Source: a virus
IMG/VR virus record: IMGVR_UViG_3300042472_000301
Span: 1 to 64,000 of that record
Strand: one strand, 5' to 3'
DNA: 64,000 nucleotides
Shown here: piece after piece, positions 1 through 64,000 of the stretch
Layout of the letters: every line of letters begins with the position of its first letter
Position numbering within the stretch: the first letter of the stretch is position 1
Position numbers and translations under genes: made by a program
The notes under the pieces: model-generated
Database searches by the model: none
Told to the model about the DNA's origin: nothing
What the model saw: only the letters and a program-made list of their open reading frames with translations

Positions 1-127
1 AACGAGCGCCAGTAAAACGGGTTGCAAAACCTGCGCCTGTTAGGAACCCAGACTTTACAGACAAGGTTGTTGATCTTATCAAGTGGGTAGACAGTCCGTT
101 CAAGCTGATCTCGGTGGTGCTGATTGC
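1..127 (+). repeat. Exact 127-bp direct repeat, copy 1 (copy 2 at 37927-38053)
   Basis: Base-by-base identity; first mismatch at 128 (g) versus 38054 (c). Diverged homology continues through the endolysin (to ~1168 / ~39094). Confidence 0.95.
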
Positions 128-635
128 GTTTGTTGCGTTTGCTGGATACTTTGCTTGGGACTCACGGCAGGTCATTCTTGGTGCTATCAGTAGCAAAAAG
201 ACGGAGCTAAAAGAGCCGTTGTTGGTTGAGGCTATTGCCAAGTCTTTGATTTACGACCTAAGCGCAGATGTGGTGATTGTGAATTCAGTCAATCTTCAAT
301 CAAACAGCCGCACAACCATCTTGGCAATGAGTAATCAGGGTCGAGAGAAGTCGCTTGAAGGTGCGGTCAATGCCTTGTTTACAAGCACACCTGAACACAA
401 TCGTGCAGTCATCACAATGTTTCAAGGCGAAGTAGCTTGCGATCCGTTTGTGCCAAGCTCAAAGCTCGGTGAGTACGCTGTCAAGCATGGCGTGACGTAT
501 ATGTGCCGTGGTTCCGTGCCGCCCGAACAAGGCAGGTTTGTAGGCTACATAGCGGTGGGTTTTAAGATACCGCCCAAAGACATTTCACAAGCGAAGACTC
601 GCATTAACTTAGCAAGCACGGAGATGAGTAAATGA
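1..635 (+). CDS. T4 gpT-like single-TM holin/lysis protein with periplasmic GAF-like domain, allele A (5' end at 37899-37926 on the circle)
   Basis: Near-identical to 37899..38561; one TM segment; LSADVVIV and YMCRG..GRFVGYIAVGF patterns; overlaps the endolysin start. Confidence 0.6.
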   Translation, partial: RAPVKRVAKPAPVRNPDFTDKVVDLIKWVDSPFKLISVVLIAFVAFAGYFAWDSRQVILGAISSKKTELKEPLLVEAIAKSLIYDLSADVVIVNSVNLQSNSRTTILAMSNQGREKSLEGAVNALFTSTPEHNRAVITMFQGEVACDPFVPSSKLGEYAVKHGVTYMCRGSVPPEQGRFVGYIAVGFKIPPKDISQAKTRINLASTEMSK

Positions 636-1168
636 TTAGCAATTGGGATCAAGCGTTTAAGCAGATGCTCGCCTCAGAGGGCGGCTTCACAGACGATGAG
701 CGTGATAACGGAAACAAGCTACCAGATGGGCGTAAAGGCTCAACCATGCTTGGCGTGACTCAGTTCAACTGGGAGCAACACGTTGGGCATCAAGTGTCGC
801 ACGACGATATGCGCGCGTTAACCCCCGCCAACGTGGAACCTTTGTACAAGAAAAAATATTGGGATGTTGTTCGCGCGGACGAATTGCCTAGCGGTATTGA
901 TTACATGGTGTTTGACATGGGCGTGAACGCAGGCCCTGGGCGCGCTATCAAACTATTGCAAACTGCGGTAGGCGTGACGCCTGATGGTGGCTTCGGCCCG
1001 ATGACAATGGCAGCTGTGCAAGCGATCGATCCTGTTGAACTGATTGAAAAGTTCAGCCAAGCCAAGGAAGACTTTTACCGCTCCCTTGGCACCTTTGCAA
1101 CTTTTGGCAAAGGCTGGCTAAACCGCGTGGCTGACGTTAAAGTCAAAGCCAATTCAATGCTCGCATAA
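632..1168 (+). CDS. Endolysin, glycoside hydrolase family 108 with C-terminal PG-binding domain
   Basis: SEGGF..D motif, G.T..GVT, YW, FDMGVNAGPGRA, FGKGWLNRV. Confidence 0.92.
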   Translation: MISNWDQAFKQMLASEGGFTDDERDNGNKLPDGRKGSTMLGVTQFNWEQHVGHQVSHDDMRALTPANVEPLYKKKYWDVVRADELPSGIDYMVFDMGVNAGPGRAIKLLQTAVGVTPDGGFGPMTMAAVQAIDPVELIEKFSQAKEDFYRSLGTFATFGKGWLNRVADVKVKANSMLA

Positions 1169-1286
1169 GCAACCGACGCCACAAGGGGATGTACGGTCGA
1201 ACGTACCGCCCCGTGTGGATTGAACGCGCGATGCGCCCTGTCCAGTTGGCGTCAGTACGGTTAATATTTCTTGATGCAGTATTCAC
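1143..1286 (-). CDS. Small basic hypothetical protein (47 aa, MNTASRN...IPLWRRLLMRALNWL)
   Basis: Read by hand; GGAGG RBS before a GTG start; last gene of the leftward operon. Confidence 0.45.
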   Translation of the reverse strand: MNTASRNINRTDANWTGRIARSIHTGRYVRPYIPLWRRLLMRALNWL

Positions 1287-1449
1287 AATACCCTCCTAAA
1301 AGATCACTACAGACTTGACCACAGCCGTCGCAGATTAACTCGGGCGGAAATGTTGGTGGGGGCTTCTCACGGGTGTTGAACAGCCACAGTAATGCCGCTA
1401 TCATCAACGCCATAGAGGCGTAAAACCACATTATGATGTCGTAGAGCAT
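1261..1449 (-). CDS. Small membrane protein with CxxC...CxxC motif
   Basis: N-terminal hydrophobic helix; CDGC and CEYC. Confidence 0.65.
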   Translation of the reverse strand: MLYDIIMWFYASMALMIAALLWLFNTREKPPPTFPPELICDGCGQVCSDLLGGYCEYCIKKY

Positions 1450-1580
1450 TTGCGCTTGTCCAGTAAAATTTGAATGTCTACGCGTAGCATCAGATGCTCT
1501 TGACGCAACCGCGCAATGTCATCATCAATCTGTGCCAACCGATCAACGATTTGTTTGTACACTTGGCTTTCTGTAATCAT
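1431..1580 (-). CDS. Small coiled-coil hypothetical protein (49 aa)
   Basis: Read by hand; ATGA overlap with the upstream gene. Confidence 0.55.
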   Translation of the reverse strand: MITESQVYKQIVDRLAQIDDDIARLRQEHLMLRVDIQILLDKRKCSTTS

Positions 1581-1795
1581 GTTTCACCTCCCGCACCACC
1601 ACCACCTTCTGTTGTTGGCTTGATGTTGTTGGTCGCAATGTACTGCGGCAAATGTTCAGGTGACATGGGCAGCGTAGGCTTGGCTAACTCTAATTTCAAT
1701 TCAATCGCATACGCTAACGCCTCTTGATTTAGCGCAGACCAAACCGAGTTCTGTGCAACCGATAGCGCGTCGATGATTACATCAATCTTGTTCAT
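1577..1795 (-). CDS. Hypothetical protein (MNKIDVIIDAL N-terminal module)
   Basis: Coupled ORF chain; N-terminus resembles the remnant at 53602-53646. Confidence 0.65.
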   Translation of the reverse strand: MNKIDVIIDALSVAQNSVWSALNQEALAYAIELKLELAKPTLPMSPEHLPQYIATNNIKPTTEGGGGAGGET

Positions 1796-1983
1796 GGTCG
1801 TAACCCCTCTTTCAACAGTTCAATACGCTCTCGCGCCACACGCAGAGAGTTCGCGCGCTGATGCAAGCGCAACAGCATTTTCACCCGACGCTCATGGGTG
1901 CGTTCGTACTCAAGCATGGCCATGATTTCGTCTTCAGACAGCGTGGCCATCGTTTCATTTAGTTTTCGCCATGTGATTTTCAT
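1792..1983 (-). CDS. Hypothetical phage protein
   Basis: GGAGG RBS; coupled ORF chain. Confidence 0.7.
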   Translation of the reverse strand: MKITWRKLNETMATLSEDEIMAMLEYERTHERRVKMLLRLHQRANSLRVARERIELLKEGLRP

Positions 1984-2116
1984 ACCGTTCCTCCAATTTT
2001 TTAACAGTTACAAAAACACGGTTGTAGGCCCGTGTTGCTTCGTTCATTAGCTTCTGCCGGTGGCGCAGCGTATCCTTGGCCGTGGCCAGTTGCGCGCGTA
2101 GTAGATCAATTTTCAC
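1955..2116 (-). CDS. Small coiled-coil hypothetical protein (53 aa)
   Basis: Read by hand, GTG start; fills the gap in the chain. Confidence 0.5.
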   Translation of the reverse strand: MKIDLLRAQLATAKDTLRHRQKLMNEATRAYNRVFVTVKKLEERYENHMAKTK

Positions 2117-2306
2117 GTCTTTCCTTTTGTAATGAAACTAATTCGCGGCGCAGCATAAAAATCTGATTGCCAAATTCAATTAGACCTTGACGCAGCGTTT
2201 CGTTTGACTGCTGTAAATTGCGGATGTACTCCGCCGTTTCAATCTGCTCTTCAAGTTTCATAACGTACCCGTGTTCTAGGTAACGCAAGATGTTGTCAGG
2301 TGTCAT
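2106..2306 (-). CDS. Hypothetical coiled-coil protein
   Basis: ATGA-coupled ORF. Confidence 0.65.
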   Translation of the reverse strand: MTPDNILRYLEHGYVMKLEEQIETAEYIRNLQQSNETLRQGLIEFGNQIFMLRRELVSLQKERREN

Positions 2307-2548
2307 GCTCTCAGTCCAAAAGGGTTATGGGCGTGTTTAATAACTAGGTTTTCAAAATGCTCAACGACCGTAGGCGTAGACACTATGTAAGTGGCGGGCT
2401 CGGTATCAACACGCTTGACTAGCCCTTTCATTTGCAAGCGTCCTAGCGCGCTGTAGATGCTGCTGCGCTGTATCTTGCAATGGTCGGAAATCTCTTGCGC
2501 CGTATGCGGCTTAGTACAAAACGCAATTATCTTGTCAGGTGTTCTCAT
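2303..2548 (-). CDS. Winged helix-turn-helix DNA-binding protein (TrmB/MarR-like)
   Basis: TAQEISDHCKIQRSSIYSALGRLQMKGLVKR pattern. Confidence 0.75.
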   Translation of the reverse strand: MRTPDKIIAFCTKPHTAQEISDHCKIQRSSIYSALGRLQMKGLVKRVDTEPATYIVSTPTVVEHFENLVIKHAHNPFGLRA

Positions 2549-2748
2549 TTCTCGCCCCTTGCTCTGATTTCATCTGCGGCATAAGTAACGTAAGGTTGTC
2601 GTTCAGTTGGCTCATATTTAAGAGCAATCTTCGCACAAGCCTCACGTTCATCAGCGCGCACAAGTTCGGCAAAGCGTTCAATCCTAGTGTCATATTCAGC
2701 ATGATGTTTATCAAACCCCGCCTGTTCAGCCAATTCTTTATGTTTCAT
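2545..2748 (-). CDS. Hypothetical protein, EREACAK...AADEIRARG family
   Basis: Common phage motif; 3' part near-identical to the gene at 53633-53950. Confidence 0.75.
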   Translation of the reverse strand: MKHKELAEQAGFDKHHAEYDTRIERFAELVRADEREACAKIALKYEPTERQPYVTYAADEIRARGEK

Positions 2749-4067
2749 TTCAAAGCCTCTAAAGCTATATCAGACACGGCGCGCTTGTCATGCAACGCCG
2801 CCCAAATTTTTTCATCAACGGTATTGTTAGTGAGCAACACATAGACCCACACGTCATTCTTCTGACCCGACCGATGGATACGCCCTACGGTTTGCTCAAA
2901 AAGTTCAAGGCTCCAAGGCAATGACAGAAAGACCATCCGGCAACCGCCGTGTTGCAGGTTAAGCCCGTGCCCTGCTGACTTGGGGTGGACAAGTAGCAAC
3001 TCCACTTTTCCCGCATTCCAGCGGTCAATGGCGTCTTTGTCGTCGAGAGTGACGGCGTGGGGGTACTGGCGCTTGAGTTCGGCAAGTTCTTCTCGGTAGG
3101 TGTAGGCGATGATGGTGTTAGCACGTTGGTTCTCCTCTAGTAAATCGTCAAGCAAATCAAACTTGTGACGGCTTAACCAAATGGCGGTCTGTAAAGTATC
3201 AAACTTACCTGAGCGCATACTTGCTGTTGTGCTAGTGTGATAGATAAAACCTGACGCCATCTGTTGCAGTTTGCCCGTCACAACCGCCGCGTTGATTGCC
3301 TCAATGTGTGTATCGCCAAACAACAACACAAAGTCTTGTTTCATTTTCTTATAACTCACCATGTCCATGTCACAGCGCATCTCAACGGTGTGGCAAGGCG
3401 GCAGCTTGTCGGCGTACTCACCTGCCTCAAGCAGATAGGTCGCGGGCTTGATACGCTCCATCACCGATTGCAACGCCTTGGGGCGTGGCGCCCATTCGCC
3501 GTACTCTTTGTTCATCAGCACAAAGTACGTTTGCATAAACGCGCCTTTGCTGCGCCCAAGCAACGATTGGTCAACGATCTTGCATTGCCCAAACACGTCT
3601 TCTAAACCGTTACTTGTGAACGATCCGGTCAGGCCCCAGCGCACGGTCATAGGTTCAATGACTTTAAGCAACGCTTTGAAGCGCGCGCCCGAGGGGTTCT
3701 TGAGCCGTGTCAGTTCGTCAAACACAATGCCGTCAAAGTCCAACTCTTGCTCGGCTAACCATTGCAGATTGTCGTAGTTGGTCACAACGACGTTAGCGTT
3801 AGATTGAAGCGCAGCTAAACGCCGTGCGGGTGTGCCACCGGCAAACGCCACACTAAGTTTGAACCCCCACTTGACAGCCTCGGCTGGCCATACGCTCATG
3901 GCAACCCGTTTGGGTGCTAGGACAAGCCAACGGCGCACCGGTGAGGCTTGCATAGCGGTCAACGTAATCGCCGTCTTACCGGCGCCCACAGGGGCCAACA
4001 CCATAGCGCGGTCGTGTGTGCCGAGAAAAGCGGCGGCTTCAGTTTGATAAGGTCTTAATGTAAGCAT
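2745..4067 (-). CDS. SNF2-family (SF2) helicase
   Basis: LRPYQ, GAGKT, FDE, LTGS, SAGHGLNLQ, QTVGRIHRSGQ. Confidence 0.92.
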   Translation of the reverse strand: MLTLRPYQTEAAAFLGTHDRAMVLAPVGAGKTAITLTAMQASPVRRWLVLAPKRVAMSVWPAEAVKWGFKLSVAFAGGTPARRLAALQSNANVVVTNYDNLQWLAEQELDFDGIVFDELTRLKNPSGARFKALLKVIEPMTVRWGLTGSFTSNGLEDVFGQCKIVDQSLLGRSKGAFMQTYFVLMNKEYGEWAPRPKALQSVMERIKPATYLLEAGEYADKLPPCHTVEMRCDMDMVSYKKMKQDFVLLFGDTHIEAINAAVVTGKLQQMASGFIYHTSTTASMRSGKFDTLQTAIWLSRHKFDLLDDLLEENQRANTIIAYTYREELAELKRQYPHAVTLDDKDAIDRWNAGKVELLLVHPKSAGHGLNLQHGGCRMVFLSLPWSLELFEQTVGRIHRSGQKNDVWVYVLLTNNTVDEKIWAALHDKRAVSDIALEALK

Positions 4068-4317
4068 CTACTTGTTCCTTAGTCCATAGTGTTGTGTAGT
4101 TTTGATTTAATCTCGCCATGTCGGCGGCAAAAATTTTTTGTAATTCTGACAATCGACCCCCTTTAGTCTTGAGCTCTACAAACCATGTCGCCCCGTCAGG
4201 GAAACACGCTATACGATCGGCAACGCCACGGTGGCTAGGTGACGTAAACTTATACGTCTTGCCGCCCGCGCGTTCGACTGCCCATTTAAAATAATTTTCG
4301 ATTTCTGATTCTTTCAT
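4039..4317 (-). CDS. VRR-NUC domain nuclease
   Basis: E.EIE, GVADRI, FVELK..GRLSELQ. Confidence 0.9.
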   Translation of the reverse strand: MKESEIENYFKWAVERAGGKTYKFTSPSHRGVADRIACFPDGATWFVELKTKGGRLSELQKIFAADMARLNQNYTTLWTKEQVDAYIKTLSN

Positions 4318-4381
4318 GTAAAAAAGTATAGCACAGGCAAAAAATCGTGTACAATTAAATTTCTAAACAGGAGATTACACT
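4318..4381. promoter_or_regulatory. Divergent promoter region (VRR-NUC/helicase versus DUF2800-SSB-pol operon)
   Basis: AT-rich; TACAAT on + and TATACT on -; AGGAG RBS. Confidence 0.55.
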
Positions 4382-5470
4382 ATGCTTCACTCAACTATCG
4401 TAGGTGGCTCGACCGCCAAACGCGTTATCGCTTGCCCAGCCTCAATCGACTTGGTTGCTAAGATGCCGCCAAAGCCCTCTAGCAAGTACGCTGACGAAGG
4501 CACACTCTTACACGACGCCATTAGCCAAATCCTTGACTGCAAGGCGACACCCGAGTCTGTGATCGGTATGGTTCACGAAGGCATTACGCTTACACAGGAG
4601 TTATACGATGACAAGATTGCTGTGGCGTTGTCGGCGTTGGATGAAATTGATCCCGATAAGCAGATGGAATTTGCTGTGGAAAGCAGCGTCAACTTTGGTG
4701 ATCTTTTGCCTGGCGTGTTTGGAAGTGCTGATCTACTTGGCCGGATCGGCAAAAAGGCAATTGTTTTGGATTGGAAATTCGGCAATGGCGTGGCTGTCGA
4801 GGCAACTGAGAACGAACAGGGTATGTTCTACGCTGCTGCTGCCATGCGTACGCCGGAAACTCAATGGGTGTTTGAGGATGTTGAAGAAATTGAAATCATT
4901 ATTGTTCAACCGCCGATGGTGAAGCGTTGGGTGACAACGCCCGAGCGTATCGCTAAGTTTGAGTTTGACCTGATAGCTGCGGTCAACGGCCCACGCACTA
5001 AGCTAGAGTCCGGTGAGCATTGCCGGTGGTGTGCAGCCAAGCCCACTTGCCCGTTGGTTACGGGTGCTGTTGACCGTGCGCTCAAGACCGCGCTTGTGCG
5101 CCTTGACGCTGACAAGATAAGTGAGTACCTCACCCAAGCCGATGAACTCGAATCGTGGATCGACGCCGTGCGCGTACTGGCCTACGATATGTTAGAGAAC
5201 AACGTGCGTGTGCCAGGATACAAACTGGTCGCCAAGCGCGGCACACGTCAATGGGTGAACGATGAAGCGCCGGTAAAATTATTAGGTGACAAAGCGTATG
5301 AGAGTAAGTTAATCTCTGTAGCCCAAGCCGAAAAAATTATTGGCAAAAAGAACTTTCCGTCTGACGTAGCAGTAAGCGTTAGCTCGGGCAGTACGTTGGC
5401 AGCGGAATCTGATCCACGGCCAGCGGTGATCGACCTAGGTAAGCAACTCGCTAACCTAAAACTACTCTAA
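4382..5470 (+). CDS. DUF2800-type PD-(D/E)XK (Cas4-like) nuclease
   Basis: H...GGS..R..CP, EGT..H, FGSAD, DWKFG, HCRWC...TC, PGYKLV. Confidence 0.88.
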   Translation: MLHSTIVGGSTAKRVIACPASIDLVAKMPPKPSSKYADEGTLLHDAISQILDCKATPESVIGMVHEGITLTQELYDDKIAVALSALDEIDPDKQMEFAVESSVNFGDLLPGVFGSADLLGRIGKKAIVLDWKFGNGVAVEATENEQGMFYAAAAMRTPETQWVFEDVEEIEIIIVQPPMVKRWVTTPERIAKFEFDLIAAVNGPRTKLESGEHCRWCAAKPTCPLVTGAVDRALKTALVRLDADKISEYLTQADELESWIDAVRVLAYDMLENNVRVPGYKLVAKRGTRQWVNDEAPVKLLGDKAYESKLISVAQAEKIIGKKNFPSDVAVSVSSGSTLAAESDPRPAVIDLGKQLANLKLL

Positions 5471-5482
5471 AAGGTACTCTAA

Positions 5483-6109
5483 ATGTTTAACTTAGCTAAT
5501 CTACCGCAAGTAAAATCTCTCTCTACAGCCCTGCGTACTATCCAAGCAGAAGTTGGCCCAACTGGCGTTGTTATCATCAAGATGGACAAGACCGGTCATT
5601 GGGTTTTTGGTGCTGACCAAACCGAAGTCGAAGCTGACTCAACTTGGGCGGTCAATCCTTTTTCGTTTGTCCACGGCTACATTGCGTGGGGTGACGGTGA
5701 AGTATTGGCTGAGAAAATGGTGTCGGTATCTGAGCCATTGCCTGAGATGGATGACGCACCACCAAGCGCCAAACGTGGTTGGGAAGTGCAGGTCGGCATG
5801 AGCATAAAGTGTTTGACCGGCGAAGACAAAGGTTTGGAAGCGCGTTACACCACCACATCAGCGGGTGGCAAGCGTGGTGTACAGACCTTGGCTGTTGCGA
5901 TTGCTGAACAAGTTGATAAAGATCAGTCTAAACCTGTGCCTGTCGTGTTGCTCAAAAAGGAACACTATCAGCACAAGTCGTATGGCCGCATCTTTACACC
6001 TCTGTTTGACATTCAGTCGTGGGTCGGCATGGACGGTGAAGAGCCAGTTGTTGAGGCAGAAGAAGTTGCCGAGGCAGCACCCGCACGTCGTCGTAGGAGC
6101 GCAACATGA
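5483..6109 (+). CDS. Putative single-stranded DNA-binding protein
   Basis: Lies between DUF2800 and pol; aromatic beta-rich core (YQHKSYGRIFTP) and acidic tail. Confidence 0.65.
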   Translation: MFNLANLPQVKSLSTALRTIQAEVGPTGVVIIKMDKTGHWVFGADQTEVEADSTWAVNPFSFVHGYIAWGDGEVLAEKMVSVSEPLPEMDDAPPSAKRGWEVQVGMSIKCLTGEDKGLEARYTTTSAGGKRGVQTLAVAIAEQVDKDQSKPVPVVLLKKEHYQHKSYGRIFTPLFDIQSWVGMDGEEPVVEAEEVAEAAPARRRRSAT

Positions 6110-6279
6110 AACTTGACCTCTCATTAGACGAGATCAATAAAATCTTGGGTGTACTTGGGCGTCAGCCTTACCAAGAAGTTGAGCAATTAATTGCCAAGGT
6201 TCGTCGTCAAGCGTTACCGCAGTTGCAAGAGCCTGAAGCAGAAGAAGGTGTTGTTTACTATCCAAAAGTAGCCGAGTAA
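6106..6279 (+). CDS. Small hypothetical protein (57 aa, MKLDLSLDEINKILGVLGRQPYQEV...)
   Basis: Read by hand; ATGA overlap and AGGAG RBS. Confidence 0.7.
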   Translation: MKLDLSLDEINKILGVLGRQPYQEVEQLIAKVRRQALPQLQEPEAEEGVVYYPKVAE

Positions 6280-6381
6280 GGTTCAGGGGGCGGTTAGGCA
6301 AGCATTTGAGGATGTCGTAAGTGCGTGTTTTTCTTGCCTTCCAACGCGTATGCAGTAACGGCCAAATCAACGCCCCCACCT
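6279..6381 (+). ncRNA. Candidate structured RNA with pseudoknot
   Basis: GGGGGCG(6286-92)/CGCCCCC(6371-77) outer stem; nested stems; AGGCAAG(6296-6302) complementary to loop CTTGCCT(6333-39). Confidence 0.55.
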
Positions 6382-6401
6382 ATAAATTAAGGTAGAGTCA
6401 A

Positions 6402-7181
6402 ATGGAACCATTAAATTTTTGTCGTCAGATTAAAAAATCGTACGCCGAATCGTGGCGACTTGATTATATTAAAAAAGAACTACCAAAAATGCCTGTAGAT
6501 GTATTAATAAAAGGTTTAGATTCAGCGGTTAAATTTACTTTGCCTAACGACGGTAAAATTATAGAAGATTCAAAATTAAAAGGTCTTATTGACATTACTG
6601 AGTTACGTTTGCCGTATAAAGATATTGTTTTAGAATTTGTTTTAGTTGGTTCAAGATTAAAAAAAATAGTTATCCATGCGATTGAAGATGAATCGCGTAT
6701 AGTGATATGTGTTTGGGGAGGAACAGATAATGCGTGGTTGCCTTTTGTGCTTGCAAGCATACCTAAAATAAATTTTATACGGGTTAACGCAGACAATAGT
6801 TTAAGTTTTGCCGTTCAAAGGCATTTGATAGAAGAAAAATATAAAACAGAAATGAATTTATTGTCGGGTTTGGGCGCTGACACGTTGCTTAGTTTTCTTA
6901 ACGCGTTAGCTTGTAGTAATGTTCATACCGAAAAGTTACCTACCCGTAAGCCTAGCAAAACTCTTGGTGCGTTGCCCTTTGATGAATACCATGTGCTGAC
7001 CATCGACCGTCCAGCGGGCACCGGCAACGGCCACGCGGGAGGTAGTCACCGCAGCCCCCGCGAACACTTGCGTCGGGGCCACATAAGACGTTTGCCAACT
7101 GGCAGCAAAATATGGGTTAACGCAGCGGTCATTAACGCAGGGGCGGGTGGCAAAATCCGTAAGCAATATGCTATGGGTTGA
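6402..7181 (+). CDS. Hypothetical protein; AT-rich N-terminal domain plus SPR.H.RRGH.R C-terminal motif
   Basis: 259-aa ORF; visibly lower GC over ~6400-6930. Confidence 0.75.
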   Translation: MEPLNFCRQIKKSYAESWRLDYIKKELPKMPVDVLIKGLDSAVKFTLPNDGKIIEDSKLKGLIDITELRLPYKDIVLEFVLVGSRLKKIVIHAIEDESRIVICVWGGTDNAWLPFVLASIPKINFIRVNADNSLSFAVQRHLIEEKYKTEMNLLSGLGADTLLSFLNALACSNVHTEKLPTRKPSKTLGALPFDEYHVLTIDRPAGTGNGHAGGSHRSPREHLRRGHIRRLPTGSKIWVNAAVINAGAGGKIRKQYAMG

Positions 7182-9063
7182 CTTTGAAACCCGTAGCCAC
7201 TGTGACCTTAAACGTCACGGTGTCTACAACTACGCCCAAGACGGTACAACTGAAGTGCTGTGTATGTCCTACGCGTTCGATGACGAAGACGTGGCCACTT
7301 GGACGTCCGGCCCATTCCCCCAACGTGTACGCGATCATAAGGGTTTGATCTACGCCCACAACGCAGCCTTTGAGCGCTTAATCTTTTGGTACGTCTTACA
7401 GATCAATTTCAAATTAGAGCAGTTCTATTGCACCGCAACACAAGCGCGCGCAAACTGTGCACCAGGGAGCCTTGAAGATGTGGGCCGGTTCGCCGGTGCA
7501 AGCATGAAGAAGGATTACCGTGGCGCACAGCTTATCCGTGCGCTATGTGTACCGCCGTTTAAAGACGACCCTGCGCTGATGCTTGAAATGGTGCAATACT
7601 GTGAGCAAGACGTGCGCGCCATGCGCGCGGTTAGCCAAAGCCTACGCCCCTTATCTAATGAGGAGTTATTTGATTATCATGTCAACGAAAAAATCAACGA
7701 CCGAGGTGTACTGGTGGACGTGCCTCTTGCCAGCGCAGCCATCTCTTACGCGGCCATTGAACTCGCGGACATACAGTCCATTGTCAGAACCGTCACCAAT
7801 GGCGCGATCACGTCAGTCCGCTCGCCGAAGATGCGCGAATGGGTTAAAGAAAGACTAAGCCCCGAACAACTTAAACTAATGGAAGTGGAAGATGGAAAAT
7901 ATTCAATCGACAAGCGCGTACGCGCAAACTTACTTGCGGTCGAAGACCTACCGCCCGACGTTGCCGAGGTTATCCAATGTGCCGATGATCTCTGGGCGTC
8001 GTCGGTCGCAAAGTTCTCACGCTTACGCGACTTGGCAGATGTGGAGGACAATCGCGTCCGTGGAGCCTTTGTGTTCGCCGGAGGATCGGCTACTGGTCGT
8101 GCGTCTAGCTATGGCGCGCAAGTACACAACTTCACACGCAAGTGCGCCAAAGCGCCCGAGTCTGTTAGAGAGAGCATGGTTCTCAGACAGCCCATCGTTC
8201 CCCGTTTTGGCAAAAGAGTTACTGACGTTCTAAAGGGTATGTTACGCCCCGCGATCATACCCGCCAAGGGTAAGTCCTTGGTGGTCGCCGACTGGAGTCA
8301 GATCGAAGCGCGGATGACCCCGTGGTTGTCAGGGCGCGGCGATGACGTGCTAGACGTGTTCCGGTCGGGCCGCGATATTTATGTGCGTGAGGCGGCGGCG
8401 ATGTACAAGATACCCGAGTCCGAAGTCACCCTTGACCAAAGGCAGATCGGTAAGGTCGCAATCCTCGCTTGCGGGTTCGGTGGTGGCATTGGCGCGTTCT
8501 CTGCGATGGGTCGCGCCTACGGATTGACCATGACCGAGTCGGACGCGCAGCGTACCGTTGATGCCTGGCGCCGTGCAAACCAATGGGCCGTCAGGTATTG
8601 GCAAGAGTTGGAAACTGGTTACATGATTGCTATGCGTAACAAGGGCAAAGAAATCGTGGCGGGTAGGGTAACCTACCTGTATGACGGGCAGCATCTATGG
8701 TACGCTTTACCCTCGGGTCGCATCCTCTGTTACCCCTACGCCAAACTTGAAGAAGATGGAATTTCATACGCCAAAGCAGCATGGAAGCCCGCCGCCGACG
8801 CTAAAGAGTGGCCGCGCGCGCGATTATGGCGTGGCTTGGCCTGTGAGAACATCACCCAAGCCTGTGCGAACGACGTACTACGTTACGCTCTCCGAGCCCT
8901 TGACGACGTTGTACTCCACGTTCACGACGAAATTGTTATTGAAACCGATCAGCCCGAAACCGTCACCGAGCGGTTAAGGCAAGTTATGTGTACGCCGCCC
9001 CCGTGGGCGCAAGGTCTGCCACTAGACGCCGAGATTCAAACAATGACTCGGTACGGCAAGTAA
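7168..9063 (+). CDS. DNA polymerase, family A (APSE-like) with 3'-5' exonuclease
   Basis: DFET, AHNAAFER, TGR, ADWSQIEAR (motif A), RQIGKVAILACGFG (motif B), HVHDEI (motif C). Likely ATG at 7168. Confidence 0.95.
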   Translation: MLWVDFETRSHCDLKRHGVYNYAQDGTTEVLCMSYAFDDEDVATWTSGPFPQRVRDHKGLIYAHNAAFERLIFWYVLQINFKLEQFYCTATQARANCAPGSLEDVGRFAGASMKKDYRGAQLIRALCVPPFKDDPALMLEMVQYCEQDVRAMRAVSQSLRPLSNEELFDYHVNEKINDRGVLVDVPLASAAISYAAIELADIQSIVRTVTNGAITSVRSPKMREWVKERLSPEQLKLMEVEDGKYSIDKRVRANLLAVEDLPPDVAEVIQCADDLWASSVAKFSRLRDLADVEDNRVRGAFVFAGGSATGRASSYGAQVHNFTRKCAKAPESVRESMVLRQPIVPRFGKRVTDVLKGMLRPAIIPAKGKSLVVADWSQIEARMTPWLSGRGDDVLDVFRSGRDIYVREAAAMYKIPESEVTLDQRQIGKVAILACGFGGGIGAFSAMGRAYGLTMTESDAQRTVDAWRRANQWAVRYWQELETGYMIAMRNKGKEIVAGRVTYLYDGQHLWYALPSGRILCYPYAKLEEDGISYAKAAWKPAADAKEWPRARLWRGLACENITQACANDVLRYALRALDDVVLHVHDEIVIETDQPETVTERLRQVMCTPPPWAQGLPLDAEIQTMTRYGK

Positions 9064-9090
9064 AAAAAAAGCCACCGGCTAGGGTGGCTT
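9062..9090 (-). terminator. Hairpin AAGCCACC/GGTGGCTT with U-tract on the minus strand
   Basis: 8-bp stem preceded by an A9 run on +. Confidence 0.55.
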
Positions 9091-9113
9091 AAAAACAACT
9101 AAGGAGTATTGCA

Positions 9114-11426
9114 TTGGACTTCGTCGATTATATTTCAAAAGTCGCCCCTGAGGGTGAAACTTGTCTATTAGTCAAGCAAAAGCCTGTTGGAAAAGAACAA
9201 CACGCCGATGGTACGATTAAGGCGACATGGCCAGCTTTTTACCCCCATGAGTACAAAGAGGGCGGCGCATGGTACGCCAACACAGCCTCATTTGTTGTTG
9301 ATCGCTTTAAGAGTAAACCGAGCGCGTCGATCCACAATTGCGACCATGTTGCCTTTCTTGTGCTTGATGACGTGGGCACTAAATCGAAAGCGCCCCCGCT
9401 CGAGCCCACTTGGAAAATCGAAACTTCCCCCGATAACTTTCAATGGGGTTATACGTTTGCCCTAGACGATCAACCCACGCACCAAGTTTTTAGCGCAGCT
9501 ATCAAAGCGATAGCCGAGGCGGGTTACACCGACAAAGGCGCGTGCAACGCCGTACGCAACTTTAGGATACCAGGGAGCGTTAACCTCAAGCCCGAGCGTA
9601 ACGGGTTCAAGTCGGTGTTAACCGAATTTCACCCCGAGCGTGAGTTTAGTTTGCCGCAAATTATGGGCGCGTTCGGGGTGACTTCCGGCCCCGTCGAATC
9701 CAACGCGTACCGGCCGATCAAGATAGACGACGACGGCACCGATAACATCTTTGCGTGGTTGGCTGAGAATAGTTTAGTCATTAGTCGCCCGAACTCGGAG
9801 GGCTGGGCGGGCGTGGTGTGCCCCAATGCACACGAACACACAGACGGCAACCCGCAAGGGCGTTATAACCCGTCTATGCGCGCCTATTGCTGCTTGCATT
9901 CGCATTGCTTACAACTCGATAGCCATATCTTCCTTGAATGGGTGGAAGGCCAAGGCGGGCCGAGCGCGGCGCCTGGTTTACGCGATGAACTGTTAGCCAA
10001 GACAATGGCCAAGGCATATGAAATTATCGCCCCCACGGCCGCTTTTCCTGATGATGTTAAAAAGCGTCAAACCGAGATTGAAAACCGAGAGCTCGGGCGC
10101 GTACAAAAGCGCGAGTGGTTCGGGCGGTTCGCTTACATTCAGTCCGACGATAGCTATTTTGACTTGCAAGACCGACGCGAGATTAGCCGAGGCACGTTTA
10201 ACGCACTGTTTCGCCACGTCATTTGCAAGTCAATCCGCACCGGTCGCCATATTGAGGCCTCAGTCTGTTTTGATGAACTGCGCCAAGAGAACGGCGCCCC
10301 CGCGTTGGTGGGGATAACGTACGCGGCCGGCGATACCGTCTTGGTTAGCCGAGGCGGTGACGTGTACGGCAATAGGTGGCGCGACGCTCGGCCCGTAGCG
10401 GTGCCTGGCGACATTACCCCGTGGCTTGAGCATTGTAGGCACCTAGTGCCCGACGCGGATACGCTTGAGCATTGTTTTAACGTCATGGCCTATAAGCTGC
10501 AACACCCGCAAACCAAGATCAACCACGCGGTGCTACATACCGGCGTACAGGGTTCGGGCAAAGACACCATGTGGCACCCGTTTATATGGGCCGTATGTGG
10601 CGATAACGCCGTGAACCGTGGCCTGTTGGACTCCGACACTATGTCGTCACAGTTTAATTACGCGCTTGAGAGCGAGATACTGATACTCAACGAATTACGC
10701 GAGCCCGACGCCAAAGACAGGCGCGCCCTGGCGAACAAATTAAAGCCCATCATCGCCGCGCCCCCCGAGTACCTGTCGATCAATCGTAAGGGCCTGAAAC
10801 CGTACGATATGGTGAACAGGTGTATGGTACTGGCGTTTAGTAATGACGCGGTGCCCATTACCCTTGATAGTCAGGATCGGCGCTGGTTTGCCCTTAAATC
10901 AAACGCCCCCCGCATGGCCCCCGAGGTGAGCGCCAAAATATGGGCATGGTTTGCCCGTGGTGGCGTGGCCGCGTGCGCGGCGTGGCTTGCGGCCCGTGAT
11001 GTTTCGGCGTTTAACCCGTCGGCCGCGCCTCCCGTGACTGAATTTAAGTTAACCCTAATCGAACAGGGTATGAGCGCAAATGAGTCGTACCTAGTCGATA
11101 TGATCCGCGAGCGCCGAGGGGTGTTCGCCGGTGGCGTCATAGCGAGCCCCTTTCACGTTATTTGTGACACGTTATCTCTCAACGCACCAGGCACCTATAA
11201 GGTTAGCCAGGGCGCCCTATTGCACGCGTTACTCGAGTGCAGTTGGTTCGACTGTGGCCGGTTAGCCACGCGTGAGCTCACCACCAAAAAACAGGTTTAT
11301 TGTGCGCCTGATATGGTGGGATATAAAAAATCAGAGCTGCGCGTAATGGCCGAAGGCTTGGTAGTGCGGGCCGGTACACCGCTCGCGGCCGTAACACATC
11401 TAAAGCCCGTAAAAAACGCCCCGTAG
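9114..11426 (+). CDS. Primase (RepB-like/AEP) fused to SF3-type helicase (DUF5906-like); TTG start
   Basis: VLDDVG, ETSPDNFQW, FRIPGS.N, CP..H...CLHSHC zinc motif, GVQGSGKD Walker A, DRRW; AAGGAG RBS. Confidence 0.88.
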   Translation: MDFVDYISKVAPEGETCLLVKQKPVGKEQHADGTIKATWPAFYPHEYKEGGAWYANTASFVVDRFKSKPSASIHNCDHVAFLVLDDVGTKSKAPPLEPTWKIETSPDNFQWGYTFALDDQPTHQVFSAAIKAIAEAGYTDKGACNAVRNFRIPGSVNLKPERNGFKSVLTEFHPEREFSLPQIMGAFGVTSGPVESNAYRPIKIDDDGTDNIFAWLAENSLVISRPNSEGWAGVVCPNAHEHTDGNPQGRYNPSMRAYCCLHSHCLQLDSHIFLEWVEGQGGPSAAPGLRDELLAKTMAKAYEIIAPTAAFPDDVKKRQTEIENRELGRVQKREWFGRFAYIQSDDSYFDLQDRREISRGTFNALFRHVICKSIRTGRHIEASVCFDELRQENGAPALVGITYAAGDTVLVSRGGDVYGNRWRDARPVAVPGDITPWLEHCRHLVPDADTLEHCFNVMAYKLQHPQTKINHAVLHTGVQGSGKDTMWHPFIWAVCGDNAVNRGLLDSDTMSSQFNYALESEILILNELREPDAKDRRALANKLKPIIAAPPEYLSINRKGLKPYDMVNRCMVLAFSNDAVPITLDSQDRRWFALKSNAPRMAPEVSAKIWAWFARGGVAACAAWLAARDVSAFNPSAAPPVTEFKLTLIEQGMSANESYLVDMIRERRGVFAGGVIASPFHVICDTLSLNAPGTYKVSQGALLHALLECSWFDCGRLATRELTTKKQVYCAPDMVGYKKSELRVMAEGLVVRAGTPLAAVTHLKPVKNAP

Positions 11427-11432
11427 GGCGTT
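11411..11432 (-). terminator. Intrinsic terminator of the leftward early operon
   Basis: AACGCCC/GGGCGTT stem; U-run on minus; at the convergence point. Confidence 0.65.
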
Positions 11433-11449
11433 GTGTGGTGTGAGATGGT

Positions 11450-11512
11450 TTATAAGTCAAAGACTAGAATCATTAGAATGACGATAGCGGCCGCAATAAG
11501 TGAGATTGTCAT
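11450..11512 (-). CDS. 20-aa hydrophobic peptide (MTISLIAAAIVILMILVFDL)
   Basis: Read by hand; ATGA overlap with the upstream stop. Confidence 0.5.
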   Translation of the reverse strand: MTISLIAAAIVILMILVFDL

Positions 11513-11712
11513 AACGGCATTAGCCCCGCGAATAAAGGGCTTAGGCGCGGGATATAAGCGCCGATATCGGCCGGAAAAACCCGTTTGATATACCCACGCT
11601 CGCACATTGAGCGCAGGGTTACGGTGTCGCCTATTGAGTAGACTGTATAGGCACGGTTGCGAACGTGCACAACGTCGCCCACGTCGACCGGCTGGCCTGT
11701 TTTATATTTCAT
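11509..11712 (-). CDS. Small SH3-like hypothetical protein
   Basis: GQPVDVGDVV pattern; coupled chain. Confidence 0.65.
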   Translation of the reverse strand: MKYKTGQPVDVGDVVHVRNRAYTVYSIGDTVTLRSMCERGYIKRVFPADIGAYIPRLSPLFAGLMPL

Positions 11713-11927
11713 AATGTTAGCCCCTCGGTGTAATAATTATTTAAAGCATCAGCAAGGCCGGTGCCGTGTTCGCATTGATACACCCAAACAACGTCACAAT
11801 CAGGGTAAGCGTTTAGGCATTGTTCCTCGGCGTGCTCGGTATCCTCGGCCCATGCCTGAAAGGAAAACGGCGCGTTTAATGGGCTTTGTATGCTTTCAAT
11901 GCGATATAAAATTACATAGTTTTTCAT
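11709..11927 (-). CDS. Hypothetical early protein
   Basis: F.AWAED.EHA.EQC..AYP motif; coupled chain. Confidence 0.7.
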   Translation of the reverse strand: MKNYVILYRIESIQSPLNAPFSFQAWAEDTEHAEEQCLNAYPDCDVVWVYQCEHGTGLADALNNYYTEGLTL

Positions 11928-12112
11928 GTTGTGGCCTTATCGTTGATTAACTGGTACATATTCCAGCCAATGGTTAACACTTGCTCGCCGTTATCAATCA
12001 TAAAGTTATAGGCCCACCGGTCGGCGTCGTGCCATTCAGGACAACTAATAGGCGCCGTTTTAATGTGGTGCCAACCGTGGTTGTCGTTTTTAGCGTGATA
12101 GGCTAATTTCAT
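11924..12112 (-). CDS. Hypothetical early protein
   Basis: GAGG RBS; coupled chain. Confidence 0.65.
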   Translation of the reverse strand: MKLAYHAKNDNHGWHHIKTAPISCPEWHDADRWAYNFMIDNGEQVLTIGWNMYQLINDKATT

Positions 12113-12360
12113 GGCGCCACCTCAATGGGGAAATATTGCCGAACCGTAATACAGTTAGCGTGCAAGCCGCTTATTTCATCGCGGGCAAAATAACCTTCGT
12201 CGTCGCCTTCGATATCCCAATGACCTTGAGGTTTATGGTTTTCTGCTAACCACTCGGTTAACTGTTTTTCTTCCGCATCATCTAGGCCCGTGTAATCGGC
12301 GTTGATAATGGCGCTGGCCCAATGGTCAGCCAGGGTATAGGTGTAATGGTCGAATTTCAT
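12109..12360 (-). CDS. Acidic hypothetical early protein (W...IINADYTGLDD.E family)
   Basis: GGAGG RBS; recurring phage/plasmid motif. Confidence 0.7.
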   Translation of the reverse strand: MKFDHYTYTLADHWASAIINADYTGLDDAEEKQLTEWLAENHKPQGHWDIEGDDEGYFARDEISGLHANCITVRQYFPIEVAP

Positions 12361-12623
12361 AATGTCACCTCCAGGCCTTTAATAAACGCTTGCATAGCGT
12401 TGTAAAGCTCGCGCTTTGTGCTGTGGCCATTACTTAACGGGCAAGTAATGCCACCGCCTTCGTTAACGTGGCGATGCAAGCAAACGCCACCGTACGCGTG
12501 CGAGATATGATAATTGCCCACGTTGGCGCGGCCATTGGCCCAGGGCGCCGTTGGGCTTTTTGTAATAGTGTTGAGATACTCACAAAGTGAGTCTAATTGT
12601 TTATCAGTAATACGTTGTGTCAT
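12357..12623 (-). CDS. Hypothetical early protein
   Basis: AYGG..L...N.GGG...KRELY motif; TAAGG RBS. Confidence 0.75.
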   Translation of the reverse strand: MTQRITDKQLDSLCEYLNTITKSPTAPWANGRANVGNYHISHAYGGVCLHRHVNEGGGITCPLSNGHSTKRELYNAMQAFIKGLEVTL

Positions 12624-12648
12624 TTTTATCTACCTTAGTGAAGTTTAT

Positions 12649-12666
12649 GGCCCGCTTGCGCGGGCC
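12649..12666 (-). promoter_or_regulatory. GCAA-tetraloop hairpin in gene leader, copy 1
   Basis: GGCCCGC-GCAA-GCGGGCC just upstream of a CTAAGG RBS. Confidence 0.6.
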
Positions 12667-12675
12667 CGAGTGGTG

Positions 12676-13260
12676 CTACATGAAATCGCGGTTAAAGCCA
12701 GCGTACGGCGCCTCATGGCCGGCTCGCATGGGCATTACAACCACTAAACAAGTATTAACGCCGGCGTGCATTACGGCGCTATCAGAGCCGCGCTGAATGA
12801 AATTAAACGTGTCTTTGGGCTTAACACCGAGATACAGCGACAGGGCCGCGCGACCGCGCACCAATAAATCAGGGTTATAAGTGCCTGGCGCTTGCTCGGT
12901 GTTATGGTCAATATCGGGGATAACGCGACCAATATCAGGATAACGGCCGTCGACGGGCACAAAGCGCGCGCCACCTAAAAGATAATTTTGGCCGTCGAAC
13001 TCGAGATCTGTAAACTCGGCTTTTTTGTCTAAGCGTTTAACCGCATCTGTGGGGATAATGAGATTGAGCGTTGGTGGGCAATAGTCGCCCTCATAAGGCA
13101 ATTGGCCCGCAAAAAGTATATGACCATCGGTACCGTAAACCATTCCCACGCCTATTTTCTTGATCTGAATATTGATACCTTGCAAGTAATACCGAATATC
13201 TTTTTTGGCCGCGCACTCGAGCGCAGCAAATAGGGGTAATGTTTTAACTGTGATTTTCAT
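12676..13260 (-). CDS. DNA polymerase III beta-clamp-like protein (truncated, 194 aa)
   Basis: DIRYYLQG, GTDGHIL, DGRYPD..RVIP, VVMPMR are DnaN middle and C-terminal domain motifs. Confidence 0.8.
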   Translation of the reverse strand: MKITVKTLPLFAALECAAKKDIRYYLQGINIQIKKIGVGMVYGTDGHILFAGQLPYEGDYCPPTLNLIIPTDAVKRLDKKAEFTDLEFDGQNYLLGGARFVPVDGRYPDIGRVIPDIDHNTEQAPGTYNPDLLVRGRAALSLYLGVKPKDTFNFIQRGSDSAVMHAGVNTCLVVVMPMRAGHEAPYAGFNRDFM

Positions 13261-13284
13261 TTTTTAACCTTAGTGAAGTGAAGT

Positions 13285-13356
13285 TTAGATAAAGCAAGCC
13301 AGCAACAAAGCCAGGCACATAAGTAAAGCTGCGACGATATCGGAAAATTTAGACAT
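13285..13356 (-). CDS. 23-aa hydrophobic peptide (MSKFSDIVAALLMCLALLLACFI)
   Basis: Read by hand; AAGGTG RBS; starts just after the upstream stop. Confidence 0.5.
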   Translation of the reverse strand: MSKFSDIVAALLMCLALLLACFI

Positions 13357-13357
13357 A

Positions 13358-13591
13358 TTAGGCACCTTTTAAGTTAGCGGCAGCGGAAAAGGGCTCGGCA
13401 GCCGGCGCGCATTCGCGGCAAATACAGGGCACAACATCAGTTTTAACGGCTGCGCGAATCTCGGCCACGGTATCAAACCCGCGAACGTGCACAATATCGT
13501 CGCACCAACGCCAACCACACGGCAGGAAAACCATATAGCCATCTTCGCATTCGTCGACGTCAGTTTTAAAATTAAGTTTGAATTTAGACAT
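13358..13591 (-). CDS. Cys-rich hypothetical early protein
   Basis: PCICREC; TAAGG RBS. Confidence 0.7.
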   Translation of the reverse strand: MSKFKLNFKTDVDECEDGYMVFLPCGWRWCDDIVHVRGFDTVAEIRAAVKTDVVPCICRECAPAAEPFSAAANLKGA

Positions 13592-13610
13592 ATTGAACCC
13601 TTAGAGTAAT

Positions 13611-13626
13611 GGCCGCTTGCGCGGCC
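13611..13626 (-). promoter_or_regulatory. GCAA-tetraloop hairpin in gene leader, copy 2
   Basis: GGCCGC-GCAA-GCGGCC upstream of a CTAAGG RBS. Confidence 0.6.
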
Positions 13627-13634
13627 GGTTGTAT

Positions 13635-13823
13635 TTAGCAAATAAAATCGGGATGGTTAGTCACGCCAAACTGCGCGGCCAACGTGCGCAGCTCGGCCTG
13701 TTCAGTTTTACGTAATGATGCGCGAATCATAAATGACAGGCCGCGCGCGATGGCGCCGGTGTTACCAAGTGCCTGGCTTTGTTTTAGGATTACTAATTGT
13801 TTTAGGTTTGCTTTGGTTAACAT
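13635..13823 (-). CDS. Hypothetical protein, first gene of early operon
   Basis: TAAGG RBS directly after the promoter. Confidence 0.7.
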   Translation of the reverse strand: MLTKANLKQLVILKQSQALGNTGAIARGLSFMIRASLRKTEQAELRTLAAQFGVTNHPDFIC

Positions 13824-13854
13824 TTTGTGCCCTTAGTTGTTTAACTGAGATTCT

Positions 13855-13883
13855 ATTGTACATGAATTTATAGCTTTGTACAA
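13855..13883 (-). promoter_or_regulatory. Sigma70-type promoter of the leftward early operon
   Basis: TTGTAC-17 nt-TACAAT on the minus strand. Confidence 0.65.
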
Positions 13884-13894
13884 CTATTTATAGC

Positions 13895-14170
13895 ATAAAG
13901 CTCACAAAAGCTCACAAAATGTAGGGCACTTCAGGGTAATGAAAGGGCAACGCAAAAGGGCGCGAAGTGCTTTCAGAAAATGCCTTATAAATTATCGGTT
14001 TATGTGCTTTGTAGGGTAATGAGGGTTATTTATTAGATTAGATAGTAAGATTTTAAATATACTGTATATACGTACAGCAGTATATATGTCGGCGCAGTTG
14101 GCACGCGCACAACGTAGCAGGCCACTGGACTTTGTGGGCATTGCCTACATTGCCTACATTGCCTACAAGT
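13895..14170. repeat. Origin-like region: GTAGGG(C/T)A / ATTGCCTAC repeats in inverted arrangement around an AT-rich core
   Basis: GTAGGGCA 13921, GTAGGGTAAT 14011, (ATTGCCTAC)x3 14140-14166, (AAGCTCACAA)x2 near 13898. Confidence 0.55.
14060..14079. promoter_or_regulatory. LexA (SOS) box, CTGT-N8-ACAG type
   Basis: TACTGTATATACGTACAGCA matches the E. coli consensus TACTGTATATATATACAGTA at 17/20. Confidence 0.7.
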
Positions 14171-14192
14171 TAAACTTAGTATGCACATAATC

Positions 14193-14310
14193 CTAAGACT
14201 TAGTGAGTACCAGGTGCTAAGATTTAGTGAGTATTTGGCACTAAGACTTAGTGAGCTTGACTAAGACTTAGTGAGCTTGTTGGTTGTCCAACAACCTAAG
14301 ACTTAGTGAG
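14193..14310 (+). repeat. Five copies of CTAAGACTTAGTGAG
   Basis: Starts at 14193, 14217 (1 mismatch), 14241, 14261, 14296; palindromic core CTAAG-N-CTTAG. Confidence 0.9.
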
Positions 14311-14431
14311 CCCAGGCCTTGTGGCATTAAGCATTTTTGAGTGCATGGGGGTAGGGGGGGAGGGCCCTGCGAGGAGCCCTAGCTAGCGGAGGTTATGCCA
14401 ACAAAATTTTTTTATATAATAAATTGCCTAC

Positions 14432-14917
14432 ATGACCTACAATCGCAAAATGCTATCTCTACACTTCACACCCCGCGAAGTCCGCGCCACCGAGTCGCGT
14501 TTGTTGCGCGTCTACGAAGCCGCGAAGTTAGGCCTGTCCAACGACGCCCTAGCATTAAGGGCTGGCATGATGCCCGAGGAGTTTCGTAAACTCTGCCAGC
14601 TAGACCCTGTTGTCGAACTTGCCGCCATGCAAGGCCGCGCGGAAGCGGAAGCGACTATGTCGCAAGTCGTGTATGACGCAGCCGTTGGCGGCGACGCTAA
14701 GATGGCGCTAGAGTTTCTGAAACACAAGCACGATTGGGTCGCCAAGCAGCAAGTGCAAGTCGATGTGACGCAACAGATCAGCATCATCACCGCGCTTGAG
14801 CAAGCCGAACAACGGTTAACTATAGATATGGAACCCACGGATGCAGACGACACAATACAGCGCCGCCGAAGAGATGCGCCTAATGTCGGCGCTTTGGTCA
14901 CCCAAGATCAAGGATGA
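14432..14917 (+). CDS. terS: Terminase small subunit (putative)
   Basis: HTH-like N-terminus, AA.GGD.KMALEFLK...W motif, immediately upstream of the large subunit. Confidence 0.75.
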   Translation: MTYNRKMLSLHFTPREVRATESRLLRVYEAAKLGLSNDALALRAGMMPEEFRKLCQLDPVVELAAMQGRAEAEATMSQVVYDAAVGGDAKMALEFLKHKHDWVAKQQVQVDVTQQISIITALEQAEQRLTIDMEPTDADDTIQRRRRDAPNVGALVTQDQG

Positions 14918-16361
14918 CCCACTAGCGTTTGTACTTTATGCGTTCCCCTGGGGTCAAAAGGGTACGCCCTTAGAAAACTTCTCCGGCCCACGCCGTTGGC
15001 AACGCGAAGTACTGCAAGACCTGACCGCGCACATTAAGCAAAACAACGGCAAGGTTGACTTTGACACGTTCAGGATGGCGACATCATCCGGTCGCGGTAT
15101 TGGCAAGTCAGCGTTGGTCAGTTGGCTCACCTTATGGATGCTTTCTACACGGATTGGCTCTACCACCATTATTTCGGCAAACTCTGAGTCACAGTTACGA
15201 TCGGTTACCTGGGCAGAGATTACAAAGTGGCTCGCCATGTCACTCAACTCACATTGGTTTGAAGTTAGCGCAACGCGGCTCATGCCCGCTAAATGGATTA
15301 CCGAGTTGGTTGAGCGTGACCTAAAGAAAGGCACACGTTATTGGTCGGTGGAAGGACGGCTTTGGTCAAGCGAGAACCCTGACGCTTATGCGGGGGTTCA
15401 CAACTACGACGGCGTGATGGTGATCTTTGATGAGGCAAGCGGTATTGATGACGCTATTTGGGCGGTGACTGCGGGCTTCTTTACTGAGAACACGCCTAAC
15501 CGCTTTTGGTTGGCGTTCTCCAACCCGCGCCGCAACACCGGCTACTTCTACGAATGCCACAACTCCAAGCGTGACTTTTGGAACACCAAAATTGTGGACG
15601 CAAGAACGGTTGAGGGTACGGACAAAGCCGTCTATCAGCAGATCATCGACGAATATGGCGCCGATTCATCACAAGCGGCGGTTGAGGTCTACGGTGACTT
15701 TCCGTCTGCGGGTGATGATCAGTTTATTTCATCCTCTATTGTGGACGAAGCCATGCGAAGAGCTCGACTTAAAGACCTATCCGCCCCTATTATTGTGGGC
15801 GTTGACCCTGCACGGTTCGGTTCTGACTCGACCGTGATCGCCATACGCCAAGGGCGTGACATTATCGGCATCAAACGCTTCAAGGGCGACGATACGATGA
15901 CGGTGGTGGGCCATGTAATCGAAACAATCGAAGAATATAAGCCCGCGCTGGTAGTAATTGACGAAGGCGGCGTTGGTGGTGGGGTCGTTGACCGGCTAAA
16001 AGAGCAACGCTACAAGATTCGGGGCGTGAATTTTGGAAATAAATCAAAAAACCCGCTTATGTATGGTAATTTAAGGGCTCAGATGTGGGGCGATATGCGA
16101 AATTGGTTGAAAACCGCGTCAATTCCTAGTGACAGGATACTTAAAACTGATTTAATATCACCTGTAATGAAACCCGACTCTAAAGGTACGATCTTTTTAG
16201 AGTCTAAGAAGGACATGAAAGCGCGGGGCTTAGCCTCGCCTGATGCAGCAGATGCTATATGCGTGACGTTTGCATTTCCCGTCGCGCACCGAGAGTACGC
16301 AGAACCAAAGCGCCGTAGTCAATCAACTAATAGTTTACAAACTTCTTGGATGGGAGCTTGA
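14841..16361 (+). CDS. terL: Terminase large subunit
   Basis: SGRGIGKS Walker A, IFDEASG Walker B, SNP, GVDPARFGSD nuclease motif, SPD.ADA. Confidence 0.95.
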   Translation: MQTTQYSAAEEMRLMSALWSPKIKDDPLAFVLYAFPWGQKGTPLENFSGPRRWQREVLQDLTAHIKQNNGKVDFDTFRMATSSGRGIGKSALVSWLTLWMLSTRIGSTTIISANSESQLRSVTWAEITKWLAMSLNSHWFEVSATRLMPAKWITELVERDLKKGTRYWSVEGRLWSSENPDAYAGVHNYDGVMVIFDEASGIDDAIWAVTAGFFTENTPNRFWLAFSNPRRNTGYFYECHNSKRDFWNTKIVDARTVEGTDKAVYQQIIDEYGADSSQAAVEVYGDFPSAGDDQFISSSIVDEAMRRARLKDLSAPIIVGVDPARFGSDSTVIAIRQGRDIIGIKRFKGDDTMTVVGHVIETIEEYKPALVVIDEGGVGGGVVDRLKEQRYKIRGVNFGNKSKNPLMYGNLRAQMWGDMRNWLKTASIPSDRILKTDLISPVMKPDSKGTIFLESKKDMKARGLASPDAADAICVTFAFPVAHREYAEPKRRSQSTNSLQTSWMGA

Positions 16362-16362
16362 A

Positions 16363-16821
16363 ATGCCTAATACACAAGCAATCGGTGTCGCGTATAGCGA
16401 TCAAATTATCTCTGGTGGTACCGTTGACAATTCGCCTATTGGCTTAGCAACACCTAGCACAATCGAAGGTACAACTGTTTACGCAGACACAGAGATTGGT
16501 TATGGAGCTCCGGCACAAGGTGCGGTCACTCAGCTTACAAGCAAATCTACCGGTGTGACGCTTAATACGTCAGCCGGTCAGATTACGATGAACGCAGCCT
16601 CACTAGCTACCGTTACCAACGTAACTTTTACACTGACCAACAGCGTGTTGTCAGCCAAAGACGTATTAATTCTTAACGTCACCAATGGCACGTCTGCTGC
16701 GTACAACTGCTGGGTATCTAGCATGGCGGCGGGCTCGGCTACCATTACGCTGCGTAACATTAGCGGTGGCTCATTAGCTGAAGCCGTTGTCCTTAACTTT
16801 GCAATCATTCATTGTGCATAA
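16363..16821 (+). CDS. Hypothetical virion-associated beta-rich protein
   Basis: ATG at 16363 after a GGAG RBS; VTQLTSKSTGVTLN motif. Confidence 0.65.
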   Translation: MPNTQAIGVAYSDQIISGGTVDNSPIGLATPSTIEGTTVYADTEIGYGAPAQGAVTQLTSKSTGVTLNTSAGQITMNAASLATVTNVTFTLTNSVLSAKDVLILNVTNGTSAAYNCWVSSMAAGSATITLRNISGGSLAEAVVLNFAIIHCA

Positions 16822-17066
16822 TGCTTAGACCACTACACGACAACATTGCGGTACGCCCTGACCCGTTTGTGCAAAGCGGGCTGATTATTATGCCCGAGGA
16901 AGACACCCGCACAGGCGTGGTTGTGGCAGTTGGGCCTGGTAAGAAAGATTCAAAACGCCCGCTTATGGTGAGCGTAGGTGATCATGTCATGTACAGCGGT
17001 ACAATTGACCGCAAATACGAAGATTTGATCCTGATGAAAGACAAGGACGTAATTGGGCTTGTATGA
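16821..17066 (+). CDS. groES: GroES/Cpn10-like co-chaperonin
   Basis: LRPLHDNIAV, SGLII, GVVVAVGPG, VSVGDHV, LMKDKDVIG. Confidence 0.9.
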   Translation: MLRPLHDNIAVRPDPFVQSGLIIMPEEDTRTGVVVAVGPGKKDSKRPLMVSVGDHVMYSGTIDRKYEDLILMKDKDVIGLV

Positions 17067-19225
17067 AAGACAAAGACATCATAGAAACCGCATTGCATCG
17101 CATGACAATGGCGATCGCCGCCTATTCTGATAGCCGTGAGGATGAACTTGATGACCTTCGATTCTACGCAGCAAGCCCTGACAACCAGTTCCAATGGCCA
17201 GCCGACGTGTTGGCTACTCGGGGCTCAGTCCAAGGGCAAACCATTAACGCGCGCCCCTGCCTTACCATTAACAAGCTCCCCCAGCACGTTCGCCAAGTCA
17301 CCAACGACCAACGCCAAAATCGACCAAGCGGAAAAGTAATCCCTGCGGATGACAAGGCGGATGTTGAAGTGGCTGAGATTTTCAACGGCATGGTGCGTCA
17401 CATTGAGTATATGTCTGACGCAGATGTCGCATATGACACCGCTTGTGAGAACCAAGTGGCGTATGGGGAAGGCTATATCCGGTTGCTAACCGAGTACGAG
17501 AGTGCCAATTCGTTTGATCAAAACATCAAGATCGGGCGTATTCGTAACTCCTTTTCAGTCTACATGGATCCAACGATCCAAGACCCGTGCGGCTCGGACG
17601 CCCAATGGTGTTTTGTGACCGAAGACTTAATGCTCGAAGACTTTGAGCGTATGTTTCCTGACGCCCAACCTGTGTCATCGTTGCAGGCGCAAAGCGTGGG
17701 TAACGAATCTTACGCACCGTGGTTAAGCGTAGACACCATTCGGATTGCTGACTATTACTATGTAGAGCATGAAAAAGCTACGCTAAACCTGTACTACGGT
17801 AATGTTAGTGCGATGAAAGGCTCACCTGAAGACCAGCAAATGGTTCAGATAGGCATGAAGCCAATTAAAAGCCGTATTGTGGATGTCAAGAAGGTCAAGC
17901 ATTGCAAGATTAATGGTTTTGAAGTGCTAGAGTCTAACGATTGGGCAGGTGATTGGATTCCGGTTGTGCGAGTGGTTGGTAACGAATTTGAGATTGACGG
18001 ACGCATCCATGTGTCGGGCATTGTTCGCAATGCCAAGGATGCACAGCGTATGTACAACTACTGGGTAAGCCAAGAGGCAGAGATGTTGGCTTTGGCGCCC
18101 AAAGCACCGTTTATCGGCTACGGTGGTCAGTTTGAGGGCTACGAACAAAACTGGAAAACAGCCAACACGACCAACTGGCCATACCTTGAAGTTAACCCTG
18201 ATGTGACTGACGGTGCGGGCGGGCCATTACCGCTCCCGCAACGCGCGCAGCCCCCTATGGCGTCAAGCGGCTTGCTGCAAGCCAAAGCGGGTGCTAGCGA
18301 CGATATTAAATCAACGACAGGGCAATATGACTCTAGCCTTGGTGCGACCTCTAACGAGCGTTCAGGCAAGGCTATCATGGCGCGCGAGCGTCAGACTGAC
18401 ACCGGCACATACCATTACGTTGACAACTTAGCGAGAGCGGTACGCCACATCACGCGCCAAATCATTGGCTTAGTGCCTAAGATTTACGACACGCAGCGCG
18501 TGGCGCGCATCATGGGCGAGGACGGCGAGCCTGACTCAGCTAAGATCGACCCCATGCAGCAAGAACCGGTCAAACGAATTGTTGACCAAAACGGTATTGA
18601 GATCGATAAGATTTACAACCCTGGTGTCGGAACGTACGACGTGATGGTCACCACCGGCCCAAGCTACATGACCAAACGCCAAGAAGCGTTGGAGTCAATG
18701 GGTCAATTGCTGCAAGGCAACCCCCAACTGTGGGCGGTTGCGGGCGATCTGTTTATCAAGAACATGGATTGGCCTGGCGCGCAAGAGATGGCTAAACGTT
18801 TTGCCAAGACCATTGATCCTAAGTTGATGGATGACGGTGACAAAGACCCAGCCTTGCAAGCCGCCGAGCAGCAGATGCAAGCAATGGCTAAAGAGATGGA
18901 GAATATGCACTCCATGCTGCAAAACGTGTCTAAGTCTATGGAAGCACAGGACATTGAGCGCAAGAATTATGAGGCGCAGATCAAAGCCTTTGATGCTGAA
19001 ACCAAGCGTATCTCAGCCGTTCAAGCGGGCATGACCTTTGAGCAGATTCAAGACATTGTGATGGGTACGGTTGCAGCCGCAATGGATACGGGTGACCTAA
19101 TCGGTGGCGCACCACAACGCCAGCAATTTGAGATGCCACCTATGGAACAAGACATGATGCCGCCTGACCAAGGCATGATGCCGCCCGATCAAATGCAACC
19201 ACCAATGATGGAACCACAACAATGA
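17063..19225 (+). CDS. Portal protein, P22 gp1-like
   Basis: RPCLTINKL, GIVRNAKDAQRMYN, SGKAI, long C-terminal Q/M-rich helical region. Confidence 0.92.
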   Translation: MKDKDIIETALHRMTMAIAAYSDSREDELDDLRFYAASPDNQFQWPADVLATRGSVQGQTINARPCLTINKLPQHVRQVTNDQRQNRPSGKVIPADDKADVEVAEIFNGMVRHIEYMSDADVAYDTACENQVAYGEGYIRLLTEYESANSFDQNIKIGRIRNSFSVYMDPTIQDPCGSDAQWCFVTEDLMLEDFERMFPDAQPVSSLQAQSVGNESYAPWLSVDTIRIADYYYVEHEKATLNLYYGNVSAMKGSPEDQQMVQIGMKPIKSRIVDVKKVKHCKINGFEVLESNDWAGDWIPVVRVVGNEFEIDGRIHVSGIVRNAKDAQRMYNYWVSQEAEMLALAPKAPFIGYGGQFEGYEQNWKTANTTNWPYLEVNPDVTDGAGGPLPLPQRAQPPMASSGLLQAKAGASDDIKSTTGQYDSSLGATSNERSGKAIMARERQTDTGTYHYVDNLARAVRHITRQIIGLVPKIYDTQRVARIMGEDGEPDSAKIDPMQQEPVKRIVDQNGIEIDKIYNPGVGTYDVMVTTGPSYMTKRQEALESMGQLLQGNPQLWAVAGDLFIKNMDWPGAQEMAKRFAKTIDPKLMDDGDKDPALQAAEQQMQAMAKEMENMHSMLQNVSKSMEAQDIERKNYEAQIKAFDAETKRISAVQAGMTFEQIQDIVMGTVAAAMDTGDLIGGAPQRQQFEMPPMEQDMMPPDQGMMPPDQMQPPMMEPQQ

Positions 19226-19584
19226 AAGTTGCAGATTTCGTAGGAATGTTTTTCTTAGCGCGCGATGTCACGCATAGCGTACATCTAAACACACGCAGCT
19301 ATTCCAAGCACAAAGCGTTGCAAAAGTTCTATGAGAATATCATCGACTTGGCTGACAATTTTGCCGAGGCCTATCAAGGGCGCCACGGCATGATTGGTGC
19401 AATCACTTTGCAGTCTTCTAAGAAGACGGCTAATGTCACCGAGTTCTTGGAAGACCAGCTTGAAGACATTGAAAAATATCGCTACGACATTTGCGACAAA
19501 ACAGATTCAGCTTTACAGAATTTGATTGACGAAATCATTACTCTTTATCTTTCCACGCTTTATCGACTCAAATTCCTTTCGTAA
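19222..19584 (+). CDS. Ferritin/Dps-like four-helix protein (DUF5856-like)
   Basis: H..HL...SY.KHKAL..FY...D..AEAYQG; LQN.IDEI....YRL. Confidence 0.7.
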   Translation: MKVADFVGMFFLARDVTHSVHLNTRSYSKHKALQKFYENIIDLADNFAEAYQGRHGMIGAITLQSSKKTANVTEFLEDQLEDIEKYRYDICDKTDSALQNLIDEIITLYLSTLYRLKFLS

Positions 19585-19592
19585 GGCATATC

Positions 19593-19859
19593 ATGGCAAA
19601 TTACACCTACATCACAGCGTCTAAACAGATCAAAGTTGGTCAAGGCAAGCTCAAAGGCATCTTTGTAAGCGCTGCTTCCGGTACGCCTACGATCACCATT
19701 TATGACGTGCAATCAGGCACCACCACCACAATGGTTGGTGTGTTTACGCCAGTTGCGGCTACCTTCTACCCTTTTGGTCAGTACGACGGAGCCTTTTTTA
19801 ACCAAGGGCTAAACGTGGTGCTTGGTGGTACGGTTGCTGCAACTGTCATTTACGAATAA
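19593..19859 (+). CDS. Small beta-rich virion protein
   Basis: Position and composition. Confidence 0.6.
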   Translation: MANYTYITASKQIKVGQGKLKGIFVSAASGTPTITIYDVQSGTTTTMVGVFTPVAATFYPFGQYDGAFFNQGLNVVLGGTVAATVIYE

Positions 19860-19868
19860 AGGGTTGCC

Positions 19869-21281
19869 ATGAGCCGCTTAATTTTTAATGCCGATACATT
19901 AGGCGGCACAACCACCTTATCTTCTGCTGATGCAGTCGGTAACTTTACGCTTACCGTACCTGCTGTTAACGGCACGTTATCGGTCAAAGACGCATCAAAC
20001 GATGCGACCTTTCGTAACATTACGCTGACCGGTGCGGTGCTTGCCGGTGCGTGGAATGGCTCAACCATTGCCGTAGCATACGGTGGTACAGGTGCCACAA
20101 CGCTTTCGGGCTTGGTTTTTGGCAACGGCACGTCTGCTATGACAGCGGCTACTGCGGCACAAGTTGTATCGGTGATCGGTGCTACTTTTGTTACAAACGC
20201 AACGAACGCAACGAATGCTGTAAGCGCAACAACTGCAACGAACATTGCGGGCGGATTGTCAGGGTCGATACCCTATCAAACTGGTGCTGGCGCAACTGCG
20301 CTATTGCCTAGCGGCACAAACGGGCAAGTTTTAACACTTACTGCTGGGCTTCCCGCTTGGGTGTCTGTGTCGGGTACTGGTACAGTCACAAGCGTTGATG
20401 GCTCGGGCGGCACAACTGGTCTGACCTTGACCGGTGGGCCAATTACTTCAAGCGGTACGCTGACTTTGGGTGGCACACTTGCTGTAGCCAATGGCGGCAC
20501 GGGTGCGGCAACGCTCACGGGTTACGTTAAGGGCAGCGGTACAGGGGTTATGACGGCATCAGCCACAATCCCCAATACCGACATTACTGGTCTTGGCACA
20601 ATGTCTACGCAAGCAGCTAGTAGCGTTGCCATTACCGGCGGTTCAATTAACGGTACAAGCCTTGGCGCTACGACCGCAGGGTCAGCCAAAGTCACAACAT
20701 TAGACATTGCATCAGGCTTAACTTTAGCGACCTTGGCGGGTACTTCCGGCCAAGTGTTAACGTCAGCCGGTGCGGGTTTCGTACCCACATGGACAACAGC
20801 GGCTACAGGTACGGTGACCTCTGTCGCCGGTACAGGCACAGTCAACGGCTTGACCTTGACCGGTACGGTGACATCGTCGGGCAGCTTGACCCTTGGTGGC
20901 ACGTTAAGTTTGGTGTCACCGCCACCTATCGGTACAACAACCCCCGCAGAAGTTAAAGTGACCGTCGGTTGGGCAGCTAACACCGCTTTAACTGATGCAG
21001 CTACGATTGCGTGGGATACGGTCAACCAGGTTGCCACCTTTACTTTCGTATCGACCAACCGCACCTTTGGCGCACCGACTAACTTGAGAGACGGTGCGTT
21101 CTACGCACTTGCTGTCATCCAAAACGGTGGGTCAAACACAATCACTTGGAACTCGGTGTTCAAGTGGGCGGCGGGCACAGCACCTACATTGTCCACAGCA
21201 GCTTCGGCAAAAGACTACTTCACTTTTCGCTCTGATGGCACAAACCTTTATCAACAAGGTATCTCACAGGCGGTGGCTTAA
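19869..21281 (+). CDS. Tail fiber-like protein
   Basis: VA.GGTGA and two GTVTSV...GLTLTG...SSG.LTLGGTL repeats; C-terminal W...FKW..G.AP.LST domain. Confidence 0.8.
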   Translation: MSRLIFNADTLGGTTTLSSADAVGNFTLTVPAVNGTLSVKDASNDATFRNITLTGAVLAGAWNGSTIAVAYGGTGATTLSGLVFGNGTSAMTAATAAQVVSVIGATFVTNATNATNAVSATTATNIAGGLSGSIPYQTGAGATALLPSGTNGQVLTLTAGLPAWVSVSGTGTVTSVDGSGGTTGLTLTGGPITSSGTLTLGGTLAVANGGTGAATLTGYVKGSGTGVMTASATIPNTDITGLGTMSTQAASSVAITGGSINGTSLGATTAGSAKVTTLDIASGLTLATLAGTSGQVLTSAGAGFVPTWTTAATGTVTSVAGTGTVNGLTLTGTVTSSGSLTLGGTLSLVSPPPIGTTTPAEVKVTVGWAANTALTDAATIAWDTVNQVATFTFVSTNRTFGAPTNLRDGAFYALAVIQNGGSNTITWNSVFKWAAGTAPTLSTAASAKDYFTFRSDGTNLYQQGISQAVA

Positions 21282-23641
21282 TGTTTCCTGTATTCGCTGG
21301 TAACTCTGCATCCACAGGCTACAACCTCACACGCTCGCTGCGGTTTAGGACGAGTGCTAGTGGGTATTTGAATCGGACTCCATCTGTTCAAGGAAGTTTA
21401 ACCACTTGGACATATTCTTTATGGGTAAAAAGAGGTGCGTTAAGTATAGATAGTAATTTATTAATGACAAGAAATGCTGGTGGAAACTACACCGGTATAT
21501 ATTTTGATAGTTCTAACAGACTTGTGTTGGATTGGTGGGTTAGTGGTACAAATAAGGCTACTCTTACAACAACACAAGTTTTTCGTGACCCATCTGCTTG
21601 GTATCATATTGTTGTAACTATTGACAGCACTAACGCTACTGCGGCAAGTAGGGTACGGATTTATGTAAACGGAACGCAAGTAACAGCTTTTGGAACCGCT
21701 ACTTATCCACCACAAAACGAACAAACTATTGTTAACCAAACAATAGCAACTTGGATTTCTTCTGACCCAGCTTACCCTGCTCAAGGGTATTTCGACGGCT
21801 ACCTAACCGAAGTCAACTTCATTGACGGTCAAGCCCTAACCCCATCATCCTTCGGCTCAACCAACGCTCTCACAGGCGTATGGCAACCCGCAGCATACAC
21901 AGGCACATACGGTACAAACGGTTTCTATTTACCCTTCACAGACAACTCTGCGCTGACCACAAGCAGCAACGTAGGCTTGGGCAAAGACTTCTCAGGCAAT
22001 GGCAATTACTGGACTACGAATAACATCAGTATCACGGCTGGTGTAACGTATGACAGCATGACGGATGTGCCTACGTTGACAAGTGCTACGGCGGCTAACT
22101 TTGCTGTGTTGAATCCGTTGGATCGAGGAAATTTAGTAACTATTACCAATGGCAATTTGTCTTGTGCTTACAACGCAAACAATGCTTTTAGCCGAGCAAC
22201 AATGTCAATGCCATCGGGCAAATGGTATTGGGAAGCTGTTATTACTGGTGGCACTTCTCCGTATTCTTCTTCACTTGGTATTGCAAAATCAACCGATAGC
22301 GGAGCAGCGGGAAATAGTGCAACTGCGTATGTTTATCAATACACAGGCAATAAAAATAATAATAGTTCTTCAGTCGCTTATGGGTCTAGCTACACTTTAG
22401 GGGACGTTATCGGTGTTGCTTTTGATGCTGCGGCAGGAACATTGGTATTTTATAAAAACAACACTTCCCAAGGCACGGCGTATTCAAGTTTAACGTCACT
22501 CGACTTTTTTCCTATTGTTGGAACAAATGATGGAACGTGGGCTATCAACTTCGGTCAACGCCCCTTCACCTACACACCCCCCACAGGCTATGTAGCCCTG
22601 AACACATACAACTTGCCGACAAGCACCATCGTCAAGGGCAACACGGTGATGGATGCGACTTTGTACACGGGTACGCTGCTGTCTAACGCCATCACCAATG
22701 CTGCATCGTTTAAGCCTGACCTTGTGTGGGTCAAATCACGCTCGGCGGCTACTGATAACAAACTGACAGACTCGGTGCGTGGTGTGACTAAAGGTTTAAT
22801 TTCAAACACCACGGGTGCTGAAACAACTGATACGCAAGGTTTGACCGCATTTGGTAGCGCAGGGTTTACCGTTGGCACAAACACCGTCTACAACAACTTG
22901 GCAGCAACGTACGTTGCTTGGCAATGGCAAGCAGGGCAAGGCACATCATCCTCCAACACCAACGGCACAATCACATCGACTGTGAGCGTTAATGCGTCTG
23001 CTGGGTTTAGTGTGGTGACGTACACGGGTACGGGTGCTAATGCAACTGTTGGGCATGGGTTGGGTGTTGCGCCTAGTTGGATTATTGCTAAAAACCGTCC
23101 GTCATCAGCAGATGCGTGGTGCATATACCACGTTGGTTTAACTAGCGCAGCGTTTTTCATTAAATTAAACGCAACTGACGCTCAAGCAAGCGGAGTAGGC
23201 GTTTGGAACAGCACGGCTCCAACATCGTCTGTGTTTTCAATTGGTTCATCTTCAGGTTCAAACGGAAGTACAAACGCAATGGTTGCCTACTGCTGGACAC
23301 CCATAGCCGGATTCAGCGCGTTTGGTAGCTACACGGGTAATGGTTCGACTGATGGCCCGTTTGTGTACACAGGTTTTAGACCACGTTGGGTTCTAATAAA
23401 AAGTTCAAGCGCAGCTTCACAATGGATACTGCACGATACCGCTAGAGATACATACAACACAACTAGCGCAACGCTATTTCCTAATTTATCAAACGCTGAA
23501 GCGGCAAACAATTCTTTTGATATATTATCTAACGGTTTTAAAATTAGAGTTGGGTCAGGCGAATCTACTAACGATAGTGGTCAAACATACATCTACATGG
23601 CATTTGCCGAAAACCCATTCAAAAATAGTTTAGCGAGGTAG
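21281..23641 (+). CDS. Receptor-binding/fiber protein with LamG (ConA-like) and SPRY domains
   Basis: FRDPSAWYHIV, SGKWYWE, GDVIGVA, PDLVWVKSR, GFRPRWVLIK, YMAFAENPF. Confidence 0.82.
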   Translation: MFPVFAGNSASTGYNLTRSLRFRTSASGYLNRTPSVQGSLTTWTYSLWVKRGALSIDSNLLMTRNAGGNYTGIYFDSSNRLVLDWWVSGTNKATLTTTQVFRDPSAWYHIVVTIDSTNATAASRVRIYVNGTQVTAFGTATYPPQNEQTIVNQTIATWISSDPAYPAQGYFDGYLTEVNFIDGQALTPSSFGSTNALTGVWQPAAYTGTYGTNGFYLPFTDNSALTTSSNVGLGKDFSGNGNYWTTNNISITAGVTYDSMTDVPTLTSATAANFAVLNPLDRGNLVTITNGNLSCAYNANNAFSRATMSMPSGKWYWEAVITGGTSPYSSSLGIAKSTDSGAAGNSATAYVYQYTGNKNNNSSSVAYGSSYTLGDVIGVAFDAAAGTLVFYKNNTSQGTAYSSLTSLDFFPIVGTNDGTWAINFGQRPFTYTPPTGYVALNTYNLPTSTIVKGNTVMDATLYTGTLLSNAITNAASFKPDLVWVKSRSAATDNKLTDSVRGVTKGLISNTTGAETTDTQGLTAFGSAGFTVGTNTVYNNLAATYVAWQWQAGQGTSSSNTNGTITSTVSVNASAGFSVVTYTGTGANATVGHGLGVAPSWIIAKNRPSSADAWCIYHVGLTSAAFFIKLNATDAQASGVGVWNSTAPTSSVFSIGSSSGSNGSTNAMVAYCWTPIAGFSAFGSYTGNGSTDGPFVYTGFRPRWVLIKSSSAASQWILHDTARDTYNTTSATLFPNLSNAEAANNSFDILSNGFKIRVGSGESTNDSGQTYIYMAFAENPFKNSLAR

Positions 23642-23643
23642 TT

Positions 23644-24162
23644 ATGTTTGCAATCATTTCCAACGGCTTGATCGCCCTCCTAGTACCCGCTGGCACAGCC
23701 TTTGAGTGGGATAATATTTCTTATCCGGCAAACTGGTGCAACTTGTCTAGCCCCGAAGAAAAAGCGGCTATCGGCATGGTTGATGTGGTGTACGGTCAGT
23801 ATCCTTCAGATGTCTATTACTGGATATCACAAGACGCACCTGTCTACACCGGCACGGTCGTTGAGATTAACTACACCGCTACGCCTAAAGACTTGTTTGA
23901 GTGTCAAATGCAAGCGGTCAACGCCGTGCAAGCGCAAGCGTATTCAATCTTGCTGCCCTCCGATTGGCGTGTGGTCAAGGGCTACGAAACCAAGTCCGCC
24001 ATTCCAATGGATTGGAATACATGGCGCCAAGACATCCGTACCCAATGCGATGCTCAGATTATTGCCATTAACGGCTGCACAACGGTTGACCAGTTAGCTG
24101 CCCTGCCCCCTGTCGATTGGGCGCATGATCCAAATTATGTTGCACCCGCAGAATCTAAGTAA
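23644..24162 (+). CDS. Tail fiber assembly chaperone-like protein
   Basis: LLPSDWRVVK..E...W.TWRQ.IR motif directly after the fiber gene. Confidence 0.7.
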   Translation: MFAIISNGLIALLVPAGTAFEWDNISYPANWCNLSSPEEKAAIGMVDVVYGQYPSDVYYWISQDAPVYTGTVVEINYTATPKDLFECQMQAVNAVQAQAYSILLPSDWRVVKGYETKSAIPMDWNTWRQDIRTQCDAQIIAINGCTTVDQLAALPPVDWAHDPNYVAPAESK

Positions 24163-24171
24163 TATACTAAT

Positions 24172-24206
24172 CGTACTGGTGCGATCCACCAGGACTCCTC
24201 GGAGTT
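24172..24206 (+). promoter_or_regulatory. Twin hairpins in the scaffold leader; the second covers the RBS
   Basis: CTGGTG/CACCAG (24176-24192) and ACTCC/GGAGT (24194-24205; very tight loop). Confidence 0.45.
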
Positions 24207-24210
24207 ACAA

Positions 24211-24966
24211 ATGTCAGACGAAGTAAGCCCAGCGGAAGTACCCGCGCCGACACCGGAAGTTACGGCAGAACCGGTTGTTGAAGTATCTGCGCCGGAAGTA
24301 CCCGAAGCAGCACCTAAGACCTTTTCACAAGAGGAATTAGACGCAGCCATCGGTAAACGGCTCGCACGCGAGCAGCGAAAGTGGGAAAGGGAAAGAGCGG
24401 TTCAACCTGTTGCGCCTCAAGCACCGGTCACGCCCGAGCAGTTTGCTTCAAACGAAGATTATGTCGAAGCCTTGGCAGAACAACGTGCGGAGCAAAAACT
24501 AGCGGAGCGCGAGCAGCGCAAGCAGCAAGCTGAAATACTCGAAACCTATCACGACAAGGAAGAGGAAGTTCGTGCGAAGTATGAGGACTTTGAACAAGTC
24601 GCATACAACCCGAATCTGCCAATTACTACCGTGATGGCCCAATCCATTCAGGCCTCGGACAACGGCCCCGAAGTGGCTTACCACTTAGGTGCAAACCCCC
24701 GAGAAGCGGAACGGATTTCACGTCTTTCGCCTATCATGCAAGCCAAAGAAATCGGAAAGATTGAGGCTCAGTTAGCCGCAAACCCACCGGTCAAAAAGAC
24801 TTCAAACGCACCAGCGCCTATTTCACCTGTTTCAGCCCGTACGACCGGCTCACCGGCATACGATACGACTGATCCACGCTCTATCAAGTCAATGTCCACG
24901 TCAGACTGGATTGAGGCCGAAAGATTGCGACAGATAAAGAAGCACGAAGCGCGTACCCTCCGCTAA
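24211..24966 (+). CDS. Scaffolding protein
   Basis: Acidic Pro-rich N-terminus, KTFSQEELDA, coiled coil, directly upstream of the capsid gene. Confidence 0.85.
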   Translation: MSDEVSPAEVPAPTPEVTAEPVVEVSAPEVPEAAPKTFSQEELDAAIGKRLAREQRKWERERAVQPVAPQAPVTPEQFASNEDYVEALAEQRAEQKLAEREQRKQQAEILETYHDKEEEVRAKYEDFEQVAYNPNLPITTVMAQSIQASDNGPEVAYHLGANPREAERISRLSPIMQAKEIGKIEAQLAANPPVKKTSNAPAPISPVSARTTGSPAYDTTDPRSIKSMSTSDWIEAERLRQIKKHEARTLR

Positions 24967-24984
24967 CTTATTTTAGGAATTATC

Positions 24985-26193
24985 ATGGCAAATAGCATTC
25001 TTACCATTGACATGATCACCCGTAAATCCCTCGAAATCCTCGAGAACAACTTGGTGATCAGTCGCAACGTCAATCGTCAGTACGACGATTCATTCGCCGT
25101 TGAAGGCGCAAAAATTGGTTCAACCCTGCGTATTCGCTTACCCGACCGCGCCTTAGTTACTGACGGTGCTGCCTTGCAAGTGCAAGACGACAACGAACAG
25201 TTCACAACTTTGACTGTTTCAACCCAAAAGCACATTGGCGTGAACTTCACGTCTGCCGAACTCACCATGCAATTGGATGACTTCGCAGAACGCGTTCTTA
25301 AGCCCCGTGTGTCGCAATTGGCATCAAGCGTTGACGCTGACGTGGCAACTGCCTACAAAGGTATTTACAACTCAGTAGGCACTCCTGGCTCGACTCCTTC
25401 GACTTCTGCTGTTCTGCTTGCAGCACAACAGAAACTCAACGAGTTTGCCACCCCCATGAGCCCACGTTATGCGACTGTTAACCCAGCCGCCAACGCCGGT
25501 TTGGTCGAGGGCTTGAAAGGTCTGTTTAACCCAACTGGTACTATCAGCCGTCAGTTCAAGAACGGTATGATGGGCGAAGGCGTATTGGGCTTAGACGAGA
25601 TCAATATGTCGCAGTCGATTGTTCAGCACACAACCGGTGTTACACCAACTGCCCCAATCGTGGCAACTGCTGTGACTACCCAAGGTGCAACATCGCTTGA
25701 CATCAGCTTCACAAGCGGCTCACCCACGTTCAAGATTGGTGACGTGTTCACTATCGCTGGCGTGTTTGCAGTCAACCCACAAACCCGTCAAACAACTGGT
25801 TCGCTGCAACAGTTTGTCGTAACTGCTGACGTAACTGTTTCGTCAACAACTACCGCAACTCTGTCAGTTCAACCACCTATGTTTACCTCGGCTAACGCCT
25901 TGGCTACCATCAGCGCGTTCCCAGCAGCTAGCGCTGTGCTGACGTTCTTGGGTGGATCGGCTACAGCGTACCCGCAAAACTTGATCTATCACAAAGATGC
26001 GATCACGTTGGCGACTGCTGACTTGCTGTTGCCACAGGGGGTTGACATGGCTTCACGTCAAGTGCATAACGGTATTTCGTTGCGTATCGTACGTCAGTAC
26101 GACATCAACAACGACCGTATGCCTTGCCGTATTGACGTGTTGTACGGCTTTAACGCGGTTCGTCCGGTCACCGCCGTTCGTCTGTGGGGCTAA
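24985..26193 (+). CDS. Major capsid protein, P22 gp5-like
   Basis: MANSILT, KIGSTLRIRLP, GDVFTIAGV, RIDVLYG. Confidence 0.92.
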   Translation: MANSILTIDMITRKSLEILENNLVISRNVNRQYDDSFAVEGAKIGSTLRIRLPDRALVTDGAALQVQDDNEQFTTLTVSTQKHIGVNFTSAELTMQLDDFAERVLKPRVSQLASSVDADVATAYKGIYNSVGTPGSTPSTSAVLLAAQQKLNEFATPMSPRYATVNPAANAGLVEGLKGLFNPTGTISRQFKNGMMGEGVLGLDEINMSQSIVQHTTGVTPTAPIVATAVTTQGATSLDISFTSGSPTFKIGDVFTIAGVFAVNPQTRQTTGSLQQFVVTADVTVSSTTTATLSVQPPMFTSANALATISAFPAASAVLTFLGGSATAYPQNLIYHKDAITLATADLLLPQGVDMASRQVHNGISLRIVRQYDINNDRMPCRIDVLYGFNAVRPVTAVRLWG

Positions 26194-26199
26194 ACAGAG

Positions 26200-26219
26200 T
26201 GGGGCTTCGGCCCCATTTT
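26200..26219 (+). terminator. Terminator after capsid gene
   Basis: TGGGGC-TTCG-GCCCCA followed by TTTT. Confidence 0.75.
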
Positions 26220-26244
26220 CTAAACTTTTCAAAGGAATTTCATC

Positions 26245-26643
26245 ATGCCAACTCTTCCAAATGGCGCAGGCGGATATCAATTCGGTGACGGTAACGAAGC
26301 CGAAATCAACATGGTCACGCAAGTGACTCCTACAGCTAAAACAGCCGCAGCTACTTTGACTGCTGCTGAATTGGCAACCGGCATCATCACTTATAACGGT
26401 GCTGCTGCTGCATTAACAATGCCTTTGGGTACAGCTCTAGAAGCTGCTTTCCCAAGCATGAAAGTCAATAGCTGTTTTGACTTTTTCATTATCAACATTG
26501 GTGGCACAAACGCTGCTACGGTCACGGCTAACACCGGCGTGACTTTGGTTGGTACTGCTGCTGTTTCGGCAAACACTTCTTGCAATTGGCGTGTTCGCAA
26601 GACCGCTGAGAATACCTATGTCGCCTTGCGCGTCGCAGGTTAA
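26245..26643 (+). CDS. Putative capsid decoration protein
   Basis: Ala/Thr-rich beta protein after the capsid gene. Confidence 0.6.
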   Translation: MPTLPNGAGGYQFGDGNEAEINMVTQVTPTAKTAAATLTAAELATGIITYNGAAAALTMPLGTALEAAFPSMKVNSCFDFFIINIGGTNAATVTANTGVTLVGTAAVSANTSCNWRVRKTAENTYVALRVAG

Positions 26644-26689
26644 TGCAAAGAGGGGCGGGTGATCCTCGCCCCTCGCACAAGGATTCTGA

Positions 26690-26854
26690 ATGCACATTTA
26701 CCTCAAGCACCCCGTACACGGCAACAAAGTGGCAATTTCCGATGTGGAAGCCGAAGAGGACGTCAAAAACGGGTGGGAAGTATATAATTTAGACGCGCCT
26801 AAAGTAGAGGCTGCGCCTGTGAATGAGCTAAAACGACGTCGTAAAACGGAGTAG
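26690..26854 (+). CDS. Small hypothetical protein (54 aa, MHIYLKHPVHG...)
   Basis: Read by hand; AAGGA RBS; fills the gap. Confidence 0.65.
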   Translation: MHIYLKHPVHGNKVAISDVEAEEDVKNGWEVYNLDAPKVEAAPVNELKRRRKTE

Positions 26855-26856
26855 GT

Positions 26857-27573
26857 ATGACTACAACCACAGCCGGTGATCAAATCAATGGGGCGCTACG
26901 CCTAATCGGTCAACTGGCTGAAGGTGAAGAACCGTCGGCTGCGACCGCTACCGACGCGTTAGCCGCACTCAATCAGATGATTGACTCATGGAACACCGAG
27001 CGTTTGTCGGTGTTTTCTACCCAAGATCAAGTCTTCTCTTGGTTGCCAAACTTTGCCACGCGCACGCTTGGCCCCACGGGCGACTTTGTAGGCAACCGCC
27101 CTATTCTGATAGATGACTCGACTTACTTTCGTGACCCGTCATCTAACATTTCGTTTGGCATTAAGCTAGTCAATCAGCAGCAATACAACGGCATTGCGGT
27201 CAAGACCGTGACGTCTACTTATCCTCAAGTCATGTTTGTTAACATGACTTACCCCGACATTACGATGACCGTCTATCCGGTGCCCACCAAGGTATTGGAA
27301 TGGCACATTGTGTCGGTGCAAGAACTAACTACCCCCGCGTTGTTGTCTACGCCTTTAGCGTTCCCGCCAGGCTATCTTCGCGCATTCCGCTACAACTTGG
27401 CGTGTGAACTAGCACCCGAGTTTGGTGTAGAACCGTCGCCTCAAGTGTCGCGCATTGCCATGTACTCCAAGCGCAACTTGAAACGCATCAACAACCCTGA
27501 CGATATTATGTCGTTGCCCTATTCGATTGTTGCAACGCGTCAGCGCTTCAACATCTTTGCCGGTAATTATTGA
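26857..27573 (+). CDS. Head-tail adaptor, P22 gp4-like
   Basis: I.GALR.IG, AL..LN.M.DSW, YNLA.ELAPEFG. Confidence 0.82.
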   Translation: MTTTTAGDQINGALRLIGQLAEGEEPSAATATDALAALNQMIDSWNTERLSVFSTQDQVFSWLPNFATRTLGPTGDFVGNRPILIDDSTYFRDPSSNISFGIKLVNQQQYNGIAVKTVTSTYPQVMFVNMTYPDITMTVYPVPTKVLEWHIVSVQELTTPALLSTPLAFPPGYLRAFRYNLACELAPEFGVEPSPQVSRIAMYSKRNLKRINNPDDIMSLPYSIVATRQRFNIFAGNY

Positions 27574-29102
27574 TGAAGTCGCCTATCCTCGGCTCCGCCT
27601 ATACGGCTCGCAGCGTCAACGCTGCTGCCAACCGTATGGTCAATTTGTTTCCCGAGGTAATTCCCGAAGGCGGGCAAGAACCCGCGTTTCTGAACAGGGC
27701 TCCAGGGCTGCGTTTGGTCACGTCTGTTGGCACCGGCCCCGTGCGGGGGCTATGGACGTTTGACAACAATATGTACGTCGTGTCGGGCAATACGCTGTAC
27801 AAGGTAGACACCGAGTACACCATTACAGCGCTTGGCACGGTTGCCAATGACGGCCCTGTGTCAATGACCGACGATGGCATTCATTTGATGGTAGCGTGTA
27901 ACGGGCCAAGTTTTGTCTACAACGCTGACACAGACGAGTTTGGGCAGATTACTGATCCAGACTTCCCTGGCGCGCTAACCGTGTCGTATCTTGCAGGCTA
28001 CTTTGTTTTCATAGAACCCTCTAGCCAGCGCGTATGGACGTCTACGCTCTTAGACCCACTCTCTATCGACCCACTTGATTTTGCAAGCGCAGAGGGCGAC
28101 CCTGACCATTTGGTGTCATCTATCACCGACCATTCTGAGATTTGGTTGTTTGGTGGCAACTCGGTCGAGGTTTGGTACAACGCTGCCGCAGCGGGTGCGG
28201 GTTTTCCCTTACAGCGAATCCAAGGCGCGTTTAACGAAATTGGTTGCGCTGCAACATTTTCCGTTGCCAAATTGGATAATGGGGTGTTTTGGTTAGGCGC
28301 GGACGACCGTGGCCGAGGCATTGTCTACCGTTCACAAGGCTACACCGGTGTGCGAATTAGCACCCACGCAGTCGAGTGGCAAATTCAGCAATACGGTGAC
28401 ATTTCTGATGCCATTGCCTACACCTACCAACAAGACGGTCATGCGTTTTACGTCTTGACATTCCCCACCGCGCAAGCGACTTGGGTGTTTGATGTTGCCT
28501 CACAAGCGTGGCATGAGCGGGCAAGTTTTACCAATGGCGACTTTAGCCGTCATCGCAGCAATTGCCAAGTGTCGTTTAACCAAGAGATTATCGTAGGCGA
28601 TTTTCAAAACGGCAATTTGTATGCTTATGATTTAAACGTCTACGCTGACGGCCCCCGCATTCAGAAATGGTTGCGTTCATGGCGCGCGCTGCCCACCGGC
28701 ACTAATAACTTTAAACGTACTGCCCAGCATTCGTTGCAACTGGATTGCGAAACCGGTGTGGGTCTGCCAGGCGTGACCGAGGTGCCAGGGCGCATTTACT
28801 TGAGCCCCTTGGTAATATCAGGCTCGCTTGGTATTGTCGATCAGATCGAAATTATTAACGCCGTAGATGATTTTGTGCAACCTCAAGTCATGCTGCGCTG
28901 GTCAGATGACGGCGGTCACACTTGGTCAAACGAGCATTGGAAATCAATGGGCGGCGTAGGCGAGTACGGCACCCGCGTCATTTGGCGCCGCCTTGGTATG
29001 ACTTTAAAACTGCGTGATCGGGTTTATGAGCTTTCAGGCACCGATCCGGTCAAGATTGCCATTATGGCGGCAGAACTTGACGTTGAGGCAACCAAAGCAT
29101 GA
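27570..29102 (+). CDS. Tail hub / DNA stabilization protein, P22 gp10-like
   Basis: FASAEG.PD, RISTHAVE, YQQDGHAFY, WSDDGGHTWS, WRRLG. Confidence 0.9.
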   Translation: MMKSPILGSAYTARSVNAAANRMVNLFPEVIPEGGQEPAFLNRAPGLRLVTSVGTGPVRGLWTFDNNMYVVSGNTLYKVDTEYTITALGTVANDGPVSMTDDGIHLMVACNGPSFVYNADTDEFGQITDPDFPGALTVSYLAGYFVFIEPSSQRVWTSTLLDPLSIDPLDFASAEGDPDHLVSSITDHSEIWLFGGNSVEVWYNAAAAGAGFPLQRIQGAFNEIGCAATFSVAKLDNGVFWLGADDRGRGIVYRSQGYTGVRISTHAVEWQIQQYGDISDAIAYTYQQDGHAFYVLTFPTAQATWVFDVASQAWHERASFTNGDFSRHRSNCQVSFNQEIIVGDFQNGNLYAYDLNVYADGPRIQKWLRSWRALPTGTNNFKRTAQHSLQLDCETGVGLPGVTEVPGRIYLSPLVISGSLGIVDQIEIINAVDDFVQPQVMLRWSDDGGHTWSNEHWKSMGGVGEYGTRVIWRRLGMTLKLRDRVYELSGTDPVKIAIMAAELDVEATKA

Positions 29103-29299
29103 ACCCTACCCAAATCACCGCGCCACGCGTTCCGCTTGTAGACCCTAGAACGGGGCTAATCTCGCGCGAGTGGTTTAGGTTTCTTAACGCAATATACGAA
29201 CAACTAGGCGGGGGCACGGGTGCTGCGTCCGGTACGTTTACCACAGCCGATTCTAAAACCGTGACGGTCGTCAACGGCATCATTACAGGGATAGTCTAA
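29099..29299 (+). CDS. Small tail-associated protein
   Basis: PRVPLVD.RTG.ISREWFRF; TVTVVNGIIT. Confidence 0.7.
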   Translation: MNPTQITAPRVPLVDPRTGLISREWFRFLNAIYEQLGGGTGAASGTFTTADSKTVTVVNGIITGIV

Positions 29300-29922
29300 T
29301 GTCGATCAATCTTTCAGCCTTTGCCGGTGCGGGCGCTCAATTCCTAGACGCCAATGGCGCACCGCTCACGGGCGGCTTGCTGTACAGCTACCTGTCGGGC
29401 ACAACTACGCCAGCTACAACCTACACTTCGCGTGATGGTGGAACTAACAACACCAACCCGATTGTGTTGGATGCAGCAGGGCGCACACCGGCTGAGATTT
29501 GGTTAGACGGCGGGGTGCTGTACAAGTTTGTGTTGACCTCTTCGACTTACGCACAAATTGGCACCTATGACAGTATCCCTGCAATTAACGACACCACAAG
29601 CATTAGCAACCTCATTACGGTTTCCGGTACAAATGCGCTGACAGGCTTGGCTACGCCTACGTTGGGCGGTTATGCTGCGGGCGCACAATACAGCTTTATT
29701 GCACAAAACACCAACACCGGCGCGGTCACAATTGACATCGACACGTTGGGTGTCAAGTCAATTACCAAGTTTGGCACTACACCTTTAGCGGCGGGCGATA
29801 TTACTGCCGGTGCGTTGACGTTGATTGAGTATGACGGTACGCGATTTCAACTACTTAATGTTAATACACTTAGCAAAACTACCGCTCTCTCAATTGCTTT
29901 CTCAATTATTTTTGGACTATAA
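29299..29922 (+). CDS. Tail fiber/tailspike head-binding protein
   Basis: QFLDANG.PL.GG.LY.Y..GTTTP, NPIVLDAAGR. Confidence 0.75.
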   Translation: MSINLSAFAGAGAQFLDANGAPLTGGLLYSYLSGTTTPATTYTSRDGGTNNTNPIVLDAAGRTPAEIWLDGGVLYKFVLTSSTYAQIGTYDSIPAINDTTSISNLITVSGTNALTGLATPTLGGYAAGAQYSFIAQNTNTGAVTIDIDTLGVKSITKFGTTPLAAGDITAGALTLIEYDGTRFQLLNVNTLSKTTALSIAFSIIFGL

Positions 29923-29925
29923 ATC

Positions 29926-30300
29926 ATGGCTGCTCCTAATATTGTTAACGTCACAGCAATTTATGGCAAAGTCGTAACCGCCGATTTAACGACAACTTCG
30001 GCAACTTCAGTTTTAAGCAACGCTGCGTCAAGCGGCAAAGTGTTTAAACTTGATTCGCTTGTGGTCGCCAATATTGATACTGTAAACGCCGTGACGGTTA
30101 CGGTTAATCACTATTCTGCTGCGGCGCTTGGCGGCACAGCTACGGCAATGGCGTCTACTGTTTCAATTCCGGCTGCGTCAACTTTGGTGGTCATTAGTAA
30201 ACTCAATATGATTTATCTTGAGGAGAATATGTCGATTGGTGCGGTTGCAGGCACAGCGTCAAAACTGAAAGTTGTTTGCAGCTATGAGGACATATCGTGA
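29926..30300 (+). CDS. Tail-associated hypothetical protein
   Basis: MAAPNIVNV...SYE.IS family. Confidence 0.65.
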   Translation: MAAPNIVNVTAIYGKVVTADLTTTSATSVLSNAASSGKVFKLDSLVVANIDTVNAVTVTVNHYSAAALGGTATAMASTVSIPAASTLVVISKLNMIYLEENMSIGAVAGTASKLKVVCSYEDIS

Positions 30301-31118
30301 GCAATGGCGGCGTAATCGGCACATCCCTTGCACCCAACCAATCGGGCATTTGGACGCTTGAGGATTATCAATTAGCTAAATCTTATCCATTTATTACCGC
30401 TGCAATTTTAGCTATCGGCGGCGGTGGCAATGGCGGAAGTAACGCAAGCACAGCCGGTGGCGGGGGTGGTGGCGGAGGATTTATTGCTGCGTCTAATTTT
30501 GCTCTTCAAAAAGGTGTAACTTACACCGTAACGGTAGGGTCAGGCGGTGGTAATGCTTCATCTCTTGGCGGATTTATTGGATCAATTGGTGGTGGTACTG
30601 GTGGCAATGTAACCGCTACTGGCGGTTCAGGTGCTTCAGGTGGTGGCGGTGGTGGTGGCGCTGGGGGCACATCTCCTAGCGGTGGTGGTGCAATTACCTA
30701 TGGTGTTTCTTTAGGTAGCAACGGCGGCACCGGCGGCAACCTTGCAGGCGGCGGCGGCGGTGGTGCTGGCGCAGCGGGCTCTACAGGAGGAAATACTACC
30801 GGCGGCGCAGGAGGTGCTGGTTCTAGTTCATCTATTACCGGATCATCCGTTACTTATAGTGGCGGTGGTGGTGGAGCAGGACAAGACGCAGGTGGTGCAG
30901 GTGGGTCAGGCGGCGGCGGCAGCGGAAACGGCGGGAACGGCACAGCCAACACCGGCGGCGGCGGAGGAGGAGGCAATGGATTGGGCGGATCAGGCGTTGT
31001 AATCCTTTTAGTTCCAACTTTCTTTTACACCGGCACGGTAACCGGCTCGCCAACTGTTACGACTAGCGGCGCAAATACAATTATCAAGTTCACTTCTTCA
31101 GGGACTTATAAAGCATGA
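30297..31118 (+). CDS. Glycine-rich tail tip protein
   Basis: Many GGGGG runs, GGSGVVI, FTSSG. Confidence 0.75.
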   Translation: MSNGGVIGTSLAPNQSGIWTLEDYQLAKSYPFITAAILAIGGGGNGGSNASTAGGGGGGGGFIAASNFALQKGVTYTVTVGSGGGNASSLGGFIGSIGGGTGGNVTATGGSGASGGGGGGGAGGTSPSGGGAITYGVSLGSNGGTGGNLAGGGGGGAGAAGSTGGNTTGGAGGAGSSSSITGSSVTYSGGGGGAGQDAGGAGGSGGGGSGNGGNGTANTGGGGGGGNGLGGSGVVILLVPTFFYTGTVTGSPTVTTSGANTIIKFTSSGTYKA

Positions 31119-31519
31119 GTAATTTTGCACACGTTCCGGTTATGGAAAGCGGAAAAGGTATTGTTCAATCCGTCATTGTCATTGACCAAGAGGTAATAGA
31201 TACAGGCGCGTTTGGCGATCCGTCAACGTATTGGCAGACGTCATATAACACCCGTGGCGGCATTTATTATCTGCCCGACTCAAATACACCTGACCCTGAC
31301 CAATCAAAAGAACTGAGAGCCAACTACGCGCTTCCAGGCTACACTTTGGACACAACGGTAATTGAGAATGGCGTGGTCGGGGTGTTCTACGCACCACAGC
31401 CTTTCCCGTCGTGGACAATCAGCGCACCGACTTGGCTTTGGCAACCGCCAGTACCATACCCAACTGACGGCAATAATTATGTTTGGAATGAAACAACACT
31501 ATCTTGGGTGCTTGTGTGA
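31115..31519 (+). CDS. Hypothetical protein, partner of the glycine-rich protein
   Basis: WQTSYNT, LR.NYA..GY, F..PQPFPSW, W.PPVPYP. Confidence 0.72.
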   Translation: MSNFAHVPVMESGKGIVQSVIVIDQEVIDTGAFGDPSTYWQTSYNTRGGIYYLPDSNTPDPDQSKELRANYALPGYTLDTTVIENGVVGVFYAPQPFPSWTISAPTWLWQPPVPYPTDGNNYVWNETTLSWVLV

Positions 31520-31989
31520 AAGTAACCTTTAACCTTGACTTTCTAAAGCCTACCTTGCAGCAGAAGATTGACGTGTTGCAAGACGAACTTTTGAAAATGC
31601 CACAGGCCGACATCGTTACAACGCACGTTTTTAAAGACGGGCAATACATTCGCACGATGATTGTGCCGCCCAACACGGTCATCGTGGGCGCGGCGCATAA
31701 ATCACCCTATAAAGTTAGACTTGAAAAAGGTACAATTTCAGTCAACTTAGGTGATGAACTGCACACCCTAACCGCACCGCTAGAATTAGATGCGCCAGCG
31801 GGTACGCGCCGAGTGGGTTGGGTGGGTAACGAAGAACTTGTATGGGTTGACATCTACGACAACCCTAGTGGCTGCACCGACATAGACGAAATAGAAGAAT
31901 TACTTTATGTCATTCCTGAATGTGGAATGTTAGATAAAAGATTGGCGTTAGCAAACAATAATGCTAGGCTAGTCTTAACGGAGAATTAA
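31516..31989 (+). CDS. Cupin-like protein
   Basis: H.F..G.Y.R...P......G..HK motif; GTG start overlapping the upstream stop. Confidence 0.65.
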   Translation: MKVTFNLDFLKPTLQQKIDVLQDELLKMPQADIVTTHVFKDGQYIRTMIVPPNTVIVGAAHKSPYKVRLEKGTISVNLGDELHTLTAPLELDAPAGTRRVGWVGNEELVWVDIYDNPSGCTDIDEIEELLYVIPECGMLDKRLALANNNARLVLTEN

Positions 31990-31990
31990 C

Positions 31991-33070
31991 ATGGCTGGAA
32001 TTATTACTGGTGCGGTAATTAGCGCGGGCGCGGGTCTAATCGGCAGCGCAAACAGCGCCAAAGCGTCAAGACAAGCCTCCGAAGCGCAAAGAGAAGCCGC
32101 CGAACAAGCCAATGTTATTGCCGCAAATGCAGCGGAGAATCAAATTGCAACGTTGCGCGACGGGCTTAACCGTGGCATTTTGACGCAACAGCAATACCTT
32201 GATAAGCAAAATGAAATCATCGGCGGTATTTCTGAAGAGCAGAAAACTCTTCTTGCTGATCGTCTGAAATTTGCAGAAGGCATCTATACCCAACAGCGCA
32301 GCGATTATCAGCCTTACCGCGAATCGGGCGTTGCAGCCACCAATCAACTTAATACGTTGTTGGGTATTGGGGGTAACACGGGCGCTGCCGATTATGGCAG
32401 ATATTCAAGCGCTGAGTTTACCCCCGCTGACTTTGCTGCGGGTAAAGACCCAGGCTACGGTTTCCGTATGTCCGAGGGTTTAAAAGCCGTGGATCGCCAA
32501 GCTGCTGCGCGTGGCGGGCTAATCTCCGGCAATGCTCTCAAAGCCTCACAAGCGTTTGGTCAAGAAGCAGCCTCGCAAGAATATCAAAACGCGTTTAATC
32601 GTTTTCAGACTATGCGCGGTAACACGTTATCACCTTTTGCCTCGCTGTCGGGTCAAGGTCTAAACGCAGCATCGCTTACTGGTCAAGCAGGGGCGCAGTA
32701 CGGCGCGGCAGGGCAGCAAGCCTATGGTGACTATGGCACTTCACTAAACAATCGCCAAGCATCTGCTTTGGGTGCTACTGGCGCAGCTTCCCAAGGCATT
32801 TCAGGTATGTACGGCAACTACGGCAATGCAAGCGCAACAGCCTATGGCAATTACGCTACCAACGCCACCAATGCGCTGACCGGCGGGGCCAACGCTCAAG
32901 CGGCGGGTATCATTGGTGGGGCGAACGCGTTTAACCAAGGGGTAAGCGGCATCAGCAATCTTGCCAACACTTATTACCTTAATAAACTGCTTCAGGGTAG
33001 AAATACTCAAACAGCCGGTTTAACAGGATCAGACCTTACGTCGGGAATTGATTTTACTTACCGAGGTTAA
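31991..33070 (+). CDS. DNA ejection protein, P22 gp7-like
   Basis: Gly/Ala/Gln-rich; DPGY.FR...G, AAARGG..SG. Confidence 0.75.
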   Translation: MAGIITGAVISAGAGLIGSANSAKASRQASEAQREAAEQANVIAANAAENQIATLRDGLNRGILTQQQYLDKQNEIIGGISEEQKTLLADRLKFAEGIYTQQRSDYQPYRESGVAATNQLNTLLGIGGNTGAADYGRYSSAEFTPADFAAGKDPGYGFRMSEGLKAVDRQAAARGGLISGNALKASQAFGQEAASQEYQNAFNRFQTMRGNTLSPFASLSGQGLNAASLTGQAGAQYGAAGQQAYGDYGTSLNNRQASALGATGAASQGISGMYGNYGNASATAYGNYATNATNALTGGANAQAAGIIGGANAFNQGVSGISNLANTYYLNKLLQGRNTQTAGLTGSDLTSGIDFTYRG

Positions 33071-33084
33071 TAAAGGATTAAGTC

Positions 33085-34857
33085 ATGGCACTCGACACTA
33101 ACATTGCGCTAGGCATTAAGCCCGTAGAGCAGCCCAATATGCTTGCCCAAATGGGGCAGATGATGCAAATTCGGCAAGCGCAGCAAGGCTTTGAAAGCGA
33201 AAACGCTTTGCGTGATTTTTACGCGCAAGGCGGGGATCCGTCAAGCGCCGAAGGTAGGCGCCAATTGTTGTCGCGCAACCCCTCAGCGGGTATGAAAATT
33301 ATTGGGCAGCTAAGTGAAAACTCTGCGCGCGATATAAACACGGCGGAGAAGTCTTTAGGTTTGTATAAAGATCAAGTGGGCTTTATTAAATCGCCTGACG
33401 ACGCAGCAAGGTGGTTGAGTAATTTTTATGCAAACCCTCTTACCCGTCCTTACGTTGAATCGGTTGCGCCGATGGATGTTGCATTGGCAGCAATCCCTAA
33501 AAATGACCCTGCCGCATTTCAAAACTGGTTAAAAAATGCGTCGTTAAAAGCCGAAAAATTGTTTGTTGACGCTAATACAGAAGCGACAAACAAAACGCGT
33601 ATTCAAGCAGCCGGTATTAGCGCGGCAGCGGGCAACCGCCAAGCGACAATTGCTGAACAACGCTATGCTCAAGATTTAGCTGATCGGGCCGAGGCCGACA
33701 GATTGGCGGGCAGACCTTCTACGCCGCCGTTTGTTGCGCCTACAACCGGCGGTGGTGGTGGCGGTGGGGCGCCTTTTACTTTGCCTATGACTAGCGGCGG
33801 TACAGCGCCCGCAGTTACTAACGCGTTACCTGCAATAGTGGGCGCGGCCCCCGCCGCACCGGCGTCGACCAATATGCTAGTGCCTGGCGCGCAAGCACCG
33901 GCAACGGCGCCTGTTACTCCTGTTGCACCAACGGCGGCGCCTGTTACTCCGGTTGCACCTGTTACCGCTGCTGCACCAGTAAGAGATGCAAACACGCGGA
34001 TACAAGATATTAGCGCTGAAATTGAACGCCTTAGACCGTATATGGGCAATCCTAAAGTTGCGTTGAATGTTCAGCAACTTGCTACCGAACGTACTCAATT
34101 GATAGCGGCGGCTAAACAAGAAGCGCCTACATTAACTAGAATTGACGACCCAACTACACCAGGCCAAAGGCTAGAGATTAACGCGCGCGAATACAAAGGC
34201 GGCGGGTTAGGCTCACCAGGCGTGTTGGGCGTTGCGCGTACGGATAAATTGACGCCACAACAAACGGTTAAATTAAAAGCCGAAATAGGCAAAGATTTTA
34301 AAGCCGTTGAAAGAACTATTGCTGAAACTGACGCGCTGCTTGAGTCTATTGACGCAGTTAGAAACAGCAACCTAGAACGTGTGGCGGGCCCAATTGATGC
34401 GCGTACGTTCACAATGACTAACGAAGGAAAACTTGCTGAAACAAGGTTTGAAAACCTTAAGGGCAAAGTCACCGCAATTGCTAAAACGGCGGCTACTATG
34501 ACCGGCGCAATTGGCTCTATTGCTAACCAAGAATGGCAAATTTTGGCCAATCAAATTGCGGTGCTTGACCTCAAAAATGGTAAAGAACCTAGCCTTGAGC
34601 AAATTGACCAGTTAGAGCGTCAAGCAATGAGTATTGCTAATCGTATGCGCGATGGGTTTAGTCGTCAGTACGGCGAGTATTTGGACGAACTCGGGCCACA
34701 GTACAGAGAAATACCAAACGTGACATACACGCCAGGCTCGGCAGGGTACACCCCAACAGGTAAGAAAACTCCCGCTCGAAACAGCGCAACACCGGCCAAT
34801 ACAGGTAACATAGCTACCAATCCGACCATTGACGCATTGCTTAACAAGTACAAATAA
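33085..34857 (+). CDS. Internal virion / ejection protein
   Basis: Position; helical domains separated by a Pro/Ala-rich linker. Confidence 0.68.
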   Translation: MALDTNIALGIKPVEQPNMLAQMGQMMQIRQAQQGFESENALRDFYAQGGDPSSAEGRRQLLSRNPSAGMKIIGQLSENSARDINTAEKSLGLYKDQVGFIKSPDDAARWLSNFYANPLTRPYVESVAPMDVALAAIPKNDPAAFQNWLKNASLKAEKLFVDANTEATNKTRIQAAGISAAAGNRQATIAEQRYAQDLADRAEADRLAGRPSTPPFVAPTTGGGGGGGAPFTLPMTSGGTAPAVTNALPAIVGAAPAAPASTNMLVPGAQAPATAPVTPVAPTAAPVTPVAPVTAAAPVRDANTRIQDISAEIERLRPYMGNPKVALNVQQLATERTQLIAAAKQEAPTLTRIDDPTTPGQRLEINAREYKGGGLGSPGVLGVARTDKLTPQQTVKLKAEIGKDFKAVERTIAETDALLESIDAVRNSNLERVAGPIDARTFTMTNEGKLAETRFENLKGKVTAIAKTAATMTGAIGSIANQEWQILANQIAVLDLKNGKEPSLEQIDQLERQAMSIANRMRDGFSRQYGEYLDELGPQYREIPNVTYTPGSAGYTPTGKKTPARNSATPANTGNIATNPTIDALLNKYK

Positions 34858-34859
34858 TC

Positions 34860-37229
34860 ATGGCGACTATTGAAGAACTTAGTTCAGCGTTGGTTAAGGC
34901 AGACGCGGCGGGTAATACTGCGGATGCTAAAGCATTTGCGGATGCCATTCGCAATATGCGATCTAGCGAAGGTATGCCTAAAGAGCGAACCGTAATGCAA
35001 GAGGTCATGCAAATACCCGCTGGTATTTACAAAGGCTTTAAAAACGTAACAGATACGTTGATTAAAGGCGGCGCAAGCGCGTTAGATTATGCGGCAGGCA
35101 CTAACACCCGCGCAACAGTTGACGAAGCATCTAAGCGCGCAAACGAAGAATACAACCAAGTATATGGGGCTAGCACATTAGGTAAGTCAGGTGAGATTTT
35201 AGGTGAGATCGGCGCAACAATGCTGCCTATTGCGGGCTTGTCTAAAATCGTTGCCAAGGGTGCTGAGTTAGCCCCCTCGCTTGCCAAATTTCTAACCCCT
35301 GTTTCCAAGTCTATTGCCTCGGGCGGGTTTAATACCGGCTTGGCGGGCGGTGCGGTAAACACAGGCGTCAGAGCGCTAGGCGGTGCAGCGGGCGGCGCAA
35401 TTGGTGCGGGGCTAGTCAACCCTGAAAATGCTGGTGTTGGTGCTGCTTTTGGCGCGGCTGTACCTGCATTGGCGTTGCCAGCGGCTAAATTTGTTGTCGA
35501 GCAAGGGCGTAAGATGTTTAGCCCTGGCACCGCAGCAATTAACCAAGCTGTTGGCGACAAGGGCGGTCAAATCATAAACGCGTTACGCGACCCTAACGCC
35601 GTGATTGTGCCTGGTTCCTCGCCCACCGCCGGTCAAGTGGCGGCGCCTGTGGGCAGTACGGGGTTCTCAGGGTTTACCAAAGACCTTGCAGCTAACCCCA
35701 AAGTAGCGCAACTTTACGCCGACAAAGCCGCGCAAACTAGTGAGGCTCAGTTAGCGCAACAAGCGCGTGTGGACACGCGTCTTCAAGGTGTGGTTGACCG
35801 CGTTACAAAAAAGATTGACGACAACCTTGCTACGGTCACACCATCTGAAACAGGTAACAGCCTTCGCGTCATTGGTGAAGCGGCTAAACAAAAGTTTAAA
35901 GACGACACACTTAAGCCTGGGTACGCCGCCGCGTTTAATTTAGCGGGCGACGGCAAGATTAACATTTCAAATGTAGTGACTAAAGCCGAAGAAATTTTAG
36001 GGCAAAAGTTGTCTACGTTTGCGCCTGAAACTGCGCCTACTACCGTCAAAAAACTATTGTCGTTTCAGCCTAAAGTGCCTGAAGCCAAACCTTTGGGCGG
36101 CGGCTTAGTGTCGTCAAAAGTTAAAACTGCACCGGCGGCACCTGAAGGGTTTGCTTCTGCTACGCTTGAAGAATTAGATGGTGTGCGTAAGGCTATTAAC
36201 GCAGATATTCAATCGGCCATAACGGGCAACAGGCCTACTGACCCCGCTACGTTGCGTAATTTGATGCAATTGCACAAAGAGATTGATGACGCAATTGGCA
36301 AGTCTACGGCAATCCCCGACGCAGCCAAAACCGCTTACGCTGACATTGTTAAGACGTACCGCACCGAGTATGTGCCTCGTTTTAAAGAAGGCGCTAACGC
36401 TAATTTGTTTAAACAAACTGCGTCTAACGAACTCAAAACTAGACCTGAAGATGTCATTACTAAATACTTTAACCCTGGTGGTGAGTCGGAGGCCAAGCAG
36501 TTTGTAAACCTGTTTGGCAGCGACCCCAACGCGTTAAAGATTGCCGGTAAAGGCATCGAAGATTTGTTCCGTCAAAAAGTGACGGACGCATCTACGGGCT
36601 TGGTTAAACCCGCAGCCCTTGCCAAATTTTTAAAAGATTACGCGCAACCCATTAAGATTATGGACGACGCGGGTATGGGGTTAAGTCAACGCTTTGCAAC
36701 CATTAGCAAAGATGTGCAGCGTTTGCAACGCGTAGAAGGTATGCAAACCACAAACGCCGCTAATCGGCTAGCGCCCGCCATCCCTGCTGGCCCCAACGCG
36801 CTTGCAGTCGAACAACGCATCAATCAATTAACCCAAGGGTTAACACCCAAGCAATTAAGCGCGGTCAACGCCGTGCGTGATGACTTGGCGCGTATGGCCG
36901 AGTACGAAAGGTTAGCGCAAGCGGGTAGCACTGGCACAGCGGGTAAGATTGCAACTGAAGCGGGTAAAGGGATTGGAATGCAATTTCCAAGCCTATTGAA
37001 CACTTCAGTTACCGCAGTCAATTTTGTTCTTAAACGCTTGGTTGGTAAAATGGATGATAAATTAGCGATTGCTTTAGCTACCGAATTAGCCAACCCCGCG
37101 TCTGCTGCAAACGCTATTCAACGCGCTATGGTTAAACGTGGTAGTCAGGAAATCAATAATCAGTTTGCTCGCAACGCCCTTCGCCCCGTCACAATGGGTG
37201 GCATCAACGCTTTAGCTGGACAAGAATAA
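34860..37229 (+). CDS. Large internal virion / ejection protein
   Basis: Position; Gly/Ala hydrophobic segments; helical. Confidence 0.68.
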   Translation: MATIEELSSALVKADAAGNTADAKAFADAIRNMRSSEGMPKERTVMQEVMQIPAGIYKGFKNVTDTLIKGGASALDYAAGTNTRATVDEASKRANEEYNQVYGASTLGKSGEILGEIGATMLPIAGLSKIVAKGAELAPSLAKFLTPVSKSIASGGFNTGLAGGAVNTGVRALGGAAGGAIGAGLVNPENAGVGAAFGAAVPALALPAAKFVVEQGRKMFSPGTAAINQAVGDKGGQIINALRDPNAVIVPGSSPTAGQVAAPVGSTGFSGFTKDLAANPKVAQLYADKAAQTSEAQLAQQARVDTRLQGVVDRVTKKIDDNLATVTPSETGNSLRVIGEAAKQKFKDDTLKPGYAAAFNLAGDGKINISNVVTKAEEILGQKLSTFAPETAPTTVKKLLSFQPKVPEAKPLGGGLVSSKVKTAPAAPEGFASATLEELDGVRKAINADIQSAITGNRPTDPATLRNLMQLHKEIDDAIGKSTAIPDAAKTAYADIVKTYRTEYVPRFKEGANANLFKQTASNELKTRPEDVITKYFNPGGESEAKQFVNLFGSDPNALKIAGKGIEDLFRQKVTDASTGLVKPAALAKFLKDYAQPIKIMDDAGMGLSQRFATISKDVQRLQRVEGMQTTNAANRLAPAIPAGPNALAVEQRINQLTQGLTPKQLSAVNAVRDDLARMAEYERLAQAGSTGTAGKIATEAGKGIGMQFPSLLNTSVTAVNFVLKRLVGKMDDKLAIALATELANPASAANAIQRAMVKRGSQEINNQFARNALRPVTMGGINALAGQE

Positions 37230-37483
37230 TGGATTGGCAAAACTTCATCAACTTAGGTGCCGGTGGTCTACTCGCGGTGGGTGGATGGTTTTGTCGTCAG
37301 TTATGGGATTCTGTTAAAGAGCTCAAGACTGACATTGCTAATCTCAAGCTGCACGTCAGCGATTCGTATGTCAAAAAATCCGAGATTGACACAATTAAGT
37401 CCGAGATGGACAAACGCTTTGACCGCGTCGAGATGTTGCTTGACCGCTTGTTCGATAAACTTGAAGCCAAGGCAGACAAATAA
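37229..37483 (+). CDS. Small TM plus coiled-coil protein (holin-like)
   Basis: N-terminal TM, YVKK.E, coiled coil; first gene of the lysis cassette. Confidence 0.6.
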   Translation: MDWQNFINLGAGGLLAVGGWFCRQLWDSVKELKTDIANLKLHVSDSYVKKSEIDTIKSEMDKRFDRVEMLLDRLFDKLEAKADK

Positions 37484-37899
37484 TGTTCCCTATCATGGAT
37501 GTGCTTGGCGTTGGCATGAAGATTTTGGATAAGTTTTTTCCTGATCCCGAACAAAAGGCCAAAGCGCAACTTGAGTTAATGCAGATGCAGCAGAACGGCG
37601 AACTCGCCAAGATGCAAGCCGATATGCAAGAGCAGGGCGAACTCACCAAGCGTCAAGAGAACGACATGAGGTCTGACTCTTGGTTGAGTAAAAACATTCG
37701 TCCTATGACCCTCATAGCCATCCTAGCGGGCTACTTCATCTTCGCCATGATGTCAGCGTTTGATCTTGATACAAACGAGAAGTATGTTGAGTTGCTTGGG
37801 CAATGGGGCATGTTAATAATGAGCTTCTATTTCGGTGGTCGCACCCTTGAAAAGATCATCGACATGAAAAACAAAACGCCCGAAAAGAGCGACAAGTAA
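37483..37899 (+). CDS. Holin, 3TM gene-transfer-release family
   Basis: DK.FPDP...A.A.L, DSWLSKNIRP, FYFGGRTLEK. Confidence 0.85.
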   Translation: MFPIMDVLGVGMKILDKFFPDPEQKAKAQLELMQMQQNGELAKMQADMQEQGELTKRQENDMRSDSWLSKNIRPMTLIAILAGYFIFAMMSAFDLDTNEKYVELLGQWGMLIMSFYFGGRTLEKIIDMKNKTPEKSDK

Positions 37900-38561
37900 T
37901 GGTAACGGCTAAAAAGCCTGCGGTTAAACGAGCGCCAGTAAAACGGGTTGCAAAACCTGCGCCTGTTAGGAACCCAGACTTTACAGACAAGGTTGTTGAT
38001 CTTATCAAGTGGGTAGACAGTCCGTTCAAGCTGATCTCGGTGGTGCTGATTGCCTTTGTTGCGTTTGCTGGGTACTTTGCTTGGGACTCACGGCAAGTCA
38101 TTTTGAATGCAATCAGTAGCAAAAAGACAGAGCTAAAAGAGCCGTTGTTGGTTGAGGCTATTGCCAAGTCTTTGATCTACGATCTAAGCGCGGATGTGGT
38201 GATTGTGAATTCAGTCAATCTTCAATCAAACAGTCGCACAACCATTTTGGCAATGAGCAATCAGGGGCGTGAAAAGTCTCTCGAAGGCGCAATCAACGCT
38301 TTGTTTACCAGTTCGCCTGAACGCAACCGTGCAGTCATCACGATGTTCCAAGGAGAGGTGCATTGCGAGACGTTTGTGCCAAGCTCAAAGATTGGAGAGT
38401 ACGTTGTTAAACATGGCGTGACGTATATGTGTCGTGGCTCTGTACCGCCAGAACAAGGCAGGTTTGTAGGCTACATTGCGGTAGGCTTTAAGATACCGCC
38501 TAAGGATATTATTCAAGCGAAGACTCGCATTAACTTAGCAAGCACGGAGATGAGTAAATGA
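37899..38561 (+). CDS. T4 gpT-like single-TM holin/lysis protein with periplasmic GAF-like domain, allele B
   Basis: 220 aa; basic N-terminus, amphipathic helix, one TM, GAF-like C-terminus with two Cys. Confidence 0.6.
   Translation: MVTAKKPAVKRAPVKRVAKPAPVRNPDFTDKVVDLIKWVDSPFKLISVVLIAFVAFAGYFAWDSRQVILNAISSKKTELKEPLLVEAIAKSLIYDLSADVVIVNSVNLQSNSRTTILAMSNQGREKSLEGAINALFTSSPERNRAVITMFQGEVHCETFVPSSKIGEYVVKHGVTYMCRGSVPPEQGRFVGYIAVGFKIPPKDIIQAKTRINLASTEMSK
37927..38053 (+). repeat. Exact 127-bp direct repeat, copy 2
   Basis: Identical to 1-127. Confidence 0.95.
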
Positions 38562-39094
38562 TTGATAACTGGAAACTAGCTTTTGAACAGATGCTCAAAA
38601 GTGAAGGTGGCTTCACAGACGACGAGCGTGATGACGGCAACAAGTTACCAGATGGGCGTAAAGGCTCAACCATGCTTGGCGTGACTCAATTTAATTGGGA
38701 ACAGCACGTTGGGCATCAGGTCACCCACGACGATATGCGTAAGCTCACTCCTGCGGATGTAGAACCCCTGTACAAGAAAAAGTATTGGGACGTTGTGCGG
38801 GCTGACGAATTGCCTTCTGGGATTGATTACCTAGTCTTTGATATGGGTGTGAACGCCGGTCCGGGTCGCTCTATCAAAATCATGCAAACCGCTTTGGGCG
38901 TACCTGCTGACGGTGGTTTTGGTCCGATGACAATGGCTGCTGTCTTAGCTGCTGACCCTGTTGTGTTAATTGAGAAGTTCAGTCAAGAGAAAGAGGCGTT
39001 TTACCGTGGTCTTGAAAAGTTCACTGTATACGGTGAAGGCTGGCTTAATCGTGTTGCAGCAGTTAAGGTCAAGGCAAGCTCGATGCTCGGCTAA
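38558..39094 (+). CDS. Endolysin, GH108 family (allele B)
   Basis: Homologous to 632..1168; EGG motif; YGEGWLNRV. Confidence 0.92.
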   Translation: MIDNWKLAFEQMLKSEGGFTDDERDDGNKLPDGRKGSTMLGVTQFNWEQHVGHQVTHDDMRKLTPADVEPLYKKKYWDVVRADELPSGIDYLVFDMGVNAGPGRSIKIMQTALGVPADGGFGPMTMAAVLAADPVVLIEKFSQEKEAFYRGLEKFTVYGEGWLNRVAAVKVKASSMLG

Positions 39095-39187
39095 ATTGTG
39101 GTTTTAAATTAGTGCGATAAAGGTTAAAATGTCAAATCAAGCGCTTTGTGATAAAACGCTCTCAAAATTACTTTTGTGGGTGGCGCT

Positions 39188-39817
39188 ATGACCGCGAGCT
39201 TTGTTCTAACTTACGACAACTTAGTCACAACGATCGAGCAGTACCTCGAGCGTAATGACGCCGCCGTTGTCTCTCAGATCCCTGTATTTATCACGCTAGC
39301 TGAGTTTGAGATTGCTCAGCAGATCAAGACGCTCGGTCAGATCGAGGTTGCGCAAGGCGTGATGTCAATCGGCAACCCGATCATTCAGAAGCCCGCTCGT
39401 TGGCGCAAGACCGTGTCAATGTCGGTCACCTCGGGCGGTGAGAAGACGCCCGTTTTCTTACGCAAGTACGAGTACCTGACCAACTACAGCGCGGAGAGCG
39501 CGAACGGTCTGCCCCTGTACTACGCGGATTACAACTACGACAACTGGTTCGTGTCGCCTACGCCCGATCAGGCGTACACGTTTGAGGTGCTTATTTATCA
39601 GCGCCTACAGCCCCTGTCCTCAACAAATCAGACCAACTGGATCACAAACAACGCCCCCAACGCAATGCTCTTCGGGGCGCTCTTGCAGGCTGTGATCTAC
39701 CTAAAAGACGACGCACGTCAGATATTCCAACAGAAGTACGACATGGCAATGCAGGCGCTTAAAGTCGAGGACGTGACCCGCGTGGGTGACCGCTCAGCAA
39801 TCGCTGTGGACTCTTAG
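39188..39817 (+). CDS. Head-tail adaptor / tail tubular protein A-like
   Basis: TY..L...I..YLER.D, IP.FI.LAE, G.P.YYA, PTPD..Y, NW...AP...L.G.L. Confidence 0.75.
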   Translation: MTASFVLTYDNLVTTIEQYLERNDAAVVSQIPVFITLAEFEIAQQIKTLGQIEVAQGVMSIGNPIIQKPARWRKTVSMSVTSGGEKTPVFLRKYEYLTNYSAESANGLPLYYADYNYDNWFVSPTPDQAYTFEVLIYQRLQPLSSTNQTNWITNNAPNAMLFGALLQAVIYLKDDARQIFQQKYDMAMQALKVEDVTRVGDRSAIAVDS

Positions 39818-39825
39818 AGGTAACT

Positions 39826-41052
39826 ATGACCAACACCTACGTCAACCCGATCACGGGACAGACAATCAACCCGAGTCAGATCGGCTACGAAGCACTGACG
39901 ATCTCGGCAGACACGGAGCTCGACTGGCCAATCAACGGCACGACAAGCACAGACGTTGTTGCCGCAATCATTCAGGTCACCGCAACCGTGGGCAGCTTAA
40001 AGCTGTACCTGCCCTCTGCGCTGCAGGTGAGCACGGGTCAGAGCGTGCTGATTCAGAACATTGGCGCAATCACCTTTACGGTCACGGATATCTCAGGCAA
40101 CACAATTGTTTCAATTGCCTCGGGTATCGCTCAGTACATCTTCTTAACTAATAACACAACAAACAACGGCACTTGGTCTACTGTCACGTTTGGAGCTGGC
40201 ACCTCGTCGGCGAACGCTGCGGCTTTAGCAGGGTACGGTCTGACCGCAATTAGCACGACGCTCAATCAGCAATACGCTGAAAGTTCAATTTTCTCAAACC
40301 TCACATTAAACTCAACTTACCGCGCTCAGTTCTTAGTTTGGTCAAGCGGCGTGGGCACGATCACGCTGCCCACAGCGTCTACGGTCGGTAACGGTTGGTT
40401 TGTCATGGTGCGCAACGGCGGCACAGGCATCCTGACGCTTACCCCAAGCGGCACAGACACGATAGACGCAGCAGCTACGCAGCAACTTCAATTGACTGAG
40501 TCGTTGGTCATCGTCTCAAACGGCATTAATGGCTACTCTACGTTTGCCTACGGGCGCTCAAACACGTTCGCTTATACCCAGTTAGCCAAGGTCGTCACGG
40601 GAGGCACCACGACCCTCACGGCTGTTGAGTACGCCAACGTCGTGCAGGGTTACTCAGGGGCTTTGCTTTCAAACCAGATTGTCGTGCTGCCTTCAACCGT
40701 TCAGATTTATTACCTGAACAACCAGACGACTGGCTCGTTCTCGCTCACGTTCAAGACCTCAGCCGTCAGCGCAGCGACGGTTACTGTGCCTCAAGGTCAG
40801 ACCTTGACTGTGGTCTGTGACGGCACAAACGTCTACAACTCGTCGAGCGCCTCTGGCGGCACGGTCACGACGCTCACGATTAACTCAGGCTCGGCTGCTG
40901 CGCCCTCGTTGAACTTTACAGGCAACACGAACACGGGCATGTACCAACCTGCAACGAATCAGGTAGGCTTTGCTCTGAACGGCGCAAACGCACTCACGCT
41001 CACCACGTCCGGTTTGTTCGTGCCTGCAGGTGTTTCGGGAGGCGCGTTTTGA
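39826..41052 (+). CDS. Tail fiber / tail structural protein
   Basis: Thr/Ser-rich repeated beta modules; GSAAAPSLNF..NTNTG.Y. Confidence 0.7.
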   Translation: MTNTYVNPITGQTINPSQIGYEALTISADTELDWPINGTTSTDVVAAIIQVTATVGSLKLYLPSALQVSTGQSVLIQNIGAITFTVTDISGNTIVSIASGIAQYIFLTNNTTNNGTWSTVTFGAGTSSANAAALAGYGLTAISTTLNQQYAESSIFSNLTLNSTYRAQFLVWSSGVGTITLPTASTVGNGWFVMVRNGGTGILTLTPSGTDTIDAAATQQLQLTESLVIVSNGINGYSTFAYGRSNTFAYTQLAKVVTGGTTTLTAVEYANVVQGYSGALLSNQIVVLPSTVQIYYLNNQTTGSFSLTFKTSAVSAATVTVPQGQTLTVVCDGTNVYNSSSASGGTVTTLTINSGSAAAPSLNFTGNTNTGMYQPATNQVGFALNGANALTLTTSGLFVPAGVSGGAF

Positions 41053-43073
41053 CAGCAAAAGTTATCTCGCTCAACATCAAGCCGGGCATCCAGCGCGATG
41101 GCACGCAGTTTGATGCGCCTGTCTATGTGGACGGCAAGTGGGTGCGCTTTCAACGCGGTCGCCCGCGTAAGGTAGGCGGCTACCGAGGGATTTTTCAGAA
41201 CGCCTCAGGCATTAGTCGCGGCATGATCATGAGTTCAGAGGATGGCCTGAACTACGTCTACTCAGGTTGGAGTGGCGGTCTACAAGAGTGGGTCACGGAT
41301 GATGACGACGGCGTGGGCTCGGGTCCGACCAACATTCAATTTTCTGGTGCTATTTTAACGATACCTACTTTGGTGGGTGGTAGTGCATACACAAACGGTA
41401 CTTATTCTGGTGTTTCACTAACTGGAGGCTCAGGCTCTGGTGCTATTGCGGATATCACAGTTGCAGGGGCTGTCGTTACCGTGGTGACGTTGGTTTCAGG
41501 CGGTATTGGTTATTTGGCTGGTGATGTACTCAGTGCTCCTGCAGCAAGCATTGGCGGCACTGGTACTGGATTTTCTGTTACCGTCGCCACTGTTGCTTCA
41601 AGTTTTACCGCAAACGCAAACAATCTCTGGCAGTTTGACATTGGCTTTGACTCAGGTGGCTCGGGCAATCAGACGATTGTGGCGCATCCGGGTCTAAATC
41701 TCGTGCACATTGACAACACGCTCAACACGCCAGTATTGATCGGTAACTTCCCAACAGGCGCGATGAGTCAGGTCGGCGTCTTCACGGCTGCTGGCACGAT
41801 GGTGATCGGTCCGCCTAGCGTGTTCACGATCGCCTCAGTCAACGCACTCATCGCAGTCGGTCAGACGGTGACAGGTACAGGTGTGCCTGCCAACACAACA
41901 GTGAGCATCGTGGCTGTGGGCGCGAGCACCACGACTGTGACGCTCTCAAACACGGTCTCAACGTCAGGCGCTTTGACGTTGACTTTTAACAACAACATCA
42001 GCGTGTCTGGTGGCTGCGTCATGCTGCACCCGTACCTCTTTGTGTACGGCAACAACGGGCTGATTAAGAACTGCTCAGCGGGTAACTTTCAAGACTGGGT
42101 CTCGGCTGACTCAAACGAAAACACTGTCTCTGCGGGCAAGATCGTCAAGGGTTTGCCCGTCAGGGGCGGCACGACTGCGCCATCAGGGCTCTTCTGGTCG
42201 CTTGACTCGCTTATTCGCGTGAGCTACGCGCCTACAACTGTGGGCGCGAGCACGATCTACTGGCGCTACGACATCGTGACGAGCCAGAGCTCAATCCTGT
42301 CGTCATCAAGCGTGATTGAGTACGACGGGCTGTTCTTTTGGTGCGGCGTAGATCGCTTCTTAATGTACAACGGCGTTGTGAGCGAGGTTGCTAACAACAC
42401 GAACATCAACTACTTCTTTGACAACGTCAACTACGCGCAACGTCAGAAAGTCTGGGCGACGAAGATACCCCGTTGGGGCGAAGTCTGGTGGTTTTACCCC
42501 AAGGGTGACGCCACGGAGTGCACGGACGCAATCATCTATAACGTGCGCGACAAGATTTGGTACGACGCGGGCGAGGCTCTAGGCGCTCGTCGCGCTGCAG
42601 GCACGTTTTCTGAGGTGTTTCGTCGCCCGATCTGGGCAGGCACCGAGACTAATGACTCGGGCACCTACACGCTCTGGCAGCACGAGACGGGCACGAACCT
42701 TGTGAATTTGAGTCAGCAAAGCGCGATTCAGAGTTACTTTGAGACGGACAGCATTGGCTGGGTCAACGGTGGTCCAAACCAAAACGACGCTGTGGGTATG
42801 AACAACTACATCAGGCTCGAGCGCGTTGAGCCCGACTTTATACAGTCCGAGGACATGAACCTGTACGTCACAGGCAAGGGCTACGCATCTGACGTGGATC
42901 AGGTGAGCGCGGCTTACGTGTTCTCGCCCACGACGCTCAAGATTGACTTGCGCGAGCAACGCCGAGAGATGCGCTTGCGCTTTGAGAGCAACGTGGTCAA
43001 CGGCAACTACGAGTGCGGTCTGAACCTGCTCTCAGCAGACGTGGGCGACATGCGCAGCACAGGCAACCCGTAA
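41049..43073 (+). CDS. Tail nozzle/hub protein with inserted domains
   Basis: PGIQRDGT, WVRFQRGRPRK.GG, beta-propeller-like, GEVWWFYP, R.EPDF. Confidence 0.75.
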   Translation: MTAKVISLNIKPGIQRDGTQFDAPVYVDGKWVRFQRGRPRKVGGYRGIFQNASGISRGMIMSSEDGLNYVYSGWSGGLQEWVTDDDDGVGSGPTNIQFSGAILTIPTLVGGSAYTNGTYSGVSLTGGSGSGAIADITVAGAVVTVVTLVSGGIGYLAGDVLSAPAASIGGTGTGFSVTVATVASSFTANANNLWQFDIGFDSGGSGNQTIVAHPGLNLVHIDNTLNTPVLIGNFPTGAMSQVGVFTAAGTMVIGPPSVFTIASVNALIAVGQTVTGTGVPANTTVSIVAVGASTTTVTLSNTVSTSGALTLTFNNNISVSGGCVMLHPYLFVYGNNGLIKNCSAGNFQDWVSADSNENTVSAGKIVKGLPVRGGTTAPSGLFWSLDSLIRVSYAPTTVGASTIYWRYDIVTSQSSILSSSSVIEYDGLFFWCGVDRFLMYNGVVSEVANNTNINYFFDNVNYAQRQKVWATKIPRWGEVWWFYPKGDATECTDAIIYNVRDKIWYDAGEALGARRAAGTFSEVFRRPIWAGTETNDSGTYTLWQHETGTNLVNLSQQSAIQSYFETDSIGWVNGGPNQNDAVGMNNYIRLERVEPDFIQSEDMNLYVTGKGYASDVDQVSAAYVFSPTTLKIDLREQRREMRLRFESNVVNGNYECGLNLLSADVGDMRSTGNP

Positions 43074-43306
43074 TGGTGACCTATGATCCTCGCGGCCACA
43101 CTTGGGACTCATGGTGCTCGCTCATGAATGAGCTGTTTGCGCCACAACAACTAGGCGTTGTCACCGAGGACAAGTGGCGCGAGTGGGCAGACGGCATGTC
43201 AGGTAACGGTTACTTCATGAGTTCAAACATACCCGACAGCCGCAGCTTTGCTGATTGGCCAGACTGGGCGGCTTCACTTGTTGGCATTATGAGCATACAG
43301 CCATGA
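43073..43306 (+). CDS. Small Trp-rich tail-associated protein
   Basis: DPRG.TWD.W...F.DW.DWA. Confidence 0.7.
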   Translation: MVTYDPRGHTWDSWCSLMNELFAPQQLGVVTEDKWREWADGMSGNGYFMSSNIPDSRSFADWPDWAASLVGIMSIQP

Positions 43307-46300
43307 AGTACGCATTAGACAAAATGTTGCCGTTGAGAGCTTTTCAAGGGCGCGGTACGCCTATTGGCGGACGTGGTCTACGGTTATATGGTGATGGCGG
43401 TTACACTTCAGGCAATTACGACCCTAATTGGCTTGACAATACATTTCCAGAACCTGCTCCCTCTTATCAAGCCCCTGCCGACGCTGCGCCTGCGCCTGCT
43501 CCTGCCAATCAGTGGCAGCAAACGGTTAGCGACATCTATCAGCAAGAGTTTGGCAGAGCCCCTGACGCGAGCGGCATGGAGTCATTTAGCGCTGCGTTAA
43601 ATTCGGGCATGACGGGCGAGCAGATGCGTGAGACGCTCAGATCGAGCGCTGAAGGTCAGTCTTACGGTTTGTCACCAGACACGGGCGGTGGCGCGTTACC
43701 GACTGCCCTTACCCCAACCGAAGACTGGCAGTATCAGCCAGAGTCCTACGCCGAGTTCACAAACGCTTACTCTGCACCCTATTATTTGGACGTAAACAGT
43801 GGCGAAAGACAGGACGTAGCGCCTGTTCAGTATTCAGGTATTAACCTAGTTGACCCAAACACCTTGGCGCAGCATTTAGCACCAAACTTTGAAGGCACGC
43901 CAACGCAGTTTTACGACGAGCAAGGCAACTTGAAGGGCGTCCTAGTTGACACGGTTCGTGCGGGGTTGGGTACACGAGAAGGTGAGTTAATTCTTGACCC
44001 AATGTCCCTTGGACTGGCACTTAAACCGAACGAGACAGCATCGCTTGACAGCAAAATTCAGCAGCGCAACGAGCAGGGTCAGTTGTTGTTTGTTGACCCT
44101 TTGACGGGTGGCACAACAATCTATAACACTGGTGTGCCTGCTGAAACTGGCAGCACGGTTAAAGATCTGCTGTACATAAACGAAAGAAAGTACGGCGGCC
44201 AGATTCCTGCCGATATGGCGCAAGGTGCGTTACTACTTGCCGCTACGATGGCCACAGGCGGCGTTGGTGGCGCGTTGATGAACGCCGCAGGATTTGGTGC
44301 AGGGGCGGGTCTAACTGCAGCAGAAGCAGCTACTTTAATGGGCGGCACTCTTTCTGAAGCAGGCGCTGCAGCAACTATGGGCGGTCAACTCGCCTCTCAA
44401 GGCATCAACTGGGGCGCTGCTGCAACGCAGGCCGCAAAGACCGCTGCAATCAACGCCGCAGTTACCGCTGCACAAGGCGGCAACGTTGGCGACGTGCTAA
44501 AGGCAGGCGCTTTGGGTGCCGTTGCAGGTGGCGCAGGCGTTGCAGGCGCTGACTTGTTAGGCGGTGGCACACTTGCTCAGATTGGCACCCAGACTGCGAT
44601 TGCAACGGCAATTGCTGCCGCAAGGGGTCAAGATCCGCTCCAAGCAGCGCTGAGCGGTGCCATCACGGCAACGCTTTCAACCGTTATCCCTGCAGGCACA
44701 TCAGACGTATTGAACGGTGCGGGCATTACAGACCCTAGCATTCAGAAAGCAATTAACTCGGCGATTTCTAGCTCTGTTGTTGCGGCCGTCAGAGGCGGCG
44801 ATATTGGCACGGCTGCAATCATGGGCGCGGTCAACTCAGCGTTGACAAGCGTTGCGGGCATGATCGGCAACAGCCAAGTCGTGCAGGACATTAAAGCCAA
44901 CATCACAAACGCACTCACATCAACCATTGACTCAGTCAAGTACGAGATAGGCGCAACAAACGCTCAGGCGCTGCCTATTGAGGGGTCAAACAGGTCGCCC
45001 GTTGGCACTGAATTAGACACAGCGCCTTATGATGCAGATGCAGAGCTTGATAGAGTTATTCAGAACCTGCCTAGCAGCGCCTCGGGCGTTGAGTACATAT
45101 CTGCTGCGCCCCCTTTAGTGCAACAGGCAATCAATCAGAACACAAGCAATCCAGAGGATTTAAATCAGTTCTTTGCTAACTACACACCTAACGTTGGTGC
45201 GCCCTTAGGCACTTATGCCGGCGCTGTGACGAGTGATGTAAACCCGCCTGCCTTATCCTCTGGCGATGACTACATATATTACCGAGATGCTCAAGGCAAC
45301 GAGGTGTACGGACCAAGGAGCATGGCTCCTAGCACCGATACCACCGCGGGCAGCTTCTTAGGCGAGTACGGTGACTTAGCGCCGGCACAGAGTAGATTGG
45401 CGACTTTTGGCCAAGGCGTTGCCTCGGCTTTAGACAACACAGTGGGCGCTATCATACCTAGCGTTGCCCAGATGGCGTCTTACCTTGGTCTGCGAACGGG
45501 CGACCAAATAGCCCAACTGACTGCGTCTATGATTGGCAAGGACTACCAAGCCAACCCAGAGCTGATGCGTGAAATATCGAACAGGGTAGCCGAGGCGCTT
45601 AGTAACCCGTTTGGTAAGGCGTTTGGCGTAACTAACACCTCGGGCTACACGAGCGAGGCAAGCGGTCAAGCCCTACGTTTTATCAGCGAGAACTTAGATA
45701 AGGGCGCTGATTATTTGGCTGAGAAGACAGGCTTGCCCGCGGGCGATATCCGGTTAATAACAGACTCTATTTTGATGCGCCCCGGTACCGCCCTATCTAC
45801 GGTTAGAGAGGCCGGTGCGGCCGTCAAAGACGTTGGTCGTGGCTACGCTGATGCAGCCACAGGCGTTGTGAACGAAAGCCCCACAGGCGCTTACAACTTA
45901 GGCGCTACCGTTGCTGACTTGACTCGAGCGCCAGACACTAGCTTGATGCGTGGTGATCCCCCTACAAGAAACATCAACCTCGGTGAGATCATTGACGAGG
46001 CACCATCTTATGTAAGCCCTGAGAGGTTGTCAGCACCTGCGCCTGCTTTGGGTTATACACCAGCCGAAGTGGTTGCACCGTCTAGAGACGTTGCAAGCAT
46101 TTTTAATGACGCATTTGATGCGGCTGATCGTATTCCGACTTACGACGTACCTGAGGTATCAAGAGCCGCGCCTGTCACGCAGCTTGCGCCTGAGTCTCGT
46201 GGTGCGTTACCTACAACGCTTGCAGAGCCCACAGTTAGTCCAATAAACTTAGGCCCACGGCTCGATGCAAACTCGTTGGCAACCATCACCGAGCTCAAGA

Positions 46301-47784
46301 GCGTTATTGATCAAAGCAGAGACGGTCGCGCTGAGCCGCAACGGCAGGCTGAGAAGTCGTTGATTGACACTACGGTTAAGACTTACGCGCCAGAGGGCGT
46401 TAAGCCGTCTGTTATAGATTTTTGGAATAAAACGTTTACTGAGGGTGCGTACTCTGACGACGTTATTGACGGTATTAAAAACACCTTTGATAATAAAGCC
46501 GCCCCACCAGAGGTCATCTTAAAGCAGGTTGATAAAGCTACTGACCCGCTTAGCGCTGACGAGAAACTACCCGCTAAGCTAGAGATGCTCAGTAACGCAT
46601 CCAAGCTCGGTATCACGCCCGCTGAGGCGATTAAGCTTGGGTTGCTAAATAACAACGGCACAAAGACTGAGCTAGGCGAGATGGTTTCGCCTACGCCTAA
46701 ACCGCAGCCTAAGCCACAACCTAAACCTCAACCAGAGTCTGTGGCACCGCTCAGGCCAGTCAGGCCAGTGCTGCCAGTTAAGCCTGTTCTGCCGCCTAAC
46801 CCACCGCCGCCAGCTGTCTATCCACCGCCGAGCGTCAACCCGCCTATACCAACACCGCCAAGCGTCATCCCACCGATTGACGTAGTACCCCCAATCAATA
46901 TAAACCCACCTATCCCAACCCCACCACCCTTGGTTCAGGCAGCGATCACGCCACCTACGGTTGCGCCTAAAGCATCAGCACAGGGCGCTGCGATGACTCC
47001 ATCGTATATGTACGCAGGTGCTCAAGGCTCGGGTCCGGGGGCGTTGCCCGGTAACTTACAAAGTACATTCTTGCAAGGTGTGAACGTGAACGAATACAAC
47101 CCATTTGAGAACTACAACGTCTATCAGCAACTAGGCTCACCAGCGCCTGTACGCGCCGCTGAGGGTGGTAGCCCGCTACAGCTTGCGCAGATGCAACAAA
47201 GCGTCTCTGGGGTTGATCCAAGACTCTACAGCGTGCTGCAAAAACGCCAAGCACCTAACTACTTCACCTACGGTCAAGATGCGTCTGGCGGCAATCCTAC
47301 GACGTTTGCGGGTAGCCAATTGATGGGCAAGCCAACACCCGGCATCCCAGTGATCCCCACGGGTCAAAAAGCAGCAGCCGACTGGCTCTACCAAGGCTCG
47401 GGCACCAACCCTCTTGCAATGGCTGGTACAGGAATTGCCAACCTACCCACTGGCATGATGGCAGAGGGTGGGCAGGCTCATGGCGGCGAGGACGAGCATA
47501 TTCCTGAGTTCATCACGGGTGCGACTGGGCACTACGTCAGGGGGCGCGGCGACGGGCAGTCAGACGACATCCCCGCAATGTTGGCAGACGGCGAGTACGT
47601 CTTTGACGCATCGACCGTGTCAACGCTTGGCAATGGCTCATCTGACGCAGGCGCTAAGCTCCTAGACGCGTTTCGCGAGTCGCTCAGAGATCACACGAGG
47701 TCAGCACCCGCTGATAAAATACCACCAAAAGCGTCGCCTCTTGAGTACATGAAAGAAGCGCTACAAAACGTAGGAAGGAAATAA
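43303..47784 (+). CDS. Very large internal virion / ejection protein (~1490 aa) with DUF4214-like module
   Basis: IYQQEFGRAPD.SG...; Gly/Ala hydrophobic tract; Pro-rich linker; C-terminal G.GDGQSDDIPAMLADGEYV. Confidence 0.75.
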   Translation: MKYALDKMLPLRAFQGRGTPIGGRGLRLYGDGGYTSGNYDPNWLDNTFPEPAPSYQAPADAAPAPAPANQWQQTVSDIYQQEFGRAPDASGMESFSAALNSGMTGEQMRETLRSSAEGQSYGLSPDTGGGALPTALTPTEDWQYQPESYAEFTNAYSAPYYLDVNSGERQDVAPVQYSGINLVDPNTLAQHLAPNFEGTPTQFYDEQGNLKGVLVDTVRAGLGTREGELILDPMSLGLALKPNETASLDSKIQQRNEQGQLLFVDPLTGGTTIYNTGVPAETGSTVKDLLYINERKYGGQIPADMAQGALLLAATMATGGVGGALMNAAGFGAGAGLTAAEAATLMGGTLSEAGAAATMGGQLASQGINWGAAATQAAKTAAINAAVTAAQGGNVGDVLKAGALGAVAGGAGVAGADLLGGGTLAQIGTQTAIATAIAAARGQDPLQAALSGAITATLSTVIPAGTSDVLNGAGITDPSIQKAINSAISSSVVAAVRGGDIGTAAIMGAVNSALTSVAGMIGNSQVVQDIKANITNALTSTIDSVKYEIGATNAQALPIEGSNRSPVGTELDTAPYDADAELDRVIQNLPSSASGVEYISAAPPLVQQAINQNTSNPEDLNQFFANYTPNVGAPLGTYAGAVTSDVNPPALSSGDDYIYYRDAQGNEVYGPRSMAPSTDTTAGSFLGEYGDLAPAQSRLATFGQGVASALDNTVGAIIPSVAQMASYLGLRTGDQIAQLTASMIGKDYQANPELMREISNRVAEALSNPFGKAFGVTNTSGYTSEASGQALRFISENLDKGADYLAEKTGLPAGDIRLITDSILMRPGTALSTVREAGAAVKDVGRGYADAATGVVNESPTGAYNLGATVADLTRAPDTSLMRGDPPTRNINLGEIIDEAPSYVSPERLSAPAPALGYTPAEVVAPSRDVASIFNDAFDAADRIPTYDVPEVSRAAPVTQLAPESRGALPTTLAEPTVSPINLGPRLDANSLATITELKSVIDQSRDGRAEPQRQAEKSLIDTTVKTYAPEGVKPSVIDFWNKTFTEGAYSDDVIDGIKNTFDNKAAPPEVILKQVDKATDPLSADEKLPAKLEMLSNASKLGITPAEAIKLGLLNNNGTKTELGEMVSPTPKPQPKPQPKPQPESVAPLRPVRPVLPVKPVLPPNPPPPAVYPPPSVNPPIPTPPSVIPPIDVVPPININPPIPTPPPLVQAAITPPTVAPKASAQGAAMTPSYMYAGAQGSGPGALPGNLQSTFLQGVNVNEYNPFENYNVYQQLGSPAPVRAAEGGSPLQLAQMQQSVSGVDPRLYSVLQKRQAPNYFTYGQDASGGNPTTFAGSQLMGKPTPGIPVIPTGQKAAADWLYQGSGTNPLAMAGTGIANLPTGMMAEGGQAHGGEDEHIPEFITGATGHYVRGRGDGQSDDIPAMLADGEYVFDASTVSTLGNGSSDAGAKLLDAFRESLRDHTRSAPADKIPPKASPLEYMKEALQNVGRK

Positions 47785-47786
47785 TC

Positions 47787-48941
47787 ATGGCTGACATTGA
47801 TCTGACAACTTTTGACCCGACGTCTGTGCCAGTCTCCCCACTGACTGCCGCGGCGGCTACTCCTGCGGCACCCACACCGGGCGCAACGTTCAACGCCGCG
47901 ACGGGTCCGAACCTGACCGCTGCGCCGTCAAACTATGTGACCCCGCCTCAGTTGGGCACACCCTCTACGCCATCAAGCGGATCGTTCACGCAGGGTGCGG
48001 CGCTTCCTAGCATCACGACTACGCAGCAGCAGGCTACAGCGGCTCCTGCGTGGTACATGGACTACCTAAACAACTTAGCCGGCACGAGCACCCAAGCTGG
48101 TGCAAACGCTCAGTACATTGGTGCGCAGCCCCTGCAGCAGCAGGCGTTTAATCAGACGGCTGCAAACGTGGGTAACTACCAGCCTAATCTAGCCTCTGCC
48201 AACGCGCTCACGATGAACGCCGCGACGACGGGTGCGCCTGACTTAGCTCAAGGCTACATGAACCCGTACATGCGAAACGTCGTTGATGAGGCAGGTCGCT
48301 TAGGTTTACAAAACATTCGCAACACGATCTCGCCTCAGGCAACTGCTGGTGCGGTGGGTAGCGGTCAGTTTGGCTCGACTCGTGGTGCTAACGTGCTCGG
48401 TCAGAACGTCACTAACGCTCTGCAGACGCTCGGCGGTCAGCAGCAGGGCTTGCTCGCGAGCGGTTACCAGAACGCGCTGACCGCAGCGCAGGCTGATCTG
48501 CAGCGTCAGATGATGGGCGGCTCTCAGATGGGTGCCTTAGGCACCACGACGCAGAACTTGGGCATGGGTGACGTGAACGCGCTCAGCACGATGGGCGGTC
48601 AGCAGCAGCAGATGGCTCAGAACCAGCAGCTGTTCCCGTTGCAGGTTGCAGCGCAGCAAGCAGCTCTGATGAAAGGTTTCACGATTCCGACGTCTGTGTC
48701 GTCTACGTACACAGGTCCAATACCGGGCGCGTATCAGACCTCGCCGCTCATGCAGCTCGGCTCGTTGGGTACAGGCGTTGCTGGCTTGTTTCAGACGCCT
48801 TCAGGCGGTGGTAAAAACACTATTAGCAACATTGGCGATTGGCTGAGCAAGACTTTTGGTAGCAGCGGTGGAGGTGGCGGTAGCGGGTCGTTTGACCCAA
48901 GTACAGCCACAGACATTGGTCAGATATCACCCGGCGATTAA
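47787..48941 (+). CDS. DNA ejection protein
   Basis: YMNPY...V, G.FGSTR, Gln/Gly-rich. Confidence 0.72.
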   Translation: MADIDLTTFDPTSVPVSPLTAAAATPAAPTPGATFNAATGPNLTAAPSNYVTPPQLGTPSTPSSGSFTQGAALPSITTTQQQATAAPAWYMDYLNNLAGTSTQAGANAQYIGAQPLQQQAFNQTAANVGNYQPNLASANALTMNAATTGAPDLAQGYMNPYMRNVVDEAGRLGLQNIRNTISPQATAGAVGSGQFGSTRGANVLGQNVTNALQTLGGQQQGLLASGYQNALTAAQADLQRQMMGGSQMGALGTTTQNLGMGDVNALSTMGGQQQQMAQNQQLFPLQVAAQQAALMKGFTIPTSVSSTYTGPIPGAYQTSPLMQLGSLGTGVAGLFQTPSGGGKNTISNIGDWLSKTFGSSGGGGGSGSFDPSTATDIGQISPGD

Positions 48942-48957
48942 ATTGAAGGAATAAATC

Positions 48958-50586
48958 ATGGCTCTCCCAACAACAGCACTACCCGCCGCGCCAACAGGCA
49001 TGAGCTTGGCTGATCCTGACATTCAGAAGCAGTACTCCGAGTCGGTTGACAAGGTGCTCGCTGCGCTTGAAAACAGGGGCAGCTCTATACCTTGGTTCAA
49101 GATCTCTGCAGCCTTGGCAGACCCCGGTCGCACAGGCTCGGCTGCTGAGGGCTTTGGTCGCGCAATGGGCGTTCTTGGTCAGCAGCGCGAAGTGGAAGAA
49201 CAACAAGCCCTGCCAATCGCCCAGATGCGTGCGCAGTTGGTTGGCCAGAAGTACGAGATGGGTAAGGAGGCGCAAGCCCTTAACGCGTTTGCTAAGGTGC
49301 TCGGCACGACCCCGCAAGACATTCAGTCAGGCATCTCTCAGGCACGGACCAACCCCGCCATGATGCAGCGCCTGAACGCCGCGATGCCGTTGTTTTACGG
49401 TTCGCCCAAGATTACGGAACTAGCCAAGACCATGTTCGGCCAGTACAAGGACATGGCAAACACGCTGCTTGAAGAGTTCAAGGCGGGCATGACGCAGGCC
49501 GACTTGATTGCTAAGTATGGTCCTGAGATCGTTCCGATGATCCGTGGCATGGGCGGCATTCAACCGAGCGGGGCTGGGCAACCACGGGCAACCCCTGCAG
49601 GTGGCGGCACTGCCGAACCCGCGCCCACTGGCAACGGTATGATGGGCGAACCTCCCCCAAGAGCAGCAGGCGAAGAGGCTGACTTTCATGGCACTGAACA
49701 AAACAATAGACCTGCCGCACCTGCCGCAGCACCAACTCCCGCGGCTACTACTGGCACAGTCAGAACGGCCACCGAGGCTCTTGGTCCGATTAGGGTTGAA
49801 GGTAACCGCATCATTGCCCCGGATGGGGAAGTGCTGGCCGAGCGGGGGTCAACAACGCTTGCCACTTGGCAAGACACAATAAAAACGACCCGTGCAGAAT
49901 ACGATAAGCGCAGGGCTGAGACTATTAAGTTTGAGCGCGATCAGATTGCGAACGCCAGTAAAGAACGCGGAGAGAGTTTTGCGCCAAGAATCAAGGAGGT
50001 CGGCACGATCAACCCCGACGACATCATGCGCACACAGGGTCTGTATGACTCGCTTGATAACCTCGTCAACAGTGACCCCGACATGAAGAAGGCGCTCGGC
50101 TTGATGTTCAAGCAGGGTGCTGGTGCTGCGATGTATGAGCTGGCAAAGAGCGGGGTCAAGGTCAACAACTTTGGCATCGGTGTCGACGCCTATCCTGCGT
50201 TTGTAAAACAATTGCCACCCGAAAAGCAGGAGAAGCTGCGTCAGATGGATATGATTCTGTCAACCATCTTTATACAGAAGGCTAAGGACGGCAAGTCGGC
50301 GTTCGGCCCGGCCATCAGTAACTTTGACGTGCTCACGCAGAAAGAGCAGATGGCATCGATTCGCGACACGGCCAAGATCATCAACAGCTGGTTGGCTCAG
50401 GAGCGCGCGTTGGCCGACCAGAGGCTTGAAATTGCCGGCGCGTTTGGCGACTACGTGACGTCCACCGAGGGCACGAACAAGAAGCCGTACCAGTTCTTTA
50501 CCTCGCAGGAGTACAAGGATATTGCCAAGAAGTACGGCCAGCTTTATCGTGACCTAGCAATCACCACATACGGAGCGCCCAAATAA
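48958..50586 (+). CDS. Internal virion / ejection protein
   Basis: Position; GPAISNFD motif. Confidence 0.68.
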   Translation: MALPTTALPAAPTGMSLADPDIQKQYSESVDKVLAALENRGSSIPWFKISAALADPGRTGSAAEGFGRAMGVLGQQREVEEQQALPIAQMRAQLVGQKYEMGKEAQALNAFAKVLGTTPQDIQSGISQARTNPAMMQRLNAAMPLFYGSPKITELAKTMFGQYKDMANTLLEEFKAGMTQADLIAKYGPEIVPMIRGMGGIQPSGAGQPRATPAGGGTAEPAPTGNGMMGEPPPRAAGEEADFHGTEQNNRPAAPAAAPTPAATTGTVRTATEALGPIRVEGNRIIAPDGEVLAERGSTTLATWQDTIKTTRAEYDKRRAETIKFERDQIANASKERGESFAPRIKEVGTINPDDIMRTQGLYDSLDNLVNSDPDMKKALGLMFKQGAGAAMYELAKSGVKVNNFGIGVDAYPAFVKQLPPEKQEKLRQMDMILSTIFIQKAKDGKSAFGPAISNFDVLTQKEQMASIRDTAKIINSWLAQERALADQRLEIAGAFGDYVTSTEGTNKKPYQFFTSQEYKDIAKKYGQLYRDLAITTYGAPK

Positions 50587-51413
50587 TGGCTGACGAAAAA
50601 AAGTCCCCCTACGAGGAGGCCGCCGAGCGCCTGCGCGGCATGGGCGGCCACTACGCGACCCACGTTGACCGCATGGAGGAGTCGTTCAAGGAACCCACCA
50701 CCGGATCCGACATCGACGCCAACTTGGTGCCCGCAGGCATCGGTGCTGTAATGGGTGCCCCTGTGGCGGCCTACAGGGCGCTTCGACCAACACCTGCACC
50801 CACGGCCTCAGTGGCCGACATCGCACGCACTGTGGCCGCCGAGGGCGCCCCTGCGGCCGCTGGCGCGCCCGGCGCTATGCCCAGAGCCACGGGACGTGGT
50901 GCCGCGGTCATCAACTACGCAAACCAAGTGACCCCCGCAATTACTAACCTTGAGGCCTCCCGAGCTGGTAACTACGGCGCAGTGTGGGACGAGGCTCGCA
51001 GGGCGCAGGCGCTTGCTAGCCAGACGCGGGGCTTCGTGCCCGGTGAGAACCTGATGCTGCCGCGTGAAATTCAAGAGCAGCAGGCCGCGCGTCAGGCGGT
51101 CGAGGCACGCAGGGCGGCTAATCCATCGGCAAGTCAGACCATTAGAAACGTTATAGGCGGTGCTGGCGACATTTTGGCAAAGAGCAAGGTGATGCCGATT
51201 GTGGGTGGCGCGGCCTCGGGCTACGACATTGCAAGCGCAATTGACGAATACAACCAAGGTGACTACGCTAACGCGGCCATATCAGGATTAGGCGGCGCAG
51301 GCGGGCTCATGATGATGTCGCGCAATCCACTGCGCATCGGCGCGGGTGCGTTGATGCAGGCACCTGCGCTCGCTCGCGCTGGCTACAGGTACCTCACAAA
51401 GCCTAAGGAGTAG
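50586..51413 (+). CDS. Putative internal virion protein
   Basis: Last + strand gene; Gly/Ala hydrophobic C-terminus. Confidence 0.6.
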   Translation: MADEKKSPYEEAAERLRGMGGHYATHVDRMEESFKEPTTGSDIDANLVPAGIGAVMGAPVAAYRALRPTPAPTASVADIARTVAAEGAPAAAGAPGAMPRATGRGAAVINYANQVTPAITNLEASRAGNYGAVWDEARRAQALASQTRGFVPGENLMLPREIQEQQAARQAVEARRAANPSASQTIRNVIGGAGDILAKSKVMPIVGGAASGYDIASAIDEYNQGDYANAAISGLGGAGGLMMMSRNPLRIGAGALMQAPALARAGYRYLTKPKE

Positions 51414-51546
51414 GTTTTTCCTGTGTAATGCGCGCCTGCTCCCACGCCTCTAGCCAGATGTTGTAGGGGTCCTCGAGCAGGTCGCGTGCGTTGGCGTCGT
51501 CGAGCAGTTTGAGCCAGTCTTGGTATGCCTGTTCACATTCGTTCAA
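51403..51546 (-). CDS. Small acidic hypothetical protein (47 aa, TTG start)
   Basis: Read by hand; GGAG RBS. Confidence 0.5.
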   Translation of the reverse strand: MNECEQAYQDWLKLLDDANARDLLEDPYNIWLEAWEQARITQEKPTP

Positions 51547-51754
51547 GGTATTTCTCCAGTTTGGTAAATTTATCAGCGCTTGGCTCGTACTTGCCCAAGA
51601 ACCACGCGTACACCGCGGTGCGTGACACCTCTAGGTGATCGGCAATATCCACAATGCTCACGTCAAGCTCGATGGCCTTCATGGCCAAGCGTGTGAAGGG
51701 CGTGAAGGGCGTGTCGTTGATCTGCTTGATCAGTGATAGCGAGTAGCCGGCCAC
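51533..51754 (-). CDS. XRE/Cro-type HTH protein
   Basis: IVDIADHLEVSRTAVYAWFLGKYEP; likely GTG start at 51754. Confidence 0.78.
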   Translation of the reverse strand: MAGYSLSLIKQINDTPFTPFTRLAMKAIELDVSIVDIADHLEVSRTAVYAWFLGKYEPSADKFTKLEKYLERM

Positions 51755-51897
51755 TACGAGCTCCCCTGCTCGGCAATCATCTTTTGCGCCATCTCGTTGG
51801 CCAAGTGCGGGATTAAATCCCAAGGCACCTTGGCGGCCGTTATCAGGGCCTGCATCGCCATGCCGGCGTACAGTTTGAACAGCTCGTCGTCATTCAT
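51754..51897 (-). CDS. Small hypothetical protein (YAGMAMQAL family)
   Basis: Common phage motif; ATG at 51897. Confidence 0.65.
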   Translation of the reverse strand: MNDDELFKLYAGMAMQALITAAKVPWDLIPHLANEMAQKMIAEQGSS

Positions 51898-52114
51898 CGT
51901 GATTCCAAAAAATAATAGGGGTGGCTTCACCGTGGTAACCGCCCTCGATGTTGAAGTCGCAGTACTCGCGTGCCTCACCCTGCGGCATGTCTCGCATGAG
52001 CAGCTTGATGATCTTCTCGCCGTCGTAGACTGCCCGGGTGACACGGTTACCGTCCGGTTGCCAAACTTCGGCTGTGCCAACTAGGGCGCTTTCAAGCCCG
52101 TCAAATGTTTTCAT
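51890..52114 (-). CDS. Hypothetical phage protein (DG...A.VG...AVYD...FNIEG.Y.G family)
   Basis: Recurring phage motif. Confidence 0.72.
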   Translation of the reverse strand: MKTFDGLESALVGTAEVWQPDGNRVTRAVYDGEKIIKLLMRDMPQGEAREYCDFNIEGGYHGEATPIIFWNHDE

Positions 52115-52364
52115 CGCTCACCTCAATAAGTTTCTGTAGGTAGTGCTGCGCCTTCTTCAGGTCCTCAACGCCGCCCTTGTCCTTCCACCTACTAACGTAC
52201 TTCACTACGTTGCCCTCTAGATAGCCCAAGTTGTTGGCGATGATGTAATCCCACGGCTGTATGGCCTTGACTGCGTAGTGTGCGCCACCTACTTGTTGCG
52301 CGTTGGCGCGTATTGCTGCGCCTATTTGCGCAATACCTTTTAACTCTTGCTCGTTCAGTTCCAT
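52101..52364 (-). CDS. DUF3310 (SaV-like / T7 gp1.7-related) protein
   Basis: QVGG.HY, IQPWD, GNVVKY..R...K.G.EDL.KA.HY. Confidence 0.88.
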   Translation of the reverse strand: MELNEQELKGIAQIGAAIRANAQQVGGAHYAVKAIQPWDYIIANNLGYLEGNVVKYVSRWKDKGGVEDLKKAQHYLQKLIEVSDENI

Positions 52365-52374
52365 GTCGGACCCC

Positions 52375-52668
52375 TTAACCATGCCGCTGCTTCGTTAGCC
52401 TATCGCGGATCTGCGTTGCGAGCTGCTCGAGCGCCACGTCCAGCACCATCGGCACGTCCACACCATCGAGCCCCTTGCGCATCGCGTCAACGAGCTTGGC
52501 GCATTCGTCGCGCTCGATTGAAATCGCGGTCTTGGTCGTGTTGATCGCGATCTGCATGATCTCGGCCCGGGCAATTGCAAGGGACTGATCAAACTCCTCC
52601 TGCGTGAACAGCGTGGCACCTGTGCCGCGGGCAAAGAACTTCTTTTGAAAATCGGTTAGTTCTTTCAT
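52375..52668 (-). CDS. Hypothetical protein (ERDECAK motif)
   Basis: Coupled chain. Confidence 0.68.
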   Translation of the reverse strand: MKELTDFQKKFFARGTGATLFTQEEFDQSLAIARAEIMQIAINTTKTAISIERDECAKLVDAMRKGLDGVDVPMVLDVALEQLATQIRDRLTKQRHG

Positions 52669-52757
52669 TTAAACCACCATTTAAAAAATAATATCAGTGC
52701 GCACCATGCGCCGTAAAACCACATCATCCATATTGGCAGGTCAGCGGGGATGTTCAT
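52665..52757 (-). CDS. 30-aa hydrophobic peptide (MNIPADLPIWMMWFYGAWCALILFFKWWFK)
   Basis: Read by hand; fills the gap; ATGA overlap downstream. Confidence 0.5.
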   Translation of the reverse strand: MNIPADLPIWMMWFYGAWCALILFFKWWFK

Positions 52758-53046
52758 CTTTCTTCCTCTGCTCTGTATACATCCCTGCGCGATAGCCGAT
52801 CTCATACGCCTTGCGTAGCGTCATCATGCCCAGTTCGATTGCGTCACTCTCCGATATGAAGTGCAACGCACTCTCTTGTGCTGCGCGGCGTATGCTGTCC
52901 TCGACCCGCTGCTGTTGGGCGCGTTCAATTGCGTCAAAGGCTTCGTCTTCTTCAGTCATCGTTTTTGTCCTTGCTTTAATCACTTGTATGTGGTCAAACA
53001 TCTTTTTGCCAAGGTCGTAAAACTCCTTGTCCTTGTTATCTTTCAT
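52741..53046 (-). CDS. Hypothetical protein
   Basis: MTEEDEAF motif; coupled chain. Confidence 0.65.
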   Translation of the reverse strand: MKDNKDKEFYDLGKKMFDHIQVIKARTKTMTEEDEAFDAIERAQQQRVEDSIRRAAQESALHFISESDAIELGMMTLRKAYEIGYRAGMYTEQRKKDEHPR

Positions 53047-53258
53047 TCTTCCACCCCATCAATCCATTGATCCAGTTTGTCGTGCATCTCTTTGCGGCGA
53101 GCCTGCGCAATCGTCATGTCTTGACCGCCGACAATGACTTCTATGGTGTTTGCCATTTCATTTTCAAACTGCTCACCTTTTTTGAACATAATTTCTTGAG
53201 AAGTTGTGCCAACTGTAAAAACAATACCCTGCAAGTTAATTGCTGATTGGACTTTCAT
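53043..53258 (-). CDS. Hypothetical protein
   Basis: ATG at 53258 overlapping the upstream stop. Confidence 0.6.
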   Translation of the reverse strand: MKVQSAINLQGIVFTVGTTSQEIMFKKGEQFENEMANTIEVIVGGQDMTIAQARRKEMHDKLDQWIDGVEE

Positions 53259-53578
53259 GTGTTTAATTCCTTTAGTTTGGCTTCGATAGCAAGACACATT
53301 CGTTCGGGGTATCCAACATTTGCTGCAAAGATATGATTTATTTCTGTTCCGGTCAGCCCGACCCATTCACGCTTAGGCGCACGAACCTTTACAGTTAGTT
53401 CTTTGATTGCCTCGTCATAGCCATAACCAATCACTTGCGTTGCTACCTCATTGACTACATCTTCCATTTGTACAGCTAAACGTTTTTTGAGTTCCTCTCG
53501 CATTTGCCATTCGAGTGATGGTATTAAAATTGACAGCAGATCATCTGCCTTTGACTTACCTGATTTAAACAGACCCAT
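53255..53578 (-). CDS. Hypothetical modular protein (WVGLT..E...AIEAKLKE.N C-terminus)
   Basis: Common C-terminal module; AAGGAG RBS. Confidence 0.72.
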   Translation of the reverse strand: MGLFKSGKSKADDLLSILIPSLEWQMREELKKRLAVQMEDVVNEVATQVIGYGYDEAIKELTVKVRAPKREWVGLTGTEINHIFAANVGYPERMCLAIEAKLKELNT

Positions 53579-53579
53579 A

Positions 53580-53646
53580 ATTCTTCTCCTTTAGTTTGGC
53601 TTCAATAGCACGATAGCGCATCAATAATTAAGTCAATCTTGCTCAT
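53580..53646 (-). pseudogene. Deletion remnant: MSKIDLIIDAL start fused out of frame to an RAIEAKLKEKN end
   Basis: 14-codon ORF; 53588-53610 repeats 53269-53291. Confidence 0.55.
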
Positions 53647-53950
53647 GATTACCCCTTGCTCTGATTTCATCTGCGGCATAAGTAACGTAAGGCTGTCGTT
53701 CAGTTGGCTCATATTTAAGAGCAATCTTCGCACAAAGCTCACGTTCATCAAGCCTTGCAGCCTCAACCGCATCACAGCAATCTTGCAGGTAGTCGGCAGC
53801 ACAAGCCTCACGCTCGTCTTGGCGCACAAGGTCGGCAAAGTGTTCAAGGTGTTCGGCTCGTACATCAGGGTGATTTAATGAGCACCAGTCGCCATCACCA
53901 AGCTCTTCCAACCCCGCTTGTTCAGCCAACTCTTTTAATCGTTCGTTCAT
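53633..53950 (-). CDS. Hypothetical protein with two DERE.CA modules
   Basis: 3' part near-identical to phage A 2545..2748. Confidence 0.75.
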   Translation of the reverse strand: MNERLKELAEQAGLEELGDGDWCSLNHPDVRAEHLEHFADLVRQDEREACAADYLQDCCDAVEAARLDERELCAKIALKYEPTERQPYVTYAADEIRARGNHEQD

Positions 53951-54111
53951 GCGTCATCTCCCATTGGCATAGCAAACATCTGACCTGAGAAGGCGTTCAG
54001 GATCGCAGCCTTAGCCTCCTCACGCTCGTCTTCAGGGTAGTCAGCAACAACATCGTCAAGTATCTTCAAGATGTGCGCTGCAAGTTGTTTTGATGTGATT
54101 GGTGTGGTCAT
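53947..54111 (-). CDS. Small hypothetical protein (54 aa)
   Basis: Read by hand; ATGA-coupled at both ends. Confidence 0.6.
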   Translation of the reverse strand: MTTPITSKQLAAHILKILDDVVADYPEDEREEAKAAILNAFSGQMFAMPMGDDA

Positions 54112-54311
54112 AGCTTGCCCCTTGTTTCAGCAATTTCGTCACAATCTTTAATGCATTGCAACACTTGCTCTTGCATTCCATAACTCATAACAAACGAAAG
54201 ATTTACTTTATTTAACAAAAACCCCGCCACCATACAAACCGTTTCCAAATGCTTAATGCGTTTAATACAATCTTCATGGTTGTCAGTAATTTTGATTGTC
54301 ATACTGCCCAC
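54108..54311 (-). CDS. Hypothetical protein
   Basis: AT-rich; coupled chain. Confidence 0.6.
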   Translation of the reverse strand: MGSMTIKITDNHEDCIKRIKHLETVCMVAGFLLNKVNLSFVMSYGMQEQVLQCIKDCDEIAETRGKL

Positions 54312-54550
54312 CTCGGTGTCATAAATGATGCGTGTTGTCGAGCCTTAGCCCTGCGTGTTGCCTTGCGCTGTTTAAACGGCATCAAGTGCTTCTTGTGCTT
54401 GCCGTGCATCACAAAGATAGCCTTGCGTAACCACTTGCGCGGCACAATCAACTTTGTTGGACGTACTGTAATACGCTCACCTGACTCATCAATTGCGTTC
54501 CACAAAGACAAAAGGGCTTGCTCAAGTGCGTTAGAGGTTAGGTCTATCAC
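54299..54550 (-). CDS. Small protein resembling a Mu gpT-type major capsid fragment, with basic tail
   Basis: DLTSNALEQAL......DESGERITVRPTKLIVP; GGAGG RBS. Confidence 0.55.
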   Translation of the reverse strand: MIDLTSNALEQALLSLWNAIDESGERITVRPTKLIVPRKWLRKAIFVMHGKHKKHLMPFKQRKATRRAKARQHASFMTPRWAV

Positions 54551-54822
54551 GGCATCACCTCCGCTGATTTCAACCTGCCCTTGCCATCAATAACAATCTT
54601 GATACACTCATGCCCGACTTGGTCGTCAACCTCTACCCACGACTTCAGACCACAGATTAGATACTTCACTACATCAGGCTTTGGTTCAGGCTTGATGCGA
54701 TATTGCCAACTTTTATCCCAAGACGGGTGTCTTAAATCGCGCCATTCCACATACTCACTTTTACCTTGAATCTTCGCACCATCCGCCCAAGCGTGGATAA
54801 GGTCTGCGTGTTTGTGTTTCAT
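54547..54822 (-). CDS. Hypothetical protein (HKHADLI.AWADGA.IQ...YRIKP family)
   Basis: Recurring phage motif. Confidence 0.75.
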   Translation of the reverse strand: MKHKHADLIHAWADGAKIQGKSEYVEWRDLRHPSWDKSWQYRIKPEPKPDVVKYLICGLKSWVEVDDQVGHECIKIVIDGKGRLKSAEVMP

Positions 54823-55028
54823 TTCACCTTCTCCTTCACATACCCAAACTTTTTAGCAAGCGTTTTAAATTGCACCTCATTGATGAAGTACCAATCTTTC
54901 TGTACGCTCTTGTATACAGGAGTTGATTGAATCAACTCATCGTCAAGCTCAATTGCATGTTCTGTCAGCATCACGGACCGTGGTGCGCCGTTGATGAATA
55001 CAACATGTGCTACGGGTTCCTTGTTCAT
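54819..55028 (-). CDS. Hypothetical protein (EPVA motif)
   Basis: Coupled chain. Confidence 0.65.
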   Translation of the reverse strand: MNKEPVAHVVFINGAPRSVMLTEHAIELDDELIQSTPVYKSVQKDWYFINEVQFKTLAKKFGYVKEKVK

Positions 55029-55267
55029 TTCACACCCCCCGCCATAGCACGATCAACCTCGTCGTTCATCTGCTGCTCGGTCACCATGAACAACTGGCTG
55101 GTGTACTTGTTCAGCCAGCGGTAGCGTGCCGCATCAGCCGCCAGACCGCGGTGTATCCTAGTCGTTCGATCAAGCGTCGCGCTTAAGAAGTCAATCCTAT
55201 CTGACTGCGCCTTAATATGAGCGTTGAGCTCGTCGACGTGCGTCTGCATTTCGCGTTGTTCTTTCAT
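55025..55267 (-). CDS. Hypothetical protein (DAARYRWL, Ead/Ea22-like motif)
   Basis: Coiled coil plus DAARYRWL. Confidence 0.72.
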   Translation of the reverse strand: MKEQREMQTHVDELNAHIKAQSDRIDFLSATLDRTTRIHRGLAADAARYRWLNKYTSQLFMVTEQQMNDEVDRAMAGGVK

Positions 55268-55626
55268 TGCAGCCTCATGAACTCGATGACGTTGTTTTTA
55301 ATGGTGCTTATGACCGAGCCGTTGCCCCACAGCTTGCACCCACGCGACACGGCCGCCGATCGCAACGACTCGGCGTCAAACTCGCCGGGTTCAAGTAAAA
55401 ACACGTCACTGGGTTGCATTTTGTCAAAGTCTTTGCCGGTTAAAAAGGTGCTGTACGTGCCGTAGGGTACCGTCATCTGACGCCTCTTACGCTCGCGCGG
55501 TGCGACCACCTCAAGCGAGCCCTCGTTGATGATTGGCTCATCCGGTATCTGGATGACGTACTCGGCCTTGATGGCCTTTAATAAAACAATGGCTTTGTTC
55601 AATGCGATCTGTGTAATTTGTTCCAC
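55264..55626 (-). CDS. Hypothetical protein, possibly DNA-binding
   Basis: AAGGA RBS; GTG start. Confidence 0.7.
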   Translation of the reverse strand: MEQITQIALNKAIVLLKAIKAEYVIQIPDEPIINEGSLEVVAPRERKRRQMTVPYGTYSTFLTGKDFDKMQPSDVFLLEPGEFDAESLRSAAVSRGCKLWGNGSVISTIKNNVIEFMRLQ

Positions 55627-55629
55627 GGT

Positions 55630-55815
55630 TTAATCCTTTTTAATGTGTAGGGCGGTTTCTGATAACAACGAGAGACTCTTGTAGTAGTCCCACTTGGCAA
55701 TGGTTTCTGAATCTTTTGAGGGTGGGGTCCAGCCGTATTTTTTCCAAGTGCGTTGCACGTTGGTGGCCGAGGCTGGGGCGTAGGGTAAGTGCTCTGGTTT
55801 GAGTTCCATGATCAC
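55630..55815 (-). CDS. Hypothetical protein (A..T.V..TW.K.GW.PPS motif)
   Basis: Recurring phage motif. Confidence 0.68.
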   Translation of the reverse strand: MIMELKPEHLPYAPASATNVQRTWKKYGWTPPSKDSETIAKWDYYKSLSLLSETALHIKKD

Positions 55816-55904
55816 ATCCCGTAAGAAATAACAAAGTACAGGATGAAGATGGAATACAGAATTACTGAGGCCTTAACTACAAAAGCAAGATATCGTGTGA
55901 GCAT
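55812..55904 (-). CDS. 30-aa membrane peptide (MLTRYLAFVVKASVILYSIFILYFVISYGM)
   Basis: Read by hand; first ORF after the promoter; GGAG RBS. Confidence 0.6.
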   Translation of the reverse strand: MLTRYLAFVVKASVILYSIFILYFVISYGM

Positions 55905-55926
55905 GTGTTTCTCCGTGTGAATTGAC

Positions 55927-55955
55927 AATGTAAAGCTTTTTTTTAACTGAGTCAA
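55927..55955 (-). promoter_or_regulatory. Sigma70-type promoter of the phage B small-gene operon
   Basis: TTGACT-17 nt-TACATT. Confidence 0.65.
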
Positions 55956-57700
55956 TAAAGTTTATGAAGACCTACGTCTATCAGAATCTTAATCGCCTCG
56001 CTCATGTACCACTGGTAGTCGATATCAGTGGGTAAAACTTCTGGCAGCTCCATGATTGGCACCGCGTTGTCTGACTTGGGTACCTTGTTGCCGTTCTTCT
56101 TGTAGCGTATGAAGTCACCCTCAGTAGCGCGGTACCAGCGCACCACCTTGCCCAAGTACCTGCCCCTGTAGATCGCACCTGTGCGCACCGCACGCACCGT
56201 GGCAAAGAGCGTGATGTCCTCGCAGCCGTAGATGGTCTGCCTGATCGGTGTGCCCTCTGCCAAGTACTTCACGGCCGCGATCGAGCATATCTCGTTAGCC
56301 GGGCTCTTTGAGAGCGTGGTGGCAGCATACGCACCCTTGAGCTTGACGCGGCCGTCTGGCTTGATGGCCACGTAGCTGTTCACGTCACGCGAGTGCAGCG
56401 CGCGGTAGGCGGCCTCCTCGGTCACAAAGCCCGTGCACTTCTCCCACTTAACCACAGCCTCCTGCACGGCCACGTAGCGCGTCTTCTTGCCCCGTATCAC
56501 GATGCCGTCGGTGTTTGCACTCACCACCTGCGCGCCCGCGCCCTCTACCATCGCGATCAGGTCAAGTAGTGCTAACTGGCCGGTGAGCGTGACCTGCACG
56601 AGCAGGCCCGGTGAGTACAGGCAGCTATACCTGCTGCCAAGCTTACCGAAGGTGCCGTTAAGCGCAATCTTGAGCGTGTCCGAGGTCACCTTGTCACCCG
56701 CGGCCTTGGCGGCCAGCCTGCGCTCGTAGATGGTCGTGTACACGTCAAGGAAGGCCTCGCCCATCGTCTCTGGGTACAGGCCGCACTGCAGGATGATCGA
56801 GGGGTAGTAGGACGCCACGTCGCGCTCGATTAAGAACTCGTCCTCGGCCACGATGTGCGTGATCGCGCTCTCGGTGCTGTGCAGGCCGCCGATCCCCATG
56901 CGGTAGTTGCCAGCGCGGTAGTTGCCAGCGCGGTAGTTGTCTAGCGCCTCGCACTTGGGTGAGCCTGTGTCGGCGATCACGAAGTCGCACGCGCGCACGA
57001 AATCAAGCGCTTCGCTCTCTTGGATGAATGGGGGTGCCTTGTACTTAAACACCTTGCCGATCGTCACACGGGGCTTGCCAACGGGCTTACCGGTCACGTT
57101 GTGCACCTCGGCCTTGATCACGGCCTCTGCAATCTGCGCGTCGGACTTGCTGCGCAGGTCTTGGCCGTACTGGTCGCCTAACTTCTCACGCAACGCGATC
57201 TGGGGCTGCAGGCGCTCGTAGAGCATGAGGGTCACATTTAGGTCGTTCTCGCAGTACTCGCGCAGCGCCACGCGGTCGGTAGGCGTGATGCTTGCCGATG
57301 GCTCGATGGGTAAATCCTGCATCTTGGGTGCGCCCATACGCCCGGCGTAGTTCTTAAGCCCTGTGAGCCCCGGTGCGACCTCGATTAAGTCGATGTGGTT
57401 CACACCCTTGGGCGCGCGCAGGTCAAGCTCCCACGGCCGTGTGTCGTGCACGATGATGTTGTCTGAGTGATCTTTAAGCTCTTGGCAGCTCGCGCCCTCG
57501 AGCGCGGCGTTCAAGAGCGGCATGTCGTAGCCGTTGCCGTTAAACGTCACCACGCAGACCTTGCTCAGCACGCTGCGCAGTGCGTCGCGGTTCAGGTCGT
57601 GGCCTTCGTACATCTCGTAGTACATCGTCTTTTGCTGGTCTTTCAGCATGACGAGGAAGTAATCCTTGTAGACCTCAATATCTAGTGCGACCGTTTTCAT
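55952..57700 (-). CDS. DNA polymerase, family B-like (phage type)
   Basis: DIE (exo I), FNG..YD (exo II), YC.ND (exo III), DVASYYP, K..LNG.FGK, NTDG. Likely ATG at 57700. Confidence 0.9.
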   Translation of the reverse strand: MKTVALDIEVYKDYFLVMLKDQQKTMYYEMYEGHDLNRDALRSVLSKVCVVTFNGNGYDMPLLNAALEGASCQELKDHSDNIIVHDTRPWELDLRAPKGVNHIDLIEVAPGLTGLKNYAGRMGAPKMQDLPIEPSASITPTDRVALREYCENDLNVTLMLYERLQPQIALREKLGDQYGQDLRSKSDAQIAEAVIKAEVHNVTGKPVGKPRVTIGKVFKYKAPPFIQESEALDFVRACDFVIADTGSPKCEALDNYRAGNYRAGNYRMGIGGLHSTESAITHIVAEDEFLIERDVASYYPSIILQCGLYPETMGEAFLDVYTTIYERRLAAKAAGDKVTSDTLKIALNGTFGKLGSRYSCLYSPGLLVQVTLTGQLALLDLIAMVEGAGAQVVSANTDGIVIRGKKTRYVAVQEAVVKWEKCTGFVTEEAAYRALHSRDVNSYVAIKPDGRVKLKGAYAATTLSKSPANEICSIAAVKYLAEGTPIRQTIYGCEDITLFATVRAVRTGAIYRGRYLGKVVRWYRATEGDFIRYKKNGNKVPKSDNAVPIMELPEVLPTDIDYQWYMSEAIKILIDVGLHKLY

Positions 57701-57719
57701 CGTGTTCTCCGTTTTAGTT

Positions 57720-57930
57720 GTTGGCATACTACTCGCTGCACCGTGGCAAGCTGTTCTCAGCGACTATCTAGAATGGCTGCTGGGCGCTACCCATCACCAC
57801 AGCATCTGCTTTCACATACCAACACGGCTGAGGACTGCTATTCGGGCATAGGGTCTTACGACTTGCTGCTCTGTGGTTACGGCAATCCCCATGCGTGTTG
57901 GTGCCGGGCTTTGGGTTCAGGTGCCCGGCG
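57720..57930 (-). ncRNA. Candidate tandem structured RNA between SSB and polymerase
   Basis: GCCGGGC/GCCCGGC; ACCAACACG..GGGGATTGC/GCAGTCCTC..CGTGTTGGT; third multibranch domain. Confidence 0.55.
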
Positions 57931-57943
57931 ACCTGTAATGACT

Positions 57944-58507
57944 TTACCAGTCCTCGCCTGATGCCTCGTAGGCACCGAGCTCGTTGACCGCGTCGGTCAT
58001 GGCCTTGGCTGCGCCACCGAACGGTGTGCCGTCGGCGACCTTCTGCACGACGTTGAGCTCGAGCGTCACGCCACCCTTTTGTGAGGTGCCGTAGGCCTTG
58101 GCGTTCAGGCTGGCGCGCACGTAGCAGCCACCGTAGACCTCGAGCTCGTCAAGAATCTCGGCGCTGTTGGCGTCCACGATGCGCGGGCGCTGCTTGTTGC
58201 TCGCCTTGATGACCCAGTTGCCCTTGGCCGCAGGGTCGTCGACCTCGTCGCCGTCGGTGATACCCCAGCGCTCAAAGTTCGTGGGCACCTTGGTCGGGTA
58301 GAGCTCCTTCACCGCGGCGTCTTGGGCTGCGCGCAGGTCGTCGATAAACTTCTTCTCGGCCTTGGGCACGAGCAGGCTGATCGAGTACTTCGGGTCACCC
58401 TCGCCTTGGAAGGCTGTGGGCTTGAAGATGTGCGGATAGGACGCACGTGCTTTGGGTGAGTTAACTCGTGAAGAGCGTGTAACTTGGATTTTAGCGGCGG
58501 TTGCCAT
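57944..58507 (-). CDS. ssDNA-binding protein, DUF2815 family
   Basis: RASYPHIF.P, KYS..LL, DGD, YGGCY.RA, GV...LN.VQK..DG..FGG; acidic tail. Confidence 0.88.
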   Translation of the reverse strand: MATAAKIQVTRSSRVNSPKARASYPHIFKPTAFQGEGDPKYSISLLVPKAEKKFIDDLRAAQDAAVKELYPTKVPTNFERWGITDGDEVDDPAAKGNWVIKASNKQRPRIVDANSAEILDELEVYGGCYVRASLNAKAYGTSQKGGVTLELNVVQKVADGTPFGGAAKAMTDAVNELGAYEASGEDW

Positions 58508-58528
58508 AGTAGGACCTTTTTAACGTGT

Positions 58529-59626
58529 TTAAGAACGCAGCAACTCGGCGAGCGCTGCATCGTTTGTGCTGAGTTCCGATCGCTTGTCCTCGATCGTTGT
58601 CAGCGTGGGTTTACCGGGCGGCTTGGTAATTAAATCACCAAGTAACTCGGTAAATTTCTTCTTGCCAACGAGGGTTTCGATGGCACCTATTCCAAGCAGC
58701 TTTGTAGCATAAATATGTTCGGACTTGAAGTCGTTTGTTAAAAGCCTGTCTGCAACCTTTGCATCGTCTGACCAACTGCGCACGCTGCGACCTTCGACCA
58801 ACTTCAAACCCGGTAACTTCACGCCAGTCTCTGCACGCTTAAGCGCTTGATCCTGCAAGTCGTTTGCCCACGCGACGATGCCAGCAAGTTTGGGGTAGAT
58901 GGCTGCAAGCTCTGCATCGGCCATCAGCTCGCCTGCGGGTTGGTCAGACACTGTTGCAATCATCATGTCAGCGCGTGCCCGGCACGAGTGACGCGCCTTG
59001 CAGAACCGGCAGTGGTCACCTGCAACAGCCTCGCCCTCGCCCTTAAACGCGATCTCAGCAATTGGCTTGACTGTCTCGCCCCATGCAAGGAGTGCGTCAA
59101 CGTTGGTGGCCCACGAGCTGATGTTATGAATGCGTGGCTGCACGATGTGGAGCACGATGTCAGTGAAGGGCCCGTACACCAAGTCGTACTCGTTAATCGC
59201 ACCCAAGCCGTAGAGCATGGCCTGTGAATTATTCTCAACGTCCACGGCCACACCCTTGCCGTGCTTGTAGTCAAAGACGTGGATGGTCTGGCGATCGATC
59301 AGCACGCAGTCGCTCGTACCAAAGCCTTCGGGCACCCACGGGCTCACGTCAAGCTTAACCTCCACCAGCATGTGCTCGTGCTTGAACGAGCGCACGTAAT
59401 CGAGGTAGATCTGCACCGCGTCGCGCATCTCTTGGCTGTAGTCACCGATAATTTCATCGGCCGGTTTGCCTGTCACCAGCGCGCGCTCACCGAGCTCGTG
59501 CGCCAGACGACCCTCGGCCGCGTATGGGCTCTGCTCGTCGGGGAAGTGCGACTCAAGCCGCACACTCGGTGTGCAATTTAACCACTGGTGGCTCTTGGAG
59601 CATCCGAGGTAGGCGTGCTCACTCAT
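58529..59626 (-). CDS. DUF2800-type PD-(D/E)XK (Cas4-like) nuclease
   Basis: HA.L..S...W..C, EG..AH, FGTSD, DYKHG.G, HCRFC...SC, KLVEGRS.R.W. Confidence 0.9.
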   Translation of the reverse strand: MSEHAYLGCSKSHQWLNCTPSVRLESHFPDEQSPYAAEGRLAHELGERALVTGKPADEIIGDYSQEMRDAVQIYLDYVRSFKHEHMLVEVKLDVSPWVPEGFGTSDCVLIDRQTIHVFDYKHGKGVAVDVENNSQAMLYGLGAINEYDLVYGPFTDIVLHIVQPRIHNISSWATNVDALLAWGETVKPIAEIAFKGEGEAVAGDHCRFCKARHSCRARADMMIATVSDQPAGELMADAELAAIYPKLAGIVAWANDLQDQALKRAETGVKLPGLKLVEGRSVRSWSDDAKVADRLLTNDFKSEHIYATKLLGIGAIETLVGKKKFTELLGDLITKPPGKPTLTTIEDKRSELSTNDAALAELLRS

Positions 59627-59963
59627 GGCGGTTGCTCAACTTGGCGGCCAGCTCGTCGCGCTGCTCGTCGGTCATGGCCTTGATGCCGCCGGTGCTGTAG
59701 GACGAGATCATCGCCTTGACTGCGGGGCTACCAACCTCCGCGGCCGTGGCCACGCACAGCGCCTGCAGGTCTTCGACACTGATGTGCTCGGGCTCTTTTT
59801 TCTTGCGGGTCTTGGGTGGTGTGACGGGCGTGGCTTCCTCTGCGACTGGTGGCTCGTCGGCCACCATCACCGCGTTGCTAATCGTGGATATCGCGCTACT
59901 TAAATCAGATACCTTGCGGCGTAGCTCTTCAATTGTCTGGGCTTGGATATTGATCGTAAACAT
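59619..59963 (-). CDS. Hypothetical protein preceding DUF2800
   Basis: GGAG RBS; usual position in APSE-like modules. Confidence 0.7.
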   Translation of the reverse strand: MFTINIQAQTIEELRRKVSDLSSAISTISNAVMVADEPPVAEEATPVTPPKTRKKKEPEHISVEDLQALCVATAAEVGSPAVKAMISSYSTGGIKAMTDEQRDELAAKLSNRHE

Positions 59964-60045
59964 TTGTGTTTCTCCGTGTTTGTGAAATTAAATAGTAGCA
60001 CGGATTTTAACTGTGTTAATATTTTTGCTCTTTCGGAGGTTTTGT

Positions 60046-60228
60046 ATGTTCAAGTTCAGTAAGTATTATGCCTCGCTGACTGCGCAGCAAAAGCGTGATC
60101 TTGCGCTTGGCGTGCACAGCAGCATGAGCTATCTTGGAATGATCGCGCACGGGAAGCGCAAACCCTCGGAGCGCTTCGCAGCAGCGCTGAGTTTGGCCGC
60201 GGGTAAGAAATTCAACTACAAGGTTTGA
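60046..60228 (+). CDS. Cro-like HTH protein
   Basis: LA......SYL..IA.G.RKPS; divergent orientation; GGAGG RBS. Confidence 0.75.
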   Translation: MFKFSKYYASLTAQQKRDLALGVHSSMSYLGMIAHGKRKPSERFAAALSLAAGKKFNYKV

Positions 60229-60229
60229 T

Positions 60230-62713
60230 ATGACAGACACGATAACGTTGCTTAAAACGATGAACGGTCGCAGGATGACCAAGTTATGGAAACAAGACGG
60301 TACGATCGATGGCTACGAGGACGCCAAGCACTTTAAGATGCGCCGCGAGCAGGTCGCAAGTTTAGACGAGCTCGGCGCGATGCTCAAGAGGATTGAGGGT
60401 AATCCCGACGTGTGCCTGATACGCGGGGCTTACGTGGGTGACGAGCTCGCTGAGAAGTCAGAGTACTCGGGCTACGTGCGTCGTGCTCTGGTTAACTTTA
60501 CTGACCAGCCGCTGCACGCGGTCATGTTTGACGTTGATAACTTCGAGCACGAGGGCGCGCCCGAGGAGGCGATCGACGCGTGGATCGAGACCACGCTGCC
60601 TGCGTTCGCTGGTGTGCGCTACTGGTGGCAGCTCTCGTCGTCTGCAGGGCGCACACCCGGTGTGCTCAAGGCGCACGTGTGGTTCTGGTTGGCCGAGCCT
60701 CGCACGAGCGCTCAGCTACGTGCGTGGGGTATCGGCATCGCAGGCCTTGATCACTCGGTCTTTAACCCAGTGCAGGCGCACTACACGGCCGCGCCTGTGT
60801 TCGAGGCCGGTGTGGCTGACCCGGTCGGTGCTCGCTCAGGCATGTCGTCTGGCTGGTTTGACTCGGTCGCAATCGACGTGTCGGACGTGAAGGTGCCTGA
60901 GTACGAGGGGTCGTACACGATGAGTGACCCTCGCGAGAAGCCCGGCGTGGTGGGCGCGTTCTGTCGCGCGTTTAGCGTGGAGGAGGTGATCGTGCGCTGG
61001 CTCCCGGATAAGTTCCGCTTCCAGATGGATGACAACGAGCGCCGGCTCACCTACAAGGCCGGTGGCGGCTCAGTGGGTGGTGCCTTTATCAGCGACGACC
61101 GTATGCACGTGGTCAACAAGCACGCGACCGACCCGTGTCTGGGGCGCGCGGTTAACGTCTTCGATTTGGTGCGGGTGCACAAGTTCGGGCACCTCGATGA
61201 GGGTGCTGACCCGCTCGATCTGGTGCAGATACAGTCACACCCCTCGCAGCTGGCCATGCTCAAGATGTGCGAGGGTTTGCCAGAAATCGCCGCGGAAAAG
61301 ACAGCGGCCGTCGCCAGTTGGTCGGAGCGCATCGCGGCGGCCGCTTTAACAGATTTGGAGGCGCTCACGGCAGAGATCGGTTTGGACGTTGGGCAGGTTG
61401 AGCAGGCGGCACTCGTGCAGGCGCTTAGGCGTCGCTTTGCGGAGCTGGGGGCGAACATGCCAGTTGCCGACATCCGGCGCATGATGCGCCCACGGCGTGC
61501 GCAGGTGGCGCTGCCTGACATGAACGCCGAGGGCGCGCCCCAGCAGACGATTGAGAACGTGGCAGCGGTCTGCCAGAACGCGGGGATAGTCGTGCGCTAC
61601 AACTGCATCAACAAGCACGACGAGATCCTCGTGCCCGGCGCGGGGTGGACGATGGACAACGCGGCCGAGGCCTCGCTCACGGTGATCCGCTCGATGTGCC
61701 ACAAGTCCGAGATCAGGACGCAGTACCTGAAGAGCATCGTCACGACCATCGCCGACATGAACGTCTACAACCCGGTGGTCGAGTGGGTGAGTAGCAAGCC
61801 GTGGGACGGGATGAGCCGGCTGCAGAGCTGGTACGACACGCTGGTGGAGGTGACCGAGGCCATCGAGCGCGGGCGCAAGGAGCTGCTCATGCGCAAGTGG
61901 GCGCTCTCGGCGATTGCCGCGGCCTACTCGCCCGACGGGGTGATGGCTCGCGGCGTGTTGGTGCTCCAAGGCGCGCAGTACATCGGCAAGACCCGGTGGC
62001 TGACTTCGCTTGTGCCGGCGAACTTGAACCTAGTCAACACCGGCAAGAGCCTGAACGTGCACGACAAGGACTCGCTCATGAACGTGCTCTCGGGCTGGCT
62101 GGCTGAGCTGGGTGAGCTTGATGCGACGTTTAAGAAGAGCGACATCGCGGCGCTCAAGGCGTTCCTCACCCAGACGGTGGACGAGATACGCAGACCCTAT
62201 GCCGCGGCGTCTTCGCGCTACGCCCGGCGCACGGTGTTCGCGGCCTCGGTGAACGACGAGACGTTCTTGGGTGACCCCACGGGCAACAGTCGCTTCTGGG
62301 TGATCCCGGTGAGTGCTGTCGTGCACGACCACTCGATCGACATGCAGCAGCTCTGGGCGGAGGTGCTGGCGCTCTGGAAGGCTGGCGAGGTGCACTACCT
62401 GAGCCAGTCGGAGATGGGCGAGGTGAGCGTGCATAACAACCAGTTTGAGCAGTCCGACCCGATTGTGGAGCTCATAACGGACGGTTTGGCGTGGGCGGAT
62501 TTCAGCGAAACGCGGTGTAAGTGGATGAGCGCCTCAGAGATTCTGAGGTGGCTGGACGTGAGGAGTCCCAGTAAAAGGGACACCAGTTTGGCGGGTGCGG
62601 CGGTGCTGAAGTTGAACGGTGGGCTCAAAAAACGGCTCTCAACGGGCCGTTATCTGGCTGTTCCGCTGAGCAAGGCGATGGGGGTTGTGGACGTTGGGGG
62701 CGAGGTATGGTGA
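60230..62713 (+). CDS. Primase fused to VirE (virulence-associated E-like) helicase
   Basis: FDVD, SSSAG...KAH.WFWL, G.QYIGKT Walker A, ELGEL, RRPY, DPTGNSRFW. Confidence 0.88.
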   Translation: MTDTITLLKTMNGRRMTKLWKQDGTIDGYEDAKHFKMRREQVASLDELGAMLKRIEGNPDVCLIRGAYVGDELAEKSEYSGYVRRALVNFTDQPLHAVMFDVDNFEHEGAPEEAIDAWIETTLPAFAGVRYWWQLSSSAGRTPGVLKAHVWFWLAEPRTSAQLRAWGIGIAGLDHSVFNPVQAHYTAAPVFEAGVADPVGARSGMSSGWFDSVAIDVSDVKVPEYEGSYTMSDPREKPGVVGAFCRAFSVEEVIVRWLPDKFRFQMDDNERRLTYKAGGGSVGGAFISDDRMHVVNKHATDPCLGRAVNVFDLVRVHKFGHLDEGADPLDLVQIQSHPSQLAMLKMCEGLPEIAAEKTAAVASWSERIAAAALTDLEALTAEIGLDVGQVEQAALVQALRRRFAELGANMPVADIRRMMRPRRAQVALPDMNAEGAPQQTIENVAAVCQNAGIVVRYNCINKHDEILVPGAGWTMDNAAEASLTVIRSMCHKSEIRTQYLKSIVTTIADMNVYNPVVEWVSSKPWDGMSRLQSWYDTLVEVTEAIERGRKELLMRKWALSAIAAAYSPDGVMARGVLVLQGAQYIGKTRWLTSLVPANLNLVNTGKSLNVHDKDSLMNVLSGWLAELGELDATFKKSDIAALKAFLTQTVDEIRRPYAAASSRYARRTVFAASVNDETFLGDPTGNSRFWVIPVSAVVHDHSIDMQQLWAEVLALWKAGEVHYLSQSEMGEVSVHNNQFEQSDPIVELITDGLAWADFSETRCKWMSASEILRWLDVRSPSKRDTSLAGAAVLKLNGGLKKRLSTGRYLAVPLSKAMGVVDVGGEVW

Positions 62714-62980
62714 CATGGCTAAAAACTGTTGGCGTATGTCACCGTATGGGTGACATGGTGACATGCGGTGTAAAAAGTAGGCAAAAAAGGGCTTTCATGT
62801 CACTATACGGTGACATGAAAGGGGGGTAGTGACATTAGGTGTCATCATAGGGAACATGTCACCTATGTCACTATATTTATATATATTTTATATAGGGTAA
62901 CTGTGATGGTAGGTGGTAACACACTACATACTTCCTATATAGAGTTAGCAAAGCTGGTCATAGTGTCATGGGTGACATGG
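62708..62980. repeat. Origin-like array: about 10 GTGACAT/ATGTCAC motifs around an AT-rich tract
   Basis: Copies near 62710, 62736, 62750, 62758, 62797, 62810, 62829, 62856, 62865, 62972; AT run 62872-62894. Confidence 0.75.
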
Positions 62981-63372
62981 AAAAGGACGTAGAAAAGCGT
63001 TTAGTGGGGGGTATAAAGCGGCTTGGTGGGCAGGCGGTGAAGTTCGTCAGCCCGGCCTCGGCGGGGTGGCCTGATCGCTTGGTTTTGATGCCGGGCGGGC
63101 GGGTGACGTTCATCGAGTTGAAGACAGGCACAGGAAAACTTAGTGAGTTGCAAAAGTACCGGCTGAAGGTTTTGGGTGACTTGGGGTTTGATGCCCGGGT
63201 CCTGTATGGGCACGATGAGGTTAAAGGATTCTTAGATGAAACTGCACGATTATCAGTTGAGGATGGCCGAGCACATGGTGGAGCACCGCGGGGCGATGTG
63301 TTGGTCGGAGGTGGGGCTGGGCAAGACCGCAGCGACCCTGCAGGCGCTTCGGATGATGAAGGCAAGGGGTGA
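62968..63372 (+). CDS. VRR-NUC domain nuclease
   Basis: EKDVE, GWPDRL, FIELK..G.LS.LQ; C-terminal tail overlaps the helicase. Confidence 0.88.
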   Translation: MGDMEKDVEKRLVGGIKRLGGQAVKFVSPASAGWPDRLVLMPGGRVTFIELKTGTGKLSELQKYRLKVLGDLGFDARVLYGHDEVKGFLDETARLSVEDGRAHGGAPRGDVLVGGGAGQDRSDPAGASDDEGKG

Positions 63373-64000
63373 GCCTATCCAAGTGCTGATCGTGGCTCCT
63401 AAGCGTGTTTCTGAGCACGTGTGGGAGGCTGAGCGCGATCTTTGGGCACCCAAGATGCCGATGCTGGTGATTAAGGGCAACCAAGCGCAGCGACGACGTG
63501 CGCTCAGGACACCGTGCGCGGTCAAGGTGATCGGGCGAGACAACGTGAAGTGGCTGGTGGACGAGCTCAAGGATCGTTGGCCGTTCAATGTTTTGGTGGT
63601 GGACGAGAGCCAAGGGTTCAAGAGCCCGTCCACGGCGCGTTTTAAGGCCCTTAGGCGCGTTAAGTTTGACCGGGTGATACTCCTGAGTGCCACACCGGCC
63701 TCAGAGGGCTTGCTGGGGCTCTGGAGCCAGTGCTACTTGGCTGACAGGGGCGAGAGGCTGGGCAGGACCTACACGGGCTACATCAACGCGTTCTTTGTGG
63801 GCGATTACATGGGCTGGAACCTCGCACCGCGGCCCAACGCAGAGAAGGAGATACACGCAAGGGTTAAGGACATCACGGTGGCCATGCGGGCTGAGGACTA
63901 CCTCGACCTGCCTGAGCGCATCAACAGCAACACGGTGGTCGAGATGCTGCCCGGTGAGCTCAAGGTCTACGAGCAGCTCAGACGCGACGCGCTGTTGCCC
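63236..64000 (+). CDS. SNF2-family helicase (truncated by window end)
   Basis: Read by hand: MKLHDYQ, GLGKT, VVDES, LSATP. Confidence 0.88.
   Translation, partial: MKLHDYQLRMAEHMVEHRGAMCWSEVGLGKTAATLQALRMMKARGEPIQVLIVAPKRVSEHVWEAERDLWAPKMPMLVIKGNQAQRRRALRTPCAVKVIGRDNVKWLVDELKDRWPFNVLVVDESQGFKSPSTARFKALRRVKFDRVILLSATPASEGLLGLWSQCYLADRGERLGRTYTGYINAFFVGDYMGWNLAPRPNAEKEIHARVKDITVAMRAEDYLDLPERINSNTVVEMLPGELKVYEQLRRDALLP

Follow-up and report, generated by a model that had tools for sequence, protein, structure and literature searches.

What does the gap between the SSB-type gene and the next open reading frame encode in the replication module of this lake phage? The window analysed here is a stretch of 64,000 nucleotides (positions 1 to 64,000 of IMG/VR record IMGVR_UViG_3300042472_000301). 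A sequence-only reading had proposed that the gap carries a structured phage RNA outside known families (an sRNA, a ribozyme-like RNA, or a cis-regulatory RNA) and had called for a cmscan against Rfam, a homologue search, and a test of covariation, especially of a 7-bp pseudoknot. The complementary segments that it listed were all found at the positions given. When the sequence was folded on its own, the MFE z-score was -0.77 on the + strand and -0.19 on the - strand, and the MFE fold of the window copy (-28.7 kcal/mol) included the outer stem alone of the listed stems. On a lone sequence, the listed segments are at chance level; the comparison of homologues is decisive.

Homologues were found in more than 110 IMG/VR contigs, with about 90 distinct sequences; two pattern scans of IMG/VR returned 72 and at least 118 contigs, and 17 of 90 protein-anchored loci carry the RNA. 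There is one copy in the 92.9-kb record and one per locus. Covariation across these homologues was strong, the pseudoknot included. Overall, 98.3% of cells were paired, compared to 38 to 51% with the partners slid, and two-sided change occurred in 20 to 21 of 29 pairs (two separate alignments; four nested helices plus the 7-bp pseudoknot). Positions 6286 to 6377 of the + strand (about 92 nt, followed by a tail at 6378 to 6381) therefore encode a real, compact, knotted RNA with a conserved fold. The strand order given by covariation is P1-PK-P2-P3-P4-PK'-P4'-P3'-P2'-P1', with the helices serial and unbranched. This nested fold has a calculated energy of -20.9 kcal/mol, to which the pseudoknot duplex adds about -9.3, and it differs from the MFE fold.

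The outer stem GGGGGCG/CGCCCCC, P1 (6286 to 6292 with 6371 to 6377), was borne out by covariation. It was 100% paired, its two inner pairs covaried (CG/UA; GC/UA/UG/CG), and it is 7 bp long with a G at the start in all of the about 90 distinct copies. The extension of this stem by AGGT/ACCT did not hold up, being paired in 79% of cells and missing in the divergent half of the family; a P0 helix formed by RCCU and the 5' flank, also missing in that half, was discarded as well. The pseudoknot AGGCAAG/CTTGCCT (6296 to 6302 with 6333 to 6339) was likewise confirmed, with 99 to 100% of cells paired and two-sided change in 6 of 7 pairs; this helix was absent from the search model R1. Its 5' strand lies within a 13-nt bulge separating P1 from P2, and both halves were deleted jointly in L109 and L119/L147. 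In place of the proposed ATTTG/CAAAT stem, which was paired in 79% of cells and showed no compensatory change, P2 is formed by TTGA (6306 to 6309) and TCAA (6367 to 6370), with the compensatory changes UA to CG/AU and GC to AU and with the two strands flipped to TCAA/TTGA in L004, L005, and L001.

P2 is followed by an internal loop in which GGAU (6310 to 6313, +) faces CAAA (6363 to 6366, +), both strands invariant. GGAU is part of AGGAUG (6309 to 6314), which is invariant across all of the about 90 distinct copies, also among those retrieved by a pattern that left the motif unspecified, and the AGGAUG/CCAAAU loop is conserved family-wide. Outside the helices, some 20 nucleotides do not vary within the family. 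A mini-ORF within the invariant motif (AUG-UCG-UAA) was dismissed, as its length is not conserved, and a CsrA-type GGA site or internal SD (RAGGAUG) was set aside as speculation, with a single site per RNA and a geometry far from the start codon. P3, the proposed GTCGT/ACGGC stem (6314 to 6318 with 6358 to 6362), was retained, with 4 of 5 pairs covarying and 91 to 95% pairing. The 9-bp inner stem GTGCGTGTT/AACGCGTAT was read in a register that the alignments do not support; P4 is instead a 6-bp helix, GTGCGT/ACGCGT (6321 to 6326 with 6344 to 6349), in which all six pairs covaried, 99% of cells were paired, and two pairs of the window copy are G-U. The terminal loop L4 (6327 to 6343) consists of a GUUUUU linker, the 3' strand of the pseudoknot, and a UCCA linker, both linkers being of conserved length. 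The 3' strands of the helices and of the internal loop then follow in turn (6344 to 6377), and the RNA ends in a tail, ACCU (6378 to 6381), which has the form RCC in about 80% of copies. The first three bases of the tail were ACC or GCC in 71 of 88 copies and C-ACC in 6 more, and the tail remains ACC in copies without a nearby gene start.

The tolerance of mismatches identified the folded strand. G-U pairs outnumbered A-C pairs by 69 to 11, an excess indicating that the folded strand is the + strand, which is also sense for the flanking genes. This also bears on whether the locus might act purely as DNA, be it as a replication origin, a site of recombination or insertion, or an inverted repeat of the MITE type. 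Such an element would fit a replication module with an AT-rich stretch next to it, genes inserted on either side, and identity breaking at the borders. However, the tolerance of G-U rather than A-C is specific to one RNA strand, covariation extends over the pseudoknot and four irregular helices, each genome has a single copy, operon copies are always co-oriented with the genes, and there are no terminal direct repeats, all of which makes an element of this kind extremely unlikely. A MITE/REP-type repeat was also rejected as a candidate, as there is one copy per genome and not many in both orientations.

The RNA is a family without an Rfam entry, its novelty being set against Rfam 15. The cmscan of positions 5000 to 8000 at an E value of ≤10 gave three chance-level matches, none covering 6286 to 6377 on the + strand, and the whole window gave no matches at the gathering score. 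ARAGORN found no tRNA or tmRNA genes in the window or in four relatives (L110, L132, L111, and L102). In a blastn search against 50,697 GenBank phages, the RNA was unmatched, and the one match obtained (69% identical) lies within the SSB-type gene. A scan of 185,579 bacterial and archaeal genomes returned a single match, on a phage-like contig of a Rhodoferax MAG, which is a weak hint to the host. The RNA was found in several unrelated phage backbones, indicating that it travels as a module. A bacterial SRP (4.5S) RNA was not a tenable candidate, as there was no RF00169 match on the element and the 4.5S sequence of the Rhodoferax MAG differs. The novelty of the family is relative to Rfam 15; it may be among the 8,495 anonymous IMG/VR candidates of PMC10690425. 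On these results, the earlier proposal of a structured phage RNA outside known families stands, with homologues, covariation, and no Rfam 15 match even at an E value of ≤10.

The usual upstream partner of the RNA, a 208-aa SSB-type gene recognized by its PHROG match (phrog_9528; 5483 to 6109, +), occupies the central position of a DUF2800-X-PolA arrangement. The AF2 model of its protein (pLDDT 76.6) had PhiC31 gp3 (9teh_I, Z score of 8.5) as its top structural match, followed by OB-fold SSBs (RB69/T4 gp32 and PRD1 P12, Z scores of 4.3 to 4.8), and a Foldseek search of the protein against the PDB gave no matches at an E value of ≤0.001. Between this gene and the RNA, a 57-aa ORF is inserted (6106 to 6279, +), with its TAA stop at 6277 to 6279, 6 nt before P1. 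It is missing from L002/L011/L162-type relatives, in which the stop codon of the SSB gene is at the equivalent position. A recoding signal was considered for this stop in front of a pseudoknot and was rejected: read-through would reach a TAG after five sense codons (GGT TCA GGG GGC GGT), and the upstream ORF is not constant between copies.

Downstream, an A/U-rich, G-poor leader (6382 to 6401, +; AUAAAUUAAGGUAGAGUCAA) contains UAAA/UUAA units and the SD of the next ORF; positions 6378 to 6404 read ACCUAUAAAUUAAGGUAGAGUCAAAUG, and related copies have 2 to 4 (U/C)UAAA units in the leader after the RNA. The claim that the RNA fills the whole gap thus holds for most of the 122 nt, except that 6382 to 6401 are the leader and SD of the next ORF. 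This is a 259-aa ORF with its own SD (6402 to 7181, +), AT-rich with a GC content of 30 to 39%, which had no Pfam or PHROG matches and was present in 10 loci only. The gene for the family A DNA polymerase (PolA) follows (7165 to 9063, +). In the commonest arrangement, that of relatives without the 259-aa insert, PolA starts 7 to 12 nt 3' of P1. An AT-rich stretch adjoins the RNA within the replication module. The RNA had been judged not to be a terminator, which was upheld for the window copy: its stem has no U tract and is followed by ACCUAUAAAUUAAGG, and the consensus scan called no + strand terminator. The related observation of no U-tail was correct for this copy and incorrect for the family, in which a T run follows P1 in 18 of 90 distinct copies, with 4 or more T inside the first 10 nt, mostly past a 3-nt RCC spacer.

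Lake metatranscriptome contigs from three runs (X20, X22, and X24) cover 6075 to 6371 and not 6410 to 6760. This is weak evidence, as DNA carry-over is possible and the contigs reveal neither ends nor levels, and the stretch left uncovered carries no weight. The contigs are continuous through 6274 to 6371, which speaks against a new class of self-cleaving ribozyme that would sever the SSB gene from its downstream neighbour on an early polycistronic transcript. Small ribozymes are frequent between phage genes, and the intergenic position of the RNA and its covarying helices around about 20 invariant nucleotides would suit one. In twister, too, the terminal loop of a hairpin with internal loops reaches back to base-pair with an internal loop or bulge located upstream. 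However, no Rfam ribozyme model was matched at an E value of ≤10 (including twister, pistol, hatchet, and hammerhead), variants lacking the pseudoknot persist, no feature indicates a cleavage site, and the strand order, A-B-C-D-E-B'-E'-D'-C'-A', is unlike the HDV-like nested double pseudoknot. A ribozyme is therefore very unlikely. An HDV-like/theta ribozyme was also rejected by name, as the order P1-P2-P3-P3'-P1'-P4-P4'-P2' does not occur here and there was no HDV-type match in Rfam. As in phi29 pRNA, the covarying bulge and hairpin loops might pair between separate molecules instead of within one; there was no Rfam match, and these phages encode a large terminase and have no need of a pRNA.

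The placement of the RNA across relatives is regular on its 5' side. In 81 of 97 distinct contexts, a same-strand ORF stops 5 to 11 nt before P1, most often 6 to 7 nt. The upstream gene is usually SSB-like and belongs to at least three families unrelated in sequence (phrog_9528, PF10991 Enc34-type, and phrog_27714, the last with a gp32/PhiC31-gp3-like fold); ESM Atlas returned no family for two unknown upstream proteins. The next start lies within 12 nt after P1 in 43 of 97 contexts, none of which has an SD (0/43), and 27 of these 43 downstream ORFs are polymerase sized (at least 550 aa), those checked being PolA or another DNA polymerase. Starts at 13 to 60 nt after P1 have an SD in 16 of 35 cases, and in about 16 of the 97 contexts no ORF begins within 120 nt. 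The downstream genes vary and include PolA, exonuclease, methyltransferase, small ORFs, or none. Gene insertions occur on both sides of the RNA, with identity breaking at its borders.

These placements suggest a boundary element acting in cis, which would protect or attenuate the SSB message and tie the translation of the next gene to it, a reading that we favour tentatively and that the sequence comparisons make fairly plausible, though short of probable. The RNA would be transcribed within the early replication operon, behind the SSB-type cistron, where its GC-clamped, pseudoknot-locked hairpin would block 3'-to-5' exonucleases; where U runs come after the hairpin, part of transcription would also stop. 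The SSB message would then be longer-lived and more abundant than the downstream message, and SSB is required at far higher levels than polymerase. P1 would juxtapose the upstream stop (5 to 8 nt before) and the SD-less start (7 to 12 nt after), masking the start. The ribosomes that translate the next gene, which is PolA in the commonest arrangement, would then mainly be those that had just terminated upstream and opened the base of P1, so that an RNA structure would form the bridge in a translational coupling. In the window itself, the 259-aa gene with its own SD is inserted next to the RNA, so only the protective or attenuating role would be direct here.

The slot itself argues for a boundary and coupling role. 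In the 80 SSB-anchored relatives, three alternatives occur in front of PolA at this position. In one, stop and start overlap as UGAUG or UAAUG. In another, a strong SD (GGAAAGGAG) stands behind a small GC hairpin or a true terminator. In the third, the slot holds a large framed RNA (GGGG...CCCC-RCC), and all 16 distinct contexts of this kind lack an SD. The frame recurs in at least six RNAs unrelated to one another, indicating that it outweighs the interior for the boundary role, and the alternative RNAs in the slot had no Rfam match at an E value of ≤0.1. However, several observations count against this reading. The window copy itself has no U tract. Simple hairpins suffice at the boundary in relatives, so the AGGAUG/CCAAAU loop and the pseudoknot exceed the apparent need. 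The contexts without a start, together with the opposite-strand and clustered copies described below, also weigh against it, and the absence of an SD could in part be trivial, since a spacer of 7 to 12 nt leaves too little room for it. Coupling has two accepted mechanisms, RNA unfolding and reinitiation, and it declines with linear distance (PMC12548453; PMC10666635). In a random-library screen, predicted structure right after the stop codon was reported to lower coupling (PMC12548453), which counts against the coupling model.

Known systems resemble this arrangement in part. REP hairpins of E. coli malEFG are intercistronic stabilisers. Like REPs and the PeSLs of T4-type phages (PMC2839356), the RNA sits at the cistron boundary of an operon, with hairpins or terminators as substitutes in relatives, accessory genes inserted beside it, and mosaic breakpoints at its edges. 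PeSLs and REPs differ in being simple stem-loops that recur many times in a genome, with a promoter in the case of PeSLs; the present RNA occurs once, its tertiary fold (pseudoknot and invariant loop) is conserved, and no promoter was called for it. With systems of stop/start or unfolding coupling (PMC6728339, PMC10666635, and PMC12548453), the present arrangement shares an SD-less downstream gene, and relatives have UGAUG/UAAUG overlaps at the same junction. Here the stop and the start lie a few nucleotides before and after the base of a stable structure, the interior of which is interchangeable. In contrast to the overlaps or very short linear gaps of known bacterial coupling, stop and start are 105 to 115 nt apart in this family, with folded RNA in between.

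The association with SSB-type genes also suggests a translational operator like that of T4 gene 32, in which the pseudoknot would nucleate SSB and cooperative spreading in the 3' direction over the A/U-rich start would repress the next cistron when free SSB is in excess. The T4/RB69 operator comprises a 5' pseudoknot and then an unstructured region of more than 40 nt with UUAAA/UAAA repeats and the RBS (PMC535899). As in T4 and RB69 (PMC535899; PMC3014915), an SSB-linked phage pseudoknot is followed here by a G-poor UAAA tract with the next start, and the window RNA combines a pseudoknot, a 3' A/U-rich UAAA tract, and an RBS. In the family, the RNA adjoins SSB-type genes in several lineages and is followed by G-poor (U/C)UAAA leaders (e.g., ACCUAUAAAUUAAGG and GUAAAGUAAAGU) or by an SD-less PolA start. 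However, the T4 pseudoknot is an H-type structure of about 28 nt, upstream of gene 32 and autoregulatory, whereas the present RNA has 92 nt, four helices, no sequence relation to it, and a putative SSB binding, and it lies downstream of the SSB gene and ahead of another gene rather than in the SSB gene's own leader (downstream in 81 of 97 contexts). The same RNA also stands behind SSB families without sequence similarity, and one SSB family is trailed by six different RNAs or none, whereas specific recognition between protein and RNA would predict the reverse. Copies that stand alone have no adjoining SSB gene at all. An operator of this type is therefore quite unlikely.

A riboswitch, in which a ligand-stabilised P1 would set the output of the downstream replication gene, would account for the aptamer-like size, the pseudoknot, the invariant loop nucleotides, and a P1 that abuts the start codon. 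It is nevertheless highly unlikely, as there is no Rfam match, the downstream genes are heterogeneous or absent and form no consistent single pathway, stand-alone and opposite-strand copies exist, no alternative expression-platform pairing is present, and the single match in 185,579 bacterial and archaeal genomes is on a phage-like contig.

Two sets of copies depart from the operon arrangement. In a group of 8 contigs, the RNA is on the strand opposite both neighbours, between two + genes and upstream of terS, and in another group it occurs in clusters of terminator-plus-TATACT units. These copies cannot act in cis on the neighbouring messages there, and they argue for an autonomous, stable small RNA acting in trans, e.g., by binding a phage or host protein, which from the comparison of copies we consider a serious rival although somewhat unlikely. 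Such an RNA would be freed from the operon transcript or transcribed alone, with a 5' cut by RNase P, 3' trimming, and a tRNA/4.5S-like end. The module-like spread over unrelated phage backbones and the about 20 invariant nucleotides outside the helices are in agreement with this, as are a P1 of exactly 7 bp with a G start and an RCC tail in about 80% of copies, all stand-alone copies included. E. coli 4.5S RNA begins with GGGGGCU and ends with CCCCCACCC. The substrates of RNase P include pre-4.5S RNA, tmRNA, phage M3 RNA, C4 antisense RNA, pseudoknotted tRNA-like structures, and some mRNAs (PMC11143913), and the enzyme cuts a pseudoknot substrate in an RCCA-dependent manner (PMC12710915). The present RNA shares with the pre-4.5S, P1/P7 C4, and M3 RNAs (PMC11143913) the G-start, GC-rich 7-bp end helix followed by RCC and a place within or beside phage operon transcripts. 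It thus has the pre-4.5S/C4-type features (G+1, a terminal helix of about 7 bp, and 3' RCC), and cleavage is putative. However, it has no sequence or covariance-model similarity to these substrates (the Rfam C4 and SRP models were unmatched), and its -1 nucleotide is mostly A or C, compared to the U preferred by RNase P. The promoter scan called no sigma-70 promoter before the stand-alone copies, there is no conserved single-stranded seed, ARAGORN found neither tRNA nor tmRNA, and the 4.5S RNA of the host candidate (Rhodoferax MAG) has different ends.

The two functions could also be combined, in that the framed RNAs would be structure-bridged coupling devices holding the stop beside an SD-less start across 100 to 230 nt, while their interchangeable interiors would be trans-acting cargo RNAs tied to SSB-type genes. 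We regard this as unlikely on the sequence comparisons. Ribosome shunting, as on the CaMV 35S RNA, is a eukaryotic 40S phenomenon; if the combined reading were true, these RNAs would be a bacterial counterpart of it, with terminating ribosomes restarting on the polymerase gene. Among the functions first suggested for the RNA, the evidence favours a cis-regulatory one, leaves an sRNA possible, and gives a ribozyme no positive support.

The family adds a pseudoknotted phage RNA, with about 90 distinct sequences, covariation of the pseudoknot, and no Rfam entry, to a short list. It has a clear genomic grammar, as it stands behind unrelated SSB-type families and abuts an SD-less start in 43 of 97 contexts, mostly that of a polymerase, in a slot that is interchangeable among framed RNAs, plain hairpins, and stop/start overlaps. 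The compact natural fold is suited to structural study. The grammar yields a testable model of how phages may set the ratio of SSB to polymerase, and it bears on whether bacterial ribosomes can carry translational coupling across a folded RNA.

The sequence-only reading placed a pseudoknotted RNA at 6279-6381, within a 122-nt gap on the plus strand between a 57-amino-acid (57-aa) ORF (6106-6279, plus strand) and a 259-aa ORF (6402-7181, plus strand). The 57-aa ORF is preceded by a 208-aa gene of the phrog_9528 type (5483-6109, plus strand), and farther upstream are a DUF2800/PD-(D/E)XK exonuclease gene and divergently transcribed nuclease and SNF2-type helicase genes. The 259-aa ORF is followed by family A DNA polymerase (PolA) and primase-like genes. 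The region represents a tailed-phage early replication operon, and no RNA polymerase gene was found among the phage ORFs scanned. The source IMG/VR virus record (G000) is 92.9 kb, versus 35 to 39 kb for the IMG/VR contigs that share its replication module. The earlier label "phage A" suggests that G000 may combine two or more phage genomes.

All complementary segments listed in the sequence-only reading are present in the window. For the window sequence alone, the minimum free energy (MFE) z-score was -0.77 and the centroid showed the outer stem only, so that the fold is not beyond chance in a single sequence; the question was settled by homologues. We fetched 90 loci through two flanking proteins and recovered 17 RNA copies by blastn (74 to 98% identity). 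Across the aligned copies, the pseudoknot AGGCAAG/CTTGCCT becomes AACCGAG/CTCGGTT and AAGUCAG/CUGGCUU, and its halves are jointly deleted in three loci. A covariance model (R1) was built with the pseudoknot left out. IMG/VR was scanned with one pattern demanding GAGGATG and RCCT (72 loci) and another in which both were optional (at least 118 loci). The two resulting alignments comprised 60 and 31 distinct sequences and gave nearly equal results. Standard pairs made up 98.3% of the cells, compared to 38 to 51% in a control in which the 3' partners were slid, changes on both sides were seen in 20 to 21 of the 29 pairs, and the observed covariation was reached by none of 500 shuffles. The pseudoknot helix played no part in fitting the alignment; 99 to 100% of its cells were paired, 6 of the 7 base pairs originally proposed covary, and every one of the approximately 10 different sequence pairs was complementary. 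Because G-U/U-G pairs numbered 69 versus 11 A-C/C-A pairs, the folded strand is the plus strand, which is sense for the flanking genes as well. The RNA structure behind the SSB-type gene is real. Approximately 90 distinct sequences, collected separately for the two alignments, place its pseudoknot among the uncatalogued pseudoknots with better support.

The alignments also corrected the anatomy. Helix P1 (6286-6292/6371-6377) is separated from P2 (6306-6309/6367-6370) by a 13-nt bulge that holds the 5' strand of the pseudoknot (6296-6302/6333-6339), whose 3' strand lies within the 17-nt terminal loop. An invariant 4-by-4 internal loop (GGAU, 6310-6313; CAAA, 6363-6366) leads to P3 (6314-6318/6358-6362) and P4 (6321-6326/6344-6349), and an ACCU tail (6378-6381) completes the RNA, all on the plus strand. 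Three elements proposed earlier (an ATTTG/CAAAT stem, a 9-bp register for the inner stem, and an AGGT/ACCT extension) were not borne out, each with approximately 79% of cells paired and zero compensatory change. P1 has 7 bp and begins with G in all copies, and approximately 80% carry an RCC tail. AGGAUG (6309-6314) and CCAAAU (6362-6367) do not vary, either in copies from the AGGAUG-free pattern or in those fetched through flanking proteins; CCAAAT itself belonged to the second scan pattern. The pseudoknot-less variants (L109, 6988-7080; L119, 11367-11458; L147, 2513-2604) have lost, at the same positions in each, the 13-nt bulge and six loop nucleotides, and they retain P1 to P4 and the AGGAUG/CCAAAU loop. 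MFE folding misses the real structure because a competing fold scores -28.7 kcal/mol in ViennaRNA, against -20.9 for the nested part and -9.3 for the pseudoknot duplex.

In agreement with the earlier failure to assign a family, Rfam 15 gave no match on the element even at an E value of ≤10 and none across the window at the gathering score. ARAGORN found no tRNA or tmRNA. An HDV-like fold is ruled out by the strand order of the helices. There is little or no positive support for a ribozyme, a riboswitch, or an element acting at the DNA level. GenBank phages held no copies, and 185,579 bacterial and archaeal genomes held one (L220; JAURGS010000011.1, 3650-3960, minus strand), with the family's SSB gene-RNA-PolA arrangement, on a phage-like 24.6-kb contig of a Rhodoferax sp. 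MAG. The contig is probably of phage origin and either was binned with a Comamonadaceae genome or is integrated in one, and the single copy is a weak hint of Comamonadaceae as hosts. The family may be among the 8,495 anonymous candidate structured RNAs listed by an IMG/VR bulk survey (PMC10690425). The literature searched yielded no published description; as far as it could be searched, the family is new there as well as to Rfam.

Most copies follow a gene of the 208-aa type, with or without the 57-aa insert. The upstream gene encodes a PF10991 Enc34/gp2.5-type SSB in a second lineage, in which a different polymerase family follows, and a phrog_27714 protein in a third; in a fourth, the RNA lies between a phrog_18140 gene and an exonuclease gene. 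BLAST showed no mutual similarity among the upstream proteins of the four lineages. The AF2 models of the 208-aa protein (pLDDT, 76.6) and the phrog_27714 protein (pLDDT, 57.5, a weak model) have their best structural matches in common, namely, PhiC31 gp3 (9teh_I; Z scores of 8.5 and 7.3, respectively), T4/RB69 gp32 (4.3 to 6.0), and other OB-fold ssDNA binders. Because of these matches, the earlier label "SSB gene" is plausible for the 208-aa gene, on the basis of mid-range Z scores and gene position. An SSB operator of the T4 gene 32 type (PMC535899) would fit the layout of a pseudoknot followed by a UAAA leader. This explanation is weakened by the independent variation of RNA and SSB family, and we consider it quite improbable.

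Three kinds of junction precede PolA in the 80 loci collected through the SSB-type protein. In the first, stop and start codons overlap in UGAUG or UAAUG, or the overlap is with an ORF inserted there. The second, in approximately 15 distinct contexts, has a strong Shine-Dalgarno sequence (SD) (GGAAAGGAG) behind either a textbook terminator or a small GC hairpin. The third is a large framed RNA (stop, 5 to 8 nt, GGGG...CCCC, RCC(U), 7 to 12 nt, AUG), with an SD in 0 of 16 distinct contexts. The RNA is interchangeable in this slot with hairpins, terminators, and overlaps. The GGGG...CCCC-RCC frame encloses at least six unrelated interiors, counting the present family, and none of these matched Rfam. 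At least five other structured RNAs of 60 to 230 nt fill the slot (L036/L056/L058/L062/L064, L037, L067, L028/L039/L048, and L027/L033/L044), with a common AAUA-GGGG...CCCC-RCCU frame and then an SD-less PolA AUG; several have GAA/AGUA strands typical of S-turns.

Accessory genes are inserted on both flanks of the RNA, the 57-aa ORF on the 5' side and the AT-rich 259-aa ORF on the 3' side, and identity among relatives breaks at the RNA edges. In L144, 98% identity in the RNA contrasts with 54% in the 259-aa protein; L109 combines a 98%-identical protein with a pseudoknot-less RNA that is 78% identical. The 57-aa ORF has no family and is only 56 to 70% identical even among close relatives. It is missing in L002, L011, and L162, and there the stop codon of the SSB gene takes over its spot, 5 to 6 nt before P1. 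The 259-aa ORF, placed between the RNA and PolA, has the look of an inserted moron. It had no Pfam or PHROG family, is present in only 10 IMG/VR loci, and has a GC content of 30 to 39% over the first ~600 nt, versus about 50% around it. Its C-terminal ~60 aa are GC-rich and HxxSPxxHxRRGHxR-like and overlap the PolA start at 7165. The ORF has an SD (AAGGUAGAG) of its own, 11 to 19 nt after P1.

Over 97 distinct contexts, a same-strand ORF stops 5 to 11 nt before P1 in 81 (mode, 6 to 7). The next start codon lies ≤12 nt after P1 in 43, none with an SD, and 27 of these 43 open polymerase-sized ORFs (≥550 aa). The start lies 13 to 60 nt after P1 in 35 contexts (SD in 16), and 16 contexts have no start within 120 nt. 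T runs follow the RNA in 18 of 90 copies. From this genomic grammar, the RNA is best read as a boundary element that belongs to the SSB-type cistron and acts in cis.

The boundary reading leaves unexplained the invariant loop and conserved pseudoknot, which are more than a barrier needs, and the copies in two other settings. In eight contigs of lambdoid-like phages (L193, 6228-6338, minus strand; L166, L173, L170, L194, L175, L185, and L195), the RNA is antisense to both neighbours, directly upstream of terS, between a 146-aa HTH-like gene and terS/terL/portal. The TAA stop of the 146-aa gene abuts P1 on the other strand, and both strands could fold, because every helix is Watson-Crick. In four contigs, the RNA occurs in clusters of terminator-plus-TATACT units, in one case in tandem with a different framed RNA. 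The tandem units of L132 (minus strand, ~560-830) and L110 (3400-3700) consist of an intrinsic terminator, a TATACT box, a conserved leader (TCGTCACGTGA), and then a framed RNA; in L132, the present family comes first and a second, different framed RNA after. These units look like a small-RNA gene cluster of a different phage type. The opposite-strand and cluster copies keep the ACC tail, which together with the 7-bp, G-initiated P1 is like the ends of pre-4.5S RNA, C4 RNA, and other RNase P substrates (PMC11143913). The ends of the RNA also resemble those of E. coli 4.5S RNA. These features make a small RNA that is autonomous and processed a serious rival, although we judge it unlikely. However, a consensus scan called no sigma-70 promoter at these stand-alone copies. 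Metatranscriptome contigs from three lake runs span 6075-6371, including the RNA; they are silent on ends, strand, and level, and may reflect DNA carry-over.

As a boundary element, the GC-clamped, knot-locked hairpin would protect the upstream message and, where T runs are present, may also attenuate transcription. Both roles would fit the upstream product, since it is needed in far larger amounts than the polymerase. P1 may also mask the SD-less start and set it next to the upstream stop codon, so that the next gene would be translated by coupling. The two mechanisms accepted for coupling are RNA unfolding and reinitiation, and coupling falls off with linear distance (PMC12548453, PMC10666635). 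For the window copy, the message-protection role alone would apply directly, because the 259-aa insertion brings an SD with it.

What the first reader, a model, noticed from the sequence alone, without database searches (positions are those of the whole stretch)
57700..57943. Tandem structured RNA with mutually exclusive pairing ahead of the phage B polymerase, at the same slot as the phage A RNA
Seen on the minus strand: hairpin GCCGGGC/GCCCGGC (57903-57929); long stem ACCAACACG-CAT-GGGGATTGC...GCAGTCCTC-AGC-CGTGTTGGT (57818-57902); a third domain with GCTGTGGTGA/TTGCCACGGT, small hairpins TGGG/CCCA and GCTG/CAGC, and purine-rich GAAAGCAGA and GAGTAG flanks. GTTGGTATG can instead pair with TATGCCAAC (57720-57728) close to the pol RBS, competing with the long stem. 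Inference: two unrelated phages both keep structured RNA between SSB and polymerase, suggesting an ncRNA cassette or switch tied to replication.
Basis: partly seen in the sequence, partly recalled or inferred. Interest (0 to 1): 0.7.

Follow-up and report, generated by a model that had tools for sequence, protein, structure and literature searches.

The report
Swappable phage RNA stalks behind SSB
The gap between this lake phage's SSB and DNA polymerase genes holds an optional cassette of two folded RNA "stalks", each from a large uncatalogued family of phage RNAs that carry interchangeable tips, including tRNA-like ones; their function is untested.

Summary
Minus-strand 57718-57902 encodes two adjacent structured RNA modules.

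- **Module A (57817-57902):** an irregular hairpin of about 20 bp with a conserved U.G wobble and a swappable tip.
- **Module B (57718-57826):** a closing helix, a loop-E/S-turn-like core (GAA/AGUA), a GC clamp, a second conserved loop, a helix, and then variable cargo.
- **Support:** both are backed by compensatory changes. No Rfam family matches either.
- **Distribution:** Cargo-free minimal forms exist, and one cargo is a genuine tRNA. Members often sit in arrays interleaved with tRNA genes.
- **Link to SSB:** module B typically lies 5-15 nt after SSB-type genes of several unrelated families and ends in helix + ACC.
- **Not a required switch:** sister phages with 83-97% identical SSB lack the element entirely.
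- **Phage A RNA:** it is a different family by covariance model.

My reading is an accessory, horizontally shuffled small-RNA cassette. It is probably excised from the SSB-polymerase transcript by tRNA-type processing. That step is inferred; I found no expression data. The scan had noted this same stretch once before, from an overlapping window.

The parts
57903..57929 (-). Hairpin GCCGGGC-N13-GCCCGGC at the SSB gene's end, followed by ACCA. Flanks the cassette but is not part of it.
   Evidence: Present in all 10 relatives, including the empty-site ones. One compensatory change in L010 (GCCGGAC/GUCCGGC).
57817..57902 (-). Module A: stalk hairpin. Outer stem 57894-57902 / 57818-57826. 3x3 loop CAU (57891-57893) / AGC (57827-57829). 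Inner stem GGGGAUUGC (57882-57890) / GCAGUCCUC (57830-57838), containing the conserved U.G wobble.
   Evidence: Homologues in at least 119 IMG/VR contigs, 156 distinct versions. Inner stem 96-100% paired with covariation. About 190 G.U cells versus 7 A.C cells in that stem, so the structure is specific to this strand.
57839..57881 (-). Apical cargo of module A (43 nt, with a GUC-GUAA-GAC hairpin). The swappable part.
   Evidence: Replaced by unrelated inserts of about 5-130 nt in near-identical phages. A cargo of the same type, with a compensatory GGC-GUAA-GCC hairpin, occurs in L274 and L340.
57718..57826 (-). Module B: stalk with loop-E/S-turn-like core. Closing helix GUUGGUAUGU (57814-57823) / GUAUGCCAAC (57720-57729). 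GAAAGC 57808-57813. AGAUG 57803-57807. P2 CUGUGG (57797-57802) / CCACGG (57741-57746). UGCAGCGAGUA 57730-57740.
   Evidence: CM R1 hit 57720-57821, 67.9 bits, E = 2e-17. Family covariation score 0.50 versus 0.15 shuffled (0 of 500 shuffles reach it) and at most 0.155 when partners are slid.
57747..57796 (-). Apical cargo of module B: GGUAGCGCC element, covarying hairpin CAGC/GCUG with a CUAG loop, and invariant AACAGCUUGC. Possibly a decayed tRNA body.
   Evidence: Hairpin pairs 50-53/69-72 carry compensatory changes. Similarity to tRNA-type cargos is weak (z 2-4). The same cargo sits behind a classical SSB in L118 and in a 5' leader in L191/L242.
57698..57717 (-). Linker AAC-UAAAAC, RBS GGAG (57707-57710) and the polymerase start ATG (57698-57700).
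   Evidence: Same start and RBS spacing in relatives with and without the cassette. PolB-like by Pfam, but every match is below the curated cut-off.

Best explanation
The region is an accessory small-RNA cassette built from two conserved scaffold modules, which I call stalks. Each stalk presents an exchangeable apical insert. The cassette is transcribed with the SSB-polymerase message on the minus strand.

Shown:
- Both stalks are real, strand-specific structures under selection.
- Both belong to large families of uncultured (mostly lake) phages. A few module B members lie in genome contigs: one isolate (Cupriavidus sp. U2) and four MAGs, three of them labelled betaproteobacterial or Polaromonas.
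- The stalk, not the insert, is the conserved functional unit, because cargo-free 36-nt and 48-nt forms exist.
- Inserts are shuffled between near-identical phages, and the whole cassette is dispensable.
- Module B prefers the position just after SSB-type genes.

Inferred:
- The stalks act as punctuation and end-protection signals. They let the host's tRNA-type processing machinery (RNase P at the 5' G of the closing helix, 3' trimming to the ACC/ACU tail; possibly RNase III on the 20-bp irregular helices) cut stable RNAs of about 50-150 nt out of a highly expressed early transcript.
- The released RNAs then act in trans through their variable, often tRNA-like tips, for example as decoys or cofactors.
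- The GUUGG segment shared by the base of A and the clamp of B gives two alternative folds that may order folding or processing.
For: - No Rfam family or tRNA matches in the window.
- Presence/absence and cargo swaps occur among SSB-identical relatives.
- Module B covaries, and CM R1 recovers further variants that do not match the fixed pattern, in 18 of 100 module-A loci.
- Module A statistics and its G.U >> A.C strand asymmetry.
- Distribution: at least 118 and at least 119 viral contigs.
- Minimal B of 48 nt in L290 and minimal A in L016.
- The cargo of L116 is a tRNA-Thr by ARAGORN and by Rfam tRNA at 30 bits.
- Module A copies lie next to or within clusters of tRNA genes, 2 nt after a tRNA's CCA end in L351 and L339.
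- In about 45 of 55 non-window-type B members the closing helix is followed by A-C-C, usually with G at +1.
- Where a promoter-like box directly precedes a module, the predicted start falls at the module's first helix (L113, L191/L242).
- Upstream genes are SSB-type from unrelated families.
Against: - There is no expression or end-mapping evidence. The RNA-library contigs laid on the region came only from relatives lacking the cassette.
- RNase P and RNase III involvement is an analogy from end design and helix length. It was not tested.
- Strong sequence conservation of about 20 loop nucleotides is more than a processing signal usually needs. It would also fit a specific protein or ligand site, or a catalytic core.
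- The window's own B tail is ACU, not ACC.
- The tRNA ancestry of the window's cargo is weak.
- The regular position between an SSB stop codon and the next RBS also fits a cis-acting role.
Confidence: 0.45

Rival explanations
1. Cis-acting operator or stability element of the replication operon. The module B stalk, sitting between the SSB stop codon and the next gene's ribosome-binding site, would bind a protein (SSB itself or a host factor). Alternatively it would simply stabilise the SSB message's 3' end. Either way it sets the SSB:downstream-gene expression ratio. This resembles the T4 gene 32 operator or REP/RNase III hairpins between cistrons.
For: - B lies 5-15 nt after the stop codons of SSB-type genes from several unrelated families, and 10-25 nt before the next start codon.
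- The 3' flank is unstructured and A-rich. Some downstream genes lack a Shine-Dalgarno sequence.
- The stalk alone (48 nt) is sufficient and conserved.
Against: - Sister phages do without it.
- The same stalk occurs in tRNA/sRNA arrays with no ORF downstream, and behind promoter-like boxes in 5' leaders.
- Unrelated SSB families would not be expected to recognise one identical RNA motif.
- Downstream genes differ.
Confidence: 0.2
2. One or both stalks are small self-cleaving ribozymes of an undescribed class. They would cut arrays and operon transcripts into units.
For: - About 20 near-invariant nucleotides sit in internal loops between covarying helices, with arbitrary hairpin insertions tolerated and minimal sizes of 36-48 nt. 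That is the usual signature of small ribozymes.
- The context is phage ncRNA arrays.
- A hammerhead-like string lies next to the module in L008/L029, by my reading.
- Module A carries a conserved U.G wobble and an A-GUC string. From memory, these are reminiscent of group I P1 and of the hairpin-ribozyme substrate.
Against: - No known ribozyme model matches, even at E <= 10.
- In L002's second module A copy the 3x3 loop is fully base-paired, which argues against that loop being an active site.
- No cleavage evidence of any kind.
Confidence: 0.1
3. DNA-level element. The imperfect palindromes would act as single-stranded DNA recombination sites (attC-like) that mobilise RNA cassettes, or as a replication or priming signal near the replication genes.
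For: - Module A has the formal layout of an integron attC site: R-box-like CCAAC/GUUGG, an unpaired spacer, an L-box stem and a variable terminal structure.
- The cassette in the window is flanked by CCAACA(C) direct repeats, and empty sites keep one copy.
- Arrays of cassettes exist.
- The element lies next to SSB, PolB and a VapE-like (primase-helicase type) gene.
Against: - All copies checked are co-oriented with flanking genes, tRNAs, promoter-like boxes and terminator-like hairpins.
- One cargo is a working-looking tRNA.
- No integrase was seen, but none was searched for.
- Extra units are flanked by about 20-nt identical scaffold sequence, so ordinary homologous exchange explains the shuffling.
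- The core is 6 nt, not the 7-nt attC consensus.
Confidence: 0.1

Closest known systems
Bacterial Y RNAs of the YrlA type (Ro/Rsr-associated; recalled from Chen et al. 2014, not re-read here)
   Same: A conserved basal stem formed by the 5' and 3' ends carries a tRNA-like module (T-arm, D-arm). Found in bacteria and phages.
   Different: I could not recognise the Ro-binding helix sequence. No Rsr gene was looked for. The stalks here also exist without any cargo and carry many cargos that are not tRNA-like. No Rfam Y RNA hit.
RNase P-matured small RNAs: tRNA precursors, 4.5S RNA precursor, P1/P7 c4 and P4 CI RNAs (from my own knowledge)
   Same: Paired 5'/3' ends with G at +1 and a 3' A-C-C tail directly after the helix. 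Embedded in longer transcripts. One member holds a true tRNA body.
   Different: The S-turn and second conserved loop have no counterpart in those RNAs. Processing was not tested. The window's copy has ACU, not ACC.
T7-type RNase III processing hairpins between early genes (from my own knowledge)
   Same: Intercistronic, roughly 20-bp irregular helices with a central internal loop. A multi-copy family within phages. Dispensable individually.
   Different: Far stronger loop-sequence conservation across unrelated phages. Apical cargos. Association with tRNA arrays. No cleavage data.
Integron attC sites
   Same: Conserved outer inverted core (CCAAC/GUUGG versus RYYYAAC/GTTRRRY), an unpaired spacer, an inner stem and a hypervariable tip. 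Arrays of cassettes.
   Different: 6-nt core. The inner stem is conserved in sequence. The orientation is tied to transcription. The cargos are RNAs lying inside and between the hairpins. No integrase was seen.
T4/RB69 gene 32 translational operator (also named by the earlier follow-up on the phage A RNA, e1-6072261)
   Same: A structured RNA tied to an SSB gene, with an adjacent unstructured A/U-rich stretch that reaches a start codon.
   Different: It lies downstream of the SSB gene rather than upstream. It is optional, has a different fold, and is also found away from SSB genes.

Membership tests
Any Rfam 15 family (including hammerhead, hairpin, twister, pistol, hatchet, HDV-like, group I intron, SRP, 6S, Y RNA, c4, STAXI, radC) | Covariance-model match at the gathering score, or at least at E <= 10 | tested here: not met
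   No hits on the window at gathering score. No hits on 57680-57960 at E <= 10. No relevant hits on related loci; the only relevant hit was tRNA in L116.
tRNA | Cloverleaf recognised by ARAGORN or the Rfam tRNA model | tested here: not met
   No tRNA in the window. The window's cargo has only weak similarity to tRNA-type cargos (z 2-4). By contrast, L116's cargo passes both tests.
Module B stalk family (defined here, model R1) | Closing helix + GAAAGC / GCGAGUA core + GC clamp + P2, scored by a covariance model | tested here: met
   67.9 bits, E = 2e-17 at 57720-57821. The window's sequence was in the seed alignment, so the score is partly circular. Independent members score 27-67 bits.
Module A stalk family (defined here by motif) | ACG-CAU-G..GAUUG [insert] CAGUC..C-AGY-CGUGUUGG, with an 8-bp covarying inner stem and a U.G wobble | tested here: met
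   The window copy has every element.
RNase P substrate (acceptor-stem mimic) | G at +1, paired ends, 3' N-C-C(A) tail; cleavage by RNase P | tested here: inconclusive
   The end design is met in about 45 of 55 non-window-type family members. The window copy has ACU. Cleavage cannot be tested with these tools.
Integron attC | 7-nt R''/R' cores RYYYAAC/GTTRRRY, extrahelical bases, an associated IntI integrase | tested here: not met
   The core is ACCAAC/GTTGGT, one base short. No integrase was looked for. Orientation follows transcription.
Y RNA / YrlA | Ro-binding helix with a conserved bulge; a neighbouring rsr gene | not tested
   No Rfam Y RNA hit. Whether Rfam holds a bacterial YrlA model was not checked, and rsr was not searched for.
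T4 gene 32-type operator | Pseudoknot 5' of the SSB gene, followed by an unstructured repeat region bound cooperatively by the SSB | tested here: not met
   The element is 3' of the SSB gene, is absent in sister phages, and has a different fold. Binding cannot be tested here.

The most novel reading that the evidence does not exclude
Modules A and B would be the conserved 'sockets' of an RNA-level cassette system in phages. The stalks would be self-processing or enzyme-guided, and would let phages shuffle, display and release a large repertoire of tRNA-like and other structured RNA tips, for example as decoys against tRNA- or RNA-targeting host defences. The shared GUUGG strand would time release. 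In effect this would be an integron-like logic for small RNAs.
Probability: 0.15. Interest if true: 0.9.

Novelty: new variant of a known kind. Interest (0 to 1): 0.7.

Why it matters
If the reading holds, two abundant phage RNA families with no catalogue entry share an unusual design. The design is a sequence-conserved stalk that tolerates any insert, from nothing to a full tRNA, and is exchanged between near-identical phages.

This would give a handle on several questions:
- How phages express and mature small RNAs from early operons.
- Why such RNAs cluster behind SSB genes.
- What the many tRNA-like fragments in viromes are for.

The 48-nt and 36-nt minimal forms are small enough for direct biochemistry: cleavage assays, protein pull-downs and structure determination. 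A cultured carrier (Cupriavidus sp. U2) exists for genetics.

Tried and rejected
- **Thermodynamics.** Single-sequence folding of the whole gap is not exceptional (z = -1.4), so I made no argument from stability.
- **Rfam.** Six Rfam searches found nothing but one tRNA.
- **tRNA scans.** ARAGORN on the window and on close relatives found nothing.
- **Expression.** The RNA-library runs X19-X22 held only contigs of relatives at 90-99% identity. One contig (X20) bridges 57705 to 57895 without the cassette. Two others (X19, X22) stop at 57895, which is where the alleles diverge, so the stop is most likely an assembly break. This is no evidence for or against transcription of the cassette.
- **Motif scans.** The metagenome scan with an 18-mer was mostly chance hits; 13 of 81 were kept after requiring the 3' motif. 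The first genome-contig scan found nothing. The second gave 34 hits, about the number I estimated for chance, and the CM kept 5.
- **Cultured phages.** BLAST of the gap and of the minimal B found only uncultured spring viromes. Curvibacter phage PCA1 and Variovorax phage VPv62 have no module B.
- **Group I or II intron.** Rejected. The possible boundaries lack the U/G or GUGYG/AY ends, and the element is too small.
- **Small ORF.** Rejected. Inserts differ by lengths that are not multiples of three and carry stop codons, and whole modules are present or absent.
- **Phage A RNA as a relative.** Rejected by the CM (-1 bit), although the end design is alike.
- **Literature.** Sequence-string and keyword searches found no description. 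A 2023 catalogue of 10,006 viral candidate RNAs (PMC10690425) may contain these families unnamed, but its tables are not held.
Full report
**1. Setting.** On the minus strand the window encodes a DUF2800 nuclease (58529-59626), an Enc34-type SSB (57944-58507) and a PolB-like polymerase (55952-57700; Pfam matches all below the curated cut-off). A VapE-like primase-helicase gene lies on the plus strand. The 243-nt gap between SSB and polymerase is the finding. The window is part of a 92.9-kb virus record from lake water.

**2. The features are present.** Folding the gap alone is unremarkable (MFE -82.6 kcal/mol, z = -1.4), so the case rests on comparison with relatives. Rfam has no match at gathering score for the whole window, nor at E <= 10 for the gap. 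ARAGORN finds no tRNA.

**3. The element is optional and modular.**
- Ten IMG/VR relatives with 83-99% identical SSB were fetched.
- In L006, L007, L009 and L010 the SSB-distal hairpin is followed almost directly by the polymerase RBS; in L006, L007 and L010 the junction reads ...ACCAACAC|AGGACACACG-ATG.
- L003, L005 and L008 carry one copy of the two-module element, with different inserts.
- L001, L002 and L004 carry a second module A unit.
- L008 has further downstream modules.
- The hairpin at 57903-57929 is present in all ten. It therefore belongs to the SSB gene end, not to the cassette.
- The insert is flanked by CCAACA(C) repeats. Extra units are flanked by about 20 nt of identical scaffold sequence, so ordinary homologous exchange can explain the shuffling.

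**4. Module B (57718-57826).**
- The architecture, from base to tip:
  - a closing helix of 5-7 bp;
  - GAAA opposite GAGUA, a loop-E/S-turn-type AGUA/GAA motif (my reading of the sequence);
  - two G-C pairs;
  - a second loop, RRAU opposite GCA;
  - a G.U pair;
  - a helix of 5-6 bp;
  - a variable insert of 4 to about 90 nt.
- On 68 diverse sequences the named structure is 83% paired against 63% in shuffles. The covariation score is 0.50 against 0.15, with 0 of 500 shuffles reaching it. Sliding the partners gives at most 0.155.
- Within the window's own cargo type, the helices P2 and CAGC/GCUG also show compensatory changes.
- A covariance model (R1) hits the window once (67.9 bits). It finds independent variants in 18 of 100 loci that were collected with a different motif.
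- One of these is a 48-nt cargo-free hairpin capped by GAAA, in L290. The stalk is therefore the conserved unit and the insert is dispensable.
- One insert (L116) is a tRNA-Thr(UGU) by both ARAGORN and the Rfam tRNA model. Several others carry T-arm-like hairpins.
- The window's insert resembles these only weakly.

**5. Module A (57817-57902).**
- A gapped search found at least 119 contigs and 156 distinct versions.
- The 8-bp inner stem is 96-100% paired, with multiple pair types at four positions.
- A U.G wobble in the GAUUG/CAGUC context is kept in 87% of versions.
- G.U pairs outnumber A.C mismatches by about 190 to 7 in the stem. The structure is therefore read on this strand, as RNA or as single-stranded DNA.
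- Inserts range from a trinucleotide loop (L016) to more than 100 nt.
- In many loci, units of the form [A][GUUGG-X-CCAAC] repeat in arrays, and A copies lie next to or between genuine tRNA genes. Examples: L328, L351, L339 and L367.
- In L351 and L339 module A begins 2 nt after a tRNA's CCA end.
- The arrays also contain sigma70-like promoter boxes and terminator-ended hairpin RNAs.

**6. The competing pairing.**
- GUUGG at the 3' base of A is also the 5' end of B's closing helix.
- In the window the two folds differ by 2.7 kcal/mol.
- In L111, L113, L120 and L165 B's closing helix is exactly GUGUUGG/CCAACA(A)C, so the competition there is complete.
- The 5' partner is often CCAAG, which gives a G.G mismatch. 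This suggests the B clamp wins in the final fold.
- The feature is conserved, but I have no evidence that it regulates anything.

**7. Context of module B.**
- In roughly half or more of the non-window-type members, the stalk starts 5-15 nt after the stop codon of an SSB-type gene. These are:
  - Enc34/DUF2815;
  - DUF669, called SSB by PHROGs;
  - classical SSB ending in DDIPF;
  - 300-aa proteins ending in DWDDE;
  - proteins ending in VPF.

- Other upstream genes are an endonuclease and a MazG.
- Downstream genes vary: HTH proteins, PolB, DUF927 primase-helicases and nucleases.
- Some copies sit in 5' leaders right after a promoter-like box (L191/L242).
- In about 45 of 55 non-window-type members the closing helix is followed by A-C-C, usually with G at +1. 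From my own knowledge this is the end design of tRNA and 4.5S RNA precursors.
- R1 also hits five genome contigs: the Cupriavidus sp. U2 chromosome, a Polaromonas MAG, two betaproteobacterial MAGs and one MAG labelled Armatimonadetes. In Cupriavidus sp. U2 the copy lies in a RecT/nuclease prophage module.

**8. What it most likely is.**
- The solid conclusions are that the RNA structure is real, that the cassette is optional, that it is shuffled horizontally, and that it belongs to two families Rfam does not hold.
- The mechanism I commit to is excision by tRNA-type processing, followed by action in trans through the variable tips.
- That mechanism is inference from four observations: the end design, the tRNA neighbours and cargos, promoter-proximal copies that start at the stalk base, and dispensability.
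- Three rivals remain open: a cis-acting operator or stability element for the SSB operon, an undescribed small ribozyme, and a DNA-level attC-like or priming signal.

**9.
- 'Tandem structured RNA' and 'cassette' hold.
- 'Tied to replication' holds only as a statistical preference of module B for SSB-type genes.
- 'Same slot as the phage A RNA' is a coincidence of neighbourhood. R1 scores that RNA at -1 bit, although both end in a G/C helix followed by ACCUAUAAA.
My test agrees with that.

**10. Limits.**
- I have no expression data for the cassette.
- Invariance of the core strings is partly imposed by my search patterns, although the CM hits relax this.
- Host assignment is indirect.

Noticed in passing
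L008:4790-4963 and the matching stretch of L029 (minus strand): A hammerhead-like string follows module B: stem I UAUGC/GCAUA, CUGAUGA, a 2-bp stem II with GAAA, GAAAC, a stem III with GCAA, and GUC. Rfam gave no hammerhead hit at E <= 10.
   Followed up: partly
L014 (minus), L016:5300-5640, L039:2400-2730: A conserved non-coding block of about 400 nt lies downstream of the RNA array (begins GGGCGCAUUAGCUAAUAGAGUGACC). No Rfam match. Possibly a large structured RNA.
   Followed up: no
L014, L016, L017, L021, L029, L040, L328 arrays: Sigma70-like boxes TTGACA-N17-cATAAT have a covarying hairpin with a GAAAGA loop as their spacer. They are followed by hairpin RNAs of about 130 nt that end in U-tract terminators.
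   Followed up: partly
window 6279-6381 (+): The phage A RNA is not a module B member by CM, yet it has the same end design: a GGGGGCG...CGCCCCC helix followed by ACCUAUAAA.
   Followed up: partly
window 57903-57929 (-): The SSB-distal hairpin is followed by ACCA in the window and in most relatives, including empty-site ones, so it looks like an acceptor minihelix. One compensatory change occurs in L010.
   Followed up: partly
L021:2461-2548, L029, L040:1-78 (oriented as): Small hydrophobic ORFs of about 27 aa (for example MKYTFWSEVCGAISLVICFIMMILLVGCL) sit immediately upstream of the RNA arrays. Their stop codon lies inside a conserved CCUUUAGCAAGC string.
   Followed up: no
L241:1049-1155 (-), Cupriavidus sp. 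U2 chromosome: A module B copy (59 bits) lies in a prophage-like RecT / PD-(D/E)XK module of a cultured bacterium. This is a possible experimental system.
   Followed up: partly
window 57727 (-): An in-frame ATG 27 nt upstream of the polymerase start lies inside module B's closing helix. Relatives without the cassette show that the real start is at 57700.
   Followed up: yes
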